Part shown: positions 1-64,000 of the stretch, in pieces | Position numbering within the stretch: position 1 is the first letter of the stretch | How the letters are laid out: each line of letters starts with the position of its first letter | Origin: an uncultured Clostridium sp. | GTDB lineage: Bacteria > Bacillota > Clostridia > TANB77 > CAG-508 | Reading direction: 5' to 3' | Length of the DNA stretch: 64,000 nt | Assembly: GCA_964456505.1 (NCBI GenBank) | Contig: CAYWAH010000002.1 | Span: 7-64,006 of the forward strand | Position numbers and translations under genes: made by a program | Notes under the pieces: model-generated | What the model saw: the letters and a program-made list of their open reading frames with translations, nothing else | Told to the model about the DNA's origin: nothing | The model's database searches: none

Positions 1-447
1 CCTTGATTGTATCCTGTAGCTCCTGTTAAATATAATGGTGTTGCAGTTGCACTTACTATATCTATAGTATTATTTGTTTTATCTACATTCCACACTTTCC
101 ATTCTATTACACTACTATTACTTGATGTTAATTTTTGATCTGAACCTGTTCCAGAATATGTTTCACTTACTATATATGTTCTTCCTGTTGGTGGTGTGTA
201 AGATACTGTATCTCCAACTTTTATTGCACCATTTGTAATTGCTGTAGATACACTAATTCCGGCTTCTTTTGTTTCTATTGTAGTGCTTAATTCTGCAGTA
301 TTTCCAACATTATCTGCTACTACAACTTTTATTGTATAGCTTGTGCCGGCAGTTAAGTTAGTTGCATCAAACTCTTCTTTTACGCAGAATATTAAAAATT
401 AACATTAATAAAATTGATAAATTAAAGAATAAATTGAAACCTTTCAT
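1..447 (-). pseudogene. 5' end of a secreted or surface T/S/V-rich protein that runs off the window start; the signal-anchor ORF is out of frame with the body
   Basis: On the minus strand, the ATG at 447-445 opens MKGFNLFFNLSILLMLIFNILRKRRV and stops at 369-367. A different frame is open with no stop from 398 down to 3 (132 codons, checked triplet by triplet: ...EEFDATNLTAGTSYTIKVVVADNVGNTAELSTTIETKEAGISV...) but has no start codon. No SD precedes the ATG. Confidence 0.4.
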
Positions 448-549
448 TTTATTTTTTTATATTTGCACTTTAAAATAATAATTTTTTGCTTCTAATTACT
501 TAATACATTATCAATTTAAATTTATATAATTTATTACTTTACATAATTA

Positions 550-578
550 TTGATAATTACCAAATTTTGTGTTATAAT
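550..578 (+). promoter_or_regulatory. sigma-A type promoter (TTGATA-17-TATAAT with TGn extension)
   Basis: TTGATA lies at 550-555, a 17-nt spacer follows, TGT at 570-572 and TATAAT at 573-578. It sits ~135 nt upstream of the 713 start. Confidence 0.5.
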
Positions 579-712
579 AATAGCATATTCTAAATAACAA
601 GCATATGCTTGATTTTATATATTACTTTTTATCTCATATTTATGAGAACTTTATTACTAAAACTTTATAGGGGTGAAAAAATTGGTACAACAAACATTCT
701 AAGGAGGCAAAT

Positions 713-1942
713 ATGAAAAAATTTTTTAGATTCATAGGAGTACTAATTGTTTTCTGCTTTTTGTTTGTGATTTTTGGGGCACGGTGGCAAGACCAAAAAG
801 AAGAAACAAGAAGAGAATTAGTAAGTGCAAAGAACATTGAAAATCAAAGTGAAGCGAGTACAATTGAAAAAAAGAAGCCAGAAGATAGATATGCAACTAT
901 TCTTTCTTTTGGTGATACACTAGTTCACACGCAAGTTTATAAGCAAGCTTATGATTCAGCAACAGACACGTATGATTTTTCTCCAATTTTTACTGAAATA
1001 TCGAAATACTTTCAGGATGCTGACATTACAATTGGAAATGCTGAATCACCAATGGCTGGAAAGGACAGAGGTTATAGTGGTTACCCGACATTTAATGCGC
1101 CTGAGCATTTGGCTGTTGATTTAAAAGAACTTGGAGTTGACATTCTTACAACAGCCAACAATCACTGCTTGGATAAAGGTTATAGCGGACTTGAAAACAC
1201 CTTAAATAATCTTGACTCTGCTGGAATTGCACACACTGGTACTTCACGGAGCGTAGAAGAGCAAAATACGATTTTGCATAGAGAAGTTAATGGAATCGAT
1301 ATTGCTTTTTTGAGCTTTACATATGGTACTAATGGAATTTCGATTCCATCTGACAAGAGTTATTGTGTGAACATTATTGACAAACAAGAAATTCAAAAAA
1401 GAATTTTGCAAGCTAAAAGTGAATATCCAAATTCAGCTATTGTTGTTTCAATGCATTGGGGAATTGAGTATCAAACAACTCCAAATGAGCAACAAGAGGA
1501 ACTTGCTAATTTTTTAATTGCTAATGGTGTTGATGTTGTTCTTGGTTGCCATCCTCATGTACTTCAACCTATGCAGATGGTTACTGCGGTAGATGAAAAT
1601 GGTACAGAAAGACAAGGTCTTGTAATTTATTCGCAAGGCAATTTCTTTTCGAGTCAAACTAAACCTAATACTCGAAACACAGCACTTTTCCAAATTACCT
1701 TGAAGAGTGATGGCTCAACTGGGAAGATTTCAGTCGAAAGCGCTAAATATGTTCCATTGTACCTTTATGACAAGAGAACTACTCAAAATAGATATGAACT
1801 TCTGGATTTAAATCAGATTATTCAAGATTATGAGAGCGGTTCTTGCAACTGGACAAAGGATATGTATGATTTGGCTGTGACCGAAAGAGACAGATGTGTA
1901 AACATCATAGGCCCTGAAATAGACAACCACACTACTAATTAA
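713..1942 (+). CDS. CapA-family protein (poly-gamma-glutamate synthesis or metallophosphoesterase-like), N-terminal membrane anchor
   Basis: 409-aa ORF with SD aaggagg upstream. CapA-like stretches include SFGDTLVH, GNAESP, TTANNHCLDKGYSGL, HWGIEY and GCHPHVLQP. Confidence 0.8.
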   Translation: MKKFFRFIGVLIVFCFLFVIFGARWQDQKEETRRELVSAKNIENQSEASTIEKKKPEDRYATILSFGDTLVHTQVYKQAYDSATDTYDFSPIFTEISKYFQDADITIGNAESPMAGKDRGYSGYPTFNAPEHLAVDLKELGVDILTTANNHCLDKGYSGLENTLNNLDSAGIAHTGTSRSVEEQNTILHREVNGIDIAFLSFTYGTNGISIPSDKSYCVNIIDKQEIQKRILQAKSEYPNSAIVVSMHWGIEYQTTPNEQQEELANFLIANGVDVVLGCHPHVLQPMQMVTAVDENGTERQGLVIYSQGNFFSSQTKPNTRNTALFQITLKSDGSTGKISVESAKYVPLYLYDKRTTQNRYELLDLNQIIQDYESGSCNWTKDMYDLAVTERDRCVNIIGPEIDNHTTN

Positions 1943-2049
1943 TAAAATCTTACTAAAATTAAACCAGAGTGAGACTAGCGCAACCATACTTAAAAGCGAA
2001 AAAGCAAAATCAAAATGTAGATGAAAAAGTAAGGATTAAAAAGTAAAAA

Positions 2050-2081
2050 GTCTAGGAAAATTTTCCTAGACTTTTTTTTTT
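2050..2081 (+). terminator. Rho-independent terminator
   Basis: gtctaggaaaa/ttttcctagac is a perfect palindromic stem (2050-2071) followed by a run of 9 T. Confidence 0.8.
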
Positions 2082-2325
2082 ATAAAAAATGTGGAAAACT
2101 TTTTGAAAATGTATTGACAAATAAATCAAAATTCTATCTAAATTTCTGTAATATGAATGTAACAATATAAAAAGTAAACCAAATTTCAAAAACGCGAAAA
2201 CCATTAAAAAATAAAGTAAAAACGCAAATAGTAGAAATATTACAATTAGTTTACAATTGCCAAAAATGAACATAAAATTTTCACAAAAGCGACAAAGTTC
2301 GACAGAAAATAAAAAAAGTGGAATA

Positions 2326-2346
2326 TGTGGAAAACTCTGTGGATAA
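2326..2346 (-). promoter_or_regulatory. Adjacent DnaA boxes (TTTTCCACA and perfect TTATCCACA on the minus strand)
   Basis: tgtggaaaa at 2326-2334 and tgtggataa at 2338-2346. Further box-like 9-mers lie at 2090-2098 (tgtggaaaa), 2317-2325 (weak) and 2560-2568 (atttccaca, opposite orientation). Confidence 0.45.
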
Positions 2347-2660
2347 CTTATTTTTAGGTAAAAACGAGATTGCAAAATTGGGGATAAAAAATAATAAAAA
2401 GTTATTATGAAAACCAATTATCTTCAAATAGTTCTTATGTATACCAATTATTTTCGTAATGCCATTAAGAGTATAAAATTGCAAATAAAAAATAGTGAGA
2501 TGAGATATTCGATAATAAAAAATACAATAATGAATTGAAATTTATTATATACAATAAAAATTTCCACATTAATAAAAATTAATATAAAGATGCAAGTAAT
2601 AATTATAATATAGGTATTTTTATTTTTACTTTGGCAATAATGTTATTAGGAGATATAGGT

Positions 2661-3329
2661 ATGTTAATAAATTATGCTAGAGCAATTTTGCTTTATATGG
2701 TTGTACTGGCTGTTACTAGGCTAATGGGAAAGAGAGAAATTTCAGAGTTACAGCCTTTTGAATTTGTTATTTCTCTTATGATTGCAAACCTTGCGACAAT
2801 TCCAATGAGTGATGCAAATGTACCGATAGTTAGTGGTATAGTGCCAATTATGGGTTTACTTACTATGCACATTTTAATTACGATTTTTAATTTGAAGTCA
2901 ACAAAATTTAGGGATTTCTTTTGTGGCAAGCCAAAGGTTTTGATACACCATGGAATTATTGATGAAAAGGCTTTGGAGAAGGAACGTTTCACTATTAGCG
3001 AACTCGAGGAGAAAATGAGAGAAAAGGATATTTTTGATCTTAGTCAAATTGAGTATGCGGTACTTGAAACAAATGGAGACGTGTCAATTTTGTTGAAGAC
3101 TGGAGACCAAACTGTTTCTAAAGATGATATGCAAATTCAGTCGGAAGACAAGGGTATGTGTTACAATTTAATTCTTGATGGCAAAGTTATAGAAGAAAAT
3201 ATGAAGCTTTTGAATAAAACTGATAAGTGGCTAAAAAATAAATTGAAAATGGATTTTGACAAAATACTTGTAGCTACAATAAACGAGCAGGGAGATTTAT
3301 TCTATCAAATCAAGGAAAAATATCAATAA
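2661..3329 (+). CDS. DUF421 (YetF/YdfS-like) membrane protein
   Basis: The ORF track starts at 2631; ATG 2661 has SD aggaga 7 nt upstream. The N-terminus is TM-rich (LLYMVVLAVTRLMGKREISELQPFEFV), as in the DUF421 family. Confidence 0.75.
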   Translation: MLINYARAILLYMVVLAVTRLMGKREISELQPFEFVISLMIANLATIPMSDANVPIVSGIVPIMGLLTMHILITIFNLKSTKFRDFFCGKPKVLIHHGIIDEKALEKERFTISELEEKMREKDIFDLSQIEYAVLETNGDVSILLKTGDQTVSKDDMQIQSEDKGMCYNLILDGKVIEENMKLLNKTDKWLKNKLKMDFDKILVATINEQGDLFYQIKEKYQ

Positions 3330-3769
3330 TGCAAAAGGAGGAGCGGTTGAAAAAAGAAGAAGTAATAACCTTTACAATTATTTTCTTAATAATATTTATG
3401 GAAATCGTTTTTCAAAAGTTTACGAAGAAAGCGATACAAGATTCAACTGGAGATTTAGAAAGTTTGAAAAGCGAGATAATTCGAGTGTGCAGTGAAAACG
3501 AAGATTTTGAAATAGCCGATGAAAATGAAAAAGAGAATATAATTAATTCAATGCAAAATGCAAGAGATAAATGGGAAAATAGTGTTAGACAACTTGAGTA
3601 TTTTATCAGCTATGATGAACTGGACAATGTGAAATCTAAAATGGATTTGACAATGACTGAACTTGAAATTGATTCTTATGATGACTCTGTGAAAGATTTG
3701 GAGGAGAGCATTCATTCACTCGAAGAAATTCAGGAAAAATATAAATTTAAAATTAAAACTATTCTATAA
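3329..3769 (+). CDS. DUF4363-like small membrane-anchored protein (usual partner of DUF421 genes)
   Basis: ATG 3329 overlaps the upstream TAA (TAATG). Alternative start TTG 3347 lies 6 nt after aaggagg. One N-terminal TM followed by an acidic helical region. Confidence 0.5.
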   Translation: MQKEERLKKEEVITFTIIFLIIFMEIVFQKFTKKAIQDSTGDLESLKSEIIRVCSENEDFEIADENEKENIINSMQNARDKWENSVRQLEYFISYDELDNVKSKMDLTMTELEIDSYDDSVKDLEESIHSLEEIQEKYKFKIKTIL

Positions 3770-3967
3770 TTATAAATTTATTTGTAATGAGCAAAGATTA
3801 AAAATTTGCATTATGATTTAGGTTTTATTGTGGCTTTAAAAAGTTTTTTACTAATAATTTGAAACAGATGGCAATAATATATTTCAAAATAAAAATAGAG
3901 AGTTCTAATAAACCTCTACTGAGAATATTATTTAACAACGATAGTATTTGAAGTGGAGGTCTTTTAA

Positions 3968-4252
3968 ATGAAGAACGATTCGATTAAAGAAAGAACATTA
4001 ATTTTGGCAAACTATATAATTGAATCAAAAGATACTGTGAGAGGTGCTGCAAAAAAATATGGAATAAGTAAGTCAACAGTACATAAAGATGTAACAGATA
4101 GATTGCAAAAGATAAATCCATCATTATATAGAGAAGTGAGAAAAGTGCTTGATGAAAACAAGCTTGAAAGACACATTAGAGGTGGAATGGCAACCAAAAT
4201 AAAGTACGAAGAAATCCGAAAAAGTAAGGAAGAAAAGAATCAAGCAAATTAG
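3968..4252 (+). CDS. spoIIID: Stage III sporulation transcription regulator SpoIIID
   Basis: 94 aa with IKERTLILANYIIESKDTVRGAAKKYGISKSTVHKDVTDRL...LERHIRGG, which is characteristic SpoIIID HTH sequence. SD ggagg upstream. Confidence 0.9.
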   Translation: MKNDSIKERTLILANYIIESKDTVRGAAKKYGISKSTVHKDVTDRLQKINPSLYREVRKVLDENKLERHIRGGMATKIKYEEIRKSKEEKNQAN

Positions 4253-4379
4253 TTTAATAAAAAAATACTGAAGATAAATTTAATAATAAAGAGTATGAAA
4301 TAAGGGACGGGAACTAGAGTATAAAAAGGAGAAAACTAAAACAAATAATAAAAATCTCAATCAAAATTCAAAATTAAAA

Positions 4380-4408
4380 TTGCAAATACTTGACACATAG
4401 TGTATAAT
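4380..4408 (+). promoter_or_regulatory. sigma-A type promoter (TTGCAA-17-TATAAT)
   Basis: TTGCAA at 4380-4385 and TATAAT at 4403-4408, upstream of the metal-transporter operon. Confidence 0.45.
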
Positions 4409-4548
4409 TAGGGCATAGAAAATTGGACATCAATTAGATGAATTAAGAAGCGGAGAATATATCGGTAGAACTAATAAGTGTCCAAATAAATTTATTTAAT
4501 AAATGAAAGCAAAAAGTATTAAAAAATATAATAAGTGAGGAACTAATT

Positions 4549-5499
4549 ATGAAGAAAAAATGGGTGATTGCTCTTATTGTAGTGCTAGTAATTGTATGGC
4601 TACTTTCAATAGGAAACGAAGTAACGCAAAATGATAACGGAAAAACCAAAATCTTAACATCATTTTATCCAATATATGTTATGACACTTAATGTAACCAA
4701 AAATACGCCAAATGTTGAAGTAACCAACATGGCTGAAAATTTGCGTGGTTGCATTCATGATTATTCGTTAACCACAGCAGACTTAAAGAAATTTGAAAAA
4801 TGTAATGTGTTCATTCAAAATGGAAATGGTTTGGAAAACTTTACGGACAAAATTGTGGAGTCATATCCAGATGTAAAAGTAATTTCTGCTTCTGCAAATT
4901 TGAAAGATGAAGACTATATAAAAGATGGAGATGAAACAAATTCTCATATTTGGCTTGACCTAAATAATTACATAAGTGAAGTTAACACTATCAAGGATGA
5001 ACTCACAAAAATAAATCCTGAAAATGCTGAAATATATGAGAAAAATGCAAGTTCATATATTGAGAGTCTTGATACTTTAAAGAGCAAGTATGATACTTTG
5101 TTTTTTGAAAATCAAAAATGTGTATTGTTAAATGAGTCACTATCATACTTACTTAATGAGATAAATTTCAAAAATATTTTAATTGAATCAGACCATGAGC
5201 AATCATCAGTTTCTGCGGAAACAATAAAAAATACAATAGATCAAATGAAAAATGAAGATATTAAAATTATTATAATTGATGAAAATGATAGCAAAAAAGT
5301 TGCAGAAACTTTGGCTAGTGAAACAGGTGCGCAAATAATAACTTTGAATTCTGGAATGAATGGACAAGCATCTCTTGACGCATATCTTGAAATAATGGAA
5401 AGCAATTACAAAACATTAGAGGGAATTCAAACAGCGCAAAGATCAGAGAGCCAAGACAATGTAAATACAATAGTTACAAACGAAGTGCTTGAAAATTAA
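4549..5499 (+). CDS. Metal (Zn/Mn-type) ABC transporter substrate-binding protein, TroA/ZnuA family
   Basis: 316 aa with an N-terminal anchor. SFYPIY...NSHIWLD motifs are typical of cluster-9 SBPs. Followed by ATPase and permease genes. Confidence 0.8.
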   Translation: MKKKWVIALIVVLVIVWLLSIGNEVTQNDNGKTKILTSFYPIYVMTLNVTKNTPNVEVTNMAENLRGCIHDYSLTTADLKKFEKCNVFIQNGNGLENFTDKIVESYPDVKVISASANLKDEDYIKDGDETNSHIWLDLNNYISEVNTIKDELTKINPENAEIYEKNASSYIESLDTLKSKYDTLFFENQKCVLLNESLSYLLNEINFKNILIESDHEQSSVSAETIKNTIDQMKNEDIKIIIIDENDSKKVAETLASETGAQIITLNSGMNGQASLDAYLEIMESNYKTLEGIQTAQRSESQDNVNTIVTNEVLEN

Positions 5500-5518
5500 A
5501 AAGGAGAGGCAAAATATA

Positions 5519-6253
5519 ATGAAGAATAATACTGAAAGTTGCGATTTACATTTGACAAAGGTCGACAATATATCAGTTAAAATAAATAAGCAATACATAA
5601 TTCACAATGTTTCTTTTGATATTCATTGCAAAGAACTAACAATGATAATTGGTAGAAATGGTGCGGGAAAATCGACATTACTAAAAGCAATGCTTGATGA
5701 AATACCACACACAGGAAAAATTGAATTCTTTGATGTAAAGAAAAATAAACAGCAGAAAATAAAAATTGGTTATGTTCCACAAAGTCTAAATGTTGAAAGA
5801 GATATGCCGACAAGCGTGTATGATATGTTTGCTTCATATATTTCAGACAACCCTGTATGGCTACATAAAGACAAAGAACTTTATGAAGAAATAAAAAACA
5901 GACTAAAGGGATTTGGAGCAGAAAAATTAATTGACAAAAAAGTTGGAAATTTATCAGGTGGAGAATTGCAAAGAGTGCTTTTGTCGATTGCAACATATCC
6001 ATTACCAAATATGTTAATTTTAGATGAACCAGTATCAGGAATAGATGTGAATGGTACAAAAGAATTCTACCAAATTCTAACAGAGATGAAAATCAAAAAT
6101 GATATGTCAATTGTGCTAGTTTCACACGATTTAGGATTAGTAAAAAAATTCGCTGACAAAGTAATTTTACTTGATAAAAAAGTTCTAAAGGATGGTACTC
6201 CAGAAGAAGTATTTTCAAGCGAAGAATTTCAGAAAGTATTTGGAGAAGTTTAG
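5519..6253 (+). CDS. Metal ABC transporter ATP-binding protein
   Basis: Walker A GRNGAGKST, signature LSGGELQR and Walker B LILDEP. ATG 5519 follows aaaggagagg. Confidence 0.85.
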   Translation: MKNNTESCDLHLTKVDNISVKINKQYIIHNVSFDIHCKELTMIIGRNGAGKSTLLKAMLDEIPHTGKIEFFDVKKNKQQKIKIGYVPQSLNVERDMPTSVYDMFASYISDNPVWLHKDKELYEEIKNRLKGFGAEKLIDKKVGNLSGGELQRVLLSIATYPLPNMLILDEPVSGIDVNGTKEFYQILTEMKIKNDMSIVLVSHDLGLVKKFADKVILLDKKVLKDGTPEEVFSSEEFQKVFGEV

Positions 6254-6292
6254 ATATTAATTGAACTATAAAAATAAAAGGAAAGGATAAAA

Positions 6293-7135
6293 ATGCAAAT
6301 CGTATATAATGTAATGGAAACAATACTTCCATTTGAATTCATACACTATACCTTTATGAAAAATGCCTTAATTGCAATAATACTTGCATCACCTGTATTT
6401 TCAATGATTGGCACAATGGTAGTAAATAAAAAAATGGCATTCTTTTCAGATGCACTAGGACACTCTGCATTAGCAGGAATTGCAATAGGAATGTTATTTG
6501 GTATATCAAATATAAATATTTCAATGATAATTTTCGCCATAATTTTTGCGTTATTGCTAAATTTAGTTAGAAGAAAAACAACGTACGGATCAGATACAAT
6601 TATCAGTGTATTTTCATCAATAGCAATTGCAATAGGCTTGGCAATTCTAGCAAGTTCGGGTGACTTCAACAAATATTCAAGTTATTTAGTTGGAGACATT
6701 TTGAGCATTACAAAGCAAGAGATTTTATACTTATTTATTGCATGTGTGTTGATAATAATATTCTGGAATTTTTGCTTTAACAAATTAAATGCAGTGAGCA
6801 TTAATTCATCACTTGCAAAAAGCAAGGGAATAAATGTGAATTTGATTGAAAACGCTTTTGCAATTACTATAGCAATAATGGTAATGATTTCCATAAGATG
6901 GATTGGAATTTTGCTAATAAATTCAATGATAATTTTGCCAGCAGCATCGAGCAGAAATATTTCAAACAACATGAGAGATTATCATTTGTATTCAATTTTA
7001 ATTGCACTTTTTTCAGGAATTCTTGGATTGATTTTGTCATACTACATAAACATTCCAACAGCACCATTGATTGTAATTATTTCAGGAATAATTTATTTTA
7101 TAACATTCGCTTTGAAAAAGTATACAATTAGATAA
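6293..7135 (+). CDS. Metal ABC transporter permease (ZnuB/TroC-like)
   Basis: 280-aa polytopic membrane protein containing FFSDALGHSALAGIA, typical of ABC-3 permeases. Confidence 0.85.
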   Translation: MQIVYNVMETILPFEFIHYTFMKNALIAIILASPVFSMIGTMVVNKKMAFFSDALGHSALAGIAIGMLFGISNINISMIIFAIIFALLLNLVRRKTTYGSDTIISVFSSIAIAIGLAILASSGDFNKYSSYLVGDILSITKQEILYLFIACVLIIIFWNFCFNKLNAVSINSSLAKSKGINVNLIENAFAITIAIMVMISIRWIGILLINSMIILPAASSRNISNNMRDYHLYSILIALFSGILGLILSYYINIPTAPLIVIISGIIYFITFALKKYTIR

Positions 7136-7150
7136 TGAAAGGTAAAGTAT

Positions 7151-9109
7151 ATGAAGGACAGCAAAAAGTATAAAAAGGCAAAAACAAAAAATGAAAAATC
7201 AAAAGTATGGGGCCTATTATTGATTTTAATAATAGGTTTTTTAGTAGGTGTTTTTGCATATACAAATTTTACAGAACCTGCAGTAGTTGTTCGCAAATAC
7301 TTTAAATATTTGAATGAAAAAAATTACGATGCGATGTACGATTTAGTTGATACAAAATTGTCAAAAGAAGAATTTGTTAACAGAGTAAAAAATATTTATG
7401 ATGGAATTGAAGCCAAAAATATTTCTGCGATTATTACAACAAATTCTTATAACAAAAATGAGAACAACGAAACCACAATTAGTTTCACAAATAAAATGGA
7501 CACCATTGCTGGAACATTAAGTTTTAATAGTAGTGCAAAGGTAATAAGTGATGGAGAAAAATATAAAATTTCTTGGTCATCAAAAATGATTTATCCAGAT
7601 CTTGATGATGATGAAAAAGTGAGAGTGAACACCTTATATGCTAAGAGAGGTGTGATATATGATAGAAATAAAAAAGCAATTGCCAAAAATGGGGAAGTGT
7701 ATTCAATTGGAATAATTCCTGGAAAGATGGATTCAACTACAGATTTGAATAAGGTTGCAACTCTTGTTGAATCAGATTTAAATACTGTTGAGAAAAAATT
7801 GAAAGCTGACGGAGTTACCCAAAATACCTTTGTTGAAGTCGGAAAAATAACAAAGGACAAGCAGGACGAAAAACTTGAACTTTTGAAAATCAAAGGTGTG
7901 ATGATAAATGAAATTTCTGCAAGAGTGTATCCATTTAATGAAGCCACTTCAATAATGACAGGATATGTGCAAGACGGAGAAGGAAAAACAGGAATAGAGC
8001 AAGAGTACAATGAAAAATTAAAAGGGCAAAATGGCTTTGAAATTTACATCGAGAAAAACGATGTTAAGCAAAAATCAATTTTGAAAAAAGAGCAAAAAGA
8101 TGGACAAGATTTATATTTGACAATTGACACTGATTTGCAACAGAAAATTTATGATGAGTTTAAAGATAATAAAAGTGCAGTAGTTTCAATGAATTATAAT
8201 ACTGGCGAAATTCTCGCATTAGTAAGCACACCATCTTATAATGCAAATGATTTTAGTATGGGAATAAGCGAAGAAAAATGGAATCAAATTCAGAGTAATG
8301 AAAAAAATCCTTTGTACAATAGGTATCTTTCTGGAACGTATGCACCAGGATCAACCTTAAAACCTATAATTGGTGCGATTGGCTTAATGACAAATAGTTT
8401 TACAGCGAGTGATGATTTTGGAAAGAGTGAAAAGAAATGGCAGAAAGATGAAAAATGGGGAGACTTTTATGTGTCAACATTGGAGCAATACAACGAGACA
8501 GCTAACTTGGAAAATGCTTTAGTATATTCAGACAATATCTATTTTGCAAAAGCATCATTGAAAATTGGAAAGCAGAATTTACAAAACTATTTGGAAAAAT
8601 TTGGATTTAATAAAGACTTGAATTTCATTGGAAATATGTCAAAATCTACGTATGGAAATTTGGCAAGTGAAAAGGAAATTGCTCAGGCTGGATTTGGACA
8701 AGGAGAGGTGCTTGTAAATCCATTGCATATGGCAAGTTTATATTCAATGTTTGCCAACAATGGAAATATGATAAAACCACATATTGAGTTAAATGAAAAA
8801 GAAACTGAATTTTATTTACAAAATGCTATTACAACTCAAATTGCAAATGAAATAAAAAAAGATTTGATTCAAGTAGTTGAAAGAGGAACCGGAAAAAATG
8901 CAAAAATTGAGGGCAAAACAATTGCAGGAAAAACCGGAACTGCTGAGATAAAAAATTCGCAAGATGATGAGAATGGAACTGAAAATGGTTGGTTTGATGT
9001 ATTTGATGATAGCGAAAAATTGTATGTGGCAATGGTGGAAGATGTAAAGGACGCAAACGGAAGCCACTATGTTGTAAATAAAATGAAAAATATTCTTGAG
9101 AGTGAGTAG
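7151..9109 (+). CDS. Class B penicillin-binding protein (transpeptidase) with an NTF2/MecA_N-like N-terminal domain
   Basis: SxxK (GSTLKP), SxN (YSDN) and KTG (GKTGTAE) motifs, with an N-terminal TM. Confidence 0.85.
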   Translation: MKDSKKYKKAKTKNEKSKVWGLLLILIIGFLVGVFAYTNFTEPAVVVRKYFKYLNEKNYDAMYDLVDTKLSKEEFVNRVKNIYDGIEAKNISAIITTNSYNKNENNETTISFTNKMDTIAGTLSFNSSAKVISDGEKYKISWSSKMIYPDLDDDEKVRVNTLYAKRGVIYDRNKKAIAKNGEVYSIGIIPGKMDSTTDLNKVATLVESDLNTVEKKLKADGVTQNTFVEVGKITKDKQDEKLELLKIKGVMINEISARVYPFNEATSIMTGYVQDGEGKTGIEQEYNEKLKGQNGFEIYIEKNDVKQKSILKKEQKDGQDLYLTIDTDLQQKIYDEFKDNKSAVVSMNYNTGEILALVSTPSYNANDFSMGISEEKWNQIQSNEKNPLYNRYLSGTYAPGSTLKPIIGAIGLMTNSFTASDDFGKSEKKWQKDEKWGDFYVSTLEQYNETANLENALVYSDNIYFAKASLKIGKQNLQNYLEKFGFNKDLNFIGNMSKSTYGNLASEKEIAQAGFGQGEVLVNPLHMASLYSMFANNGNMIKPHIELNEKETEFYLQNAITTQIANEIKKDLIQVVERGTGKNAKIEGKTIAGKTGTAEIKNSQDDENGTENGWFDVFDDSEKLYVAMVEDVKDANGSHYVVNKMKNILESE

Positions 9110-9230
9110 GATATTGGAATTAATAAATTCAAATTGAAATATTTAAATTTATTATTAAAATGAAAATAAAATATAATAAATTAAAACAAGAATACTAAAG
9201 CATAAGAATGTTGTAAGAGATTAATTAAAA

Positions 9231-9268
9231 ACGGATGACTTGATATTCATCAAATCATCCGTTTTTTT
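9231..9268. terminator. Bidirectional terminator between convergent genes
   Basis: acggatgacttgat / atcaaatcatccgt stem (one mismatch) followed by T7 on the + strand. Confidence 0.7.
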
Positions 9269-9315
9269 GGGAAAAAATATGGTTTAAAATAACATGGAAT
9301 AATTACTTAAAAAAG

Positions 9316-10878
9316 TTACTTTTTTGGTGTAATATTATCCACGAAATTTTTAAAAGAGTAACTAGGCCTTACTGTGCCAGTCTTTTCACGATGCTTTCTT
9401 TTCCTAGCAAATTCCTCTTTTTGCGCCTTAATCTCATCAAATGTTTTAGTTACCGAAACTAACTTCGACAAAGGGGTTGCCTTTAATTCATTTTCTTGAT
9501 ACTTGAAATAATGTGTCTTTTCGAAGTTCATAACCTTAAGATCAGGATATTTTTCTTCGATTGCACGTTCAAGACCAATCCTGTTTTCTTCATCACCATG
9601 TGTGATGGCAACGCTTTGAAGATGCTTGAATTTCTCTAAGAATCTAAGTAATCCTTCCTGATGAGAATGTCCAGAAAATTCACCAGTCCAGCAAACTTCT
9701 GCTTTTTTTATGCAAGGAGTTCCCTGAATAATAATTTCTTCTCCATATTCTGCATCAATTACTTTCCTACCGATACTATTTTCTGCTTGATAGCATGTAA
9801 ATAAGATCACGAAAGTAGGATCATTTAGAACTCTTGATATGTAACTTTGTGAAGGACCATGGCCCATTCCTCCTCCAGTAACAAATATTGCTGGTCCGTC
9901 AATACTAGTGGAAAGTCTTGAGCCAATAGTTAAATTTTCAGGCTCAAAGTTTTTGCATTCTGGACGCAACTCAATTCGATCATCATGTTGCATGATTTTC
10001 GAATAGTTAACACCCAAAGGAGCATCGGCAAAGATTGGTATTTTGGTTGAAAGAGCACCAGAAAGCTGAGTATTTCGTAACATTAGCAATATCAGCTGAA
10101 ATCTTTCAAGAGATATTGATGGAATAAGTACTTTTTTTCCTTGATAAACTGATTGAAGTACTTTTTCCATAAAACTCATTGTGACATCGTTTTCTGAACG
10201 AGCACCATATGTGCTTTCGATGAATACATTCACAGGCAATTTAAATATTTCCTTGGGAATTTTCTTCTCAACACATAAAGCGGAGTGCTCTTTGTAGTCT
10301 CCAGAAAATATAAAAATATTGTCTGTTGAATCATTTTTGTCACTTACTTTTACCAAATAACTACATGCACCAGGTAAATGTGCGTTGTAAAGAGGCGTTA
10401 CGATTACTTTGAAACCAGTTGTCTTTTCAATCACGATATTGGTATTGTAATCTTCTCCACATAAAATAGAGATAACCTCATCTACATCATTTCTGTCATA
10501 TGGCATTTCCTTTTTTTTATATTTTGATAAATCAACAGTATAAGAATTAGTCAATGCAAGAGGTAAAATTGCTTCTGCTCCTTTTGTGCAATAGATTTTG
10601 CACAATGGATTTAATCCTTCATGTACAAGTTCACCGAGCCGACCATAATGATCAAGATGGGGATGTGTTATAAACACAGCATCAAGATTTGAAGGATTGA
10701 AGAAAAATCCTGGAAAAGGCTCTACTTCATCACTATAACTTTCCTTCCCACAGTCAATGAGAATATTAATTTTTGTCCCATTTGTAAACTGAATATTTAC
10801 GAGATAAATACTTCCCGTAACTTCAGTCATTGATGTAGAAACATCAACTGTAACCTTTCTATTTTTACTTTTTTCCAT
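9316..10878 (-). CDS. MBL-fold, beta-CASP-type metallo-hydrolase (putative ribonuclease) with a basic C-terminal tail
   Basis: 520 aa with an HxHxDH motif (THPHLDHYG) and a later SGHSH motif. The tail is KAQKEEFARKRKHREK. The gene appears monocistronic. Confidence 0.7.
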   Translation of the reverse strand: MEKSKNRKVTVDVSTSMTEVTGSIYLVNIQFTNGTKINILIDCGKESYSDEVEPFPGFFFNPSNLDAVFITHPHLDHYGRLGELVHEGLNPLCKIYCTKGAEAILPLALTNSYTVDLSKYKKKEMPYDRNDVDEVISILCGEDYNTNIVIEKTTGFKVIVTPLYNAHLPGACSYLVKVSDKNDSTDNIFIFSGDYKEHSALCVEKKIPKEIFKLPVNVFIESTYGARSENDVTMSFMEKVLQSVYQGKKVLIPSISLERFQLILLMLRNTQLSGALSTKIPIFADAPLGVNYSKIMQHDDRIELRPECKNFEPENLTIGSRLSTSIDGPAIFVTGGGMGHGPSQSYISRVLNDPTFVILFTCYQAENSIGRKVIDAEYGEEIIIQGTPCIKKAEVCWTGEFSGHSHQEGLLRFLEKFKHLQSVAITHGDEENRIGLERAIEEKYPDLKVMNFEKTHYFKYQENELKATPLSKLVSVTKTFDEIKAQKEEFARKRKHREKTGTVRPSYSFKNFVDNITPKK

Positions 10879-10952
10879 AGGATATTCTCCTTTCTTTGTA
10901 TACTCTGAGTTGTTAAAAGTTATAAAAAGGTTTCAAAATGTGTTACACCTAT

Positions 10953-10981
10953 ATAATACCACGTTTTTTAAAATAAATCAA
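10953..10981 (-). promoter_or_regulatory. sigma-A type promoter for the MBL gene (TTGATT-17-TGgTATTAT)
   Basis: The reverse complement reads TTGATT (10981-10976), a 17-nt spacer, then TGG+TATTAT (10961-10953). Confidence 0.45.
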
Positions 10982-11021
10982 TAATATGCAAACAAATTAT
11001 GTAAATTTAATTACATATTTT

Positions 11022-11411
11022 CTATTGCTTTTTGATTTTGGGCTTAGAGAAAACTGATGCAAGATAACCGAAGAAGATTGCTGCAGCAATTCCGCCGGCG
11101 GAAGCTTTGAGACCACCGGTAAAAGCACCTAAAAGACCTTGAGTTTGAATTTCTTGCTTTACACCTTTTGCAAGAGCGGCACCAAATCCAACAATAGGCA
11201 CAGTTGCACCACAACCAGCAAAGTCAATCAAATGCTGATAAATTCCTAAAAATCCAAGAATAACTCCGGCAGTTAAAAATGTGACTAAAATACGTGCAGA
11301 TGTCATCTTTGTTTTATCAAGAAGGACTTGACCAACTACGCAAATTAGTCCTCCAACAACAAAACATTTTAGCATCATTATCCAATTTATATATCTAAAA
11401 AAATCTATCAT
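11022..11411 (-). CDS. spoVAE: Stage V sporulation protein AE (SpoVAEB type)
   Basis: Small 4-TM protein with GCGATVPIVGFG and AFTGGLKASAGG. ATG 11411 follows gggagga. Confidence 0.85.
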   Translation of the reverse strand: MIDFFRYINWIMMLKCFVVGGLICVVGQVLLDKTKMTSARILVTFLTAGVILGFLGIYQHLIDFAGCGATVPIVGFGAALAKGVKQEIQTQGLLGAFTGGLKASAGGIAAAIFFGYLASVFSKPKIKKQ

Positions 11412-11554
11412 TGTTCCTCCCAAACATCTACTTTCTAATATAATTTAATTTTTCAATTATTAAAAAACTACATATTATTAGAATTCATTCACATATTTAA
11501 AAAGCAAGATTTTTAAATGACAAATTCATATTCTAATTTTATCTAATAGCAAAT

Positions 11555-12565
11555 TTAAATTTCGATTTGAACTGCGTGGCAAATTCCTGGAATTGATTCG
11601 CCTTGTTGAGAAGTGGTGGCATTCATCAAAGCACCAGTTGCCATTAGCAACAATTTTCTAATTTGTTTTTCCTTTAACATTTTATAAAGATAACCACTAA
11701 AAACAGTTGCAACACACGCACATCCACTTCCGCCAGCATGAGTATCTTGCTTGTTTTTATCAAACATCAATACACCGGTGTCATTATAGTTATGAGTTAA
11801 ATCAAATCCATAATTTCCTGCTTGCTCTATTAACATATCTTTTCCAACATATCCCAAATCTCCGGTAATAATCAGATCATAGTAATCAGGCGAAATTTCT
11901 AAATCCTCAAAATGTGCTTTCAATGTAGAGAGGGCAGAGGGCATCATTGCTGCACCCATGTTTGATGCATCTTTTACGCCTAAATCTGTAATAATTCCAG
12001 GAGTAACAGCTGTAATTCTTGGTACATCTTGATGAGAAGAATTTCCTAACACACACGCGCCAGAACCTGTAACAGTCCATTGAGAACTTTGAGGTCGTTG
12101 ATTTCCAAGTTCTAACGGAAAACGAAATTGTTTTTCAGCACCACAAAAGTGGCTAGATGTTGCACACAAAATATTTTTAGTAGCGTTACTATCAATAAAA
12201 ACAGAGCCAAGAATCAAAGATTCCACAAAAGTTGAACAAGCACCAAATATTCCAAAGAATGGCACACCAAAATCTCTCAAACCAAAAGTAGAAGCAATAC
12301 ATTGATTAAGTAAATCGCCAGCAAATATGCAATCAACATCGCTTTCTGACACGTCAGCATTTGAAAGAGCAAGAGAAGAGGCTTCTCTAATGAATTTGCT
12401 TTCTGCTTTTTCCCAAGTTTTTTCTCCCCAAAATTCATCCTCTATACATTTATCAAAATATTGTTGCAATGGACCATTAGATTCTTTAGGACCTACAATT
12501 GATGCAGTTCCTAAAATATATGCAGGGTTGTCCATAACAAAAGTTTGCTTTCCAATTTTTTTCAT
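11555..12565 (-). CDS. spoVAD: Stage V sporulation protein AD
   Basis: 336-aa thiolase-like fold sequence (GPKESNGPL, FGACST, GGSGCAC) sitting between spoVAC and spoVAE. Confidence 0.9.
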   Translation of the reverse strand: MKKIGKQTFVMDNPAYILGTASIVGPKESNGPLQQYFDKCIEDEFWGEKTWEKAESKFIREASSLALSNADVSESDVDCIFAGDLLNQCIASTFGLRDFGVPFFGIFGACSTFVESLILGSVFIDSNATKNILCATSSHFCGAEKQFRFPLELGNQRPQSSQWTVTGSGACVLGNSSHQDVPRITAVTPGIITDLGVKDASNMGAAMMPSALSTLKAHFEDLEISPDYYDLIITGDLGYVGKDMLIEQAGNYGFDLTHNYNDTGVLMFDKNKQDTHAGGSGCACVATVFSGYLYKMLKEKQIRKLLLMATGALMNATTSQQGESIPGICHAVQIEI

Positions 12566-12612
12566 ACTTATTCCTTTCTAAAATTCATTATATATTTATC
12601 GCCAAATACAAT

Positions 12613-13056
12613 TTAAATAAACAGCAAATATATTAGCCCTAAAATAATGGAAGAAGAAATGCCATATACAAGAACAGGTCCAGCAACAGTAAACATCTTT
12701 GAACCAACGCCCATTACATAGCCCTCGGTTTTATACTCCATAGCAGGAGCAACAATTGAATTTGCGAAACCTGTAATAGGAACGATAGTACCAGCACCTG
12801 CAAATTTTCCAATACGATTAAAAATATTTAAACCAGTAAGAAAAGCAGCAATTCCAATTAACGAAATTGAAACCACAGTATTTGCAGAAACTTCATCAAG
12901 CCCTTTATATGTGCACAAAAAGAAAATAATTTGACCGATTGAGCAAATCAAACCACCGACCCAAAATGCTCTAATGCAATTTTTAAGTATTGGAGAGTTT
13001 GGGGATTTTTCATTTACATATTTTTGATATTCTTTTACAGATTCTACTGGATTCAT
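12613..13056 (-). CDS. spoVAC: Stage V sporulation protein AC
   Basis: 147-aa membrane protein with FWVGGLICSIGQ and GAGTIVPITGFANS, first gene of the tricistronic spoVA-like operon. Confidence 0.9.
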   Translation of the reverse strand: MNPVESVKEYQKYVNEKSPNSPILKNCIRAFWVGGLICSIGQIIFFLCTYKGLDEVSANTVVSISLIGIAAFLTGLNIFNRIGKFAGAGTIVPITGFANSIVAPAMEYKTEGYVMGVGSKMFTVAGPVLVYGISSSIILGLIYLLFI

Positions 13057-13664
13057 TTTTCCTCCTAAAATAATAATACAATATTAAATAATAAAAGAAA
13101 CTTTAAGTGACAAATGAAGTTTTAAATAATTGCAAAAAATTTAAGAAATATCATTTAAAGCAATAAAATTTTAAGTATTAATAAATGAATCGTTAAATAA
13201 AATTTATTTACTAAAAAATTAATATTGTATGTTGAAGATTTATGTATTTGCTAAAACATAGTATGTACACATTTTTCTAAAAAATACATAATTTAATGTC
13301 AAAATAGAAAATAAACCCAAAATAGTCATAATGAATATTCGTTGTTGTTTTTTATAATATTTTTTAAAATAAATACGATTTTTGTAAAATTTGTTGGAAA
13401 ACTGTAGAAAATTGTCAAAATATTCTTTTAAAATTTAGCATAATTTGGTTGATTTTTTATAAAAAATGTAATACTATATTTATTGTAAAAAGTAACTAAC
13501 ATCGTTACACTCTATATTCATTTTTTCAAAAATTTTTAAAATCTTAAAAAAAATTTCCATATTAATTTTTTATAAAATTTAATTCATTTAGAATTTAAAA
13601 TTTTCATCTTAATACTATCAAAAAAACAGAATAAAATACTATTTAAATAAGGAGATATTCAATT

Positions 13665-14642
13665 ATGAAAAAAAATATTAGCACTAGCACCGAAGAAGAA
13701 AAGAAAAATGAAAAACTAAAGAATGAAAAAATTTTAGAGAACAGAAGAAAATTCAAACCAAAGAATGATGTTATATTTCAAGAGTTGTTTAAGCCAGGAA
13801 ACGAGGACATTACAAAGGCCTTTCTTTCTAGCATAATCAAAGAAAATATTACGGAAATAAATATGGATGTATCCACACACACCAACAGAGATTATTTGAA
13901 AAGCAAACTTGGAATATTGGATTTAAGGGTAAAACTTGAAAATAATATTCAATGTAATGTTGAGGTGCAATTGATCGATTATGGAAATATGATAGATAGA
14001 ATGCTATTCTATTGGTCAAAACAGTTTTCAAAAAATTTGAACAAAAGTCAAGACTACAGCAAACTAGAAAGAACAATAAGCATTGCAATTCTTAATTTCA
14101 AAATTGAAGACTTAAAGGACATTGAAAATTTCTACACTAATTGGAAAATAATTGAGACGAAAGATAGAAAGAAAATATTGACAAACAAATTAGACATTTA
14201 TATAATAGAAATGCCCAAGTTGCTTGAGCAAAAGCATAAGGAGCTAAATGACAATTTGACCCAATGGATGTTATTCTTAAATAATCCAGATAGTGTGGAG
14301 GTAAAAGAGATTATGGAAGAGAATGATAAAATAAAAGAAGCAGCAGAAAAATATGATGTAATACTTGGAGATGAAGAATTGATTAGACTTGCTGAATTAA
14401 AAGAAAAAGGCGAAATGGATGAAAGAAATATGAAAAGAGTCGCTAGAGAAGAAGGCATTGCAGAAGGAATGAAGCAAGGGATGGAAAAAGGCAAACAAGA
14501 AGGACACAAATCTGGATTGATAGAAGGAATACAAAAGAACAAATTAGAGGTTGCAAAAAAACTTCTCAAAATGAAATTACCAATTTATAAAATCTCTGAA
14601 GCTACTGGATTGTCAAAAGAAGAAATTGAAAAATTAAAATAA
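13665..14642 (+). CDS. Rpn-family recombination-promoting nuclease / PD-(D/E)XK putative transposase
   Basis: DVIFQELF...LDLRVKLENNIQCNVEVQ...MLFYWSK core, and a C-terminal E/G/K-rich helical repeat region ending in an HTH-like ISEATGLSKEEIEKL. Confidence 0.8.
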   Translation: MKKNISTSTEEEKKNEKLKNEKILENRRKFKPKNDVIFQELFKPGNEDITKAFLSSIIKENITEINMDVSTHTNRDYLKSKLGILDLRVKLENNIQCNVEVQLIDYGNMIDRMLFYWSKQFSKNLNKSQDYSKLERTISIAILNFKIEDLKDIENFYTNWKIIETKDRKKILTNKLDIYIIEMPKLLEQKHKELNDNLTQWMLFLNNPDSVEVKEIMEENDKIKEAAEKYDVILGDEELIRLAELKEKGEMDERNMKRVAREEGIAEGMKQGMEKGKQEGHKSGLIEGIQKNKLEVAKKLLKMKLPIYKISEATGLSKEEIEKLK

Positions 14643-14753
14643 AAATTGGCATAAAAACTATACTAATGCCAATACCATTGATGTAATAAAAAATGTTGCA
14701 TTTCAAAACGGTGATATGTTTTTAGCATTACATGTTAAAGAGCATGGAGGATT

Positions 14754-15227
14754 ATGAAGAAAATTACATTTAACATATTAATTAATATTATTTTAATTTG
14801 TTTAATAACTTATACGATTGTGAGCACTATGATAAAAAATCATACGTATGATGATAAAAATGCAATAATTGTAAAAGGCTATTATCATGTGGATAAATTT
14901 GAAGATCATAATACTTCAAGGTCTCATTCTGATTTGTATAAATATTATTATACACAAGAAGATGATATTAAATTTGAAAATAACCCAAATTACAAAAGAA
15001 TTGAAAAAAATGACGTTACTTATTATATCAACATAATTAATGGTTTCTTTGATAATTCACCAAGACGTGAAGCCTTTGATCTAAACAAAGATACTATCAA
15101 TGAAAATGATTATTATTATATTGATGATGACGAGAAAGGAAAAGAAGAAAGATTTAAATATGAATTCTGTTTTTATTATTATAAAATATACAATCATGTT
15201 TTATATGAAGTATACTGCAATGAATAA
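14754..15227 (+). CDS. Hypothetical membrane-anchored Tyr/Asp/Asn-rich protein
   Basis: 157-aa ORF with SD ggagg 5 nt upstream and one N-terminal TM. I recognise no family. Confidence 0.5.
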   Translation: MKKITFNILINIILICLITYTIVSTMIKNHTYDDKNAIIVKGYYHVDKFEDHNTSRSHSDLYKYYYTQEDDIKFENNPNYKRIEKNDVTYYINIINGFFDNSPRREAFDLNKDTINENDYYYIDDDEKGKEERFKYEFCFYYYKIYNHVLYEVYCNE

Positions 15228-15343
15228 AAAATAGAATTGTAAATTTTATGCTAAAAATTTATATTTATACTAAAAAATATTTTCAATCAAATATATTTTA
15301 TTTAATTAATGTATCTAAATAATAAGAAGAAAAGGATAGAATT

Positions 15344-15931
15344 ATGATAGCATTTTTAAAAGGAAAAGTTGATTTTAAATCAGATAGTTTTGTTATTATT
15401 GATGTTAACAATGTGGGCTATAAAGTTTTTATGCCTGAAAAAGATATTGCTGAAATTGAAGATGACAAAATTACAAAAATTTTTACATATATGAGAGTTA
15501 CACAAGATGATGTAAGCTTGTATGGCTTTTTGACAAATGATGAGCTAGCTATGTTTGAACTTTTATTAACAGTTGGTGGAATTGGCGCAAAGTCTGCTAT
15601 TGCAATTCTTTCAAACATTGAACCATCACAATTTGCATTAGCAATTATTACCAATGATATTTCAATGTTAAAAAAATTACCTGGAATTGGTCCAAAAACA
15701 GCGCAAAGAATTGTGCTTGAATTGCAAGATAAAATTAAATCTAATGATGCAATCAAAGCTGATAGCGAAGTTAAGAATGCAGTTAAATTCAACCAAAATG
15801 CAAAAGACGCAATTGATGCTTTGCAAGTTTTAGGATACACAAGAAGAGATGTTGAAGATGTTGTTTCTAAAATGAAAATTGACAATATGAGTGTTGAAGA
15901 CATAATAAAAGAGGGATTAAAAAGACTATGA
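15344..15931 (+). CDS. ruvA: Holliday junction DNA helicase subunit RuvA
   Basis: MIAFLKGKV...VNNVGYKV...LLTVGGIGAKSA...LPGIGPKTAQRI are typical RuvA OB and HhH motifs. Confidence 0.9.
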   Translation: MIAFLKGKVDFKSDSFVIIDVNNVGYKVFMPEKDIAEIEDDKITKIFTYMRVTQDDVSLYGFLTNDELAMFELLLTVGGIGAKSAIAILSNIEPSQFALAIITNDISMLKKLPGIGPKTAQRIVLELQDKIKSNDAIKADSEVKNAVKFNQNAKDAIDALQVLGYTRRDVEDVVSKMKIDNMSVEDIIKEGLKRL

Positions 15932-17214
15932 CAGATTATAATGAACCTTTAGCATATCGAATGATGCCAAAAACTTTAGATGATTATGTTGGTCAAAAAG
16001 ATATACTTGGAAAAGATAAAATTTTATATAGAACAATAAAAGCAGATAGACTTTCTAGCATTATTTTATGGGGACCTCCCGGCTGTGGCAAAACATCTCT
16101 TGCACGAGTTATTAGTAATACAACTCAATATAAATTCATCAAGCTGAATGCTGTAACTGCTGGTGTAACAGACATAAAAAATGCAATTACAGAAGCAGAA
16201 AATTTGCTTTTAAACCCATCAGGAAAATGCATATTGTTCATCGATGAAATTCATAGATTCAATAAATTACAACAAGATGCTTTACTTCCTTATGTTGAAA
16301 AAGGCACTGTTATTTTAATTGGCGCAACAACTGAAAATCCATATTTTGAAGTAAACAAAGCCTTAATTTCAAGAAGTATGGTTTTCATGCTTCATCAATT
16401 AACAGAAGATGAAATTTACACAATTTTGAAAAGAGCACTAAATGCTGAAGAGGGTTTAAAACAATATAACATAAAAATAGAAGATAGTACATTAAAGAAA
16501 TTTGCAATTGTTGCAAATGGAGATGTAAGAACAGCTTTAAACAGTTTGGAAGTAGCAGTGTTAACAACTCCAATTTCATCTGATGGTTTTATTCATATTA
16601 CAGATGAGGTTGCAAAAGAATGTGTACAAACAAGAAAAGCAGTGTTTGATAAAAACGGAGATTCTCATTATGATAACATCAGTGCTTTCATAAAATCAAT
16701 GAGAGGTTCCGATCCTGATGCAACAGTATTTTATTTAGCAAGAGCATTGAATGCTGGAGAAGATCCAATGTTTATTGCAAGAAGAATTGTAATATTAGCG
16801 ACTGAGGACATAGGACTTGCAAATCCTAATGCTTTAGTCGTAGCCAATTCGGCAATGCAGGCTGTGAACATGGTTGGCATGCCAGAAGCAAGAATTATTT
16901 TGGCGGAAGCGGCAGTATATAACGCACTTTCTAAAAAGAGCAATGCAAGTTATCTTGCAATTGATAAAGCATTGGACGACGTAAAAAATAAAGACACTGG
17001 AACAATTCCAATGCATATTAGAAATGCACCAGCAGAGGGAATGAAAGAACAAGGTTATCACGTAGGATACAAATATCCTCATGACTTTCCAAAGCATTGG
17101 GTTGAACAACAATATTTGCCAGACAAAATGCTTGGAACAAAATACTTTATTCCAGATGAAAACATTGATACATCAAATTATCAAGAGAAAAATTCAAAAA
17201 ATGATGACAAATAG
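15928..17214 (+). CDS. rarA: Replication-associated recombination protein A (RarA/MgsA AAA+ ATPase)
   Basis: ILWGPPGCGKTSLA, FIDEIHRFNKLQQDALLPYVEKGTVILIGATTENPYFEV, and the MgsA_C-like YLARAL..GEDP..IARR. The start overlaps the ruvA stop (ATGA). Confidence 0.9.
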   Translation: MTDYNEPLAYRMMPKTLDDYVGQKDILGKDKILYRTIKADRLSSIILWGPPGCGKTSLARVISNTTQYKFIKLNAVTAGVTDIKNAITEAENLLLNPSGKCILFIDEIHRFNKLQQDALLPYVEKGTVILIGATTENPYFEVNKALISRSMVFMLHQLTEDEIYTILKRALNAEEGLKQYNIKIEDSTLKKFAIVANGDVRTALNSLEVAVLTTPISSDGFIHITDEVAKECVQTRKAVFDKNGDSHYDNISAFIKSMRGSDPDATVFYLARALNAGEDPMFIARRIVILATEDIGLANPNALVVANSAMQAVNMVGMPEARIILAEAAVYNALSKKSNASYLAIDKALDDVKNKDTGTIPMHIRNAPAEGMKEQGYHVGYKYPHDFPKHWVEQQYLPDKMLGTKYFIPDENIDTSNYQEKNSKNDDK

Positions 17215-17246
17215 AAAAAAGACTTGCATTTGCAAGTCTTTTTTTC
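17214..17246. terminator. Bidirectional terminator
   Basis: agacttgca/tgcaagtct stem flanked by an A-run and a T-run. Confidence 0.75.
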
Positions 17247-17266
17247 GCTTGGAGAGAAGCACAATC

Positions 17267-17554
17267 TTACTGCTGAGTAGCATAAACTTTTTCACGAAAG
17301 TACTTCTGCATGGAAGATGCATTGTTCAATAAGTTGATACGGCTTCCAGTGCTGAACTTAATGTGATTCGCATTCATTCCGTTTATAAGAGAATCATATC
17401 CTTCGCCTTTGCATACAAGAACCTTTAAAGGGTTTTGCATGGACTGCATCGCATCACAATCTCTGAACTCATCAGCATACATTTTAAGTGCTGCATTCAT
17501 TTCATTGACATCAGCAAATGTAATGAATACTCCTACAAGTGTCTTATTACCCAT
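17267..17554 (-). CDS. Hypothetical 95-aa protein
   Basis: Strong SD (ggagg) 7 nt before the ATG and flanked by a terminator. I recognise no family. Confidence 0.55.
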   Translation of the reverse strand: MGNKTLVGVFITFADVNEMNAALKMYADEFRDCDAMQSMQNPLKVLVCKGEGYDSLINGMNANHIKFSTGSRINLLNNASSMQKYFREKVYATQQ

Positions 17555-17778
17555 ATTGGGCCTCCAATCTATTCTACTAAGTTGAACATTACAATTCTTA
17601 TTATACTACTATATCAAGAAAAATGCAACCTTTTTCTGTTAAATTTTACTAAAAAGATTTACATAAATAAGAATATAACACTTTATTCAAAATTTCTTTC
17701 ACAATCTTAATGAAATTTTTTTTTGAATAAAGTATTATATTTTTTATTGGTTTGCATATTCTTGAAAAGGAGGTTCTT

Positions 17779-19632
17779 ATGTGTGGAATTGTAGGATTTA
17801 CAAACTTTAATAAAAATATGAGCGAAGAAGAATCAAGAAAAATACTAGAGAACATGAGAGAAAAACTTTATAGGAGAGGGCCGGATGAAGAAGGAGAATA
17901 TTTCAACGAGCATATTTCAATAGGGCACAAACGATTAGTTGTAATAGATAAAGAAAACGGAAAGCAACCTATGATTTTTAAATACCAAGGAAACAACTAT
18001 GTTATTACATACAATGGACAAATTTATAATACACGAGAATTGAAAAATGAATTGCTACGAGCAGGATTTTCTTTTTTAGGTCACTCTGATACTGAGGTTT
18101 TACTAAAGGCTTTTATTTATTATGGATATGATGTTGTAAACCATTTGAACGGAATTTTTGCTTTTGCCGTTTGGAACGAAAACAAAGAAGAATTGTTTTT
18201 GGCGAGGGATCATTTTGGAGTAAAGCCGTTGTATTATTGTGTAAACAACAATGAAATAATTTTTGCTTCTGAAATTAAATCCCTTTTCGAATTTCCAAGC
18301 ATATATCCGAAAGTTGATTTAAACGGAATATCTGAACTTATTGGAATTGGTCCGGCACATACGCAAGGTGAAACTATTTTTAAAGATATAAAGGAACTTG
18401 AAACAGCAAGTTTTATAATTTTTGGAAGAAACAAATTTATTAAGGAAAAATATTGGAAATTAAAAAGTAAAAAGCATGAAGATGATTTTGAAACAACATG
18501 CAAAAAAACGTCAGATTTATTAGATGATGCAATTTCAAGGCAACTTACATCAGATGTTCCATTGTGTACATTTTTATCAGGTGGATTGGATTCAAGCATA
18601 ATTACAATGTATGTTTCAAAATATTATCAAGAACACAACCTTGGAACATTAAATTCGTTTTCAATAGACTATATTGACAATGACAAAAATTTTCATAAAA
18701 CAGATTTTCAACCAAATCAAGATTCAGACTATGTTGATTTTATTAGTGAGAGGTTACACACAAATCATCATAAAATTTATTTAGATACACCTGAGCTAAT
18801 AGATGCTTTAAAAGATGCTGTAATAGCAAGAGATGCACCAGGCATGTGCGATATAGATTCGTCACTTTTATTATTCTGCAAAAAGGTAAAAAAAGATGCA
18901 ACTGTCGCATTAACAGGCGAATGTGCAGATGAAATTTTTGGAGGATATCCATGGTTCTTTAGAGAAGATGCTTTAAATAGTAACACATTTCCATGGTCAA
19001 TAAATATTGAAGAAAGAAGCCATATTTTAAATAAAGATATCTCAGAAAAAATCGATTTGAAATCATATATTGATTTTAGATATAACGAAAGCTTAAAAGA
19101 AGTTGAAATACTTGAAAGTGATGATGAAGAAACAAAACAAAAACGTTACATTTCATATTTAACAACAAACTGGTTTATGAATACTTTATTAGACAGGGCA
19201 GACAGAATGGGAATGTATAGCGAGATGGAATTGAGAGTTCCATTTTGTGACTATAGATTAGCAGAATACGTGTACAACATTCCGTGGAAAATCAAGGCAT
19301 ACAATGGTCGAGAGAAAGGACTATTAAGACACATTATGAAAGACAAACTTCCAATAGAAATAGTTGAAAGAAAAAAGAGCCCATATCCAAAAACATGGAA
19401 TCCAAACTATCTAACAGGTGTAAAAAATATTTTATCGAAAATTGTAGAAGACGAGAACTCTCCAATTTTCAGCATTTTAAACAAGGAGGATATAGAGAGC
19501 ATACTCAACACGAATGGTTCAAATTTTGTAAATCCATGGTTTGGGCAACTAATGACAGGTCCAAGTTTCATGGCATACCTTATCCAAATCAATTATTGGT
19601 TAGAAATTTACAAGCCAGTATTAGAATTATAA
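17779..19632 (+). CDS. asnB: Asparagine synthase (glutamine-hydrolysing)
   Basis: The N-terminal MCGIVGF nucleophile follows aaggagg. FLSGGLDSS is the PP-loop. Confidence 0.9.
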   Translation: MCGIVGFTNFNKNMSEEESRKILENMREKLYRRGPDEEGEYFNEHISIGHKRLVVIDKENGKQPMIFKYQGNNYVITYNGQIYNTRELKNELLRAGFSFLGHSDTEVLLKAFIYYGYDVVNHLNGIFAFAVWNENKEELFLARDHFGVKPLYYCVNNNEIIFASEIKSLFEFPSIYPKVDLNGISELIGIGPAHTQGETIFKDIKELETASFIIFGRNKFIKEKYWKLKSKKHEDDFETTCKKTSDLLDDAISRQLTSDVPLCTFLSGGLDSSIITMYVSKYYQEHNLGTLNSFSIDYIDNDKNFHKTDFQPNQDSDYVDFISERLHTNHHKIYLDTPELIDALKDAVIARDAPGMCDIDSSLLLFCKKVKKDATVALTGECADEIFGGYPWFFREDALNSNTFPWSINIEERSHILNKDISEKIDLKSYIDFRYNESLKEVEILESDDEETKQKRYISYLTTNWFMNTLLDRADRMGMYSEMELRVPFCDYRLAEYVYNIPWKIKAYNGREKGLLRHIMKDKLPIEIVERKKSPYPKTWNPNYLTGVKNILSKIVEDENSPIFSILNKEDIESILNTNGSNFVNPWFGQLMTGPSFMAYLIQINYWLEIYKPVLEL

Positions 19633-19641
19633 AAAATAAAA

Positions 19642-19680
19642 ATCATTATATTTTAAAATATAATGGTTTTTTATTTTTTA
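19642..19680 (+). terminator. Rho-independent terminator
   Basis: cattatatttt/aaaatataatg palindrome followed by T-runs. Confidence 0.6.
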
Positions 19681-19823
19681 CAAAAATATTACAAAATTTT
19701 AACAATAAATTTACTCAATTTTACTTGAAAACGTGGGCTCATATTGATATGATATAAAATGTCTAAATAAGAGAATATTTGGCAAATAGTTAACATAAAA
19801 AATAACAGACTAGGAAGGTTAAA

Positions 19824-20507
19824 ATGATAGAATTTAAGAATGTCACAAAAAGATACCCAACAGGAAATAGAGATGCAATTCATGATGCAAGCTTTGTTAT
19901 CAACAAAGGAGAATTTGCATTTTTAATTGGAGAGTCAGGTTCAGGAAAATCAACAATGATAAAAATGCTTTTAAAAGAGGAAGAGCCTACATCTGGAAAA
20001 ATAATTATAAATGGACAAGACATTACTTTTTTAAAGCAAAGTAGAGTTCCATATTTAAGAAGAAGTATGGGAGTTGTATTCCAAGACTTTAGATTACTTC
20101 CAGATAAAACAGTTTACGAGAATGTTGCATTTGCAATGCATGTTGTAAGAGCAACACCAAAGCATATTAGAAGACAAGTCCCAATGGTTCTTTCATTAGT
20201 TGGATTAGCTGATAAAGCAAAAATGCACCCAGATGAACTTTCTGGTGGCGAGCAACAAAGAGTTGCATTGGCAAGAGCAATTGTAAATAACCCTTCAATG
20301 CTTATTGCGGACGAGCCTACAGGAAACTTGGACCCAAATACTGCATGGGACATTATGGGTTTAATAAATGATATTAATTTACGTGGAACAACAGTTGTTG
20401 TTGCAACACACGCAAAAGATATAGTTGATAGAATGAACAAAAGAGTTATCAAACTTGATAAAGGAATAATAATTAGCGATAAAAAAGGTGGTTATGACGG
20501 TGAATAG
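19824..20507 (+). CDS. ftsE: Cell division ATP-binding protein FtsE
   Basis: GESGSGKST, LSGGEQQRVALARA, and FtsX immediately downstream. Confidence 0.9.
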   Translation: MIEFKNVTKRYPTGNRDAIHDASFVINKGEFAFLIGESGSGKSTMIKMLLKEEEPTSGKIIINGQDITFLKQSRVPYLRRSMGVVFQDFRLLPDKTVYENVAFAMHVVRATPKHIRRQVPMVLSLVGLADKAKMHPDELSGGEQQRVALARAIVNNPSMLIADEPTGNLDPNTAWDIMGLINDINLRGTTVVVATHAKDIVDRMNKRVIKLDKGIIISDKKGGYDGE

Positions 20508-21396
20508 TAGTTTAGGATATTTAATTTCAGAGGGATTCAAGAGTGTATTCAAACAGAAGAAAATGAGTAGTGCTTCAATTGTGGTTATGTGTGCTACAAT
20601 GTTTATTTTTGGTATATTCTTTTTAATCGGCGAAAACGTAAACTATGCAATGAAGCAAGTTGAAAGTAAGCAAGGAATGAGAGTAATAATTAAGGAAGAT
20701 GCTACTGATAACGACATTGCAAATCTAAGAACTGAAATTCAGAAAATCAATGGTGTTAGTTCTGTTACATATTACTCTAAAGAAGATGCTCTTGACTCTG
20801 TAAAAAAACAATTTGGAGATCATCAAGATTTGCTTGAAGGTTATAGTGAGGACAATCCATTCCCAGCATCATATTTTGTTACACTTACTGATTTGGATTT
20901 GAATGAACAAGTTCAAGAGAAAATTATGAATCTTGATTTTGTAGATGAAATTTCAACAAATAATAATACAATTGCAAATTTGTCTAGAATAGCAAGAACT
21001 ATTCAAAATGTTACTTTGGTTTTACTTTTATTATTAATTGTAATTTCAATTTTGATTATTGCATACACTATCAAATTAACTGTATATGCAAGAAGAAGAG
21101 AAATTTCAATTATGAAATATGTAGGTGCTACTAATAGTTTTATCAGAGGACCATTTGTAATTGAGGGCATTATTATTGGTGTTGTTGCAGCATTTCTAAC
21201 ATTAGTAATAATTTGCATTGCCTATAATTATGCAATTGGACAAGTTTTAAATTCAAGTGTTATCACAACCGTTCAATTGTCTTTCTATACTTTCTCAGAT
21301 TTATTTGCAAAAATCGTTGCAGTTTACTTGATATTAGGAATTGGCCTTGGTGTAATAGGCAGTTCAATTTCAATGAGAAAGTACTTGAAAGTTTAG
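20494..21396 (+). CDS. ftsX: Cell division permease-like protein FtsX
   Basis: 4-TM FtsX architecture with an extracellular domain and the MKYVGAT motif. Overlaps the ftsE end. Confidence 0.85.
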   Translation: MTVNSSLGYLISEGFKSVFKQKKMSSASIVVMCATMFIFGIFFLIGENVNYAMKQVESKQGMRVIIKEDATDNDIANLRTEIQKINGVSSVTYYSKEDALDSVKKQFGDHQDLLEGYSEDNPFPASYFVTLTDLDLNEQVQEKIMNLDFVDEISTNNNTIANLSRIARTIQNVTLVLLLLLIVISILIIAYTIKLTVYARRREISIMKYVGATNSFIRGPFVIEGIIIGVVAAFLTLVIICIAYNYAIGQVLNSSVITTVQLSFYTFSDLFAKIVAVYLILGIGLGVIGSSISMRKYLKV

Positions 21397-21605
21397 AAAT
21401 TTGAATTTAAAGTTAAAAGTAAAAAATAGAAAGCAATAGTTTTATTAAAATAAATATAAAACGATAGCAAGAAAAATATATTAAAAAAAACTTTAAAGAT
21501 AAAATAAAAACACATTAGAAATAACAAAATATTTGATTAAATATTTTGTAAATGAAAAACTTCGAAAATATGAAATACACAAAAGTGTTAAGCAATGGAG
21601 GACAA

Positions 21606-22787
21606 ATGAAAAGAAAATTTTTGAACATAGCATTGTCAACAATATGCGCAATTACTTTGAGCACAAATCTTGTTTATGCTGTTACAAAAAGTGAGGCAAC
21701 AGCTTCAAAAAATGAAGCAGAAGAAAAAAAGACTCAAGCGCAAAGCGAATTAAATTCTATTAACAGCGAAAAAACTTCTACTGAAAGTGAAATTGATACT
21801 CTAAATAACGAAATAGATAAGGTACAAGAAGAAATTGATCAATATCAGGTTCAACTTGATAATTTAAATAATGAAATTTCTAATAAACAAATTGAAATTG
21901 ATGAAAAAACAGATGAAATTGCTAAAAAAGAAGAATTGTTAAAGAAAAGATTGGTTACAATGTACAAAACAGGAAATTCAAGTTATTTAGATGTTTTATT
22001 AGGATCATCAAATTATATTGATATGTTATCAAATTATGATGCTGTAAAGCAAATAGCCGATGCGGATACTGAATTAATTAATACAATTACAACGCAAAAA
22101 GAAGAAATTGAAAGTAATAAAAAAGAATTAGAAACTCAAAAACAAGAAGTTGATACTGTAAAGACTCAAAAGCAAGCAAAAAATGATGTGCTTGAAAGTA
22201 AAAAGAGTGAGAAAAAAGAAGCAGTCAGCAAACTTTCTGCAGATGCTCAAGCCAAGCAAAAGGAAATTGATGAATATACTGCTCAAATTAGACAAGCCGA
22301 AAACGATTTAGCTGCTATTGCTAGAGCAGAAGCTGAAGCAGCAAAAAAGAAAAGTTCTTCAAGTAGTTCTGCTAAAGTATATACAGGTGGTACATTTAAA
22401 TGGCCATGTCCAGGATATTCAAGAATATCTGATTATTATGGATATAGGTTGCATCCAATTTATAAAAAACAAATCTTACATAAAGGAATAGATATGGCTG
22501 CTTCAAGTGGTACACCAATATTAGCAGCGGCAGATGGTACAGTTATTTTTGCTTCAACAGGTTGGAATGGTGGATATGGAAACTGCATTGAAATAGACCA
22601 TGGTGGCGGATTAGTTACTTTATATGGTCACTGCAAATTTTTAAGCGTTTCAACAGGTCAAAAAGTAAAAAAAGGTCAACAAATTGCAGGCGTTGGAACT
22701 ACAGGAAGTTCGACAGGAAATCACTTGCATTTTGGCGTAATATTAAATGGATCATATGTTAACCCAGCATCATATTTGGGAATGTAA
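21606..22787 (+). CDS. Coiled-coil M23 family metallopeptidase (EnvC/PcsB-like FtsEX partner candidate)
   Basis: Signal or anchor sequence, a long coiled coil, and a C-terminal HKGIDMAA...GNHLHFGV M23 domain. ATG 21606 follows ggagg. Confidence 0.8.
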   Translation: MKRKFLNIALSTICAITLSTNLVYAVTKSEATASKNEAEEKKTQAQSELNSINSEKTSTESEIDTLNNEIDKVQEEIDQYQVQLDNLNNEISNKQIEIDEKTDEIAKKEELLKKRLVTMYKTGNSSYLDVLLGSSNYIDMLSNYDAVKQIADADTELINTITTQKEEIESNKKELETQKQEVDTVKTQKQAKNDVLESKKSEKKEAVSKLSADAQAKQKEIDEYTAQIRQAENDLAAIARAEAEAAKKKSSSSSSAKVYTGGTFKWPCPGYSRISDYYGYRLHPIYKKQILHKGIDMAASSGTPILAAADGTVIFASTGWNGGYGNCIEIDHGGGLVTLYGHCKFLSVSTGQKVKKGQQIAGVGTTGSSTGNHLHFGVILNGSYVNPASYLGM

Positions 22788-22808
22788 TAAATAATTAATG
22801 GAGGGGAA

Positions 22809-24080
22809 ATGAAAAAACTAAGAAACAAAATTACAACAATCGTTTTAATAATCCTAATCATTTCCTCTTTTTTTCATGTATTTGCGCAAAGTGAAATAGC
22901 AAATACTCAAAATCAAAATCAGGAAAATGGTTCGGGCGAGAGCAATACTACAAATAGCATAAACGATACAAATTCTGTAAGACAACTTACTTTAGAGGAA
23001 CAAAAAAAACAAGTTCAAGAACAATTAGCAGATGCTAACAATAAACTAACTTATGTAGAGGGAGAACTTTCATCAAAACTATTGTATATTCAAAGAATTG
23101 AAGATAAAATTGCAGAATATCAAGTTGATGTTGATGATGTAAATGAAAAATATCGTAAACTTGAAGAAGAGGTTGCACAAGCAGAGGAAGAACTTGAAAT
23201 AAGCCAAGCAGAATTTGACCAAAAAGATGGGTTGCTACGTAAAAGATTAGTTCAAATATATAAGGCAGGATCTTCTACAACATATTTGGATGTTCTTTTA
23301 GGTTCAAAAGATATTTTTGAATTTATTTCAAATTATTCAATAATTAGTCAAATAATTGAATATGATTCAAAAGACATTGAACAACTCGCTGAAAAGAAAA
23401 ATAATCTTGAACAATTGACTACAAAATTGAATAATCAAAAAGCAGAATTAAAGTTAGCAAAAGTAAATGCAGAAAAGAAAACTGTACTTTTGGCAAATAC
23501 AAAAACAGTACTTGAAAATGAAAAGGCAAGTTTGGACGAGAGTGAAACAACTTTATTAGCTCAAATAGATTCATACAAAAAGCAACAAGAAGAAATCGAA
23601 AGATTAATCTCAAATTCAATATCTGCTTCAACTTATGATTTAGTATATTCTGGTGGAGTAATGATTTGGCCAACAGTGGCTGGAAGTTATATAACTTCTC
23701 CATTTGGCTCAAGACTACACCCAATACAAGGTGTTGTAAAAAATCATGATGGAATTGATATTGGTGGATCTGATATGTATGGTAAATCTATATATGCTGC
23801 AGCGGATGGCGTTATTATCTATTATGGAGTTATGGGCGGATATGGAAATGCAGTAATGATTGACCATGGAACAAGTAGTGAAGGTAAAAAAGTTGTTACA
23901 TTATATGGACATGGAAGTCAGTTCATTGAAGGATTATCAGTAGGTTCTACTGTAAAACAAGGTCAAGAAATTATGAAGGTTGGCTCAACAGGAAATTCAA
24001 CAGGACCACATTTACACTTTGAAGTAAGAGAAAACAATGTGGCAGTTGATCCCAAGAAATATTTATCAAGTGAACAATAA
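22809..24080 (+). CDS. Second coiled-coil M23 family metallopeptidase (tandem paralogue)
   Basis: Same architecture as the upstream gene, with HDGIDIGG...GPHLHFEV. Confidence 0.8.
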   Translation: MKKLRNKITTIVLIILIISSFFHVFAQSEIANTQNQNQENGSGESNTTNSINDTNSVRQLTLEEQKKQVQEQLADANNKLTYVEGELSSKLLYIQRIEDKIAEYQVDVDDVNEKYRKLEEEVAQAEEELEISQAEFDQKDGLLRKRLVQIYKAGSSTTYLDVLLGSKDIFEFISNYSIISQIIEYDSKDIEQLAEKKNNLEQLTTKLNNQKAELKLAKVNAEKKTVLLANTKTVLENEKASLDESETTLLAQIDSYKKQQEEIERLISNSISASTYDLVYSGGVMIWPTVAGSYITSPFGSRLHPIQGVVKNHDGIDIGGSDMYGKSIYAAADGVIIYYGVMGGYGNAVMIDHGTSSEGKKVVTLYGHGSQFIEGLSVGSTVKQGQEIMKVGSTGNSTGPHLHFEVRENNVAVDPKKYLSSEQ

Positions 24081-24228
24081 TAAAATATACATTCATGGGT
24101 TATAGGTAACCTTTAATAACCTAAATTTTAAATAAGGAGTAAAGCGATTTTTAAAATTATAAAATGAAAATTTGCAGTTTATATTAACTAGCAAATATTA
24201 TAGTAATTTTAAAATCACAAAAAAGAAA

Positions 24229-25437
24229 ATGAAAAATTTTAAAACTTTTTTAACAATTGTTATTACAGCATTGATTACATTTTGTATTACATTTGTTGTT
24301 TTTTATAGTGGAAATTTCAACACCGCAAGTAGCACAGAAAATACAATTGGTGGTGCATTACAAAGTAGCGAATTAGAAACAAAACTAAAAGCAATTAGAA
24401 AAAAGATTGATGCAAATTACAAAGGAGAAATAAACGAAGATAATCTAAAAGAGTATGCAATAAAAGGTTATGTTGCAGGACTTGGAGATGAATATACTCA
24501 ATATTTTACCAAAGACGAGATGAAAAAATTTACAGAAGAAACAGAAGGAGAATTTGTAGGAATAGGAGTATATATTACTGCAAATAATGATGCAAACAGA
24601 GTTGAAATTGTTAGTGATATAAAAGATTCTCCAGCAGAAAAAGCTGGATTACAATCTGGTGATTTAATAAAAAGTGTTGATGATATAGAATATACTGCAT
24701 CAGATTTAGACAAAATTACACAAAATATTAGAGGCAAAGCAGGCACAAAGGTTAAAATTGTAATTATAAGAAATAATGAAGAAAAGGAATATGAAATTGA
24801 AAGAGCATCTATTTCAATTCCATCTGTTGAAAGTTCAATGCTAGAAAACAATGTTGGATACATTTATATTTCAACATTTAGCTCAAATACATCAAGTGAA
24901 TTCAAAACTGCATACAATGATTTAGTTTCAAAAGGTGCGAAATCATTGGTAATAGATTTAAGAAATAATGTTGGTGGCTTGCTTGAAGAAGCATTAGACA
25001 TAGGAGACATGCTTACAGATAAAGGAAAAGTATTGTTAATTCAACAAGATAAAAATAACACAGAAGAAAAAACATTCTCTAAAGAAGACAAATTAGTTGA
25101 TATGAATTTTGTATTGTTGGTTAACCAATATTCAGCAAGTGCTTCAGAAGTATTAGCTGGTATAGTAAAAGATGACTGCGACAATGGAACAATTGTTGGA
25201 ACAACAACATATGGAAAAGGCGTTGTTCAAACATTATATGGTTTATCAGATGGAAGTGGTATAAAAATAACTACAAATGAATACTTTTCTCCAAATCATA
25301 ATTCAATAAATAAAGTTGGAATTAAGCCAGATGTAGAAGTAGAGTATGACAAATTTGATGGAAAACTAGATACTAAAAATGATACTCAACTTCAAAAAGC
25401 AATTGAGCAATTGAAAAATACCAATGCTAGTAAATAA
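24229..25437 (+). CDS. S41 carboxy-terminal processing peptidase (CtpA/CtpB-like)
   Basis: PDZ segment (SPAEKAGLQSGDLI), LRNNVGG, SASASEV and the GTTTYGKG catalytic region. Confidence 0.85.
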   Translation: MKNFKTFLTIVITALITFCITFVVFYSGNFNTASSTENTIGGALQSSELETKLKAIRKKIDANYKGEINEDNLKEYAIKGYVAGLGDEYTQYFTKDEMKKFTEETEGEFVGIGVYITANNDANRVEIVSDIKDSPAEKAGLQSGDLIKSVDDIEYTASDLDKITQNIRGKAGTKVKIVIIRNNEEKEYEIERASISIPSVESSMLENNVGYIYISTFSSNTSSEFKTAYNDLVSKGAKSLVIDLRNNVGGLLEEALDIGDMLTDKGKVLLIQQDKNNTEEKTFSKEDKLVDMNFVLLVNQYSASASEVLAGIVKDDCDNGTIVGTTTYGKGVVQTLYGLSDGSGIKITTNEYFSPNHNSINKVGIKPDVEVEYDKFDGKLDTKNDTQLQKAIEQLKNTNASK

Positions 25438-25572
25438 ATTTCAAAATAATTTAGCATAGAAATAATTTGGATACAGACTAGTAAATAATTATGCAACTGT
25501 AATGTTAAAATAATAAAAACGCCAATGATAAAAAATTATGAGATATAAATATCAAATAGAAGAGGACTTTAT

Positions 25573-28281
25573 ATGAAAAAATTACTTTTAATTGATGGTA
25601 ACTCAATAATGAATAGAGCATTTTATGGTATACATTTAATGACATCTAATGATGGCAAGTATACCAATGCTCTTTATGGATTTTTGTCAACGATGTTTAG
25701 CAATATGGATGAGGTAAATCCAGATTATATGTTGATTGCATTTGATTCAAAAACAGCCGCAGATGTAAGAAAAAAACAATATGATGGTTATAAAAAAAGC
25801 AGACATAAAATGCCTGATGAGCTTGCAGAACAAATGCCTGAAATAAAAGAAATACTTGATGCGATGAACATAAAACATATTGAATTACCTGATTTTGAAG
25901 GCGATGATATTTTAGGAACGGCAGCAAAAAAATTTGCAAGTGATGAAGTTGAAGCATATATTTTATCAGGAGATAGAGATTTATTTCAACTAATTCAAAG
26001 CAATATTTTTGTGCGTATTCCAAAGACAAGCCAAGGAAAAACTACAACAGAATTATATGATGAAAAAAGAATAGAAGATGAAATGGGTTTGGCTCCAAAA
26101 GATTTGATTGAACTTAAAGCGTTAATGGGAGATAGTTCTGATGAAATTCCTGGGTGCAAAGGTGTTGGACCAAAAACAGCAACAACTCTTTTGCAAAAAT
26201 ATAAAACAATCGAAAATTTATATGATGCATTAGAAAAAGGCGAAGATGAATTCAAACCAAAATTACGTGATAATTTAATTGAAAATAAAGATCTAATATT
26301 TCTTTCAAGAGAACTAGGAAGAATAAAATTGAATGCAAATATAAGTGATAACATTGAAGATTTTAAATACACTGATTGGAAAAATGCTAATGTAAAAAAG
26401 CAGTTTGAAAAATATAGTTTTAAAAGATTTATAGAAAAATATCACTTGAAAGAATTAACAGATAATGGAAACTATAAAAACCCATTTGTTGATGATAATG
26501 ATATAAAAAGTGAAGAGGATACACTCGATAAAGAATTAAAAAATTCTTTATTTGTAGAAAATATTTCTTCATTTGATAATATAAATTTAGGAGATAAATT
26601 TATATTTTATCTTGATACAAAACCATCTGAAGATGATGAAAAAATTATAAAAAAAGATATTATAGGAATTGGATTTTATAATTTTAATACTGGAAAAATC
26701 TGTTATTATAAAAATCCTAAAAATGAAGAATTAAAGAAAATATTAGAGGATAAAAGTATTGAAAAAATTGGATATAATTTGAGCGAAGATTATGTTCTTT
26801 TAAGAGAAAATAATATTAAACTTGAAAACATTAAATATGATGCAGAAGTTGCATGCTATGATTTGAATCCAACAAATGTAAAACATAGTCTAAAAGAAAT
26901 AGCAGAGCAGTATTTGAACATTGATATTGAAGAATATTTACCAGAAAAACAAATAAATTTATTTGAAAGTTTAGATGAGGGTAAAAATGAAGTGGGATTA
27001 TATGTGTGTATCATAAAGAAAATTTATGAATATACAATTGAAAAATTGAAAAAAGACAATTCAATAAAATTATTTGACGAAATAGAAATGCCTTTAATAA
27101 AAGTTTTAGGCGATATGCAATTTGAGGGAATGCAAGTTGATAAAAATGAATTGGTAAACTTTGGCACAAAATTAAAACAAAGAATAGAGAAATTAACTAG
27201 CGAAATTTATGAGTTAGCTGGAGAAGAATTTAATATAAATTCCACAATTCAATTAGGAAATATTTTGTTTGAAAAATTAGGATTGCCAGCACCAAAGAAA
27301 AATAAAAAAGGTTATTCTACAGATGTAAAAACACTTGAAAAATTGTATGATAAACATCCTATCATAAATAAAATATTAGAATACAGAGGCTTAGTAAAAT
27401 TAAACTCAACCTATGTTGAGGGCCTTATTCCTTATATAAATAAAAGAACAAATAGAATTCATTCGTATTTTCATCAAACAATAACAGCAACAGGAAGAAT
27501 TAGTTCAACAGAACCAAATTTACAAAACATACCTGCACGTGAGGAGTTAGGAAGACAAATCAAAAAAGCATTTATTGCAAAAGATGGATACACTTATGTT
27601 GATGCAGATTATTCGCAAGTTGAATTAAGAGTACTTGCACATTTGTCGAAAGATGAAAATATGATAAACGCATTCAAAAATGATGAAGATATTCATAGAC
27701 AAGTTGCTTCAAGAGTGTTTAATATTCCGTTTGATAAAGTTACAAAGCAAGAAAGAACAAGAGCAAAAGCAGTAAACTTTGGTATAGTTTATGGGATAAC
27801 ATCATTCGGACTTGCTAAACAAATAGGAAGTACAAGAAAAGAAGCAGAAGAATATATTGAAAAATATTTTGAAAAATATAATGGTATTAAAAATTATATG
27901 GACAATATGGTAAAGAGTGCTCAAGAAAATGGCTATGTTGAAACACTATTTGGAAGAAGAAGGTACGTTCCAGAATTGAAATCATCAAACTATATGATGA
28001 GAGAATTCGGAAAAAGAGTTGCAATGAATACACCAATTCAGGGAACGGCAGCAGACATTATGAAAATTGCAATGAACAAAGTGTATGAAGAATTAGAAAA
28101 AGAAAATATTGATGGAAAAATTGTATTACAAGTTCATGATGAACTAATACTTGAAGTCAATGAAAAAGATAAAGAAAAAGCATCAAAAATTTTAAAAGAA
28201 TGTATGGAAAATGCATTTGAATTGGAAATACCATTAAAAGTTGAAGTAACAACTGCCAAATGTTGGTATGACTTAAAATAA
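25573..28281 (+). CDS. polA: DNA polymerase I
   Basis: 902 aa with a 5' nuclease N-terminus (LLLIDGNSIMNRAFY) and family-A polymerase motifs (DYSQVELRVLAH, QVHDELI). Confidence 0.95.
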   Translation: MKKLLLIDGNSIMNRAFYGIHLMTSNDGKYTNALYGFLSTMFSNMDEVNPDYMLIAFDSKTAADVRKKQYDGYKKSRHKMPDELAEQMPEIKEILDAMNIKHIELPDFEGDDILGTAAKKFASDEVEAYILSGDRDLFQLIQSNIFVRIPKTSQGKTTTELYDEKRIEDEMGLAPKDLIELKALMGDSSDEIPGCKGVGPKTATTLLQKYKTIENLYDALEKGEDEFKPKLRDNLIENKDLIFLSRELGRIKLNANISDNIEDFKYTDWKNANVKKQFEKYSFKRFIEKYHLKELTDNGNYKNPFVDDNDIKSEEDTLDKELKNSLFVENISSFDNINLGDKFIFYLDTKPSEDDEKIIKKDIIGIGFYNFNTGKICYYKNPKNEELKKILEDKSIEKIGYNLSEDYVLLRENNIKLENIKYDAEVACYDLNPTNVKHSLKEIAEQYLNIDIEEYLPEKQINLFESLDEGKNEVGLYVCIIKKIYEYTIEKLKKDNSIKLFDEIEMPLIKVLGDMQFEGMQVDKNELVNFGTKLKQRIEKLTSEIYELAGEEFNINSTIQLGNILFEKLGLPAPKKNKKGYSTDVKTLEKLYDKHPIINKILEYRGLVKLNSTYVEGLIPYINKRTNRIHSYFHQTITATGRISSTEPNLQNIPAREELGRQIKKAFIAKDGYTYVDADYSQVELRVLAHLSKDENMINAFKNDEDIHRQVASRVFNIPFDKVTKQERTRAKAVNFGIVYGITSFGLAKQIGSTRKEAEEYIEKYFEKYNGIKNYMDNMVKSAQENGYVETLFGRRRYVPELKSSNYMMREFGKRVAMNTPIQGTAADIMKIAMNKVYEELEKENIDGKIVLQVHDELILEVNEKDKEKASKILKECMENAFELEIPLKVEVTTAKCWYDLK

Positions 28282-28379
28282 ATGCAAAATAGTTATTGCT
28301 AAAAATTAAAATTTATTGTATAGTATTATTGTTAAAAAAATTTTAATATAAAAACAAATTAAATTTGAAGGGAGAAAAT

Positions 28380-28715
28380 ATGGAAGAAAACATTAACAAC
28401 GAAAATGTTAACAAAAATATAGATGAGGAAGATAGCAATTTAGTTGTATTAAAAGATGAAGAAGGAAATGATGTTAAATTTGAATTTCTTGATTTCATAG
28501 AATACAACGGAGATAATTATGTAATCTTACTTCCAACAGAAGATGTTGAAAATGAAGAATCAGAGGAGGTTGTTATTTTAAAAGAAGACAAAGAGGCTGA
28601 AAATGATGGCTCTGATGATGAATCTTATGTAAGTGTTGATGATGAAGATACTTTAAATAAGGTTTTTGATATTTTTAAAGATAAGTTTAAGGATGAATTT
28701 GACTTCGAAGATTGA
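28380..28715 (+). CDS. DUF1292 family acidic protein
   Basis: LKDEEGNDVKFEFLDFIEYNGDNYVILLP...VVILK pattern. ATG 28380 follows gggag. Confidence 0.7.
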   Translation: MEENINNENVNKNIDEEDSNLVVLKDEEGNDVKFEFLDFIEYNGDNYVILLPTEDVENEESEEVVILKEDKEAENDGSDDESYVSVDDEDTLNKVFDIFKDKFKDEFDFED

Positions 28716-28761
28716 AAATAATATATTTAATTTATATTATTTTGGGAAGAAGGTAATTAAA

Positions 28762-29232
28762 ATGAAAACTCTAGCCAATTATTTAGTTGCCATATTCATG
28801 GTAATGTATTGGATCTTTAGAATAGTCGTAACATATATGTATGATACAGGAAAAGCATTTGTAACTCAACCATTAAATGAACCAATTGAAATAGTTTTAT
28901 TATTTGTAACCTTGCTTTGCATTATTCTATTTGTAAAAAGAATAAAATATGGTGGAGTACTTTATATTGCAACATATTATGGATATTTTGGCGTAGATTT
29001 GTTTAACCATTTGAAAAAGATGTTTGATACATATACATTTGATATTGATTCTATAAATGGAGTTATTTGGTCAGCTGTAGCAGTAATTTTAGCTACTGTT
29101 GTTATGATTGATTTACTTTATGATAATGTAAGAACACCAGATCAAAAGAATACTGACTGGTATTATAATAATAAGGATTATGATAGAGAGTATGACCCAA
29201 GAGCTGATAGAAATCATTATAAGTATCAATAA
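28762..29232 (+). CDS. Hypothetical 4-TM membrane protein
   Basis: ATG 28762 follows gggaagaagg. Hydrophobic segments are present but I recognise no family. Confidence 0.5.
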   Translation: MKTLANYLVAIFMVMYWIFRIVVTYMYDTGKAFVTQPLNEPIEIVLLFVTLLCIILFVKRIKYGGVLYIATYYGYFGVDLFNHLKKMFDTYTFDIDSINGVIWSAVAVILATVVMIDLLYDNVRTPDQKNTDWYYNNKDYDREYDPRADRNHYKYQ

Positions 29233-29397
29233 AATATAATATTTTTTTGCACGAAAAATATTAAAAATTATGAATATTAAAATAGTATGATATGAGAAGA
29301 GTTTAATTTAAAAAATATTGTAAAATTGAATTGCTTCAAAAAATCATACTATTTTTTAAAAACAAGAAAGATATTTTAACTAATTTCTTCAGATTGC

Positions 29398-29427
29398 TTG
29401 ACTTTGATGGTGAAAATGTAGTATAAT
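29398..29427 (+). promoter_or_regulatory. sigma-A type promoter of the rplU operon (TTGACT-18-TATAAT)
   Basis: TTGACT at 29398-29403 and TATAAT at 29422-29427. Confidence 0.6.
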
Positions 29428-29434
29428 CTACACT

Positions 29435-29528
29435 TGTAAACCGCCTAAGTCGGGTTTGTAAATCTCAAACAATTGAGTACCTTGCATTTATGCTTAGCGA
29501 GTATGAGAAGAAGGAGGCTTTTTACAGA
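29435..29528 (+). promoter_or_regulatory. Structured 5' leader of rplU (L21-leader-like)
   Basis: A hairpin tgtaaacc-gcctaagt-cgggtttgta lies directly after the promoter, in the position where Firmicute L21 leaders occur. Not verified against a covariance model. Confidence 0.4.
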
Positions 29529-29843
29529 ATGTACGCAATCATTGATAGTTGTGGCAGACAATATAAAGTTGCTGTCGGAGACGTAGTATTCTTTGAAAAG
29601 TTAGATGCAGAAGTAGGTAAAAAAGTTACTTTTGATAAAGTAAACCTAGTATCTGATGACAAGAATATTAAAGTTGGAACACCTTATGTAAAAGGTGCAA
29701 AGGTTGAGGGCGAAGTAGTTGCTAATGGAAAAGGTAAAAAAATTATAGTTTACAAATACAAAGCAAAGAAAAACTACAGAAGAACTCAAGGACATAGACA
29801 ACCATATACAAAGGTTGAAATTAAATCAATTGTAGAGGGCTAA
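29529..29843 (+). CDS. rplU: 50S ribosomal protein L21
   Basis: [14 protein letters not shown]...[13 protein letters not shown] 29529 follows gaaggagg. Confidence 0.95.
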
Positions 29844-30032
29844 TTTTAAAGTCTTGAATTGATTAAAATATATGAATTTTAACATACATATTCATATATT
29901 AAATGATAAAATTTTTATTAAAAATATTTTAGAATTTTTATAAGAATATTTTGTAATAATTTTTACATAAAAATTTTACAACAAAAATTACGATAGTAAT
30001 AAAAAATAATATAAGAAGCGAGGTGAAAATAC

Positions 30033-30386
30033 ATGGCACATCATAAAGGTCAAGGTAGTACCGATAACGGAAGAGATAGTGAGAGCAAGAGACTTGGTAT
30101 GAAGAGAGCTGATGGACAATTAGTTCAAGCTGGAAATATCTTATTTAGACAAAGAGGTACTAAAATGCATCCAGGTACAAATGTTGGCATTGGTAAAGAT
30201 GATACTTTATATGCTAAGATTACTGGAATTATGAAAGTTGAAAGACTTGGAAGAGATAAGAAAAAGATTAGCGTTTTCGAAGAAAAGGATTTAAAGAAAA
30301 CAGCTAATAAGGCAGAAAAGAAGGAAACTAAAACAGTAGCAGCTAAAGCTTCTACTGCAAAGAAAACTACTGCTAAAGCAAAATAG
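30033..30386 (+). CDS. rpmA: 50S ribosomal protein L27 (no N-terminal propeptide; Lys/Ala-rich C-terminal extension)
   Basis: [22 protein letters not shown]...FRQRGTK core, followed by ~35 extra residues [30 protein letters not shown]. Confidence 0.95.
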
Positions 30387-30393
30387 TAAAAAA

Positions 30394-30430
30394 ATAATTG
30401 ATGATTGTAAATCATCAATTATTTTTTTTT
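30394..30430. terminator. Bidirectional terminator
   Basis: ataattgatgat/atcatcaattat stem flanked by A7 and T9. Confidence 0.75.
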
Positions 30431-30455
30431 ACCTTTTATTTTAAGTAATCAATAA

Positions 30456-30638
30456 TTAAAATTGATTATTTCTTCCGTATGTTGTAAATAAAAGCAGAAA
30501 CAAAACAATAAACAACAAAATTTCAGTATTGTTATTTGAATTAAATATGTAACTAAGTAATTGACTATCGCTGTCATCATCACGATTATTATTGTTGAAG
30601 TTGTTGTTCCCACGATTATTCCAAAAACAATTACCCAT
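30456..30638 (-). CDS. Asn-rich single-TM mini-protein (60 aa)
   Basis: MGNCFWNNRGNNNFNNNN...ILLFIVLFLLLF.., with SD aaagga upstream, a terminator downstream and a sigma-K-like promoter match upstream. Confidence 0.5.
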   Translation of the reverse strand: MGNCFWNNRGNNNFNNNNRDDDSDSQLLSYIFNSNNNTEILLFIVLFLLLFTTYGRNNQF

Positions 30639-30675
30639 TGAAAATTCCTTTCATATATATAATTTTTTTATACTT

Positions 30676-30703
30676 TATAATATGAACTAAATTATAAATG
30701 TGT
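30676..30703 (-). promoter_or_regulatory. sigma-K-like promoter match (AC-17-CATATTATA)
   Basis: The reverse complement of 30676-30684 is CATATTATA, and AC lies at 30703-30702, ~30 nt upstream of the mini-protein ATG. Confidence 0.35.
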
Positions 30704-30876
30704 GAATGATTTTAAAATTCAAGCACAAATAAAATTAAGGAAAACTTATTATTTTTTTCTTACATCAAATCATTGAAAAATTATTATTGCTAAATGAAAA
30801 ATAAAAGTAAAAGAAAAATTTATCCGCAAAGTAATTTCAAGTTATAAATGATTACGTTTTTTCTTATCTCAAACTA

Positions 30877-30905
30877 TTGACATAAATGAGATAAAATATT
30901 AAAAT
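30877..30905 (+). promoter_or_regulatory. sigma-A type promoter of rny (TTGACA-17-TAAAAT)
   Basis: TTGACA at 30877-30882 and TAAAAT at 30900-30905. Confidence 0.5.
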
Positions 30906-30978
30906 AATGCTGTAGAATATTTATAAATTGATTATATATATTTGTACATTGAAAATTAAATAGAAAGAGGTGTATAAT

Positions 30979-32520
30979 ATGCAAATTGGTATTTATATCA
31001 CTATTTTTCTAGTCTCAGCAGTTATATTTACATTTGTAGGATTTATCGTTAGAAAACATATATCTGAATCAAAAATTGATAGTGCTGAAAAAGAGGCACA
31101 ACGTATATTGGATAATAGCAAAAAAGAAGCAGAAAATGCTAGAAAAGAAGAAATTCTTAAGGCAAAAGAAGAAATTATCAAATCAAGAAATGATTTAGAG
31201 CAAGAGATTAGAGAAAGAAGAGGTGAAGTTCAACAACAAGAAAGAAGATTGGAACAAAAAGAAGAAAATCTTGATAAGAAAATGTATGCTGTTGAACAAA
31301 GACAAAAAGAATTAGAATCTAAAGAAAATGAAATTGAAGACATTAAAGAAGAAGTACAAAAAATGAAGGATTCAGAACTTGATCAACTTGAACAAATTGC
31401 TAGACTTTCAGTTGATGATGCTAAGAAGCAATTGTTAGCTAAACTTGATGAAACCTTAACTAAGGAGAAGGCTGAAAGAATTAATGAAATGGAAAAGCAA
31501 ATCAAGGATGAGTCTGAAGACAAGGCAAAAAATATTATCACATATGCAATTCAAAAATGTGCAGCAGATCATACTGCTGAATCTACAGTATCAATTGTTG
31601 AAGTTCCTAATGATGAAATGAAAGGAAGAATAATTGGTAGAGAGGGGAGAAACATTAAAGCACTTGAAACTTTGACAGGTGTTGAATTTGTAGTTGATGA
31701 TACTCCTGGAGCAGTTATTATTTCAGGATTTGATCCTATTAGAAGAGAGGTTGCAAAAATAGCACTTCAAAAATTAATTGATGATGGAAGAATTCATCCT
31801 GCTAAAATTGAAGAAATGGTTGAAAAAGCCAAAGAAGAACTTTCTAAGATTATTAAACAGGAAGGCGAAAAAGCTTGCATGGAAACAGGTGTTATGAATT
31901 TACATCCTGATTTAGTTAATTTACTAGGAAAATTAAAATATAGGACAAGTTATGGTCAGAATGTTTTGATGCATTCTATCGAAGTTTCAAACCTAGCAAG
32001 AATTATGGCTGATGAACTTGGATTAGATACAAAGTTAGCAGCTAGAGCAGGTTTGTTACATGATATTGGAAAAGCATTAGACCACGATATGGAAGGTACA
32101 CACGTTCAAATTGGTGTTGAGGTATTAAAGAAATGCAAGGAAAATGATAAAGTAATTAATGCTGTTGAAGCACACCATGGAGATGTTGAAGGAAAAACTC
32201 CTGAAGCATTTTTAATTCAAGCCGCTGATGCAATTTCGGCATCAAGACCTGGAGCAAGACGTGAAACATTGGAAGCATATATTAAAAGACTTGAACAACT
32301 TGAAGAGATTGCAAATTCTTTTGATGGAGTTGATAAATCTTATGCTATTCAAGCTGGTCGTGAGGTTAGAATTATTGTTAAACCTGAAAAGATTTCTGAT
32401 GATGAGATGACTATTTTGGCTAGAGATGTTGCTAAACGTATTGAAGACGAGATGGAGTATCCTGGTCAAATTAAGGTTAATATTATTAGAGAAAAACGTG
32501 TTACTGATTATGCAAAGTAA
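30979..32520 (+). CDS. rny: Ribonuclease Y
   Basis: N-terminal TM, coiled coil, KH ([15 protein letters not shown]) and HD (LLHDIGKA) domains. ATG 30979 follows aaagagg. Confidence 0.95.
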
Positions 32521-32523
32521 AAA

Positions 32524-32551
32524 AAGAAACGGCTCTGCCGTTTCTTTTTTT
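32524..32551 (+). terminator. Rho-independent terminator
   Basis: agaaacgg-ctctg-ccgtttct stem followed by T7. Confidence 0.85.
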
Positions 32552-32629
32552 ACTTTTATTATGAATTGAGGTTGCTATATATTTTTTCTTGTGTTAAAAT
32601 ATTGGATGTAAAAAAGGTGGTTAGAATAA

Positions 32630-33514
32630 ATGAAAATTTCTATCTTAACATCAACCTATAATAGAGCAAACGAATTAAGCAAAGTTTATGAAAGCCTTTT
32701 GAAAAATAAAAGCACACTAAATAGTAACGTTTCTTTTGAATGGCTTATTATGGATGATGGTTCAACAGATAATACAAAAGATGTTGTACAAAAATTTGTT
32801 GATGAAAATAAAATTGAAATTAAATATTTTTATCATAAAAATAAAGGAAAAATGGAATCTATAAATGAGCTTGTTGAAATAGCAACAGGGGATTTGATGT
32901 TTACTTGTGATTCTGATGATTACCTTACTGATAATGCTTTAAATGTAATTAGTAAAAATTATGAAAAGTATAAAAACGAAAATATTTATGCGATGTGTTT
33001 TCATAGAAGTATGAATGGCTTTATTGGAGATGATTATAAAAAAGAGTTTACTACTTTGTTTGATTTGCATTTTAAGGATGGAAAAACTGGCGAGGATTTG
33101 CTAGTGTTTATTAGCAAAATTAGAAAACAATATAAACATAAATTGGAGTATGATGAAAAGTTTGTTACAGAGGCAAGATTGTATTATGAAATGGATGAAA
33201 AGTATAATATTGCTTGTGTAAATGAAACCCTAATGATTGGTGCATATAATGATGATGGTTATACAAAAAATTTGTCTAGTCAAATTAAGAAAGCCCCTTT
33301 TGGTTATTACCATTATTTTAAAGAAATTTTGGAAAAAGATTTTAAAGGTGTTTTATGGAATAATAGATTATATGCGATTAAACATTATATTTTATTTGCC
33401 ACTTTGACAAATTCAAAAAATAATGTTAAATCAATTAATAATTTTGAAAATAAATTTTTATATTGTTTACTTTACATACCTGGAATGATTGCTACTAAAA
33501 TTAGATTTAAGTGA
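32630..33514 (+). CDS. Family 2 glycosyltransferase
   Basis: ISILTSTYNR...MDDGSTDNT...CDSDD are GT-A/GT2 signatures. Confidence 0.8.
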   Translation: MKISILTSTYNRANELSKVYESLLKNKSTLNSNVSFEWLIMDDGSTDNTKDVVQKFVDENKIEIKYFYHKNKGKMESINELVEIATGDLMFTCDSDDYLTDNALNVISKNYEKYKNENIYAMCFHRSMNGFIGDDYKKEFTTLFDLHFKDGKTGEDLLVFISKIRKQYKHKLEYDEKFVTEARLYYEMDEKYNIACVNETLMIGAYNDDGYTKNLSSQIKKAPFGYYHYFKEILEKDFKGVLWNNRLYAIKHYILFATLTNSKNNVKSINNFENKFLYCLLYIPGMIATKIRFK

Positions 33515-33678
33515 TTTAATTAAATAAAAAGATATAAAACTGGATTTGAAAAATATTGAATCTTAAATGTAAAATGAAAATAATTGAATTCTAAAAATAA
33601 TAATTAAGATATAATGTAAAATAAGCAAAATTATAATTAAATGAAAATAATGAGGATGAGAATTTGGAGGAAGATTAA

Positions 33679-34740
33679 ATGTCAAAAGAAAAAAGGGCAA
33701 AGAAAAAGGAAAAGAAGGGATTGAAAATATTTCTAAGAATACTTGCTGTATTGCTTGTCATTATTTTAGCAATTGGACTTGCTGGATATCTTTACATAAA
33801 TGGTAAATTCAACCAAATGCAAAAAGAAACAATTGATAAAAGTGATCTTGGAATTAGCAATGAAGCTCAACAAGAATTAAAGAATTATAGAAATATTGCT
33901 TTACTTGGTATTGACAGTAGAGCAGATGACTATGGCTTAGGCAATAGAAGTGATTGCATAATTATAGCAAGTATTAATACAACAAATAGTGATGTAAAAT
34001 TGTTTTCTGTTTACAGAGATACTTATGTGGATGTTGAAGAAAAGGGAACAACTAGATTAGACAAAATTACCCATGCATATTCTTATGGTGGTGCACAAAA
34101 TGCTTTAAAATCTTTGAATAAGGCTTTAGACTTAAATATTGATGAATATGTTACTGTAAATTTTGATGCTGTTATTGCAGCAGTTGATGAGTTAGGTGGA
34201 GTTCAAATAGATATTGATTCATCTGAATTAAAATATATAAATAGTTATATTGATGCAACTTCTGCTAGTTCTGGTAAAAAATCGTCACACATTACATCAA
34301 CAGGTAAACAAAAGTTAGATGGAGTTCAAGCAGTTGCTTACTCTCGTATAAGATACACAGCAGGTGGTGATTATAAGAGAACTGAAAGAATGAGAACAGT
34401 ATTAGAGGCAATGTTTAATAAAGCAAAAACTTTAAGTGTACCAAAATTAAATAGTTTTGCAAATGTTATCCTTCCTCGTGTTAGAACAAATCTTGATAAA
34501 GCAGAACTTTGGTCATTAATGCCAAAGATAACAGCATTTAATATTAATGATAGTATTGGCTGGCCTTATGATACAAAAGGCGATACTATAGGTGGAGTTT
34601 GGTATGGAATTCCTGTTACACTTGAAAGCAATGTAACTGAATTACATCAAAAGATATTTAACCAATCTGATTACACACCAAGTGAAACTGTAAAAGATAT
34701 GAGTAGTAGAATTGTTACTAAAACTGGTTATACAAAATAA
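33679..34740 (+). CDS. LytR-CpsA-Psr (LCP) family cell-envelope phosphotransferase
   Basis: N-terminal TM, then NIALLGIDSR...RSDCIIIASIN...RDTYV...YSRIRY, typical of LCP. Confidence 0.85.
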   Translation: MSKEKRAKKKEKKGLKIFLRILAVLLVIILAIGLAGYLYINGKFNQMQKETIDKSDLGISNEAQQELKNYRNIALLGIDSRADDYGLGNRSDCIIIASINTTNSDVKLFSVYRDTYVDVEEKGTTRLDKITHAYSYGGAQNALKSLNKALDLNIDEYVTVNFDAVIAAVDELGGVQIDIDSSELKYINSYIDATSASSGKKSSHITSTGKQKLDGVQAVAYSRIRYTAGGDYKRTERMRTVLEAMFNKAKTLSVPKLNSFANVILPRVRTNLDKAELWSLMPKITAFNINDSIGWPYDTKGDTIGGVWYGIPVTLESNVTELHQKIFNQSDYTPSETVKDMSSRIVTKTGYTK

Positions 34741-34747
34741 CTATGAA

Positions 34748-34786
34748 TTTTTCTGATAGCTCAAATTACTATCAGAAAAATTTTTA
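34748..34786 (+). terminator. Rho-independent terminator
   Basis: tttttctgatag/ctatcagaaaaa stem followed by T5. Confidence 0.75.
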
Positions 34787-34862
34787 ATAATAAAATTAAT
34801 TTTAATTTAATGCAACGAATTTTAGAAAGGAAATTCAATCTAAATAATTGATACAAAATATT

Positions 34863-35975
34863 ATGTTTGATTTTGATGAAATAACAAAACGAATAACTGA
34901 ACAACAAAATAAAATTTCTGAAATGATGGATACGCTTGACATAAAAGGCAAAAAAGAAAAGTTAGAAGAACTTGAAAAAATGACTGCTAATCCAGATTTT
35001 TGGAATGATACTGAAAAGTCTAGCCAAGTTTCTGCTGAAATTTCTGATTTGAAAAATCAAATAAGTAAATTTGATAGTACAAATAATTCTATTAATATAA
35101 CTGCAGAAATGCTTGATTTACTTAAAGAAAACGAAGATGATGAAATTGAAAAAGAATTGATAAAAGAAATAAATCAAAATGAAAAGGATTTAAGTCAATT
35201 AGAAATAAATACATTATTTAATAATAAATATGATAAGAATAATGCTATTGTAACTATTCATCCAGGTGCTGGTGGAACTGAGGCAATGGATTGGGCAGAA
35301 ATGTTATATAGAATGTATACAAGATGGGCAGAAGAAAACAATTTCAAATTAGAAGAACTTGATTATTTAGCAGGAGATGAAGCAGGTGTTAAAAGTGTAA
35401 CATTTTTGGTTTCAGGCAAATATGCCTATGGTTATTTGAAAAGTGAACATGGTGTACATAGATTAGTTAGAATTTCGCCATTTGATGCAGGAGCAAGAAG
35501 ACATACATCGTTTGCCTCTGTTGAGGTTTTGCCTGAAATAAATGATGATGAAAAAATTGACATAAGACCTGAAGACATAAAAATGGATGTGTTTAGATCG
35601 TCAGGTGCAGGAGGTCAGCATATAAATAAAACTTCATCGGCAGTAAGACTTACACACATACCAACTGGAATAGTAGTTTCTTGCCAAACTCAAAGAAGTC
35701 AATTTCAAAATAGGGATACTGCAATGAAAATGCTTGTTTCTAAATTGGTCAATTTGAAGGAAAGAGAACACAAAGAAAAAATCGAAGATTTAAAGGGTGT
35801 TCAAATGAAAATAGAATGGGGAAGTCAAATTCGTTCGTATGTGTTTTGCCCATATACAATGGTAAAAGATCATAGAACAAATTATGAAACCGGAAATGTG
35901 CAAAAAGTAATGGATGGAGATTTAAATGATTTCATTTATGCATACTTAAAAATGAATGTAAAAAGTAGTGGATAA
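34863..35975 (+). CDS. prfB: Peptide chain release factor 2, contiguous with no programmed frameshift
   Basis: SPF (RISPFDA) and GGQ (SGAGGQHINKT) motifs. The start is uncertain between TTG 34848 and ATG 34863. Confidence 0.9.
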   Translation: MFDFDEITKRITEQQNKISEMMDTLDIKGKKEKLEELEKMTANPDFWNDTEKSSQVSAEISDLKNQISKFDSTNNSINITAEMLDLLKENEDDEIEKELIKEINQNEKDLSQLEINTLFNNKYDKNNAIVTIHPGAGGTEAMDWAEMLYRMYTRWAEENNFKLEELDYLAGDEAGVKSVTFLVSGKYAYGYLKSEHGVHRLVRISPFDAGARRHTSFASVEVLPEINDDEKIDIRPEDIKMDVFRSSGAGGQHINKTSSAVRLTHIPTGIVVSCQTQRSQFQNRDTAMKMLVSKLVNLKEREHKEKIEDLKGVQMKIEWGSQIRSYVFCPYTMVKDHRTNYETGNVQKVMDGDLNDFIYAYLKMNVKSSG

Positions 35976-36143
35976 GTATTTGATGGTTTCTAAAATTTTT
36001 TATAATTGTTAGCATATAAGATTAAGTAAAAATTATATGTATAAAATATTATAGAATAAAAAATAAAAATATTTTCAAAAAAGTATTCACAAATAATTTT
36101 TGTTATGTTATTATAAAAACATAAAGTACGAAGGAGGAGAATT

Positions 36144-36731
36144 ATGGAAAAGTACATTAAGAAATTAACTAGAAATTCAATGATAATATCTGTATTGCTA
36201 ATAATTTTAGCATTTTGCATGATATTTAAACCAGTTGCTTCTATCAATGTTTTAATGCTAATTTTTGGTTGGGTATTGGTAATTGATGGAATAGTTCATT
36301 TTATAACATATTTAGACATTGGAGAAGGAGATAGAATATATAGTTTTGAATTAGCTCAAGCTGTTATGGATATTGTATTTGGTTTCTTCATAGTTATGCA
36401 AAGAGACAGAGCAATTGATCTTCTATCATTTATTTTAGGTATTTGGATTCTATTCGATGGAATTGCAAAATTACAAATTGCATTTAACATTAGAGGATTT
36501 GAAGGATCAAAATGGGGTGTTATGGCTTCAATGGCTTTGATTTCAATGTTCTTTGGTATAATGTTATTATTAAATACAATGCCACTTCAAGCATTGGTTA
36601 GAGTTGCAGGATGCATGTTAGCATTAACAGAAATGTTTAGCATTTTTGACGATGTATATATTCTTGGAAATCTAAGATCTATTGATAAAGAAATAAAGAA
36701 GATTGAAAAATCTCAAAAGAAAAATGCATAG
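36144..36731 (+). CDS. DUF308/HdeD-like membrane protein
   Basis: 195 aa with repeated TM pairs carrying the G..L.IDGI.. pattern. Confidence 0.6.
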   Translation: MEKYIKKLTRNSMIISVLLIILAFCMIFKPVASINVLMLIFGWVLVIDGIVHFITYLDIGEGDRIYSFELAQAVMDIVFGFFIVMQRDRAIDLLSFILGIWILFDGIAKLQIAFNIRGFEGSKWGVMASMALISMFFGIMLLLNTMPLQALVRVAGCMLALTEMFSIFDDVYILGNLRSIDKEIKKIEKSQKKNA

Positions 36732-36740
36732 ATAGTATAA

Positions 36741-36770
36741 AAAGGCTTACATTAAGTAAGCCTTTTTTTG
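36741..36770. terminator. Bidirectional terminator
   Basis: aaaggcttac-attaa-gtaagccttt stem followed by T7. Confidence 0.8.
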
Positions 36771-36781
36771 ATATAAGAGTA

Positions 36782-36830
36782 TTAAAATCTTCTGGAGAAA
36801 ACCTAAGAATTTTTAGAAAGAAGATTTTAA
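36782..36830. repeat. Hairpin whose loop carries a 20-mer also found at the edge of the 52.1-kb structured element
   Basis: attaaaatcttct (36781-36793) and agaagattttaat (36819-36831) form a perfect inverted repeat. The loop contains gagaaaacctaagaattttt (36795-36814), identical to 52238-52257. Confidence 0.5.
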
Positions 36831-36837
36831 TGCTTTT

Positions 36838-37416
36838 TTATAATAATATTGGCTGAACTTGTTGCTCTTTCAATGCAAATTTAATTGCGGGGACAATTGA
36901 ATCACTATCAAATACCAATGAACGTGGCTTTGTGATTGGATTATCTTGCCTAAATGGAACAAAATAGAAATGTTTTGTATTTAAAAGATAGCCAATATTT
37001 TTGGCATTTGTACTCAAAGCATCATTTGTAGAAATTGCAACTACAATTGGCTTTTCCATTCTAAGCAAAGATTTGGTAGCCATGGTTACCGAAGTATCAT
37101 TTATGCCATAAGTCAATTTTGCAATTGTGTTACCTGTGGCTGGCGCAATTAAAATTACATCTACCATATTTTTTGGTCCAAGTGGCTCTGCACCAACAAT
37201 ATCATTTATTACTTTATGTCCAGTTAATTTTTCTAATTCTTTTATAAAATCTTTTGCATTTCCAAATCTAGTATTCGTATGATATGCAGTACTAGACATT
37301 ATTGGTATGATTGTTGCGCCTTCTTTTTTCAATTTTTTTACTATATCTAAAATTTTTTCAAAAGTACAAAATGATCCTGTTATTGCAAAACCAATTTTTA
37401 CACCTTCTAATTTCAT
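36838..37416 (-). CDS. dpaB: Dipicolinate synthase subunit B
   Basis: 192 aa that align along the whole length with the B. subtilis SpoVFB sequence as I recall it (GFAITGSFCT, NTRFG, AEPLGPK, IAPATGNT, STNDAL, QPIL). Confidence 0.85.
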   Translation of the reverse strand: MKLEGVKIGFAITGSFCTFEKILDIVKKLKKEGATIIPIMSSTAYHTNTRFGNAKDFIKELEKLTGHKVINDIVGAEPLGPKNMVDVILIAPATGNTIAKLTYGINDTSVTMATKSLLRMEKPIVVAISTNDALSTNAKNIGYLLNTKHFYFVPFRQDNPITKPRSLVFDSDSIVPAIKFALKEQQVQPILL

Positions 37417-37465
37417 TTTAAAAACTCCTTTTCATAAATATAAAAGCCTTTTAAATGACTTATTA

Positions 37466-37493
37466 TATTGTATGAAAAAGAGAATAAGAATGT
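37466..37493 (-). promoter_or_regulatory. sigma-K-like promoter match (AC-17-CATACAATA) in front of dpaB
   Basis: The reverse complement of 37466-37474 is CATACAATA, and AC lies at 37493-37492. spoVF is sigma-K dependent in B. subtilis. Confidence 0.45.
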
Positions 37494-37494
37494 T

Positions 37495-38910
37495 TTAAAC
37501 TCTTCCTAAACTAAACCAATTTAATAGCACGTTTTTCAGAGATTTTATATAATTATTTTTGTCAATGTCTTCAGAACTTACTAAATTTACAGAGCCTACT
37601 TTTTCTCCGTTTATCATAAAATCTAGCTCTCCAACTTTGTCTCCTTTTTTAATTGGAGCAGTTATGTTTTCATTCAATTTTACTTCTTCTTGTATTTCAC
37701 TCTTATTGGATTTAGGAAGTATAATTCCATAATCTTTTTCAATAACTGCTTTTGAAGAATACTTTAAACCATTGCTAATTGCGAAATCGCTTTTCTCATC
37801 GTTTGCATTTGCAAGATTTTTATATCCATAATTTCCAAATCCATAATTCAAAAGTTTTGTTGCCTCACTAAATCTAATTTTGCTTGTTTCACCTTTCATA
37901 ATAACAGCAATTAAAGAAACGTTATCTCTGGTAGCACTTGCTGATAAATTAAACAATGCTTGAGAGGTAGAACCAGTTTTTAAACCTGTTGCTCCACTAT
38001 AATTTCTAATTAATTTATTTGTATTTACAAGTTGAGATTTTCCATCTCTTAAAGAATCCATATAAATTGTAGTATAATTTTTAATGGCTGGGTGTTTGGT
38101 TAAAAGTTCTCTAGACATTATTGCAATATCGTGTGCAGATGTAAGGTGCTCAGGGTCATCAATTCCATGACAATTTACAAAATGCGTATCATTCATTCCA
38201 AGTTCTTTTGCTTTTTGATTCATTTTGTCAACAAATGCTTCTTGACTTTGCTCAAGATAATCAGCCATTGCTACTGTGCAGTCGTTTGCAGAAACAACGC
38301 AAATTGCTTTTAACATTTCATCAACAGTTAATTCTTCTCTAGTGTCTAACCAAATTTGTGAACCACCCATTTTGGCTGCATCTTCAGTACATGGCACTCT
38401 GTCTGTTAAAGAAATTCTTCCTTCATCAAGTGCTTCCATTATTAAAAGCAGAGTCATTACTTTTGTAACAGATGCAGGATGCAATTTTTCGTGTGAATTA
38501 TATTCATATAGAATTTGACCAGAATTTTGTTCGATTAAAATCGCACTACCACAGGTTAGTTTTAGTGGATTGTCTTTTACAGTAAGAGAAGATTCAACCA
38601 ATTGGGAAGATGAGTTTTTTAAATCTGAATTTGTATTTATGCTATTAGAAGATGAATTGTTATTTGAATTTGAACTATTGCTAACATTGTTGTCATTACT
38701 ATTATTGCTACTATTAGAATTTTCAGCAATAGATGCTGAACTGTTTGCAACATTATTTGAGGTTGCATTATTACTTGAATCCAAATTGCTTATATTTGAT
38801 AAATTATTTTCAGCAGGAGACCACACAGGAATAGTTTCAACTGCTAATGAAATAGAAGAAAAGAGTAAAATAAAAATTATTGATAAACATAAAATTTTTT
38901 TCATATTCAA
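37495..38910 (-). CDS. Serine-type D-Ala-D-Ala carboxypeptidase (PBP5/DacB/DacF-like) with an Asn/Ser-rich linker
   Basis: Signal peptide, ~80-aa N/S low-complexity region, SxxK (ASVTKVMT), SAND (SxN), KTGST, and a C-terminal PBP5_C-like domain. Confidence 0.85.
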   Translation of the reverse strand: MNMKKILCLSIIFILLFSSISLAVETIPVWSPAENNLSNISNLDSSNNATSNNVANSSASIAENSNSSNNSNDNNVSNSSNSNNNSSSNSINTNSDLKNSSSQLVESSLTVKDNPLKLTCGSAILIEQNSGQILYEYNSHEKLHPASVTKVMTLLLIMEALDEGRISLTDRVPCTEDAAKMGGSQIWLDTREELTVDEMLKAICVVSANDCTVAMADYLEQSQEAFVDKMNQKAKELGMNDTHFVNCHGIDDPEHLTSAHDIAIMSRELLTKHPAIKNYTTIYMDSLRDGKSQLVNTNKLIRNYSGATGLKTGSTSQALFNLSASATRDNVSLIAVIMKGETSKIRFSEATKLLNYGFGNYGYKNLANANDEKSDFAISNGLKYSSKAVIEKDYGIILPKSNKSEIQEEVKLNENITAPIKKGDKVGELDFMINGEKVGSVNLVSSEDIDKNNYIKSLKNVLLNWFSLGRV

Positions 38911-39106
38911 ACCTCACTTTTGATAAATTATATTTATCAAGTAAAAAAATATTCCAATTTTATAGTTCTAGTTGAGATTTTGAAAAAAATAAGTTATAAT
39001 GGTGCTAGCCAAAGTTTAATATAGTAAAATTAATTTATAAAGTAGAAAAATTTTGTTGAAATATTTAAAACTAAAAAACGAATTTTAAATAACAAAAGTA
39101 GGAGAT

Positions 39107-40210
39107 ATGATGAAAAAGGTTTTGCTTGGCATGAGTGGAGGAGTTGATAGTTCTGCTTGTGCCATTTTACTAAAAGAACAAGGATATGATGTTACAGGAG
39201 TAACTCTTCATTTGTATGAGGGTGGTTGTTGTAATTTGGAGTCTAGTTTGGATGCAAAAAATATTTGCAAAAAAATAGGTGTACCACATTATATACTTGA
39301 CTATATGGACGAATTTAAAAATCAAATAATTGACTACTTTGTGTCTGATTACAATAATTGTTTAACTCCAAATCCATGTGTTGAATGCAACAAATTTATG
39401 AAGTTTGGAATAATGTATGATAAAGCAAAAGAGATGGGAATAGATTACATTGCAACAGGACATTATGCAAAAGTAGAGTATAGTGAAAAATATAAAAGAT
39501 ATGTTTTGAAAAAGGCAAGAAATTTGAAAAAGGATCAGACATATTTTTTATATAGTATTAGAAAAGAAGTTTTACCTTACATTATTTTTCCTTTGCAAGA
39601 TTTTGAAACAAAGGACGAGGTAAGAGAGGTTACAAAGTCACATGGATTTGATGTGTGGTCAAAGCATGATAGTGAAGATATTTGCTTTGTGCCAAATGGA
39701 AATTATAAAGATTTTCTAGAGAGAAATAAATTTGTTGAAAGAAAAGAAGGTAACATTGTTGATAAAGATGGAAACATTTTAGGAAAACATAATGGATTAT
39801 ACAATTACACGATTGGACAAAGAAAAGGTCTTGGAATAGCATATAAAGAACCACTCTTTGTAATTGGATTTAATAGAGCGAAAAACGAAGTTATAGTTGG
39901 CCCAAGAAGTGAACTTTATAAAAAAGAAATTTATGTTAGAGATTGTAATTTGCTTTTAGTCGATGACATTGTTGAACCAATTAAAGTAAGCGTAAAAACT
40001 AGATACTCAAGCAATGAATCAAAAGCAACAATTGAAAAAATAAATATTGAAGATTTCAAAGGTAATGAAAAATATAATGAGAATTTAATGAAAAATGATA
40101 AGTATGTTATTAAGGTTACTTTTGATGAAGAGCAAACGATGATTACACCAGGTCAATCAGCAGTATTTTATATAGATGACATTGTACTTGGCGGTGGAAA
40201 AATTTGCTAA
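39107..40210 (+). CDS. mnmA: tRNA 2-thiouridine(34) synthase MnmA
   Basis: PP-loop GMSGGVDSS, NPCVECN, and the GHYA motif. Confidence 0.9.
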   Translation: MMKKVLLGMSGGVDSSACAILLKEQGYDVTGVTLHLYEGGCCNLESSLDAKNICKKIGVPHYILDYMDEFKNQIIDYFVSDYNNCLTPNPCVECNKFMKFGIMYDKAKEMGIDYIATGHYAKVEYSEKYKRYVLKKARNLKKDQTYFLYSIRKEVLPYIIFPLQDFETKDEVREVTKSHGFDVWSKHDSEDICFVPNGNYKDFLERNKFVERKEGNIVDKDGNILGKHNGLYNYTIGQRKGLGIAYKEPLFVIGFNRAKNEVIVGPRSELYKKEIYVRDCNLLLVDDIVEPIKVSVKTRYSSNESKATIEKINIEDFKGNEKYNENLMKNDKYVIKVTFDEEQTMITPGQSAVFYIDDIVLGGGKIC

Positions 40211-40358
40211 TTCTAATATGGTTCATAAATTGAAAACTATAAATTATAAATTATAAATTATAAAAATCAATTTAGAATATTTTTTAAATATTATGTTAAT
40301 TCTTGCGTAGAATTTAATTTGAAAAATTATTAAGAAATTATTTTAGAAAGGACATATA

Positions 40359-41126
40359 ATGAAAATTTTAGCAGTTGGAGATATAGTAGGAGAAGGCGGT
40401 CTTGAAAAATTAAAGAAGGAGCTTAAGCCAATTCAAGAAGAAGAAAAAATAGATTTTACTGTGGTAAACGCAGAAAATTGTTCAGGCGGAAGTGGCTTAA
40501 CACAAAAAGATTATAATGAACTATGTAAACTTCCAATAGATGTTATGACAATGGGAAATCATACTTGGGGAAAAGCTGATATCTATAAATTTATAAATAA
40601 CAATCCAAGATTAATTAGACCTGCAAATTATTCAAAAGGTGTGCCTGGAAGCGGATATACTGTAATTCAAAAAAATGGAAAGAAATTTTTAGTTATCAAT
40701 TTAATAGGAAGAACAGGAATGCAGGTTTTATCTGATAACCCATTTACTACTGTTGATAAAATATTAAGTAAAGAGAAAGCGGATTACATAATTGTAGATT
40801 TCCATGCTGAAGCAACTGCTGAAAAACTTGCCATGGCATATTATTTAGATGGCAGAGTAAATGTTTTATTTGGCACACATACACATGTACAAACAGCAGA
40901 TGAAATGATTATGGAAAAAGGCACAGGCTATATAACAGATTTAGGGATGACAGGGCCAACACAATCAATAATAGGTATGGATATAAAAGCATCATTAAAA
41001 AGATTTTTAACATCGATACCAGAAAGATATAAATTGGCTGAAGGAGACTCAAAATTAAATTCTGTTGTGTTTGAATTTGATGACGAAAAAAGTCGAATAA
41101 AAAATATTTATAGAGTAAACAAATAG
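40359..41126 (+). CDS. ymdB: YmdB-like metallophosphoesterase (2',3'-cyclic-nucleotide phosphodiesterase family)
   Basis: MKILAVGDIVG...VNAENCSGG...GNHTW...DFHAEATAEK...GTHTHVQTAD, with spoVS downstream as in Bacillus. Confidence 0.85.
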   Translation: MKILAVGDIVGEGGLEKLKKELKPIQEEEKIDFTVVNAENCSGGSGLTQKDYNELCKLPIDVMTMGNHTWGKADIYKFINNNPRLIRPANYSKGVPGSGYTVIQKNGKKFLVINLIGRTGMQVLSDNPFTTVDKILSKEKADYIIVDFHAEATAEKLAMAYYLDGRVNVLFGTHTHVQTADEMIMEKGTGYITDLGMTGPTQSIIGMDIKASLKRFLTSIPERYKLAEGDSKLNSVVFEFDDEKSRIKNIYRVNK

Positions 41127-41260
41127 CAATTGTCAAAAAATGTAAATTTTAATCGATGAAAAAATCCGAAAAATGCTTGATACTACTAGACTTTTTCTTG
41201 CTAATGTATTATAAATATATTTGTAATTACAAAAACATTTTATAATATTAGGAGGAAAGA

Positions 41261-41521
41261 ATGGAAGTTTTAAAAATATCATCAAAATCAAATCCAAATT
41301 CTATAGCAGGTGCTATAGCTGGAATGGTAAAAGAAACAAGAAGAGCAGAGATGCAAGCGATTGGAGCTGGTGCATTAAATCAAGCAGTGAAAGCGGTGGC
41401 TATTGCAAGAGGCTTTGTAGCACCATCTGGCTTTGATTTAGTATGTATTCCTGCATTTGCAGAGGTTCAAGTTGAAGGTGAAGAAAGAACAGGAATGAGA
41501 ATTGTAGTTGAATCTAGATAA
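41261..41521 (+). CDS. spoVS: Stage V sporulation protein S
   Basis: MEVLKISSKSNPNSIAGAIAG...GAGALNQAVKAVAIARGF, an almost invariant SpoVS sequence. Confidence 0.95.
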   Translation: MEVLKISSKSNPNSIAGAIAGMVKETRRAEMQAIGAGALNQAVKAVAIARGFVAPSGFDLVCIPAFAEVQVEGEERTGMRIVVESR

Positions 41522-41527
41522 ATTTAA

Positions 41528-41560
41528 TTTGGGGCGTGTAAATCCACGCCTCAAATTTGT
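41528..41560 (+). terminator. Rho-independent terminator
   Basis: tttggggcgtg-taaatc-cacgcctcaaa stem followed by ttt. Confidence 0.6.
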
Positions 41561-41773
41561 ACATTTAAGTTTGACACAATATAGAATTTTCAAGTGAGAA
41601 TTTTTAAAATAAAATTTTTTGATATAGAATTCTTAGAATAAAATTTTCAAGATAGAAATTTCAATAAAAAATTTGCATTTTAAATATTTGAATTTATGAA
41701 AATACTTGAAAATAAAATGTAAATAGTATATGATTACACTTGCAAAATAGCATAAAAAATTGAAAGGTTTTAA

Positions 41774-43363
41774 ATGAAAAATCAAGGTAGAAACTTTTTT
41801 AAATACATATTTATACTTGTCGTAATTGGCTTAATAGTAGGAGCGTTTTATCTTCTTTATTATAAGAATAAAGGCGATGATGATGATGATGACGATGTTG
41901 TTGATGAAGAAGCTACACAGCAAACAGATAGTGAAATAAGTATTGTTGATAATTTGAAAATGGCGATTACAGGTTATGATACACTAAATCCAATACTTAC
42001 AAAGAACAGAGAAATAATAAATATTGATAAATTAATATTTGAACCATTAGTTTCAATTACTTCTGATTATAATACAGAAAACTGTTTAGCCAAAAGTATA
42101 GAAAAAACTTCAGACACGAAATACACTATAAAATTAGATAGTTCTGTTAAATGGCAAGATGGTAATGATTTGATTGCAAAAGATGTTGAGTTTACTGTAA
42201 ATAAAATAAAGGAAAATAATTCTTTGTATTTGCAAAATGTTGAAAATATTGCTTCAATTGAAATACCTGATGCAGAAACAGTTATTTTTAGTTTAAATCA
42301 GCCGGACAAGTATTTTGAATATAAACTTGATTTTCCAATAATTCCATATCTATATTATGTAAATGAAGACTTTCCTAATTCTTCAAAAATACCAATTGGA
42401 ACAGGAATGTACAAGATAGCAAGTAATGATAATAACAATATTTTTCTTATTATAAATGAAAGATGGAGAAATTATTCAAGTAAAAAGCCAAAAACACAAT
42501 CAATTACAATTCAAAAAACTTCTGCAATAGGAGAAGCTTTTAATGCATTTAAATTAGGAAGCATTGATATTATAAATACTAACAAAACAGATTATAGTAA
42601 CTATGTTGGTACAATGGGTTACAATAAAAAGGAATATTCTGGAAGAAATTTTGATTACATTAGTTTTAATTGCAATGATCAAATTTTGTCGGACAAAGCA
42701 GTAAGAAAGGCGATAGCACAAGCCATAAATAAAGAAAACATTGTTTCGACGGTTTACAAAGATAGTAAAATAGTATCGAATACACCATTAGATTATGGAA
42801 GTTATTTGAATACCAATGATGGGATTCCTGCATACAATCATGATGAAGCAAAGAAAACACTTGAAGATGATGGATGGGTTTTCACAAATAATAGATGGCA
42901 AAAAAATATTGATGGATATGTTAGAAAATTGAGCATATCATTAATTGTTAGAAATGATTCACAAGATAGGATTAATGCATGTGAGAATATAAAAAATCAG
43001 TTAAAAGAGATAGGCATTCAAGTAAACGTCTCTAAAGTTGACATTAATAAGTACAACGAATTACTAAATAGCAAAAATTACCAAATGATGCTTACGGGCG
43101 TTACTAATGCAGTTAGTCCTGATATTGACTTTTTCTATGGTTCAAATAATTTAGCAAATTACCATAATGATGAAATATCTTCAAAAATAAATGATATTCA
43201 AAGTTACAAAGACATAATAAAAATTGCAAATGATGATGTTCCATATATTGGGCTTTACAGAAATAAAATAATATTGCTTTTGAATGCAAATGTTGGTGGC
43301 AATTTTACACCTAATAACTATTTTACATACTACAATTTTAATGAATGGTTTAGACAACAATAG
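41774..43363 (+). CDS. Family 5 (peptide/nickel type) ABC substrate-binding protein, membrane-anchored, with no adjacent transporter genes
   Basis: 529 aa with an N-terminal TM and a poly-Asp linker. SBP_bac_5-like stretches include LVSITSDY..., KWQDGNDL and GTGMYK. Confidence 0.7.
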   Translation: MKNQGRNFFKYIFILVVIGLIVGAFYLLYYKNKGDDDDDDDVVDEEATQQTDSEISIVDNLKMAITGYDTLNPILTKNREIINIDKLIFEPLVSITSDYNTENCLAKSIEKTSDTKYTIKLDSSVKWQDGNDLIAKDVEFTVNKIKENNSLYLQNVENIASIEIPDAETVIFSLNQPDKYFEYKLDFPIIPYLYYVNEDFPNSSKIPIGTGMYKIASNDNNNIFLIINERWRNYSSKKPKTQSITIQKTSAIGEAFNAFKLGSIDIINTNKTDYSNYVGTMGYNKKEYSGRNFDYISFNCNDQILSDKAVRKAIAQAINKENIVSTVYKDSKIVSNTPLDYGSYLNTNDGIPAYNHDEAKKTLEDDGWVFTNNRWQKNIDGYVRKLSISLIVRNDSQDRINACENIKNQLKEIGIQVNVSKVDINKYNELLNSKNYQMMLTGVTNAVSPDIDFFYGSNNLANYHNDEISSKINDIQSYKDIIKIANDDVPYIGLYRNKIILLLNANVGGNFTPNNYFTYYNFNEWFRQQ

Positions 43364-43518
43364 AATAATAATTATAATTAATGAATTAGAATGAAATTAA
43401 AATTATAATGAATGAGTTTGAAAACGATGAATTATTTTCTTACAGAGCGACAAACCATATTCTACAATAGAAAAATTGAATTTTGGAAAACAAATGAAAA
43501 ATTTTTTGAAAAAAACTA

Positions 43519-43547
43519 TTGACAAAAATAAAAATTAAATATAATAT
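43519..43547 (+). promoter_or_regulatory. sigma-A type promoter of recA (TTGACA-17-TAATAT)
   Basis: TTGACA at 43519-43524 and TAATAT at 43542-43547. Confidence 0.6.
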
Positions 43548-43556
43548 GTACATATA

Positions 43557-43570
43557 CGAACAGATGTTTA
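43557..43570 (+). promoter_or_regulatory. LexA (Cheo/SOS) box
   Basis: CGAACAGATGTTTA matches the Gram-positive GAAC-N4-GTTY operator core and lies just downstream of the -10 element. Confidence 0.65.
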
Positions 43571-43587
43571 AATATTAGGAGGTAATT

Positions 43588-44709
43588 ATGGCAAAAAGCA
43601 CAGAAAAATCAAGTGTAGAAAAAATTAATGATAAGAGTGAAAAAGCAAAGGCATTAGATGTTGCAATGTCACAAATAGAGAAAGAATTTGGAAAAGGTTC
43701 TGTAATGAAATTAGGAGAATTCAAAACAATGAATGTTGAAGCAATTCCTACAGGTGCATTAAGCCTTGATGTTGCATTAGGAATTGGAGGAATTCCAAGA
43801 GGAAGAATTGTAGAAGTATTTGGACCAGAATCTTCTGGTAAAACAACACTTGCTTTACATATGATTGCAGAAGCACAAAAAAGAGGAGGAGAAGCAGCAT
43901 TTATTGATGCAGAACATGCTCTTGATCCAGTATATGCAAAGCATTTAGGAGTTGATATAGATAACTTAATAGTTTCACAACCAGATACAGGAGAACAAGG
44001 CCTTGAAATAGCAGAAGCATTGGTTAGATCAGGTGCTATTGATATAATTGTAGTAGATTCAGTTGCTGCATTAGTACCAAAAGCTGAAATAGATGGCGAA
44101 ATGGGAGATGCACATGTTGGTTTACAAGCAAGATTAATGTCACAAGCATTAAGAAAACTAGCAGGTGTAATTAACAAGTCAAATAGTATTATAGTTTTCA
44201 TTAACCAATTAAGAGAAAAAGTTGGAATTATGTTTGGTAATCCTGAAACAACTCCAGGAGGAAGAGCATTAAAATTCTATGCTTCAGTTAGACTTGATAT
44301 TAGAAAAATTGAAAATATCAAAGAAGATGGAGAAGTTAAAGGAAGCAGAGTTAGAGTAAAAGTTGTTAAGAATAAAGTTGCTCCACCATTTAGAGAGGCT
44401 GAATTCGATATTATATATGGTAAAGGAATTTCTAAATCTGGAAACATACTTGACCTAGCAGTTAACTTAGATATAGTAGAAAAGAGTGGCGCATGGTTCT
44501 CATATAATGGAGAAAGAATTGGTCAAGGTAGAGAAAATGCTAAAAAATATCTTGAAGATAATCCAAAGATAATGGATGAAATCGAACAAAAAGTTAGAGA
44601 TAATTATAATGAAGCATTTGAAAAGAGTCTAGCAGATGATGCACCAAAATCTGAAGAAACTGAAGATGAAGCTGATGATTTTGAAGAAGTTCCAGAAGAT
44701 GAAGAATAA
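43588..44709 (+). CDS. recA: Recombinase RecA
   Basis: [12 protein letters not shown], the loop L1/L2 regions, and an acidic C-terminal tail. Confidence 0.97.
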
Positions 44710-44731
44710 TAAATAGATTGGAATTAATTTA

Positions 44732-45355
44732 GTGAAAACTTATGATTTAGGAGATATAAAAAAATATATCAAAGATAAGTACAATAAAGACATTGAAGTT
44801 GAAGAATATAATTTATCAGAAGATAATCAAGAAAATAAAAATAATCTAGACAATAAAGACTATCAAGGTACTCAAAATAATCAAGAGAATATTTACCAGA
44901 TTAAATCTGATAAATATTCTCAAGATGAAATTGATTCTGCAAAAACTAGAATTCTAAAATATATTACATACAAAAAAAGAACAGTGTATGAAGTAAAAAC
45001 AAAATTCAAAACAATGTATGATGAAGAGCTTTTAGATGAGATAATTGAAAGATTTAAATCATTAGGTTATATAAATGATGATGATTATATAAAAAGAGCT
45101 GTTCATGATTTTATTGTACTAAAACATTTATCAATTTTTGAAATAAAAAATAAGCTCATGGCAAAAGGTATAAATAAAAAAGACATCGAAAATTTTATTT
45201 CTGCAAATGAAGATGAGTTACAAGAATATGAAATAAATTCTGCAAAATATATTGCAAACAAAAAAAGAAAAACAATGGAAGATATTGAAGTAAAACAATA
45301 TCTATATAAAAAAGGATATAGAGAGGAAAGCATTAGAGAAGCATTAGAAGAATAA
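44732..45355 (+). CDS. recX: RecX family regulator, with an N/Q-rich N-terminal extension and GTG start
   Basis: Located just after recA. Shows three-helix repeat patterns (RILKYITYKKRTVYEV, LGYINDDDYIKRAV, LYKKGYREESI). Confidence 0.7.
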   Translation: MKTYDLGDIKKYIKDKYNKDIEVEEYNLSEDNQENKNNLDNKDYQGTQNNQENIYQIKSDKYSQDEIDSAKTRILKYITYKKRTVYEVKTKFKTMYDEELLDEIIERFKSLGYINDDDYIKRAVHDFIVLKHLSIFEIKNKLMAKGINKKDIENFISANEDELQEYEINSAKYIANKKRKTMEDIEVKQYLYKKGYREESIREALEE

Positions 45356-45380
45356 TTAAGTACTATTAGTTTTACAAATT

Positions 45381-45461
45381 AATTCTTATTTGCTATCTTA
45401 ATAAATTGAATACAAAATAAAATTCTTATTTGCTATCTTTAATAAATTAGATATAAAATAA
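45381..45461. repeat. Tandem direct repeat (40 + 41 bp)
   Basis: aattcttatttgctatctt(t)aataaatt.. occurs twice back to back (45381-45420 and 45421-45461) with a few substitutions. Confidence 0.8.
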
Positions 45462-45504
45462 AATTTTTATATTGTAATTAAACTATGCTTTATAAAGAAT
45501 CAAA

Positions 45505-46269
45505 ATGAGAGAATCACTTTTAACATTACAAACAAATAAATATAACATTAAAATTGATAATTTTGAAGGACCACTGGATTTGCTATGCCATTTGATTGAT
45601 TTAAATAAAATGGACATATATGATGTAAACATTAGTGAAATAACAGATCAATACATAGATTACTTAAAAACTATGGAAGAATTGAACCTTGAAATTACCA
45701 GTGAATTTTTAATCATGGCTACAAACTTATTGTATTTAAAATCTAAAAAATTATTGCCTCGTCAAGAAGATGATGAAGAAATGCTTTCGGAAGATGATTT
45801 AATTCAAAGAATTATTGAATACAAGAAGTATAAAGAAATTACAAATAATTTTAGAGAAATGTTTTCTGAAAATTCTAATAGAATATTTAATACAAAAATT
45901 GAACAAATTGAATTGCCAAAATTGGAATTAGAAGAAGAACATGATTATAATGATATAGCAGACATTTATAGAGATATATTAAATAGAGAAAAAGTTAGAG
46001 TAAATAAAAATGCAAAGAACATTGAAAAAATTGCAATCACTGAAAACTATTCAGTAGGAGATACAGTAAAAACAATGTTTAGAGAGCTTATCAGAAAATC
46101 TCATTTTGTATTTAACAAATTATATTCATTAAATAAATGCAATAAAAATGAGGTTGTAACTGCATTTACAGGTTTACTTGAAATGTCAAGAAGAGATAAG
46201 GTTGTAACATCACAAGAAGAGTTATTTGGAGATATAGATGTATCTAAAAAACGAAAAGTTACTAAATAA
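45505..46269 (+). CDS. scpA: Segregation and condensation protein A
   Basis: FEGPLDLLCHLIDLNKMDIYDVNISEITDQYIDYL is the typical ScpA N-terminus. Confidence 0.85.
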   Translation: MRESLLTLQTNKYNIKIDNFEGPLDLLCHLIDLNKMDIYDVNISEITDQYIDYLKTMEELNLEITSEFLIMATNLLYLKSKKLLPRQEDDEEMLSEDDLIQRIIEYKKYKEITNNFREMFSENSNRIFNTKIEQIELPKLELEEEHDYNDIADIYRDILNREKVRVNKNAKNIEKIAITENYSVGDTVKTMFRELIRKSHFVFNKLYSLNKCNKNEVVTAFTGLLEMSRRDKVVTSQEELFGDIDVSKKRKVTK

Positions 46270-46368
46270 ATTTAATGTATGTAAATATTTGAAGGTATTA
46301 ATTTAAAATTTAAAACAATATTGAGAACATAAAAGGAGCAGAGAAAATCTAATTTATAGATTTATAGA

Positions 46369-46416
46369 ATAGAAAAATTGAATTTTGAAAATTCAATTTT
46401 TCTATTTATTTTTTAT
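46369..46416 (+). terminator. Rho-independent terminator
   Basis: atagaaaaattgaatt/aattcaatttttctat is a 16-bp stem followed by T-rich sequence. Confidence 0.7.
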
Positions 46417-46506
46417 TTTGGACTGTTGACTTTATTTGGCTTATATGTTATTTTTATTGTAAATTAAAAAGGCACAAAAGAACATAGAAAGAAAGGAAAT
46501 ATACAA

Positions 46507-47796
46507 ATGAACAATGCTCAATTAGAAGAAGCGAGCAGAAGAAAATTTAATATGAAAATATATCCAATATACTTAACATTTACTTATGACTTTTTATTCT
46601 TTTATGCAATAAAAGTAATGTTCATGAGTGAAGTATGTGGATTTACTAATTCAGAAATAGTATTTTTGGTAACAGTATATTCAATAGCAACAGTTTTTTT
46701 TCAGTTTTTTGTAGCGATAGTAATTGCACTAATAGGAAATAAAAATTCTGCATTTTTAGGAAACATGCTTTTAATGATATTTATAATTTTATTAATGACT
46801 TCAAAAAACTATGGTCTAATAATGCTTGGAGAAATTTTTGCTGCATTTGGATTTGGATTGAAAAATAATAGTGAAATGATGATATTGTTACAATCAATTC
46901 CAACAGATGATACAGTAGAAAAAAATAAAATCTTTTCTAAAATAAATAGAAAAGGATATACAAGATTTTGTATACTTTCAGCAATTTCCGCAATTTTATC
47001 AGGATGGCTTTACAACATAAATCCTTACTTTCCATTTGCAATGACTTTGATATGCTTATTATTTGCAATGTTAATTTTGATAAACTTTTATGACTTTGAA
47101 CATAAAACAAAAAAGTTTTCAAAGAAGCAAATAAAAGAAGAATATAGAAATTTGAAAAAAGGCTACAAATTGACTATAAAATCTAAAAGACTACGTGCAT
47201 TGATTTTATTTGTTAGTTTAATATTGAGTATAAGTGTTTTGCTTACAACTTATGAAATGGTATTACTTCAATTCCTAGAGGTAAGTGCTGGAATACTAGG
47301 AATATTATATGCAGTATTTGAAGCATCAAAAGGAATATTTGCAAAGCAAACATTTAAGATAGAGAAAAAGTTTAAAAATAGAACTCTTAAATCATTACTT
47401 GGAGTACTTTCAGGTTCATTCATTGTAATGGGAGTTATAGCAATAATTGATATAGAAATTCACTTAAAAGTTGCATTGATCGTAGCAATATTGATAGTAG
47501 ATTCTGGAATATGCGGAATGTCAGAAATATTAAATAAAAAGTATTTAAACAATTTCTCAAACGAAAAAATATCTCCAGCAATTTACTCATCAATGCAAAC
47601 AATTGGAGGATTGTTTAGAATACTAACTACTTTTATAGGATCATTTATTTTAAAGTTTTCTGAAATAGATTATGCATTTTTAATTTTTGGTTTTATACTT
47701 ATAGTATTTAGCATTTTAATATCAAACTATGCTGATGGAAAACTTGGATTAAGTCCAGAACAATATGGAGAAAGTGATAATTTTAACAAAAAATAA
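46507..47796 (+). CDS. Polytopic membrane protein, MFS-transporter-like
   Basis: 429 aa with ~11-12 hydrophobic segments and a central basic loop. No specific family recognised. Confidence 0.5.
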   Translation: MNNAQLEEASRRKFNMKIYPIYLTFTYDFLFFYAIKVMFMSEVCGFTNSEIVFLVTVYSIATVFFQFFVAIVIALIGNKNSAFLGNMLLMIFIILLMTSKNYGLIMLGEIFAAFGFGLKNNSEMMILLQSIPTDDTVEKNKIFSKINRKGYTRFCILSAISAILSGWLYNINPYFPFAMTLICLLFAMLILINFYDFEHKTKKFSKKQIKEEYRNLKKGYKLTIKSKRLRALILFVSLILSISVLLTTYEMVLLQFLEVSAGILGILYAVFEASKGIFAKQTFKIEKKFKNRTLKSLLGVLSGSFIVMGVIAIIDIEIHLKVALIVAILIVDSGICGMSEILNKKYLNNFSNEKISPAIYSSMQTIGGLFRILTTFIGSFILKFSEIDYAFLIFGFILIVFSILISNYADGKLGLSPEQYGESDNFNKK

Positions 47797-47807
47797 ATAA
47801 TTGTAAA

Positions 47808-48311
47808 TTAGTCAGATGGTGGATTAATAAAATCCTCATCTGGCTTTTCACATTTTTCAATAGAAGTTATTTTGAACACAGGCATATCCCCATGATAATC
47901 ACCTTTTTCAATCACACCTTTGCAAACAACATAAGTTCCATTATCAAAACTAGATGCTTTATTATTTTCACTTAATATTCCAACAACAACAGATTTATTA
48001 TTAGAATACAAAAGCATATTGCGTGCAAGCACAAATTGATTTTTATTAAAATCAGGCATTCTATAAACATATCCTGTTATACAATATTTCTTACCAACAT
48101 AAGCATCAATATTAGAATGGCAATCCTTTAAAAAGTTACTATATTCATTTGAATTTATAGTAATATAATCCGAATCTTTAATTTGCTTTTTCTCTTTAAC
48201 TACAATTTTAACAATAGAAATTATTAGTGAAATAATTGCAAGAGCAACAATTATAATTATAAAATATTTAAAGAAACTTTTTGAATTTATCTTGAAATTA
48301 TAAATGAACAT
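47808..48311 (-). CDS. Hypothetical membrane-anchored protein
   Basis: The ORF track extends to 48446, but ATG 48311 has SD aaagga and the upstream ATG has none. One TM followed by a soluble domain. Confidence 0.5.
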   Translation of the reverse strand: MFIYNFKINSKSFFKYFIIIIVALAIISLIISIVKIVVKEKKQIKDSDYITINSNEYSNFLKDCHSNIDAYVGKKYCITGYVYRMPDFNKNQFVLARNMLLYSNNKSVVVGILSENNKASSFDNGTYVVCKGVIEKGDYHGDMPVFKITSIEKCEKPDEDFINPPSD

Positions 48312-48482
48312 ATTATTTAATCCTTTCTTTTTTCTAAATACTATGAAACAGGACAAAGATAATATGATAAAAATGCTAAAGAAAAAATCATAAAATATTT
48401 TATAAAACACTTGCAATTGAAAAAAAATTATGTTATTATAAAACATAGTCTAGATAAAAAGAGAACACGGAGGTAATTAGAA

Positions 48483-48680
48483 ATGGCAAAATGTGATTTA
48501 TGTGGCAAAACAGTTGAAAATGGAAATAGAATAAGTATTGCTCGTTCTCATGTTAGTAGAAGAGCAAAAAGAACATGGAAACCTAATTTAAGAACTGTAA
48601 GAATCAGTGTAAATGGTGAAAAGAAAAAAATGCATGTATGTGCAAAATGCTTACGTTCTGCAAAATTAAGCAATGTTTAA
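48483..48680 (+). CDS. rpmB: 50S ribosomal protein L28
   Basis: MAKCDLCGK...SHVSRRAKRTWKPNL. SD ggagg upstream. Confidence 0.9.
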   Translation: MAKCDLCGKTVENGNRISIARSHVSRRAKRTWKPNLRTVRISVNGEKKKMHVCAKCLRSAKLSNV

Positions 48681-48712
48681 TGTTTAAAATGTATTTGTCA
48701 ATGTTTTATGAC

Positions 48713-48759
48713 AGAGGATTTTGACAGAAAAGAGTTCTGTCAAAATCCTCTTTGTTTTG
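48713..48759 (+). terminator. Rho-independent terminator
   Basis: agaggattttgacag/ctgtcaaaatcctct is a 15-bp stem followed by T-rich sequence. Confidence 0.75.
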
Positions 48760-48772
48760 TAAAGGAGAGAAG

Positions 48773-49432
48773 ATGGAGATTTCGACCTCAATATTAAGTG
48801 TAAAAGAAGAAGAATCTGTTCACACATTTTATAGATTGGAAACTGCACACACAGATTATTACCACATAGATGTAATGGACGGAAAGTTTGTAGAAACAAA
48901 CACAATAAATAAAATGCAAAAGTATGCAGATGAATTAAAGAATATAACAAATATTCCAACTGAAGTTCATTTGATGGTTAAAGATGTAAGAAAATATGCT
49001 GACATGTTTTTAGCATGTTCTCCAAGAATAATCTATTTTCATATTGAGGCATTCGAAAATGAAAATGATATTCTCGAAATGATTCAATATATAAAAAATG
49101 AAAACTGCATGGTTGGGCTTGCAATTAATCCTGAAACTGAAATTGAAAAAATATATAAGTTTTTGCCAAAAATACATAATGTGTTAGTAATGAGTGTTCA
49201 TCCAGGTAAAGGTGGACAAGATTTTATTGAAAGTTCAATTGATAAAATTTCTACTTTGAAAAAATATATTGATGAGAACAAACTTGATAATTTGATTGAA
49301 GTTGATGGTGGAGTTAATATAGAAAATGCAAAAACAATAAAAGAAGCCGGAGCTGATTATGTGGTTTGTGGAAGTTATATTATCAATTCGAAAGACTATA
49401 GATACACGATTAATAAGTTTAAAGAGATATAA
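48773..49432 (+). CDS. rpe: Ribulose-phosphate 3-epimerase
   Basis: ISTSILS...YHIDVMDGKFV...HLMV...VMSVHPGKGGQ...VDGG. Confidence 0.9.
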   Translation: MEISTSILSVKEEESVHTFYRLETAHTDYYHIDVMDGKFVETNTINKMQKYADELKNITNIPTEVHLMVKDVRKYADMFLACSPRIIYFHIEAFENENDILEMIQYIKNENCMVGLAINPETEIEKIYKFLPKIHNVLVMSVHPGKGGQDFIESSIDKISTLKKYIDENKLDNLIEVDGGVNIENAKTIKEAGADYVVCGSYIINSKDYRYTINKFKEI

Positions 49433-49446
49433 AAGAGGGAAATTAA

Positions 49447-50259
49447 ATGAATTCTACAAACGAAAAAAATGATCCAATTGGAATTTTTGATTCAGGTATA
49501 GGCGGAGTAACTGTTCTAACTGAAATACTAAAATTACTTCCAAATGAAAAATATTTGTTTTATTCAGATTCAAAGAATAATCCTTATGGCTCAAAAACAC
49601 AAAAAAAAATAATTGAAATGAGTGATTATATCGTTGATAAATTTGTAAAAAGAAATGCCAAGGCTGTTGTAATTGCTTGCAATACAGCAAGTGCAAATGC
49701 TTCAGGTTTTTTAAGAAGAAAATACAATATACCAATTATTGCCATTGAACCAGCATATAAAATGGTAAATGATTTTGCTAGAGATAATGTTACATTGGTA
49801 ATGGCAACCAAAGGAACTATTGAGAGCGAAAAATTTGAAATGCTTTATAAAAAGTATGACAATAAAAAAACATATCTTTTGGAATGCGAAGGACTTGCAA
49901 ATGCAATCGAAAGAAACAATGATAAAGACATAGAAAAAATACTTGAAAAAGAATTAGCACCTTATGTTGGAAAAGCAAGGAATGTTGTACTTGGTTGTAC
50001 TCATTATCCACTTGCTCAAAAAAAGATTGAAAAGATTTTGTGCAATAATGGAGTTGATCATGTTGAATTTTTCAATGGCGCAGAGGGCGTTGCAAGAAAC
50101 TTGAAAAAAATTCTTGAAGAAAGAGATTTAGTAAGCAATAATACTGATAGAAAAATTGATAATATTGAATTTTATGATTCAAGCAACAGCGAAGAAAAAG
50201 CAAGAAGATTTTATGAAATAATTAGAGCAAGCATCAATAAAAAATTGAGAAAAGAATAA
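49447..50259 (+). CDS. murI: Glutamate racemase
   Basis: IGIFDSGIGGVTVL, IACNTAS and GCTHYPL motifs. Confidence 0.9.
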   Translation: MNSTNEKNDPIGIFDSGIGGVTVLTEILKLLPNEKYLFYSDSKNNPYGSKTQKKIIEMSDYIVDKFVKRNAKAVVIACNTASANASGFLRRKYNIPIIAIEPAYKMVNDFARDNVTLVMATKGTIESEKFEMLYKKYDNKKTYLLECEGLANAIERNNDKDIEKILEKELAPYVGKARNVVLGCTHYPLAQKKIEKILCNNGVDHVEFFNGAEGVARNLKKILEERDLVSNNTDRKIDNIEFYDSSNSEEKARRFYEIIRASINKKLRKE

Positions 50260-50380
50260 AAACTTATACATAATAAATTGAAAATAAACCAAATGATTTT
50301 AACAAAATAAAAATTGATTACAAGAATAAAACATTTAATAATAAATAAAGTATCAATTATTTGGAGCATTAGAAAAAATA

Positions 50381-51019
50381 ATGAATAAAAAAGAAGCGGA
50401 AAACATTACAATTAAATTAATAAAAAATTATCCTGAAGCAAAATGTAGTTTGGACTTTTCCACGCCATTTCAAATGCTGGTAGCAGTTTGCCTTTCAGCA
50501 CAATGCACAGATGAAAGAGTTAATCAAGTTACCAAAACTCTCTTTAAAAGATATTCAACACCAGAAGATTTTGCGAATGCAAATGTTGAAGACATTGAAA
50601 AATTAATTTACTCATGTGGGTTTTACAAAAACAAGGCACGTAATTTAGTAAATGCAGGAAAGAAAGTTTGCGAGGATTATAATGGAATTGTTCCGGACAA
50701 CATGGAAGAATTAATGAAAATACCTGGAGTAGGAAGAAAAAGTGCTAATGTAATTATGCTAGAGGCATTTAACAAACCACAAGGAATTGCAGTTGACACA
50801 CATGTAAAAAGAATTTCAAAAAGAATAGGATTTTCAAATGAAAAAGAACCAGAAAAAATCGAGCAAGACTTATTAAAAGAAATTCCAAAAAAATATTGGA
50901 AAGATGTTAATCATGTATTTATTTATCATGGAAGAAATACATGCAAATCACAAAATCCACAATGCGAGAATTGCGTTATAAAAGATTGCTGTAATTATTA
51001 TACAAATTTAAAAAAATAA
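50381..51019 (+). CDS. nth: Endonuclease III
   Basis: HhH-GPD (LMKIPGVGRKSANVI), DTHV, and the C-terminal 4Fe-4S cysteines C-X6-C-X2-C-X5-C. Confidence 0.9.
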   Translation: MNKKEAENITIKLIKNYPEAKCSLDFSTPFQMLVAVCLSAQCTDERVNQVTKTLFKRYSTPEDFANANVEDIEKLIYSCGFYKNKARNLVNAGKKVCEDYNGIVPDNMEELMKIPGVGRKSANVIMLEAFNKPQGIAVDTHVKRISKRIGFSNEKEPEKIEQDLLKEIPKKYWKDVNHVFIYHGRNTCKSQNPQCENCVIKDCCNYYTNLKK

Positions 51020-51048
51020 TATATTAAACTTGATAAAAGAGAAAAAAA

Positions 51049-51078
51049 CATTGAAGCCAATTGCTTCAATGCTTTTTT
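51049..51078. terminator. Bidirectional terminator
   Basis: cattgaagc-caatt-gcttcaatg stem flanked by an A-run and T6. Confidence 0.75.
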
Positions 51079-51079
51079 A

Positions 51080-51196
51080 CTAGAATATTCCGTTGCCATT
51101 TCCGCAACAGCAGAAAAGCAATAAAAGAATTATTATTAAAGAACAACAGCTATTGTTATTATTGTTGTCTTTATTACAACATTTATCAGGCATCAT
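51080..51196 (-). CDS. Cys/Asn-rich single-TM mini-protein, 38 aa (YjcZ-like tiny sporulation peptide candidate)
   Basis: Hand translation gives MMPDKCCNKDNNNNNSCCSLIIILLLLFCCCGNGNGIF. SD aaggaga lies 7 nt upstream and a terminator follows directly. It is below the 60-aa cutoff of the ORF track. Confidence 0.6.
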   Translation of the reverse strand: MMPDKCCNKDNNNNNSCCSLIIILLLLFCCCGNGNGIF

Positions 51197-51242
51197 AATA
51201 ATATCTCCTTTCAAATATTTAAATATTCAAATTAGTATAGAA

Positions 51243-51377
51243 CTAATTATTGAAGCATGGTGGCTTAGGTCCTGGGTTACAACAACAATCATCATTATTG
51301 TTAGAACCACCACAACAACTGCAAAGAAGCAAAATTATTAAGATGAACCAGATACAGTTACAATTTGAGCCTCTCAT
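51243..51377 (-). CDS. Cys/Asn-rich single-TM mini-protein, 44 aa (YjcZ-like candidate)
   Basis: Hand translation gives MRGSNCNCIWFILIILLLCSCCGGSNNNDDCCCNPGPKPPCFNN. SD aaggagg lies 6 nt upstream. It is below the ORF-track cutoff. Confidence 0.6.
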   Translation of the reverse strand: MRGSNCNCIWFILIILLLCSCCGGSNNNDDCCCNPGPKPPCFNN

Positions 51378-51418
51378 TTGATACCTCCTTATAAAATATT
51401 CATTTCTTTTGTATGCTA

Positions 51419-51445
51419 TATATTATGAAAAATATTTTGATTTGT
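51419..51445 (-). promoter_or_regulatory. sigma-K-like promoter match (AC-16-CATAATATA)
   Basis: The reverse complement of 51419-51427 is CATAATATA, and AC lies at 51445-51444, ~33 nt upstream of the 51377 ATG. Confidence 0.35.
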
Positions 51446-51514
51446 TACTGTTGCCAATTTATTATTGTTGTGGTATTATATTAGGGAATTAACAATATAA
51501 AATGTGAGGATAAA

Positions 51515-52069
51515 ATGAAGGAAGAATTTATAAAATTACTTAAAGAAACAAATAGAGAAGGAATTGATGATTTACTAGAATTTTTGGATCATTCTGATTT
51601 CTATACAGCGCCAGCAAGTACAAGATTTCATGGCTCAAGAGAAAATGGACTTTTAGAACATAGTTTAAAAGTTTATGAAATATTAGATGAAAAAATAAAA
51701 CATGCTCCAATAGAAATAAAAACACCGGAAGAATCAATTAGAATAATTGCTTTACTACATGATATATGTAAAACAAATTATTATTCTGTTGATTATAGAA
51801 ATGCTAAAAATGAACTTGGAGTATGGGAGAAAGTTCCATATTATAAGATAAATGATACCATTCCTTATGGGCATGGAGAAAAATCTGTTATGATGATTAG
51901 TGAATTTATAAAATTGACTAATGAAGAAAAGTATGCAATTCGTTGGCACATGGGTTATACAGAACCAAAAGAATTATATTCAACAATTGGCTTGGCATAT
52001 ATCAAATATCCAATTGCACTTTTGACTCACGAAGCAGATCTCGAAGCAACATACTTTTTCGACACCTAG
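51515..52069 (+). CDS. HD-domain phosphohydrolase
   Basis: RFHGSRENGLLEHSL...ALLHDICK...GHGEKS...RWHMG is a typical HD superfamily pattern. Confidence 0.8.
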   Translation: MKEEFIKLLKETNREGIDDLLEFLDHSDFYTAPASTRFHGSRENGLLEHSLKVYEILDEKIKHAPIEIKTPEESIRIIALLHDICKTNYYSVDYRNAKNELGVWEKVPYYKINDTIPYGHGEKSVMMISEFIKLTNEEKYAIRWHMGYTEPKELYSTIGLAYIKYPIALLTHEADLEATYFFDT

Positions 52070-52108
52070 TAAAATTCAATATAAATAAAAATTACATAAA
52101 TATTATTT

Positions 52109-52258
52109 GAAAAAATTCGTGTTTTTCGAAGCTTGAGGGCTGGTCGGATCTTCCTTAATTACCGATGGCTACGCTAAAAAGTTGTGTCGCCTGGGTTAGG
52201 GTCCCCGACACAACTTTTAGTAGCCAAAGCCCGAAACGAGAAAACCTAAGAATTTTTG
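52109..52258. ncRNA. Unassigned GC-rich structured element (candidate cis-regulatory leader of tyrS, small RNA or MITE-like insertion)
   Basis: 52131-52240 is 57/110 G+C by hand count, in otherwise strongly AT-rich DNA. Nested complementary pairs are 52167-52172/52220-52225, 52175-52189/52206-52219, 52137-52141/52228-52232, 52143-52147/52162-52166, and imperfect outer arms 52109-52128/52237-52258. Confidence 0.55.
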
Positions 52259-52340
52259 AAAAAAATATTTATGTAATTAAATTTAAGAAATAAAAAAATA
52301 GAAAAATAAAAAAATAAAGCAAATAAAAAGGAGAAAAATA

Positions 52341-53549
52341 ATGGCAAATATATTAGACACTTTAAAAGAAAGAGGATACATAGAACAATTAACAGATGAA
52401 GAAGGCTTACGCAAATTACTTGATGACAACAAAATTGCATTCTACATCGGCATAGATCCAACAGCAGATAGTTTGCATGTTGGACACTTTGTTTCACTTA
52501 TGGTAGCATCTTATATGCAAAAAGCAGGACATACTCCAATTATTTTAATGGGTGGTGGTACTGCTAATATTGGTGATCCATCTGGAAAAACCGATATGAG
52601 AAAAATGCTTTCAAGAGAAGAAATTGATCATAATGTTGAATGTATAAAAAAACAAGTAGGTAGATTTTTAAGCTTTGAAGGAGAAAACAAGGCAATTATA
52701 GTTAACAATGCTGATTGGCTTAATGATTTAAACTATATTGATTTTATGAGAAAAATTGGTACACAATTTACAATAAGTAAAATGCTTGCTGCTGATTGTT
52801 ATAAAAATAGATTAGCAAATGGCTTAACATTTTTTGAGATGGGCTATATGCTTATGCAATCTTATGATTTTTGGCACTTATACAACAAATATGGTTGCAA
52901 ACTAGAAATGGGTGGAAATGATCAATGGTCAAATATCATTGGTGGTGTTAACCTTGTTAGAAAGTTTAATAAAAATGATTCTTACGGCTTGACTTTCAAA
53001 CTTTTGACAACAAAAGAAGGAAAGAAAATGGGCAAAACAGAAAAAGGTGCCTTATGGCTTGACCCAGAAAAAACTTCTCCATATGAATTTTACCAATATT
53101 GGAGAAACATAGAAGATGCTTCTGTTAAAAATGTATTAAATATGCTTACATTTTTATCTACAGATGAAATAAATAAATTAACAGATGTTGAAGGTGAAGA
53201 GATAAATAAAGCAAAGAAAGTTGCTGCTTTTGAAATAACAAAAATTGTTCATGGAGAGCAAAATGCAATTGATGCTGAAAAAGCTGCAGATGCTTTGTTT
53301 TCTGGAAAAGGAAATATGGATACAATTCCATCTACAACAATAGAATCAAATTCATCAATACTTGATGCTATTATTAAAACAGGATTTGCTACATCAAAAG
53401 GGCAAGCAAGAACTTTAATTAATCAAGGTGGAATTTCATTAAATGATGAAAAGATATCTGATGTAAATTTAATTATTACAGATGATATGCTAAATAATGA
53501 ATTGATTTTGAAAAAGGGCAAAAAAGGATTTACAAAATTAGTAAAATAA
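52341..53549 (+). CDS. tyrS: Tyrosine--tRNA ligase
   Basis: HIGH (LHVGHF), KMSKS (KKMGKT) and a C-terminal S4 domain. Confidence 0.95.
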   Translation: MANILDTLKERGYIEQLTDEEGLRKLLDDNKIAFYIGIDPTADSLHVGHFVSLMVASYMQKAGHTPIILMGGGTANIGDPSGKTDMRKMLSREEIDHNVECIKKQVGRFLSFEGENKAIIVNNADWLNDLNYIDFMRKIGTQFTISKMLAADCYKNRLANGLTFFEMGYMLMQSYDFWHLYNKYGCKLEMGGNDQWSNIIGGVNLVRKFNKNDSYGLTFKLLTTKEGKKMGKTEKGALWLDPEKTSPYEFYQYWRNIEDASVKNVLNMLTFLSTDEINKLTDVEGEEINKAKKVAAFEITKIVHGEQNAIDAEKAADALFSGKGNMDTIPSTTIESNSSILDAIIKTGFATSKGQARTLINQGGISLNDEKISDVNLIITDDMLNNELILKKGKKGFTKLVK

Positions 53550-53554
53550 TTATA

Positions 53555-53592
53555 AAATCATGTAAAATTTTTAATTAAGTTTTACATGATTT
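53555..53592 (+). terminator. Probable terminator hairpin
   Basis: aaatcatgtaaaa/ttttacatgattt is a 13-bp stem, but the T-tract is weak. Confidence 0.5.
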
Positions 53593-53620
53593 GTGCTATA
53601 AAAATAAAAAGGAGATTCAA

Positions 53621-54853
53621 ATGAAAAAAAGTGAAATTATTTTAATTAGTGTTTTAGCAAGTATTTTAGTGGTCGTTATTATTGCAACACTTGTCATACT
53701 TCCCAAAACAGCTAAGGAAAGTGTAACAAATGAAACTAATGAAGTAGTTGATGTATCAACATTAGATATAAATCAGCCAACTTTGTTTACAGATACTTAT
53801 AAAGAAAATAATTTAAATGTAAGCGTACAAAGAAAAAGCAATGGAAGTGTCACTTCTTGTTCATTTTCAAATGATGACAGACAAAGTGTAAAAAACATAC
53901 AAAATGAAGTATCTAAATTAATAGAAAAATATTCTGATGAAAAGTACTATATTAACTTAAATCTTACAGGAAACTTTTCTAATATATTATCTCTATTAAT
54001 AACAATAAATGATGCACAAGACAATAATAAAAAAGTTGGTTCATATTACTTAAATACTAGACTAGATACAGGAGAGAAATTGAATTTTGGAGATTTATTC
54101 ATTTCAAATGAAGATGCAAAAAAAGTTTTTGAGAATTCTTTGAACAACATTGTTAGTTCGTTAAAAAATAAAAATAAATATTTAAATAGTGAAGAATTAC
54201 AAACTTATGTTAGCCAAAACATAAGTGATTTTGAAAATGGAAAAGAATATCAATTTACAGTTTCACCTAATGATATTACTATATATAATTTAACAGCAGA
54301 TAGAAGCTTGAGTGTTGGAGATGTATTACCAACTTATTTAAAAATAGATTTAACAAATTATGCAGAATATACAAATATATTTAAAAAATTTTCACAAGAT
54401 ATGAAGAGTGATTCAAATGAAATTTTAGCCTTTATGCCATTAGGGAAAAATGGAAATTACAATAAAGTGAATGATCAAACTATTTTGATACAATATTTTC
54501 CTGATGAATTTGACGAGTATTCAAATTTTTGCTCAACTGATATACAAGAATATAATCAAGACTATGAGAAAATGGATAATTCTAATTTGACTCGCGCAAA
54601 AATATTTGCTGCAGATGTTTTAAAAGATGCTCTTAATAATGATTCGTATAAAGTAATTGTACAAAATATTTACATTTCAAAGAGCGATAACAAGATTCAT
54701 ATTTCGCAAGAGGTGTATAAGATGAGTGATGAATTTTTCAATTCTTCTACTTTTACAAAAGAAATTGCTGATGCGAAAAAGGAGTACGGATTTTATGATT
54801 TGAACTTCTCAAATAGCAACGTAGAAACAGAAGCAAAATTCTATGAAAAGTAA
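53621..54853 (+). CDS. Hypothetical membrane-anchored protein (possibly DUF4163/DUF3298-like)
   Basis: ATG 53621 follows aaaaggag. There is one TM. YYLNTRLDTGEKLNFGDLF resembles the DUF3298 hallmark, but this is a low-certainty recollection. Confidence 0.45.
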   Translation: MKKSEIILISVLASILVVVIIATLVILPKTAKESVTNETNEVVDVSTLDINQPTLFTDTYKENNLNVSVQRKSNGSVTSCSFSNDDRQSVKNIQNEVSKLIEKYSDEKYYINLNLTGNFSNILSLLITINDAQDNNKKVGSYYLNTRLDTGEKLNFGDLFISNEDAKKVFENSLNNIVSSLKNKNKYLNSEELQTYVSQNISDFENGKEYQFTVSPNDITIYNLTADRSLSVGDVLPTYLKIDLTNYAEYTNIFKKFSQDMKSDSNEILAFMPLGKNGNYNKVNDQTILIQYFPDEFDEYSNFCSTDIQEYNQDYEKMDNSNLTRAKIFAADVLKDALNNDSYKVIVQNIYISKSDNKIHISQEVYKMSDEFFNSSTFTKEIADAKKEYGFYDLNFSNSNVETEAKFYEK

Positions 54854-54954
54854 TATATTATATAATTTACATAATTAAATATTACAAAAATGTAATATAA
54901 AGCAAAAAATATCCTTTTTTCGACATTTCTAGACATCAGTTTCCATAATTCTCT

Positions 54955-54983
54955 TTGACTTTTTGACCATACCATGTTAAAGT
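54955..54983 (+). promoter_or_regulatory. sigma-A type promoter of veg (TTGACT-17-TGtTAAAGT)
   Basis: TTGACT at 54955-54960, TGT at 54975-54977 and TAAAGT at 54978-54983. Confidence 0.5.
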
Positions 54984-55013
54984 CTAGTCATGTTAAGAAA
55001 AGTAGGTGATTAA

Positions 55014-55355
55014 ATGATTTACCAAAACGATATTGCAAAACTAAAAAGTGATATTAGTAACAAATTAGGACAAAAGATAATTGTAAAAGGTTCACTTGGC
55101 AGAAGTAGATTATTTGAAAAGGAAGCTACAATTGAGAAGACTTATCCTAACATATTTGTAGTTAAGTATGAAGAGAATTCAAGAAATGTTTCTTATCAGT
55201 ACAAGGATGTTCTTACAAGAACAGTTGAGGTTGATGTATTTGATGGACAAGGCTATAGCCCTATTGTGCCACCTTTGGAAAAAAGACACAAAAGAGTAAG
55301 ATTAGCAAACGATGATGAAAATAGTGATGCTAATCAATTTACTCAAGAATTATAA
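55014..55355 (+). CDS. veg: Veg protein
   Basis: IKSDISNKLGQKIIVKGSLGRSRLFEKEATIEKTYPNIFVVKY...VSYQYKDVLTRTVEV parallels B. subtilis Veg, with ~25 extra C-terminal residues. Confidence 0.85.
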   Translation: MIYQNDIAKLKSDISNKLGQKIIVKGSLGRSRLFEKEATIEKTYPNIFVVKYEENSRNVSYQYKDVLTRTVEVDVFDGQGYSPIVPPLEKRHKRVRLANDDENSDANQFTQEL

Positions 55356-55457
55356 ACTGTACAAATGATGAAGTGTGCATTTAGTTATGCATGCTAATGT
55401 ACTTTAGTAAAAGTATGCAAATGCATACAACTGAATACAAATGATAAAATGTACGCT

Positions 55458-55491
55458 AGAACTAGAGAATTTTATTCTCTAGTTCTTTTTT
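55458..55491 (+). terminator. Rho-independent terminator
   Basis: agaactagagaat-ttt-attctctagttct stem followed by T5. Confidence 0.85.
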
Positions 55492-55551
55492 GCTTTTAAC
55501 TGGAATATAATTTTAAAAATTTAATATAAAAGATTAGGAGGATTTTGAACT

Positions 55552-57081
55552 ATGCAGTTGGAAGTAGAAAAAAACAATTTGAGTATTAATCAATTAGTAA
55601 TACATAAAATTGAAAATGTTACAATAAGTGGAGATGCTATTGTGCCTGATAGCAAACCTGATGTGATGAATATTGTGATTTCGAATGGTTCTTCATGTAA
55701 TATTTATAAGAAAGAACTTAATGATGGAAAGATTAGAGTAGATGGTTCTATTCCTGTTTATATCATTTATAATTCGAGCGTTGATAATAATAAAGTTACT
55801 GATGGACTTTTTCACTCACTTGATTTTTCGCAGGTTATTTCTTTGGAAAATGTTACGAGTGAAATGATTGAAAATAGTTCGATTAAATTGAATAATGTTA
55901 ATTGTAAAATTATAAATGAAAGAAAAGTAAACATTGAGGCTGAAATTTCTTTTGATATTTATATTTATAATAATTCGAGTGAAGAGCATGTAAATAATAT
56001 TAAGAATTGCAATCTTCAAAAGAGAGAAAGTAATATCACTTTGTGTTCTTTGTTTAATAAAGGAGAAACCAATGTTAGTGTTAATGATAAAATAGAAATT
56101 AATAGTCAAGATGATATTTCACAAATTTTAAATGTGTATAGTGAAATTTCAAAAGTGGAGACTAAAATTAGTTATAATAAGGTGTTAACAAATTCAAATT
56201 TGAATTTGAAAATTGCATATATTACAAAGGATGATAGAATTTGCTTTGCAAAGAAAAGTTTTCCTATTATGGGATTTGTTGATATGAAAGATGTGTCTGA
56301 TAAAATTTTTTTAGATTCAAAGGTTGAAATGAAAAATATGACTGTTACACAAGACATTAATCAAACTCATATTATTAATGTTAGTGCCGAAATGAGAATT
56401 TGTATAATGGCATATGAAGAAAAGAGCGTTAGCATAATACAAGATTTGTATAGTACTAATAAGAATTTGGAGTGCACAACGAAAAGTGTAAATATTATAA
56501 ATAGCAAATCGTGCTTTACTAAAATGTACAGCATTGATCAGAATGAAAATTTAAATATTGGTAATGAAAAAATTTATGATATGAATGCTAAATTTGTGCT
56601 TGATAAAGTTTCAAGAAGTGAAGGCACTGCTGAAATAAGTGGAAATGCTTGTTTTATATTTTTACATTCAACAAATGAAATGAAAGATATTGCTACAAAA
56701 AGAATTGATGTTCCTGTGAAGTGCAATGTTGATACAAAAAATGTAATTGAAAGTAGTTTGATTAATTTTGAATATAATATTTCAAATAATAATATGGAAG
56801 TTTTGAGTGATGGCAGTGTCCATATAAAAGTTGATTTTCAATTTGTTTTAAATTGCACAAATTTTACTAGTACGATGTTAATTAATAATGCAAAAGAAAG
56901 CGAAATTCCTATGAGTAATAAATATAATATGAGTATTTATTTTACAAGAAGTAACGATAATATGTGGGACATTGCTAAAAAGTACAATAGCACTTGCGAA
57001 AGTATAATGAAAATAAATGAGCTAAAAAGTGAAACTTTACAACCAGGAATGCAATTATTTATTCCTAGAGTTGTGAGCTAG
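55552..57081 (+). CDS. SPOCS/DUF3794-repeat protein with a C-terminal LysM domain (SipL/SpoVID-like spore coat morphogenetic protein candidate)
   Basis: 509 aa with a C-terminal LysM (YNMSIYFTRSNDNMWDIAKKYNSTCESIMKINELKSETLQPGMQLFIP). The size and LysM position match clostridial SipL. Confidence 0.55.
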   Translation: MQLEVEKNNLSINQLVIHKIENVTISGDAIVPDSKPDVMNIVISNGSSCNIYKKELNDGKIRVDGSIPVYIIYNSSVDNNKVTDGLFHSLDFSQVISLENVTSEMIENSSIKLNNVNCKIINERKVNIEAEISFDIYIYNNSSEEHVNNIKNCNLQKRESNITLCSLFNKGETNVSVNDKIEINSQDDISQILNVYSEISKVETKISYNKVLTNSNLNLKIAYITKDDRICFAKKSFPIMGFVDMKDVSDKIFLDSKVEMKNMTVTQDINQTHIINVSAEMRICIMAYEEKSVSIIQDLYSTNKNLECTTKSVNIINSKSCFTKMYSIDQNENLNIGNEKIYDMNAKFVLDKVSRSEGTAEISGNACFIFLHSTNEMKDIATKRIDVPVKCNVDTKNVIESSLINFEYNISNNNMEVLSDGSVHIKVDFQFVLNCTNFTSTMLINNAKESEIPMSNKYNMSIYFTRSNDNMWDIAKKYNSTCESIMKINELKSETLQPGMQLFIPRVVS

Positions 57082-57239
57082 AAACAAATATTAGAAAATA
57101 AGTGTGATTTCTAGAGAAAAATTAATTACAAAGCAAAAATAATAACTGCTAAAAAATTAAATTATACAAAATAAATAATGTTAGCAGATTATAAAATATA
57201 TTATTTGAAAAATAAAATTAAAAAATTCCTTGAAAATGC

Positions 57240-57268
57240 TTGACTTTTTGAAGAAAATGGTGTAAAGT
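57240..57268 (+). promoter_or_regulatory. sigma-A type promoter of ylxM-ffh (TTGACT-17-TAAAGT)
   Basis: TTGACT at 57240-57245 and TAAAGT at 57263-57268. It overlaps the 9-bp inverted repeat ggtgtaaag (57259-57267) / ctttacacc (57276-57284). Confidence 0.45.
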
Positions 57269-57419
57269 ATAAATGCTTTACACCATTATTCGTTATGAAT
57301 GAATTACATTATTATAAAAATATTTATTATAAATTGATTATGAAGTAATATGAAATTTATAATTATGAAACATAAAGAAGCGAATTCAATAAGCAAGAAA
57401 TTTGCAAAGGAGTTCAATT

Positions 57420-57767
57420 ATGGAAAAACATGTTGAAGTAAGTTTGCTGTTACAGATATATGGAAAACTGCTAACAGATAAACAATATAAAGTTTTAAAA
57501 TATTATTATAATGATGATCTTTCATTATCAGAAATTGGTGAAAACTTAAACATCTCAAGACAAGCAGTTAGAGATTTAATTAAGAAAGGAGAAACCAAAC
57601 TTTTCGATTTTGAAAAGGCACTTAAAATAATGAAAAAGACACAAAAAAATGAAGAAACACTACAATTAGTATTTGCTCAAATTAGTCAAATAAAAAAAGA
57701 ATCATCAGATAAAAAAGTAGAAAAAATACTTAATGAAGTACAAAAAGAATTAAGTTTGATAGCTTAA
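57420..57767 (+). CDS. ylxM: YlxM/UPF0122 HTH protein
   Basis: YGKLLTDKQYKVLKYYYNDDLSLSEIGENLNISRQAVRDLIKKG, lying upstream of ffh as usual. Confidence 0.8.
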   Translation: MEKHVEVSLLLQIYGKLLTDKQYKVLKYYYNDDLSLSEIGENLNISRQAVRDLIKKGETKLFDFEKALKIMKKTQKNEETLQLVFAQISQIKKESSDKKVEKILNEVQKELSLIA

Positions 57768-57787
57768 TATAAAAGGAGGAAATGCAG

Positions 57788-59170
57788 ATGGCTTTTGAAG
57801 GCTTATCAGAAAAATTACAAGCATTCACAAGGAAACTTAGTGGAAAAGCAAGAATAACTGAATCAGATTTAAATGATATGTTAAGGGAAGTTAAACTTGC
57901 TTTGCTTGAAGCAGATGTTAATTACAAAGTCGTAAAAGAATTTGTAGCAAACATTCATGATAAGGCTTTGGGAGCAGATGTATTGAAATCATTAACACCA
58001 GGTCAACAAGTTATTAAAATCGTAAAAGATGAACTTGTTGAACTACTTGGTGGAACAGATTCAAAAATTGCATTCAGTCCAAATCCTCCAACAGTAATAA
58101 TGATGATTGGCCTTCAAGGTAGTGGTAAAACTACAACTGCTGGAAAACTTGCAAATTTGCTTAGAAAACAAGGCAAAAAACCATTGCTTGTTGCATGTGA
58201 TATTTACAGACCAGCTGCTATTGATCAGCTAGAAACAATTGGAAAAGAATTAAACATTCCAGTTTATTCAAATAGAAATGAAAAAAATGTTGTAAAAATA
58301 GCCACACAGTCAAAAGAAGTTGCAATAAGCAAACTTTGCGATACTATTATTCTAGATACAGCAGGACGTCTTCAAATAGATGAAGCTTTGATGCAAGAAT
58401 TAAAAGAAATAAAAAAATATGCAAAGCCACATGAAATACTTTTAGTAGTTGATGCTATGACAGGTCAAGAGGCTGTAAATGTTGCAGGAAAGTTTAACGA
58501 AGATTTAGGAATTGATGGAATTGTTCTTACAAAACTTGATGGCGATGCACGTGGTGGTGCAGCATTATCAGTTAAAAAAGTTACAGGTAAACCTATTAAA
58601 TTTATAGGAACAGGCGAAAAACTTAATGAAATAGAAGAATTTCATCCAGATAGAATGGCTTCAAGAATTCTTGGAATGGGCGATGTTCTTTCACTAATAG
58701 AACAAGCCGAAGAAAAATATGATGTAGAAGAAGCAGAAAAACTTGCTAAAAAATTAAGCAAAAATAAAGGCTTTGATTTGAACGACTATTTAGCACAATT
58801 AAAGCAAGTAAAGAAAATGGGTTCTTTCTCATCACTATTAAAAATGATTCCAGGAATGAGTAAATATAATGTCAAAGTTGATGACAAAGAATTTGATAAA
58901 ATCGAAGCAATGATTTCTTCAATGACAAACGAAGAAAGAACAAATCCTAAAGTACTTAATGGTCAAAGAAGACTAAGAATCGCAAAAGGAAGCGGTACTC
59001 AAGTACAAGATATAAATAAATTCATGAAAACTTTTGAAATGACACAAGACATGATGAAAAAAGTTAAATCAGGAAATCTTGATCCAAGAATGAAGAAAAT
59101 GATGAAAAGCATGAATTTAGATCAAATGTCTGAAGAGGACTTAAAGAAATTGGAAGACAAATTAAAGTAG
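57788..59170 (+). CDS. ffh: Signal recognition particle protein Ffh
   Basis: MAFEGLSEKLQ start, GLQGSGKTTT, DTAGR, and the Met-rich M domain. Confidence 0.95.
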   Translation: MAFEGLSEKLQAFTRKLSGKARITESDLNDMLREVKLALLEADVNYKVVKEFVANIHDKALGADVLKSLTPGQQVIKIVKDELVELLGGTDSKIAFSPNPPTVIMMIGLQGSGKTTTAGKLANLLRKQGKKPLLVACDIYRPAAIDQLETIGKELNIPVYSNRNEKNVVKIATQSKEVAISKLCDTIILDTAGRLQIDEALMQELKEIKKYAKPHEILLVVDAMTGQEAVNVAGKFNEDLGIDGIVLTKLDGDARGGAALSVKKVTGKPIKFIGTGEKLNEIEEFHPDRMASRILGMGDVLSLIEQAEEKYDVEEAEKLAKKLSKNKGFDLNDYLAQLKQVKKMGSFSSLLKMIPGMSKYNVKVDDKEFDKIEAMISSMTNEERTNPKVLNGQRRLRIAKGSGTQVQDINKFMKTFEMTQDMMKKVKSGNLDPRMKKMMKSMNLDQMSEEDLKKLEDKLK

Positions 59171-59190
59171 TTATAATGAACTATTAAGTA

Positions 59191-59250
59191 GATTTTCATA
59201 TATTGGTTTTATTGATCCTGCAAGGGGCATAAAATCAATATATGAAAATC
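59191..59250 (+). other. Long imperfect hairpin in the ffh-rpsP spacer
   Basis: gattttcatatattggttttat (59191-59212) pairs with ataaaatcaatatatgaaaatc (59229-59250): 22 bp with one mismatch and a 16-nt G/C-containing loop. Confidence 0.6.
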
Positions 59251-59297
59251 GAAACATATAGTCTTATATATATAAATTTTTAGAGGAGGCGAAAAGC

Positions 59298-59537
59298 ATG
59301 GTAAAAATCAGATTAAGAAGAGTTGGAGCAAAAAAAGCACCTTTTTACCACATTGTAGTTGCTGATTCAAGAAAATCTAGAAATGGAAAAATCATTGAAC
59401 AAATTGGAACATTTGATCCAATGACAACTCCTGAAAAAATAGATCTAGATACTGAAAAAGTAGAACAATGGATTAAAAACGGAGCACAACCAACAGACAC
59501 AGTTAAAGCTTTAATAGATAAAGCAAAGAAAAATTAA
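59298..59537 (+). CDS. rpsP: 30S ribosomal protein S16
   Basis: [25 protein letters not shown]. Confidence 0.95.
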
Positions 59538-59547
59538 GGAGTATATT

Positions 59548-59778
59548 ATGGATGATATATTAAAATTAATTATTGAAAGTCTTGTTGAAAACAAAGATGC
59601 AATATCAATTGAAAAAGAAGAAAACGATTACAAAATTACTTACAAAGTAAAGGTTGATAACTCTGAAATGGGAAAAGTAATTGGTAAAAATGGCAGAATA
59701 GCTACTGCTGTTAAAACACTTATGCAATCAGTTGGAGCAAAAGATCATAAAAAAGTATTTGTAGAATTTATTGATTAG
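59548..59778 (+). CDS. KH-domain RNA-binding protein (YlqC family)
   Basis: GKVIGKNGRIATAVKTLM, located between rpsP and rimM. Confidence 0.85.
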   Translation: MDDILKLIIESLVENKDAISIEKEENDYKITYKVKVDNSEMGKVIGKNGRIATAVKTLMQSVGAKDHKKVFVEFID

Positions 59779-59790
59779 TAGGAGTATTCT

Positions 59791-60252
59791 ATGATAGAAG
59801 TTGGTAAATTTGTAAATACTTTTGGAATCAAAGGCGAAATAAAAGTTTATCCATATGTTAGTTATTTTGAAGATTTAAAGTCATTCAATTTAAATAACAA
59901 AAAAATGGAGATTGAAAAAATCAGATTCAAGAAAAATGTTTATATAGTAAAAATCAAAGGAATTGATGATATCAATGAAATTGAAAATTTAAAAGGTAGC
60001 ACATTGACTATTGATGAAGATGAAAAGCCAAAGCATTCTAATAATGAATACTATATTGAAGATATTATCGGATTTGATGTATTTGATGATAAAGGTAACA
60101 AGTTAGGAAAATTAGATGATGTTTTCAATACGGGTGCTAATGACATATATGAAGTTGGAGATATTTTATTACCTGCAATTGATGATGTTATAAAAGAAGT
60201 TGATCTTGATAATAAAAAAATAATTGTTCATTTAATAAAAGGACTAATATAA
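59791..60252 (+). CDS. rimM: 16S rRNA processing protein RimM
   Basis: VGKFVNTFGIKGEIKV...YYIEDIIG...ILLPAI, and conserved operon position. Confidence 0.9.
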   Translation: MIEVGKFVNTFGIKGEIKVYPYVSYFEDLKSFNLNNKKMEIEKIRFKKNVYIVKIKGIDDINEIENLKGSTLTIDEDEKPKHSNNEYYIEDIIGFDVFDDKGNKLGKLDDVFNTGANDIYEVGDILLPAIDDVIKEVDLDNKKIIVHLIKGLI

Positions 60253-60346
60253 AATCTAATTTAATTAAATATATTTGAATTGTATATTTATAAAAAATTG
60301 ATTTAAGAAGATTGAATTAAAGGATTAATTTGAAAGGTTTGATTAA

Positions 60347-61027
60347 ATGAAATTTGATATTTTAACACTCTTCCCAGAAATGTTTACACCTTTAAAGGAA
60401 AGCATAATTGGAAGAGCAACAGAAAATAAATTTTTAGATATTAATTTAATCAATATAAGAGATTTCTCAAAGGACAAGCAAAAACATGTAGATGATACAC
60501 CTTATGGCGGAGGAGCCGGAATGGTTATAAAACCTGATGTTGTATATGATGCATATAATTCTATAGAAGATAAAGAAAATGCAAAAGTGATTTACTTGTC
60601 GCCAAAGGGAAAAACTCTTAACCAAAAAATGGTAACAGATTTATCCAAAGAAAAACATTTAATTTTATTATGTGGACATTATGAGGGAATTGATCAAAGG
60701 GTATTAGACAAAATTGTTGATGAAGAAATTTCAATAGGAGATTATGTTCTAACAGGTGGAGAGTTACCAGCAATGGTACTTATAGATAGTGTTTCAAGAT
60801 ATGTTGAAGGAGTTTTAAGTAATGATTCAACTAAAGAAGAAACATTTTCAAATGATTTGTTAGAATACCCACAATATACTAGACCAGTTGAATTTCAAGG
60901 TGAAAAAGTTCCAGAAATTTTACTTTCAGGAAATCATCAGGAAATTGAAAAGTGGAGAAAAGAAAAATCTTTAGAGGAAACTTTAAAGAAAAGACCAGAT
61001 TTGATTTCTGGCAAGAAACAAGAATAA
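60347..61027 (+). CDS. trmD: tRNA (guanine37-N1)-methyltransferase
   Basis: MKFDILTLFPEMF...DDTPYGGGAGMV...CGHYEGIDQRV. Confidence 0.95.
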   Translation: MKFDILTLFPEMFTPLKESIIGRATENKFLDINLINIRDFSKDKQKHVDDTPYGGGAGMVIKPDVVYDAYNSIEDKENAKVIYLSPKGKTLNQKMVTDLSKEKHLILLCGHYEGIDQRVLDKIVDEEISIGDYVLTGGELPAMVLIDSVSRYVEGVLSNDSTKEETFSNDLLEYPQYTRPVEFQGEKVPEILLSGNHQEIEKWRKEKSLEETLKKRPDLISGKKQE

Positions 61028-61150
61028 TAAATCCAAAATTATTCGTTTAGTAATTTAAAGAATAGTTTAAAATTTATTCATTTAGAAAATGATGTTATTT
61101 TAAATTTATTCAAAAAATATTTTAAAATTTAAAGAAAGGAAAATAAAATC

Positions 61151-61708
61151 ATGGATATAATAAAATCAATTGAACATGAACAATTGAAGAGTACAATTCC
61201 TGATATTAAAATTGGTGATACAGTAAGAGTTCATCAAAGAATTAAAGAAGGAAAAAGAGAAAGAATTCAAGTGTTCGAAGGAATTGTTATTAAAAAACAA
61301 AATGGTGGATTAAATGAAACATTCACAGTTAGAAAAATTTCTTATGGAGTAGGAGTTGAAAAAACATTTTTAGTTCATTCTCCATTAGTAGAAAAAGTTG
61401 AGTTAGTTAGAGTTGGAAAGGTTAGAAGAGCAAAATTATACTATCTAAGAGATAGAGTAGGTAAAGCTTCTAAGACAAAGGAAGATATCGGAGCTAACTT
61501 AAAGAGAGAAGATCTTGTTATTAAGGAAGAAGTTCCAGAAGTACCTGCTGAAGATACAACAGCTACAACAGAAGCACCAGTAGCAGAAGCAACTGAAACA
61601 ACAGAGGCTCCAGTAGCAGAAGCAACTACTGAAACAGCTGAAGTAAAAGAAGAAGCTACAGAAGCAAAAGCAGAAGAAGCTGATACAACTTCAGAAGAAA
61701 ACAAATAA
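61151..61708 (+). CDS. rplS: 50S ribosomal protein L19 with a ~70-aa acidic Thr/Glu/Ala-rich C-terminal extension
   Basis: The L19 core ([23 protein letters not shown]...RRAKLYYLR) is followed by a tail containing the tandem unit TEAPVAEAT. Confidence 0.95.
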
Positions 61709-61906
61709 TTTTATTTTTGAATTATTGAAAATAGATTTATGCATATTTAAGCTATAAGTCTATTCAAATAATAAATAGATTTTTATTTTGAAAGCATATG
61801 CTTATAAAAAATAAAAATAGATTTATAGTTAAAACTATAAAATTTTAATTAATATATTTTAGTTTACTTGACTAATTAAATTTAGTTAAATATGGAAAGG
61901 AAACAG

Positions 61907-63343
61907 ATGAAACAGTTAAGAAAAACAAAAATAATTGGTACAATAGGACCAGCAAGTGAAAGCGAAGAAATGCTTACAAAATTAATGAAAGCAGGATTAA
62001 ATGTATGCAGAATTAATTTCTCACATGGTGGATATGAAGATAATGCTACAAAAATTGAAACAATAAAAAAGTGCAGAGATGAATTAGGATTACCTATTTC
62101 ACTTTGCCTTGATACAAAGGGACCAGAAATTAGAACTGGAAAAATGGAATCAGGAGATCAAAAAATTGTTATTAATGAAGGTCAAGAATTTACATTTGTT
62201 AATGAAGATATAATTGGTGATAACACAAAAACTAGTGTATCATACAAAAATCTTTACAATGATGTTAAACCTGGAACAATAATTTTAGTTGATGATGGTG
62301 CAATCGAATTCGAAGTTAAAGAAATTAAAGACAAAGATATAGTTTGCACTGCAAAAAATACTGGAAGATTAGGCCAAAGAAAGACTATGAACGTTCCAGA
62401 TGCAAAACTTGAGTTACCAGCATTATCTGAAAAAGATATTGATGATATTACAAAAGGAATTAAAGCAGGATTTGATTATATATTTGCTTCTTTTGTAAGA
62501 AGAGCTGATGATGTTAATCAAATTAGAAAATTACTAGATGATAATGGCGGCTCTCGTGTTGGAATTATTTCAAAAATAGAGAGTAAAGAAGGAATTGATA
62601 ACTTTGATGAAATCCTTGAATTATCAGATGGTATCATGGTTGCTCGTGGAGACATGGGTGTTGAAATACCAATGGAACAAGTTCCTATCGTTCAAAAGAA
62701 AATAATTAAAAAATGTAACGAAGCAGGAAAAATTGTTATCACAGCTACTCAAATGATGGAATCAATGACTGAAAATCCACGTCCTACAAGAGCTGAAGTT
62801 TCAGATGTTGCAAATGCTGTATATGATTTAACTGGATGCATTATGCTTTCAGGAGAATGCGCAATGGGTAAATTCCCAGTTGAGTGCGTTGAAGATATGG
62901 TTAAAATTTCTACAACAATTGAAAGTGACTTAAAATATTGGAAGAGATTTGAATCAAAGGGTAATTTACATTATGATTCATTAAAAGGAAAAATTGCATA
63001 TTCTGCATGTGATACTGCAAAAGATATCAAAGCAGATGCAGTTGTGGCTTATACACATTCAGGAGTTACTGCAAGTTATCTTTCAAGTTGCAGACCTAAA
63101 TGCCCAATTATTGCAATTACTGATGACAAGAAAACATATTATAAATTAGGCTTAGTACAAAATGTTTATGCAATTTATGAAGAACCACAAGCAAGAATTG
63201 ATGATACAATTGGAAAGGGAATTCTTGAACTTGAACAAAAAGGAATCCTTGAAAAAGGCGATAAAATTGTAATTGCTGGTGGAGATAAGATTTTACCTCT
63301 TGAAAAACAAAGTGCTACATTAGGTGGAATTATGATTATATAA
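61907..63343 (+). CDS. pyk: Pyruvate kinase
   Basis: KTKIIGTIGPAS...NFSHG...DTKGPEIRTG...MVARGDMGVE. Confidence 0.9.
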   Translation: MKQLRKTKIIGTIGPASESEEMLTKLMKAGLNVCRINFSHGGYEDNATKIETIKKCRDELGLPISLCLDTKGPEIRTGKMESGDQKIVINEGQEFTFVNEDIIGDNTKTSVSYKNLYNDVKPGTIILVDDGAIEFEVKEIKDKDIVCTAKNTGRLGQRKTMNVPDAKLELPALSEKDIDDITKGIKAGFDYIFASFVRRADDVNQIRKLLDDNGGSRVGIISKIESKEGIDNFDEILELSDGIMVARGDMGVEIPMEQVPIVQKKIIKKCNEAGKIVITATQMMESMTENPRPTRAEVSDVANAVYDLTGCIMLSGECAMGKFPVECVEDMVKISTTIESDLKYWKRFESKGNLHYDSLKGKIAYSACDTAKDIKADAVVAYTHSGVTASYLSSCRPKCPIIAITDDKKTYYKLGLVQNVYAIYEEPQARIDDTIGKGILELEQKGILEKGDKIVIAGGDKILPLEKQSATLGGIMII

Positions 63344-63353
63344 TTTTTTAAAT

Positions 63354-63425
63354 GTATTTCATGAAGAATTTCATTTGCAAAGTTGAATTTGCATATGGAA
63401 TTCTTTGTGAAATACAAATTTTTAA
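63354..63425 (+). terminator. Probable terminator hairpin after pyk
   Basis: gtatttcatgaagaatt (63354-63370) pairs with aattctttgtgaaatac (63399-63415), 15 of 17 positions, followed by aaattttt. Confidence 0.45.
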
Positions 63426-63449
63426 AATGGAAGAAAAGAGGAAAATAAC

Positions 63450-64000
63450 ATGGTAAATGATATGGAAACAATCGTTAATCTATGCAAAAGTAGAGGATTT
63501 ATTTACCCAGGCTCTGAAATTTATGGCGGTTTAGCAAACACTTGGGACTATGGCCCAATTGGTGTTGAACTAAAAAACAACATAAAAAATATTTGGAGAA
63601 AAAAGTTCATACAAGAAAGAAAAGACATTGTAGGACTTGATGCTGCAATATTAATGAACCCAGAAACATGGGTCGCATCTGGACATTTATCAAGCTTTTC
63701 AGATCCTTTAATAGATTGCAAAAATTGCAAAACAAGACATAGAGCAGATAAATTAATAGAAGCCTATGCACATGATAAAGGCGAAGATTTAGTAGCAGAT
63801 GGTTGGTCAGATGAAAAACTTGTAAATTACATAAAAGAAAATAAAATACCTTGCCCAAATTGTGGAAAATGTGATTTTACAGATATTAGAAAATTCAATC
63901 TTATGTTCAAAACATTTCAAGGTGTTACAGAAGATACAACTTCTACAATTTATCTAAGACCAGAAACAGCACAAGGAATTTTTGTTGATTTCAAAAATGT
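63450..64000 (+). CDS. glyQS: Glycine--tRNA ligase (GlyQS type), 5' part, runs off the window end
   Basis: Hand translation gives [44 protein letters not shown]... It is absent from the ORF track because there is no stop in the window. SD aaagagga lies 7 nt upstream. Confidence 0.9.

Follow-up and report, generated by a model that had tools for sequence, protein, structure and literature searches.

The minus strand of the 64,000-nucleotide stretch of DNA analyzed here (the window) carries a two-gene operon, pepAB, that encodes a pair of paralogous micro-peptides of ~40 aa. From sequence comparisons, the explanation that we favor, with some reservation, is that pepAB is a sigma-K-type operon of thiol-rich spore envelope micro-peptides that probably lie outside of the YjcZ family. 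The host, an uncultured bacterium of the Clostridia from the gut, has a genome of 1.17 Mb with 28% GC, and the features of the locus are arranged as follows:

50381-51019, convergent with pepAB: neighboring gene nth
51042..51078, both strands: bidirectional intrinsic terminator with a 9-16 bp stem and T-runs on either side on both strands
51080..51196, minus strand: pepB, 38 aa with 7 Cys, translation MMPDKCCNKDNNNNNSCCSLIIILLLLFCCCGNGNGIF
51093..51341, plus strand: low-complexity antisense ORF, 82 aa with a TTG start, the sole long ORF at the locus
51197..51242, minus strand: pepA-pepB spacer of 46 nt, which holds the pepB Shine-Dalgarno (SD)
51204..51210, minus strand: pepB SD AAGGAGA, 7 nt before the ATG
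51243..51377, minus strand: pepA, 44 aa with 9 Cys, translation MRGSNCNCIWFILIILLLCSCCGGSNNNDDCCCNPGPKPPCFNN
51384..51390, minus strand: pepA SD AAGGAGG, 6 nt before the ATG
51405..51415, minus strand: conserved CATAC(A/T)AAAGA block just 3' of the -10 in same-genus alignments
51419..51448, minus strand: sigma-K-type promoter with -35 GTAAC (51448-51444) and -10 CATAATATA (51427-51419)

An initial annotation had described two ORFs on the minus strand, and rereading the sequence yielded both at the same coordinates and with the same translations, each preceded by a properly spaced SD and sharing a downstream hairpin and T-run (51078-51042), which proved to be bidirectional as well. Its Cys counts of nine and eleven were right for pepA and wrong for pepB, which has seven. 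The terminator is common to pepAB and the convergent nth, with two terminator-like sites observed vs 0.1 expected; the neighbors of pepAB in the host are nth and an HD-domain gene. The pepA AGGAGG sequence is found at identical spacing in every relative, and the spacer between the genes ranges from 25 to 87 nt in these relatives, always with an AGGAGG-type SD at its end. No conserved promoter specific to pepB was found in this spacer in the same-genus alignments. The CATAC(A/T)AAAGA block is retained in all of the same-genus upstream alignments and probably represents the start of transcription together with the 5' leader. In pepA, an aliphatic core of 10 residues (IWFILIILLL) is preceded by the short N-tail MRGSNCNC and followed by a C-tail rich in Cys/Asn/Pro, while in pepB a 9-residue core, likewise aliphatic (LIIILLLLF), connects an N-tail rich in Asn/Cys to the tail CCCGNGNGIF. 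AlphaFold2 predicted a helix at residues 6-20 of pepA (pLDDT ~80) with the remainder disordered and a single helix at residues 14-30 of pepB with disordered Cys-rich tails, the mean pLDDT of the two models being 61-64. When the profiles of pepA and pepB were aligned using hhalign, they matched with 93.7% probability across the core.

The coding status of pepA and pepB is evident from their conservation. The tandem pair retains its open frames and AGGAGG sites in 17 same-genus loci. Single-nucleotide codon differences in pepA were 1297 synonymous vs 513 non-synonymous, with every other frame performing worse, and the corresponding values for pepB were 1026 vs 513. Mainly synonymous change is confined to the claimed frames, and the differences gather at third codon positions. 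From these substitution patterns, we conclude that pepA and pepB are under purifying selection and that they are almost certainly real coding genes. The antisense frames exhibit an excess of non-synonymous changes, and the longest antisense open stretch across the pair is 22-73 aa in a frame that shifts among relatives. Thus, on this comparative evidence, the 82-aa plus strand ORF is spurious and is no gene, as had been suspected. An opposing view is that AT-rich DNA has by chance produced the pepA and pepB frames and that the product of the locus is the plus strand ORF or nothing at all. Many short ORFs are indeed expected of low-complexity sequence at 28% GC, and the genome contains 81 Cys-rich mini-ORFs prior to filtering for an SD. 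However, only five ATG-ORFs of 20-100 aa with ≥10% Cys bear an SD in the whole 1.17 Mb, two of them being pepA and pepB, which exceeds what chance would give. Chance is also contradicted by the frame-specific purifying selection, the conserved SDs, the promoter and terminator, the homologues in many families, and the lack of conservation of the antisense ORF. We give this view virtually no credence, as it is already refuted by the codon-substitution and same-genus alignment tests.

The sequence upstream of pepA contains AC-N16-CATAATATA, in which the AC core (51445-51444) is separated by a 16-nt spacer from the -10 element. This sigma-K match had been noted previously and it is both present and conserved, but taken alone it is at chance level, since the generic sigma-K pattern is unenriched genome-wide (117 observed vs 107 expected). 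Therefore, as a single match in an AT-rich genome, it derives its weight only from conservation. A genus-wide block, GTAAC-N15/16-(C/A)ATAnnnTA, lies upstream of the pair, and GTAAC(C/A)AA-N-(G)(A/C)ATAnTATATA is kept in 17 same-genus loci. Among 11 independent distant loci of the peptide family (GC 0.26-0.54), AC-N16/17-[CA]ATAnnnT[AG] was present in nine and missing from two, compared to 2.5% of background windows; shuffled controls had a mean of 0.36 loci with the motif, and 0/2000 shuffles reached nine. In previous work, a -35 AC was found to mark sigma-K and ATA to mark sigma-E, and cotJB2-cotD of C. difficile was found to be sigma-K-dependent (PMC3789822). The same type of motif precedes cotJA (PF11007) and a YlmC/YmxH sporulation gene in the host genome. 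The -10 element is common to sigma-E and sigma-K, and the sigma-K assignment is one of motif similarity. Overall, the conserved upstream sequence makes sporulation-linked expression from a sigma-K-type promoter quite likely.

We also examined the distribution of the pair relative to sporulation capacity. The host genome encodes Spo0A, SigH, SigF, SigG, SigK, and SpoIVA, and its sigE is split by two frameshifts in the present assembly; if both are genuine, the strain may have lost the ability to sporulate. Within the genus, the pair occurs in 28/33 sporulators and in 0/4 asporogenous genomes, the latter having no SpoIVA and a housekeeping sigma only (Fisher P=0.002), although this P value overstates the support because the asporogenous genomes represent only ~two independent losses, as counted on a TyrRS tree in which G013 (with a different TyrRS type) is unplaced and the G016/G017/G019/G011 clade is unresolved. 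The pepB profile matches 28/37 genus genomes at E≤1e-8. Among genomes ≥90% complete, 14 combine the pair with sporulation genes and two are without either, leaving no discordant case. The pair is missing from two sister sporulators, G002 and G031, whose assemblies are only 72% and 76% complete, and thus it may be dispensable. At the class level, all 13 module-positive genomes have a SpoIVA match vs 117/150 overall (P=0.034), in a test of low sensitivity that detects the family in only 13/117 sporulators. The family was undetected in any searched genome lacking sporulation genes. The link to sporulation, which had been proposed from the sequence, therefore fits the phyletic pattern in both genus and class. 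Given the sigma-K-type promoter and the absence of the pair from the asporogenous relatives searched, pepA and pepB are probably small components of the spore envelope.

Both peptides align with modules from other taxonomic families that are summarized by NDC-W-IIILLLL-CCCGGN or, in a broader form, (G/D)NDC-x-W-IIILLLL-CCCCGGN. In order, the module consists of a polar G/N/D stretch leading to Cys, an Ile/Leu core of 9-12 residues that is usually Trp-first, CCC(C)GG(N), and a G/N/C tail. Counting Cys, the core reaches 12-15 residues, and many members have no Lys/Arg (the range for the peptides is 0-3), which is atypical of a membrane-spanning helix, so that membrane insertion is putative. The Cys content of the family is 18-28%, with CC, CxC, and CGC motifs. 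Genus-only profiles made before the wider set was assembled recover the distant members P0012-P0017 and P0018-P0033; the alignment used to search for pepB relatives was headed by a 44-aa TTG-start form of pepB. Members are arranged as single, tandem, triple, or fused two-module forms, with pairs and triples also found at distant loci. The existence of the fused forms (P0017, P0018, P0019, P0022, and P0023) suggests that pepA and pepB act together. One of these, P0023, is a 70 aa protein from a Lachnospiraceae MAG and is among the bacterial proteins that carry the NCBI name 'chorion class high-cysteine HCB protein 13'. It contains the pepAB module twice per chain, as NDxGC-WIIILLLL-CCCGGN followed by GDNGC-IIWIILIL-CCCCGGGN, and is a fused form of the pair, differing from pepAB in that a single polypeptide replaces the two genes. 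The 'chorion' name is an automatic mislabel from insect eggshell proteins without functional evidence. Of the two fused forms examined for promoters, P0023 has the canonical AC-N16-CATAAGATA upstream and the other has a non-AC -35; the genes adjoining fused forms are purine, chorismate, and protease genes. A gene that we take to be mutL-like, based upon its N-terminal ATPase motif, is located upstream of the pair in 13/18 loci, while the downstream genes vary, and none of the 18 loci examined revealed a conserved partner gene encoding a maturase, transporter, or oxidoreductase.

The annotation of this family is sparse. The window's own pepA and pepB are not in a collection of 5.8 billion proteins, in which only 8-17 family relatives had already been called. 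Pfam-A yielded nothing for pepA or pepB at E≤10 and no relevant family for eight wider members, and no NCBIfam family was matched by either peptide or by these wider members, the sole weak match (lipo_LytA, E=0.54) being far below its cut-off. Rfam returned no known RNA or antisense RNA and only a meaningless CrcZ match (E=0.14). A lipoprotein assignment was considered for LLLCSCC of pepA and LLCCCGC of its relatives and was rejected, as neither has G/A/S at -1 together with an allowed -2 residue, as a lipobox ([LVI][ASTVI][GAS]C closing the signal-peptide h-region) would require. As judged by these searches, this is an unnamed, uncurated, Clostridia-wide family that is systematically left unannotated.

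Several other identities were weighed against an envelope role. The initial annotation had pointed to the YjcZ family (TIGR01732, 'tiny_TM_bacill'), and the resemblance is real in outline: at 44 and 38 aa, both peptides are below 60 aa with one predicted hydrophobic helix each, YjcZ proteins are likewise tiny, having Gly-rich ends around a single hydrophobic core, and the assignment of B. subtilis yjcZ to the sigma-K regulon (PMC517825) agrees with the promoter type at pepAB. However, when the proposed search with the TIGR01732 model was performed, there was no match at E≤10 for pepA, pepB, or the eight wider members, far from the curated cut-off of 21.35 bits, and a six-frame search of the whole host genome was similarly blank, while a B. 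subtilis control scored above the cut-off. TIGR01732 is nearly absent from the class (1/150 genomes, none in the host's order), and with no Pfam match either, membership in the family is not borne out. The Cys clusters and NDC/CCCGGN motifs lie outside of the TIGR01732 model and are missing from YjcZ proteins, whereas the pepAB family usually occurs as heterotypic genes in tandem or with two modules fused into one protein. That pepA and pepB are divergent 'tiny TM' members is accordingly very unlikely. Somewhat less remote, yet still unlikely from sequence, is that they are non-structural, metallothionein-like binders that would store, buffer, or deliver Zn/Cu/Fe in late sporulation. With 18-28% Cys and CC, CxC, and CGC motifs, the peptides resemble metallothioneins in their spacing, and the sporulation-type promoter and phyletic link fit equally well, but soluble metallothioneins have nothing that corresponds to the invariant aliphatic core and no conserved metal transporter or chaperone adjoins the pair.

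The hydrophobic helix also raises the question of membrane perturbation, either by holin-like permeabilization of the mother cell for spore release or as type I toxin-like addiction modules. Type I toxins of Clostridia are ~40 aa with a single strongly hydrophobic helix, much as pepA and pepB appear to be, and late mother-cell timing would fit mother-cell lysis. We nevertheless regard such a function as quite unlikely, because the tails of known type I toxins and holins are charged while pepA and pepB are nearly uncharged, holins are not marked by Cys clusters, no conserved antisense promoter or RNA was seen in same-genus alignments or Rfam, and the pair is stably inherited beside mutL (13/18 loci) under purifying selection. 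Least probable among the functional alternatives is that the genes encode RiPP precursors of the sactipeptide, ranthipeptide, or lanthipeptide-like bacteriocin type. They are short, Cys-rich tandem duplicates, as at multi-precursor RiPP loci, and Cys-based RiPPs are abundant in Clostridia, with the host itself having a SCIFF-type peptide elsewhere (G000:C32:9285-9440). SCIFF ranthipeptide precursors resemble pepAB in being clostridial, Cys-rich, and ~45-50 aa, but they have no hydrophobic core and need an adjacent radical-SAM maturase. By contrast, no conserved radical-SAM enzyme, cyclase, protease, ABC exporter, or other enzyme neighbor accompanies the pair; its neighbors vary, with nth and the HD-domain gene in the host and mutL in most loci, and it has no leader/core organization and exists in fused two-module forms.

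Returning to the spore envelope, we suggest that pepA and pepB would be produced as late mother-cell peptides from a two-gene operon equipped with a dedicated sigma-K-type promoter, a strong ribosome-binding site for each gene, and a terminator. Each peptide would fold into a single short helix of high hydrophobicity, whose aliphatic core spans 9-12 residues, with Cys clusters and Gly/Asn-rich tails on either side. Through their dense thiols, the peptides might then be joined to one another by disulfides or metal-thiolate bonds and thereby contribute to the envelope. Based upon composition, a disulfide or metal-binding role is plausible, and a structural, thiol-linked role in the envelope is put forward tentatively. 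A more speculative and rather improbable extension is that these widespread sigma-K-driven micro-proteins of gut Clostridia build a layer, peculiar to anaerobic spore-formers, that hardens upon contact with oxygen or acts as a sacrificial antioxidant. The two complementary short hydrophobic helices, separate or fused, could associate with each other at the inner coat or the outer membrane of the forespore, presenting thiol clusters on both faces, which would stay reduced while the mother cell is anaerobic; once the spore meets oxygen outside of the host, they could become a disulfide-linked or metal-bridged hydrophobic sheet. Such peptides would have been missed by gene callers because they are too short and by tryptic proteomics because they contain almost no Lys/Arg.

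CdeC and CdeM of C. difficile and CotY, CotZ, and ExsY of Bacillus are Cys-rich, late mother-cell proteins of disulfide-linked outer spore layers. They offer the functional analogy that we favor for pepAB, although they are soluble proteins of far greater size that lack an aliphatic helix and share no sequence similarity with the pair. The eukaryotic CYSTM module (PF12734) is a very short, Cys-rich tail anchor with Cys within its helix. It is comparable to pepAB in combining very short length with a hydrophobic segment packed with or flanked by Cys, but it is eukaryote-specific, whereas the pepAB Cys flank a pure Ile/Leu core and have no Pfam match. SpoVM and CmpA of B. subtilis, at ≤40 aa, are made in the mother cell and function at the surface of the forespore or at the basement layer of the coat (PMC10730256). 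Like pepAB, both are tiny and routinely overlooked by annotation, but SpoVM is sigma-E-dependent and amphipathic and has no Cys clusters, and neither is homologous to the pair.

For most anaerobic gut Firmicutes, spores are the route between hosts, yet the envelopes of spores from uncultured Clostridia have, to our knowledge, hardly been characterized. The pepAB family has been retained even by a 1.17 Mb genome that shed much else. It also illustrates how low-complexity micro-proteins escape gene callers and curated HMM libraries, with spurious antisense ORFs being called instead. If pepA and pepB are envelope components, they would constitute a new spore building block, a thiol-dense hydrophobic micro-peptide, and would provide a simple genomic marker of late-sporulation promoters in uncultured lineages.

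Two minus-strand ORFs with SDs (pepA and pepB) were present in the sequence as the initial annotation had described them, as was its downstream terminator, a hairpin with T-runs that also serves the nth gene. The locus is laid out as follows:

51243..51377, minus strand: pepA, 44 aa, MRGSNCNCIWFILIILLLCSCCGGSNNNDDCCCNPGPKPPCFNN (ORF translation)
6 nt 5' of the pepA ATG, minus strand: pepA SD, AAGGAGG
51080..51196, minus strand: pepB, 38 aa, MMPDKCCNKDNNNNNSCCSLIIILLLLFCCCGNGNGIF (ORF translation)
7 nt 5' of the pepB ATG, minus strand: pepB SD, AAGGAGA
51042-51078: terminator hairpin with T-runs on both sides, closing the pepA-pepB unit and common to the convergent nth
51445-51419, minus strand: sigma-K-type match, AC-N16-CATAATATA
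51093..51341, plus strand: the sole ORF here that reaches 80 aa (ORF listing)

Terminator-like sites at the junction between the pair and nth numbered 2 versus 0.1 expected from shuffles. The cysteine count given for pepA (9) was accurate, while pepB has 7 rather than the 11 claimed. Only five ATG-initiated ORFs of 20-100 aa with ≥10% Cys and an SD exist in the whole genome: pepA, pepB, one SCIFF-type peptide, and two that appear junk-like. The SCIFF-type peptide has 51 aa and six cysteines (MKHVKTLTGDVLTETVKTGGCGECKTSCQSACKTSCTVGNQHCENSHKRHI) and is encoded outside the window at G000:C32:9285-9440 (minus strand; G000 is the window's own genome); we recognised the type, which is known among ranthipeptide precursors, by eye. 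When 60 relatives were searched in six frames, open-frame pepA homologues were recovered, and the tandem pair was found in 17 same-genus loci with AGGAGG before each gene. In codon alignments, pairwise differences at third versus second positions numbered 2372 versus 788 for pepA and 1869 versus 772 for pepB, and the ratio of synonymous to non-synonymous single-nucleotide codon differences was 1297 to 513 and 1026 to 513, respectively; the remaining sense and antisense frames gave reversed or weaker ratios. Antisense to the pair, the longest open stretch is anywhere between 22 and 73 aa long, in a frame that shifts among relatives, and the plus-strand ORF was rejected as a gene since this stretch is unconserved, as had been suspected. 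With frames that are open, tandem, SD-led, and mostly synonymous in their changes, pepA and pepB are almost certainly real genes, forming a compact operon under purifying selection, with a promoter at one end, a terminator at the other, and two genes between them, each led by an SD. The window's own copies have no entry in a collection of 5.8 billion proteins, in which only 8-17 relatives were ever called as genes, none with a Pfam domain.

The proposed filing of both peptides in the YjcZ/TIGR01732 family did not hold. Neither matched any NCBIfam or Pfam model at E≤10, and a six-frame search of G000 with TIGR01732 returned no match, with a B. subtilis control above the cut-off; in the class, a single genome out of 150 contains a TIGR01732 match. 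B. subtilis yjcZ is a member of the sigma-K regulon (PMC517825), but given these failed searches it is very improbable that pepA and pepB are true YjcZ homologues. Genus-level profiles instead draw in proteins of other lineages sharing the module (G/D)NDC-x-W-IIILLLL-CCCCGGN-G, either as single peptides of ~38 aa or with two modules fused in one protein of 65-74 aa (P0017, P0018, P0019, P0022, and P0023). NCBI has automatically named one of the fused forms 'chorion class high-cysteine HCB protein 13'. Eight proteins of this wider set gave no match (0/8) to Pfam and NCBIfam models. In hhalign, the pepA profile matches that of pepB over the core with a probability of 93.7%, and six-frame searches of the 150 class genomes added more pairs, and one triple, from other taxonomic families. 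Judged by sequence, pepA and pepB belong to a wide, uncurated family, and the existence of fused forms makes it most likely that the two peptides work jointly. The triple-gene locus L053 of a distant genome (G130:C9, around 40616) has a single promoter, TAACA-N-CATATTATA, followed by three family genes in a row (42, 51, and 55 aa), so family copy number is flexible. No earlier description of the family was found in the searchable literature, and the only sporulation entries in a 2023 review of Gram-positive small proteins are SpoVM, CmpA, and SASPs.

The sigma-K-type promoter claim stood in part. The motif AC-N16/17-CATAnnnTA occurs 117 times in G000 versus about 107 expected, and thus the single match originally cited is no evidence by itself. 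It gains weight through conservation: 5' of pepA, all same-genus loci carry GTAAC(C/A)AA, ~15 nt, (G)(A/C)ATAnTATATA, and then CATAC(A/T)AAAGA. Among 11 independent distant loci with unrelated flanks (GC 0.26-0.54; ≤115 nt from the first gene), AC-N16/17-[CA]ATAnnnT[AG], whose T[AG] ending is a post hoc relaxation, was present in 9, versus a background of 2.5% of windows and a shuffled mean of 0.36 loci, and a count of 9 was not attained in any of 2000 shuffles; with the strict CATAnnnT[AG] form, 6/11 loci were positive versus a 1.3% background. Of the two fused forms examined, one has a canonical AC-N16-CATAAGATA and the other a good -10 with no AC. The -10 is common to the sigma-E and sigma-K promoters of C. 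difficile, which differ in the -35, ATA versus AC (PMC3789822). From the conserved motif and these rules, we infer that the pepA promoter is of mother-cell type with a sigma-K-like -35, and sporulation-linked, sigma-K-type expression of the pair is likely. A stricter version of the motif also lies 5' of other G000 genes, with TAAC-N15-18-(C/A)ATAnTATA as the form at the C15, C8, and C4 genes:

G000:C15 from about 7583: cotJA-cotJB-cotJC-like operon (cotJA PF11007), motif upstream
G000:C8 from about 1401: YlmC/YmxH sporulation gene just downstream of sigG, motif upstream
G000:C4 from about 36141: 226-aa PG_binding_1 protein, motif upstream
G000:C44:3510-3746, minus strand: 78-aa Cys-rich membrane protein, preceded by TAACAAAATGATTTTAATTGCATAATATA of the pepA promoter type

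The C15, C8, and C4 genes are a candidate small late mother-cell regulon for the lineage; the C. difficile cotJB2-cotD operon is sigma-K-dependent (PMC3789822). The C44 protein starts MNGRNSNCCCGGCYNLCC, followed by a long hydrophobic region of about 55 residues. It matches nothing in Pfam or NCBIfam and is possibly another sporulation membrane protein with a Cys cap.

G000 is 1.17 Mb, 28% GC, and 99.6% complete, and the relatives that have names are mouse and rabbit gut MAGs labelled 'uncultured Clostridia bacterium'. Its small size notwithstanding, it codes for Spo0A, SigH, SigF, SigG, SigK, and an intact SpoIVA, which argues that sporulation is part of the lineage's biology. Its sigE (G000:C1:~8010-8800, outside the window) is frameshifted twice, close to an A-run in the pro-sequence region and at an extra base in region 4, leaving a best open frame of 189 aa (274 bits); 13 relatives in the genus and several in the order have an intact sigE (243-252 aa, 342-378 bits). 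The breaks may reflect an assembly error or recent decay or loss of sporulation in this strain.

We also compared the distribution of the pair with that of sporulation. pepB was detected at E≤1e-8 in 28 of 37 genus genomes. Four members of the genus (G013, G016, G017, and G019; 0.9-1.7 Mb) lack SpoIVA and have only the housekeeping sigma factor, and the pair is in 0/4 of these versus 28/33 genus sporulators, all five misses being MAGs <90% complete (Fisher P=0.002). If only genus genomes ≥90% complete are counted, the pair and sporulation genes occur together in 14 and are both missing from 2, with 0 discordant (P=0.008). This association is weakened by a TyrRS tree: G017 and G019 are sisters, G016 shares an unresolved clade with a sporulator, and G013 is not placeable. 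The four probably represent about two independent co-losses. Two sister sporulators, G002 and G031, both lack the pair, and thus it may be dispensable. At the class level, a SpoIVA match was present in 13/13 module-hit genomes versus 117/150 overall (P=0.034); the family was never detected in searched genomes lacking sporulation genes, and it is not universal in sporulators. As a separate observation, G013, G020, and G028 of the same genus lack the orthologous TyrRS and contain only a 30-33% identical type, which is a second copy in G009 and G022, a pattern possibly due to aminoacyl-tRNA synthetase replacement within the genus.

In the window, the pair lies between an HD-domain gene and nth. 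A gene that appears mutL-like from its N-terminal ATPase motif adjoins it divergently in 13 of 18 loci, while downstream neighbors vary, fused forms are surrounded by purine, chorismate, and protease genes, and synteny is unconserved across loci. An Rfam scan of the locus found no RNA. Five loci (L008, L009, L013, L017, and L019) contain a conserved AT-rich inverted repeat, AATTATC...GATAATT, immediately 3' of the pepA stop and ahead of the pepB SD, with only a weak palindrome (aatatttaaatatt, 51228-51215) as its window counterpart; the repeat may be an RNA hairpin tuning the A:B ratio or transcript stability.

AlphaFold2 predicts one helix per peptide (pepA 6-20, pepB 14-30; helix pLDDT about 80) with disordered tails; the mean pLDDT is 61-64. 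In every family member, the aliphatic core measures 9-12 residues, or 12-15 counting flanking Cys, less than a membrane-spanning helix usually has; there are hardly any topogenic charges, and Lys and Arg are both missing from several members. The helix might be transmembrane, but it could equally drive hydrophobic self-assembly, and membrane-permeabilising peptides seem quite improbable. Family Cys content is 14-28%, and the thiol clusters would form disulfide or metal-thiolate links. RiPP precursors are very improbable, as no maturase, exporter, or redox enzyme was found accompanying the pair among the loci compared. Metal buffering is unlikely. A structural, thiol-linked role in the spore envelope, to which such links would contribute, is our tentative proposal, one analogous in function, not ancestry, to Cys-rich coat and exosporium proteins.

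To our knowledge, three points are additions: the test for co-loss inside the genus, the caveat on core length, and the chance level of a single-sequence promoter match. Since four members lack SpoIVA and all sporulation sigma factors, this one genus of gut Clostridia with reduced genomes has seen at least one or two losses of sporulation.

Follow-up and report, generated by a model that had tools for sequence, protein, structure and literature searches.

A G+C-rich branched element in front of tyrS in a Clostridia species is probably a copy of a new MITE-like or SPRITE-like interspersed repeat

Introduction

In a Clostridia chromosome, a G+C-rich, multi-helix element stands directly in front of tyrS. 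Is it a regulatory RNA of tyrS, another kind of structured RNA, or inserted DNA? We analyzed a window, that is, the whole 64-kb stretch of DNA (64,000 nucleotides) that carries it. tyrS (402 aa) lies at 52341–53549 on the + strand, and a gene encoding a 184-aa HD-domain protein lies upstream on the + strand at 51515–52069. The gene order is the HD-domain gene, the element, tyrS, a gene for a 410-aa protein, veg, and sipL. The species is found in many gut and rumen metagenome assemblies, and it is spore-forming, judging from its veg, sipL, and spoVS genes. An earlier description made from the letters of the window alone (the sequence-only reading) considered a tyrS-specific leader and named a MITE-like insertion as its last alternative. 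We conclude, with a probability of about 0.75, that the element is a copy of a lineage-specific, non-coding MITE-like or SPRITE-like interspersed repeat, which would have been inserted inside hairpins and is probably transcribed passively.

Composition and fold of the element

The segment 52131–52240 contains 57 G+C in 110 nt, and the remaining intergenic DNA has a G+C content of 12%. When G+C content was calculated for 80-nt stretches, the peak of the whole window fell within the element (0.54 vs a mean of 0.285, sd 0.068). The core as a whole has about 52% G+C in a genome of about 28%, and such a G+C-rich branched core is unusual in this genome. Our recount agreed exactly with that of the sequence-only reading, which had also noted the AT-rich surroundings.

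The minimum-energy fold is a closed three-way junction with imperfect outer arms. The junction (52137–52232) is closed by P1, in which GGGCT at 52137–52141 pairs with AGCCC at 52228–52232. Inside it, a small hairpin (52143–52166) is formed by GTCGG at 52143–52147 and CCGAT at 52162–52166, with a 14-nt C/U-rich loop at 52148–52161. It is followed by a long hairpin (52167–52225) of about 20 bp, in which 52167–52189 pairs with 52206–52225, including 13 consecutive perfect pairs, around a 16-nt loop at 52190–52205. This hairpin has an A-run on its 5' side and TTTTAGT on its 3' side, as in terminators. The helices and the closed multi-branch shape that had been drawn by eye are exact in their coordinates and are reproduced by the minimum-energy fold. 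On the + strand the fold has an energy of −51.3 kcal/mol (z = −4.06), and on the − strand z = −3.55; none of 200 shuffled sequences was as stable on either strand.

The repeat core, the part common to the genomic copies described below, is about 155 nt long (52107–52261, + strand). It is defined by the alignment with the second copy, which covers 52110–52257, and by the contig breaks in Logan k=31 assemblies; the outermost positions 52107 and 52261 would follow by arithmetic from the k=31 break positions 52136 and 52232. On the left, 37 nt separate the core from the stop codon of the HD-domain gene. The core ends as TGAAAAAATTCG...GAATTTTTGAA, and it carries imperfect terminal inverted repeats. 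The left one, AAAAAATTCGTGTTTTTCG (52110–52128), pairs with the right one, CGAGAAAACCTAAGAATTTTT (52237–52257), by 15 pairs in two blocks in the minimum-energy folds.

The foldback reaches beyond the limits given by the sequence-only reading. Outside the shared core, a left arm at 52090–52104, AATTACATAAATATT, is the perfect reverse complement (15 bp) of a right arm at 52264–52278, AATATTTATGTAATT. When 52085–52285 (201 nt) was folded as DNA, z reached −8.79. The core is non-coding, as the sole ORF overlapping it is an implausible reading frame of 42 aa. A small protein encoded by the ORF at 52165–52293 was rejected because it is not conserved and sits inside the helices.

Searches against known RNA families

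Rfam 15 matched no family at the gathering score in the whole 64-kb window, and the tRNA search of the same window had no match either; ARAGORN found neither tRNA nor tmRNA. When Rfam was searched at E ≤ 10 over 52000–52400 and 52085–52285, only noise was returned, with no T-box, SRP, 6S, tmRNA, RNase P, riboswitch, or ribozyme. The best sub-threshold scores were 21.8 bits for PISRT1 (threshold 70) and 12.8 bits for ARRPOF (threshold 127). By the Rfam covariance model the element does not belong to the T-box leaders (RF00230). Thus, the failure to match the element by eye to SRP, 6S, tmRNA, or RNase P RNA, to riboswitches or to ribozymes is borne out by Rfam, and so is the absence of a T-box at tyrS, both at the gathering score and at E ≤ 10.

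Several other candidates were also rejected. From the sequence, 6S RNA was dismissed because the open central bubble is missing. Hammerhead and other small ribozymes were dismissed because the conserved core is absent and Rfam gave no match. Ends of IS200/IS605 elements or an omega-RNA would call for paired subterminal hairpins, a conserved target tetranucleotide, or a nearby tnpB, none of which is present, and a retron was rejected because there is no reverse transcriptase gene nearby.

Further copies of the core

The core is not confined to the tyrS locus. In contig L029, from a closely related strain, the 3' end of clpC is followed by about 23 nt, then by the core from 52110 on, and then by tyrS. 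In contig L039, from another sample, the core comes after the HD-domain gene; to its right lies a flank unlike that in the window, with a canonical terminator and then a gene for a 1187-aa protein. The left flank in L029, GAATAAAATACTTT, is the perfect reverse complement of the right flank in L039, AAAGTATTTTATTC, and the two were obtained from different samples; both halves therefore bound one second locus, which we call copy 2. The two contigs are reciprocal joins of copy 1 (the tyrS copy) and copy 2, and they may be either assembly chimeras or real recombinants; copy 2 is known solely from them. In a search with the ClpC fragment, the species' own ClpC was not among the returned sequences.

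Copy 2 aligns with 52110–52257 with three substitutions (ATCTTCCTTAATTA to ATTTACCTTGATTA, at 52150, 52152, and 52157). All three fall within the small hairpin's loop; the stems, at least 100 nt in all, do not differ between the copies. This pattern, in which the differences are restricted to one loop, hints at selection on the structure, as opposed to neutral selfish DNA.

A third occurrence lies elsewhere in the window. The last 20 nt of the right terminal inverted repeat (52238–52257) recur exactly at 36795–36814 (20/20 nt; BLAST E = 3e-5), and none of 100 shuffles gave two or more matches. The recurring 20 nt is preceded by the shared TG and followed by (A)GAA. It sits in the loop of a hairpin at 36782–36830 (+ strand), which has 12-bp arms of its own, TTAAAATCTTCT/AGAAGATTTTAA, and a T-run after it. 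We infer that 36795–36814 is the remnant of an internally deleted copy. Two features of the surroundings may be added: the remnant is in the loop of a long AT-rich hairpin (36771–36841) between the convergent genes 36144–36731 (+) and 36838–37416 (−), and a separate canonical terminator lies at about 36741–36770, just before that hairpin.

The element often breaks assemblies, and the places of the breaks are informative. In Logan k=31 contigs from eight assemblies, six start exactly at 52232 and two end exactly at 52136. Two k87 assemblies start at 52171, and the breaks (ends or starts) of three k141 contigs are at 52216, 52219, and 52266. Copy 2 alone predicts k=31 breaks at 52139 and 52228, not at 52136 and 52232, so by the logic of de Bruijn graphs at least one further copy probably exists; the documented occurrences are two full copies and one remnant. 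The breaks that metagenome assemblies of this species show at the locus are accounted for by a repeat family. Frequent breaks inside the element could also mean that it is a chance palindrome or an assembly artefact, which is hardly credible, as the same sequence is found in independent assemblies of many samples made with different assemblers, the breakpoints are reproducible and not random, and the z-scores of the fold are −4 to −8.8.

A further observation concerns a contig from a sister lineage whose tyrS DNA is about 91% identical. This contig (L016) begins inside the element. Its positions 1–270 are 99–100% identical to 52219–52488 of the window (from the right portion of the repeat across the spacer into the first part of tyrS), and over the retained part of the element the identity is 100%. 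Such high identity suggests recombination, a chimeric contig, or a recent spread.

Flanking inverted repeats

Each of the three occurrences is flanked by perfect inverted repeats of its own, with arms of 15 bp (copy 1), 14 bp (copy 2), and 12 bp (remnant). For comparison, random 154-nt segments of this window have a perfect inverted repeat of at least 12 bp around them at about 1.5e-4 of positions. The three pairs of arms are mutually unrelated in sequence, and the cores are 98–100% identical. Stepwise compensatory evolution therefore cannot explain the arms. A T-run follows the right arm in copy 2 and in the remnant. The hairpin of copy 2 starts 6 nt past the clpC stop codon, where a relative has its terminator. 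No consistent direct repeat, as a target-site duplication would leave, was found in the flanks of copy 1, copy 2, or the remnant. All three known instances are thus nested in a different host palindrome without target duplication, which is unusual.

Empty sites in relatives

The HD-domain protein proved to be the useful anchor for finding the corresponding site in relatives. In four contigs of relatives (L021–L024), whose HD-domain protein is 86–87% identical, tyrS directly follows the HD-domain gene after a spacer of 66 nt, and the element is absent. Removal of 52090–52278 from the window leaves a spacer of 82 nt between the same two genes. The difference, ~190 nt, therefore resembles an insertion specific to this lineage. 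A second empty site was found at clpC: in a relative whose ClpC is 80% identical, a plain terminator follows directly after the gene and the element is absent. Thus, both the HD–tyrS junction and the region downstream of clpC show the presence/absence pattern that is used to recognize MITEs, here between different species and not between strains. The nearest relatives by TyrS (77–78% identical) have other neighbours in front of tyrS and upstream spacers of 64–128 nt; being non-syntenic, these regions are uninformative.

These sites bear on the proposal that the element is a cis-acting leader, or a riboswitch-like regulator, which replaces the usual T-box of tyrS. Its position upstream of tyrS on the same strand, its multi-helix fold, and the lack of a T-box at this tyrS all favor such a role. 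However, the relatives with the 66-nt spacer keep the gene order with neither the element nor a T-box, and tyrS of this clade has no T-box whether the element is present or not. The same core also stands after clpC, ahead of the unrelated gene for the 1187-aa protein. In addition, an AT-rich spacer of about 80 nt separates the element from the tyrS Shine-Dalgarno sequence, and a strain with a 36-nt deletion beside the element exists (see below). The second copy and the empty site largely rule out the tyrS-specific leader, which we regard as very improbable; tyrS is the downstream neighbour of the element and, in all likelihood, not its regulatory partner.

Within the species, six other contigs have the same HD–tyrS intergenic sequence, except for one Shine-Dalgarno base in one strain. 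In that strain, L004, position 2990 (52331 of the window) changes the tyrS Shine-Dalgarno sequence from GGAG to GAAG. The strain with the deletion, L028, lacks 52258–52293 (at L028 position 1453). These 36 nt adjoin the right end of the repeat, and the endpoints of the deletion are in A-runs. The deletion takes out the right outer arm together with a promoter-like −35 hexamer, which belongs to a site at 52256–52283 (TTGAAA-16-TAAATT) that is no better than expected by chance. The −35 hexamer is inside the deletion and is therefore dispensable for the expression of tyrS in L028.

Search for relatives of the repeat

We searched for the repeat in larger collections. Two 20-mers, from the apical part and the left arm, had no match in 185,579 species genomes. 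The apical 20-mer had a single match in JGI metagenomes, which was the tyrS locus itself. Plasmids and phages had no match to the element by BLASTN, and three patterns had no match in viral contigs; 14 viral matches to a gapped junction pattern were rejected as chance, because they lie inside phage genomes of 56–75% G+C. A covariance model built from the two copies was run on the window and 19 loci of relatives, where it recovered the known copies only, the rest being generic hairpins with E > 0.2. The repeat thus appears so far to be confined to this species and its ~91%-identical sister.

A small RNA family or a mobile RNA module?

The copies could instead be genes of a small multi-copy RNA family, either trans-acting sRNAs or RNAs derived from 3'-UTRs, which differ in their seed loop. 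Several features are consistent with this. The + strand carries a hairpin whose C/U-rich loop, AUCUUCCUUAAUUA, resembles an anti-Shine-Dalgarno sequence and contains CUUCCUU; the copies differ only in these 14 nt and keep their stems; the G+C-rich core folds significantly; the long hairpin resembles a terminator and is followed by TTTTAGT; and both full copies are oriented like the flanking genes. The G+C richness of the core, which is atypical of MITEs, also leaves room for a functional RNA. However, no convincing promoter was found, as promoter-like matches numbered 2 where 2.2 were expected from shuffles. Although TTTTAGT follows the long hairpin (52175–52219), a terminator scan of 51900–52450 called none. 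The element is absent from every relative examined and every collection searched, and an internally deleted remnant and copy-specific flanking inverted repeats typify inserted DNA, not genes. Taken together, an sRNA family is an unlikely explanation.

A related reading joins mobility with function. The core may be a mobile RNA module under structural selection, with invariant stems and one diversifying loop, which colonizes the loops of terminator hairpins. In the 3'-UTRs or operon spacers where it lands, such a module could act at the RNA level as a 3'-end cap that binds proteins or blocks nucleases, as a conditional terminator, or as a regulator whose anti-Shine-Dalgarno sequence is encoded in the loop. 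We hold this reading to be speculative and probably not correct.

Comparison with known repeats

The interspersed-repeat reading, which we prefer, can be compared with four groups of known systems. The element resembles MITEs, e.g., Correia elements and QMITE1/2 of Coxiella (PMC10969869), in being shorter than 200 bp, non-coding, and bounded by imperfect terminal inverted repeats; the core of about 155 nt is within the size range of about 50–500 bp that is used for MITEs. It is also like MITEs in its empty sites in relatives and its probable internally deleted derivative, and in that its predicted transcript is a very stable stem-loop (PMC10969869). The occurrences documented so far, two full copies and one remnant, are intergenic as well. 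MITEs are typically AT-rich (PMC10969869), whereas the core of the element is G+C-rich in an AT-rich genome. Few copies are documented, no parent IS is known, neither a transposase nor an autonomous partner was found, and direct target-site duplications are replaced by copy-specific inverted repeats. The MITE-like insertion that the sequence-only reading mentioned last came closest to the evidence. That reading expected a plain MITE to have many copies with target-site duplications; this is half the case, as there is more than one copy, whereas the repeats at the flanks are inverted and not direct.

The pneumococcal BOX, RUP, and SPRITE repeats are small structured repeats that are enriched near the 3' ends of genes (PMC3049150). 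By description, the element is like them in being a small interspersed repeat of a Firmicute, restricted to one species and its nearest relative, in folding tightly when transcribed, and in lying close to gene 3' ends and in the gaps between convergent genes (PMC3049150). SPRITE resembles a terminator, and no target-site duplication can be demonstrated for it, just as none was seen for the element; BOX, RUP, and SPRITE can insert into one another (PMC3049150). The element differs from them in its branched G+C-rich core and in being nested in other hairpins instead of being the terminator hairpin itself.

Insertion into palindromes is known from complete insertion sequences. IS1397 and ISKpn1 of the IS3 family, and IS621, ISPa11, and ISPpu9 of the IS110 family, have REP palindromes as their insertion sites (PMC1525189). 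As with these IS (PMC1525189), inserted DNA would lie between the two halves of a host palindrome at each of the three sites in this species. However, those are full IS with transposase genes that aim at the repeated REP family, whereas the unit here is 155 nt long and non-coding, and the three host palindromes are unrelated in sequence. REPINs and REP-BIME, which are mobilised by RAYT transposases (PMC2817692, PMC3333891), are, like the element, non-coding intergenic palindromic repeats without target-site duplications; they too have G+C-rich stems and often lie just past stop codons. REPs are 20–40 nt long, are present in hundreds of copies, and are found mainly in Proteobacteria (PMC2817692, PMC3333891); the element is a branched structure of 155 nt and differs from them in size and architecture, and a RAYT gene was not seen with it.

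Because there is no target-site duplication and no parent IS is known, the repeat is of the small-interspersed-repeat kind and is not a member of any named family. The repeat family is new. It adds an example from Clostridia to the small structured repeats of pneumococci, Neisseria, and enterobacteria, and in annotation a candidate riboregulator of tyrS is replaced by a repeat family.

Proposed history and expression

The history of the element may be sketched as follows. The HD-domain gene and tyrS were probably about 66 nt apart in the ancestor, and the element would have been inserted between them. Each copy would have entered the center of an AT-rich palindrome or terminator hairpin that was already there, a different one in each case. 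The mobilising enzyme may aim at hairpin loops; alternatively, insertions may be tolerated nowhere else. Survival inside hairpins is plausible because the self-pairing ends of the element just lengthen the host stem. If the targeting of hairpin loops is real, it points to a mobilising enzyme that is specific for single strands or for structure, and hairpin-loop-specific insertion without target duplication would be unusual for a non-coding repeat.

On the + strand, the HD–tyrS and clpC transcripts probably include the element, which would be transcribed passively. We infer this from the tight pair that the HD-domain gene formed with tyrS before the insertion, and from the location of copy 2, which has the stop codon of clpC on one side and the T-run of its hairpin on the other. 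As RNA, the element would form a rod of about 190 nt with a three-way junction. It could act as a roadblock or a partial terminator, attenuate read-through into tyrS, or stabilise and protect a 3' end.

Other observations on the locus

Some features of the neighbourhood deserve brief mention. A second G+C-rich island at 41352–41431, which seems intergenic beside the large ORFs, is coding and contains no RNA element, as it belongs to an 86-aa spoVS-like gene (41261–41521). In front of the HD-domain gene, a spacer of about 500 nt (51019–51515) contains a bidirectional terminator-like hairpin at 51042–51078 and otherwise only short ORFs. After tyrS, an ORF of 420 aa at 53591–54853 (410 aa in public contigs) has no Pfam match, and its position between tyrS and veg is conserved within the species. 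In strain L004 this 410-aa gene (L004 4281–5513) is split into ORFs of 350 aa and 43 aa. A homologue of the HD-domain protein from another lineage (protein P0121, L027 820–1665) is longer, with 281 aa vs 184 aa, because about 100 residues are duplicated in tandem inside the protein.
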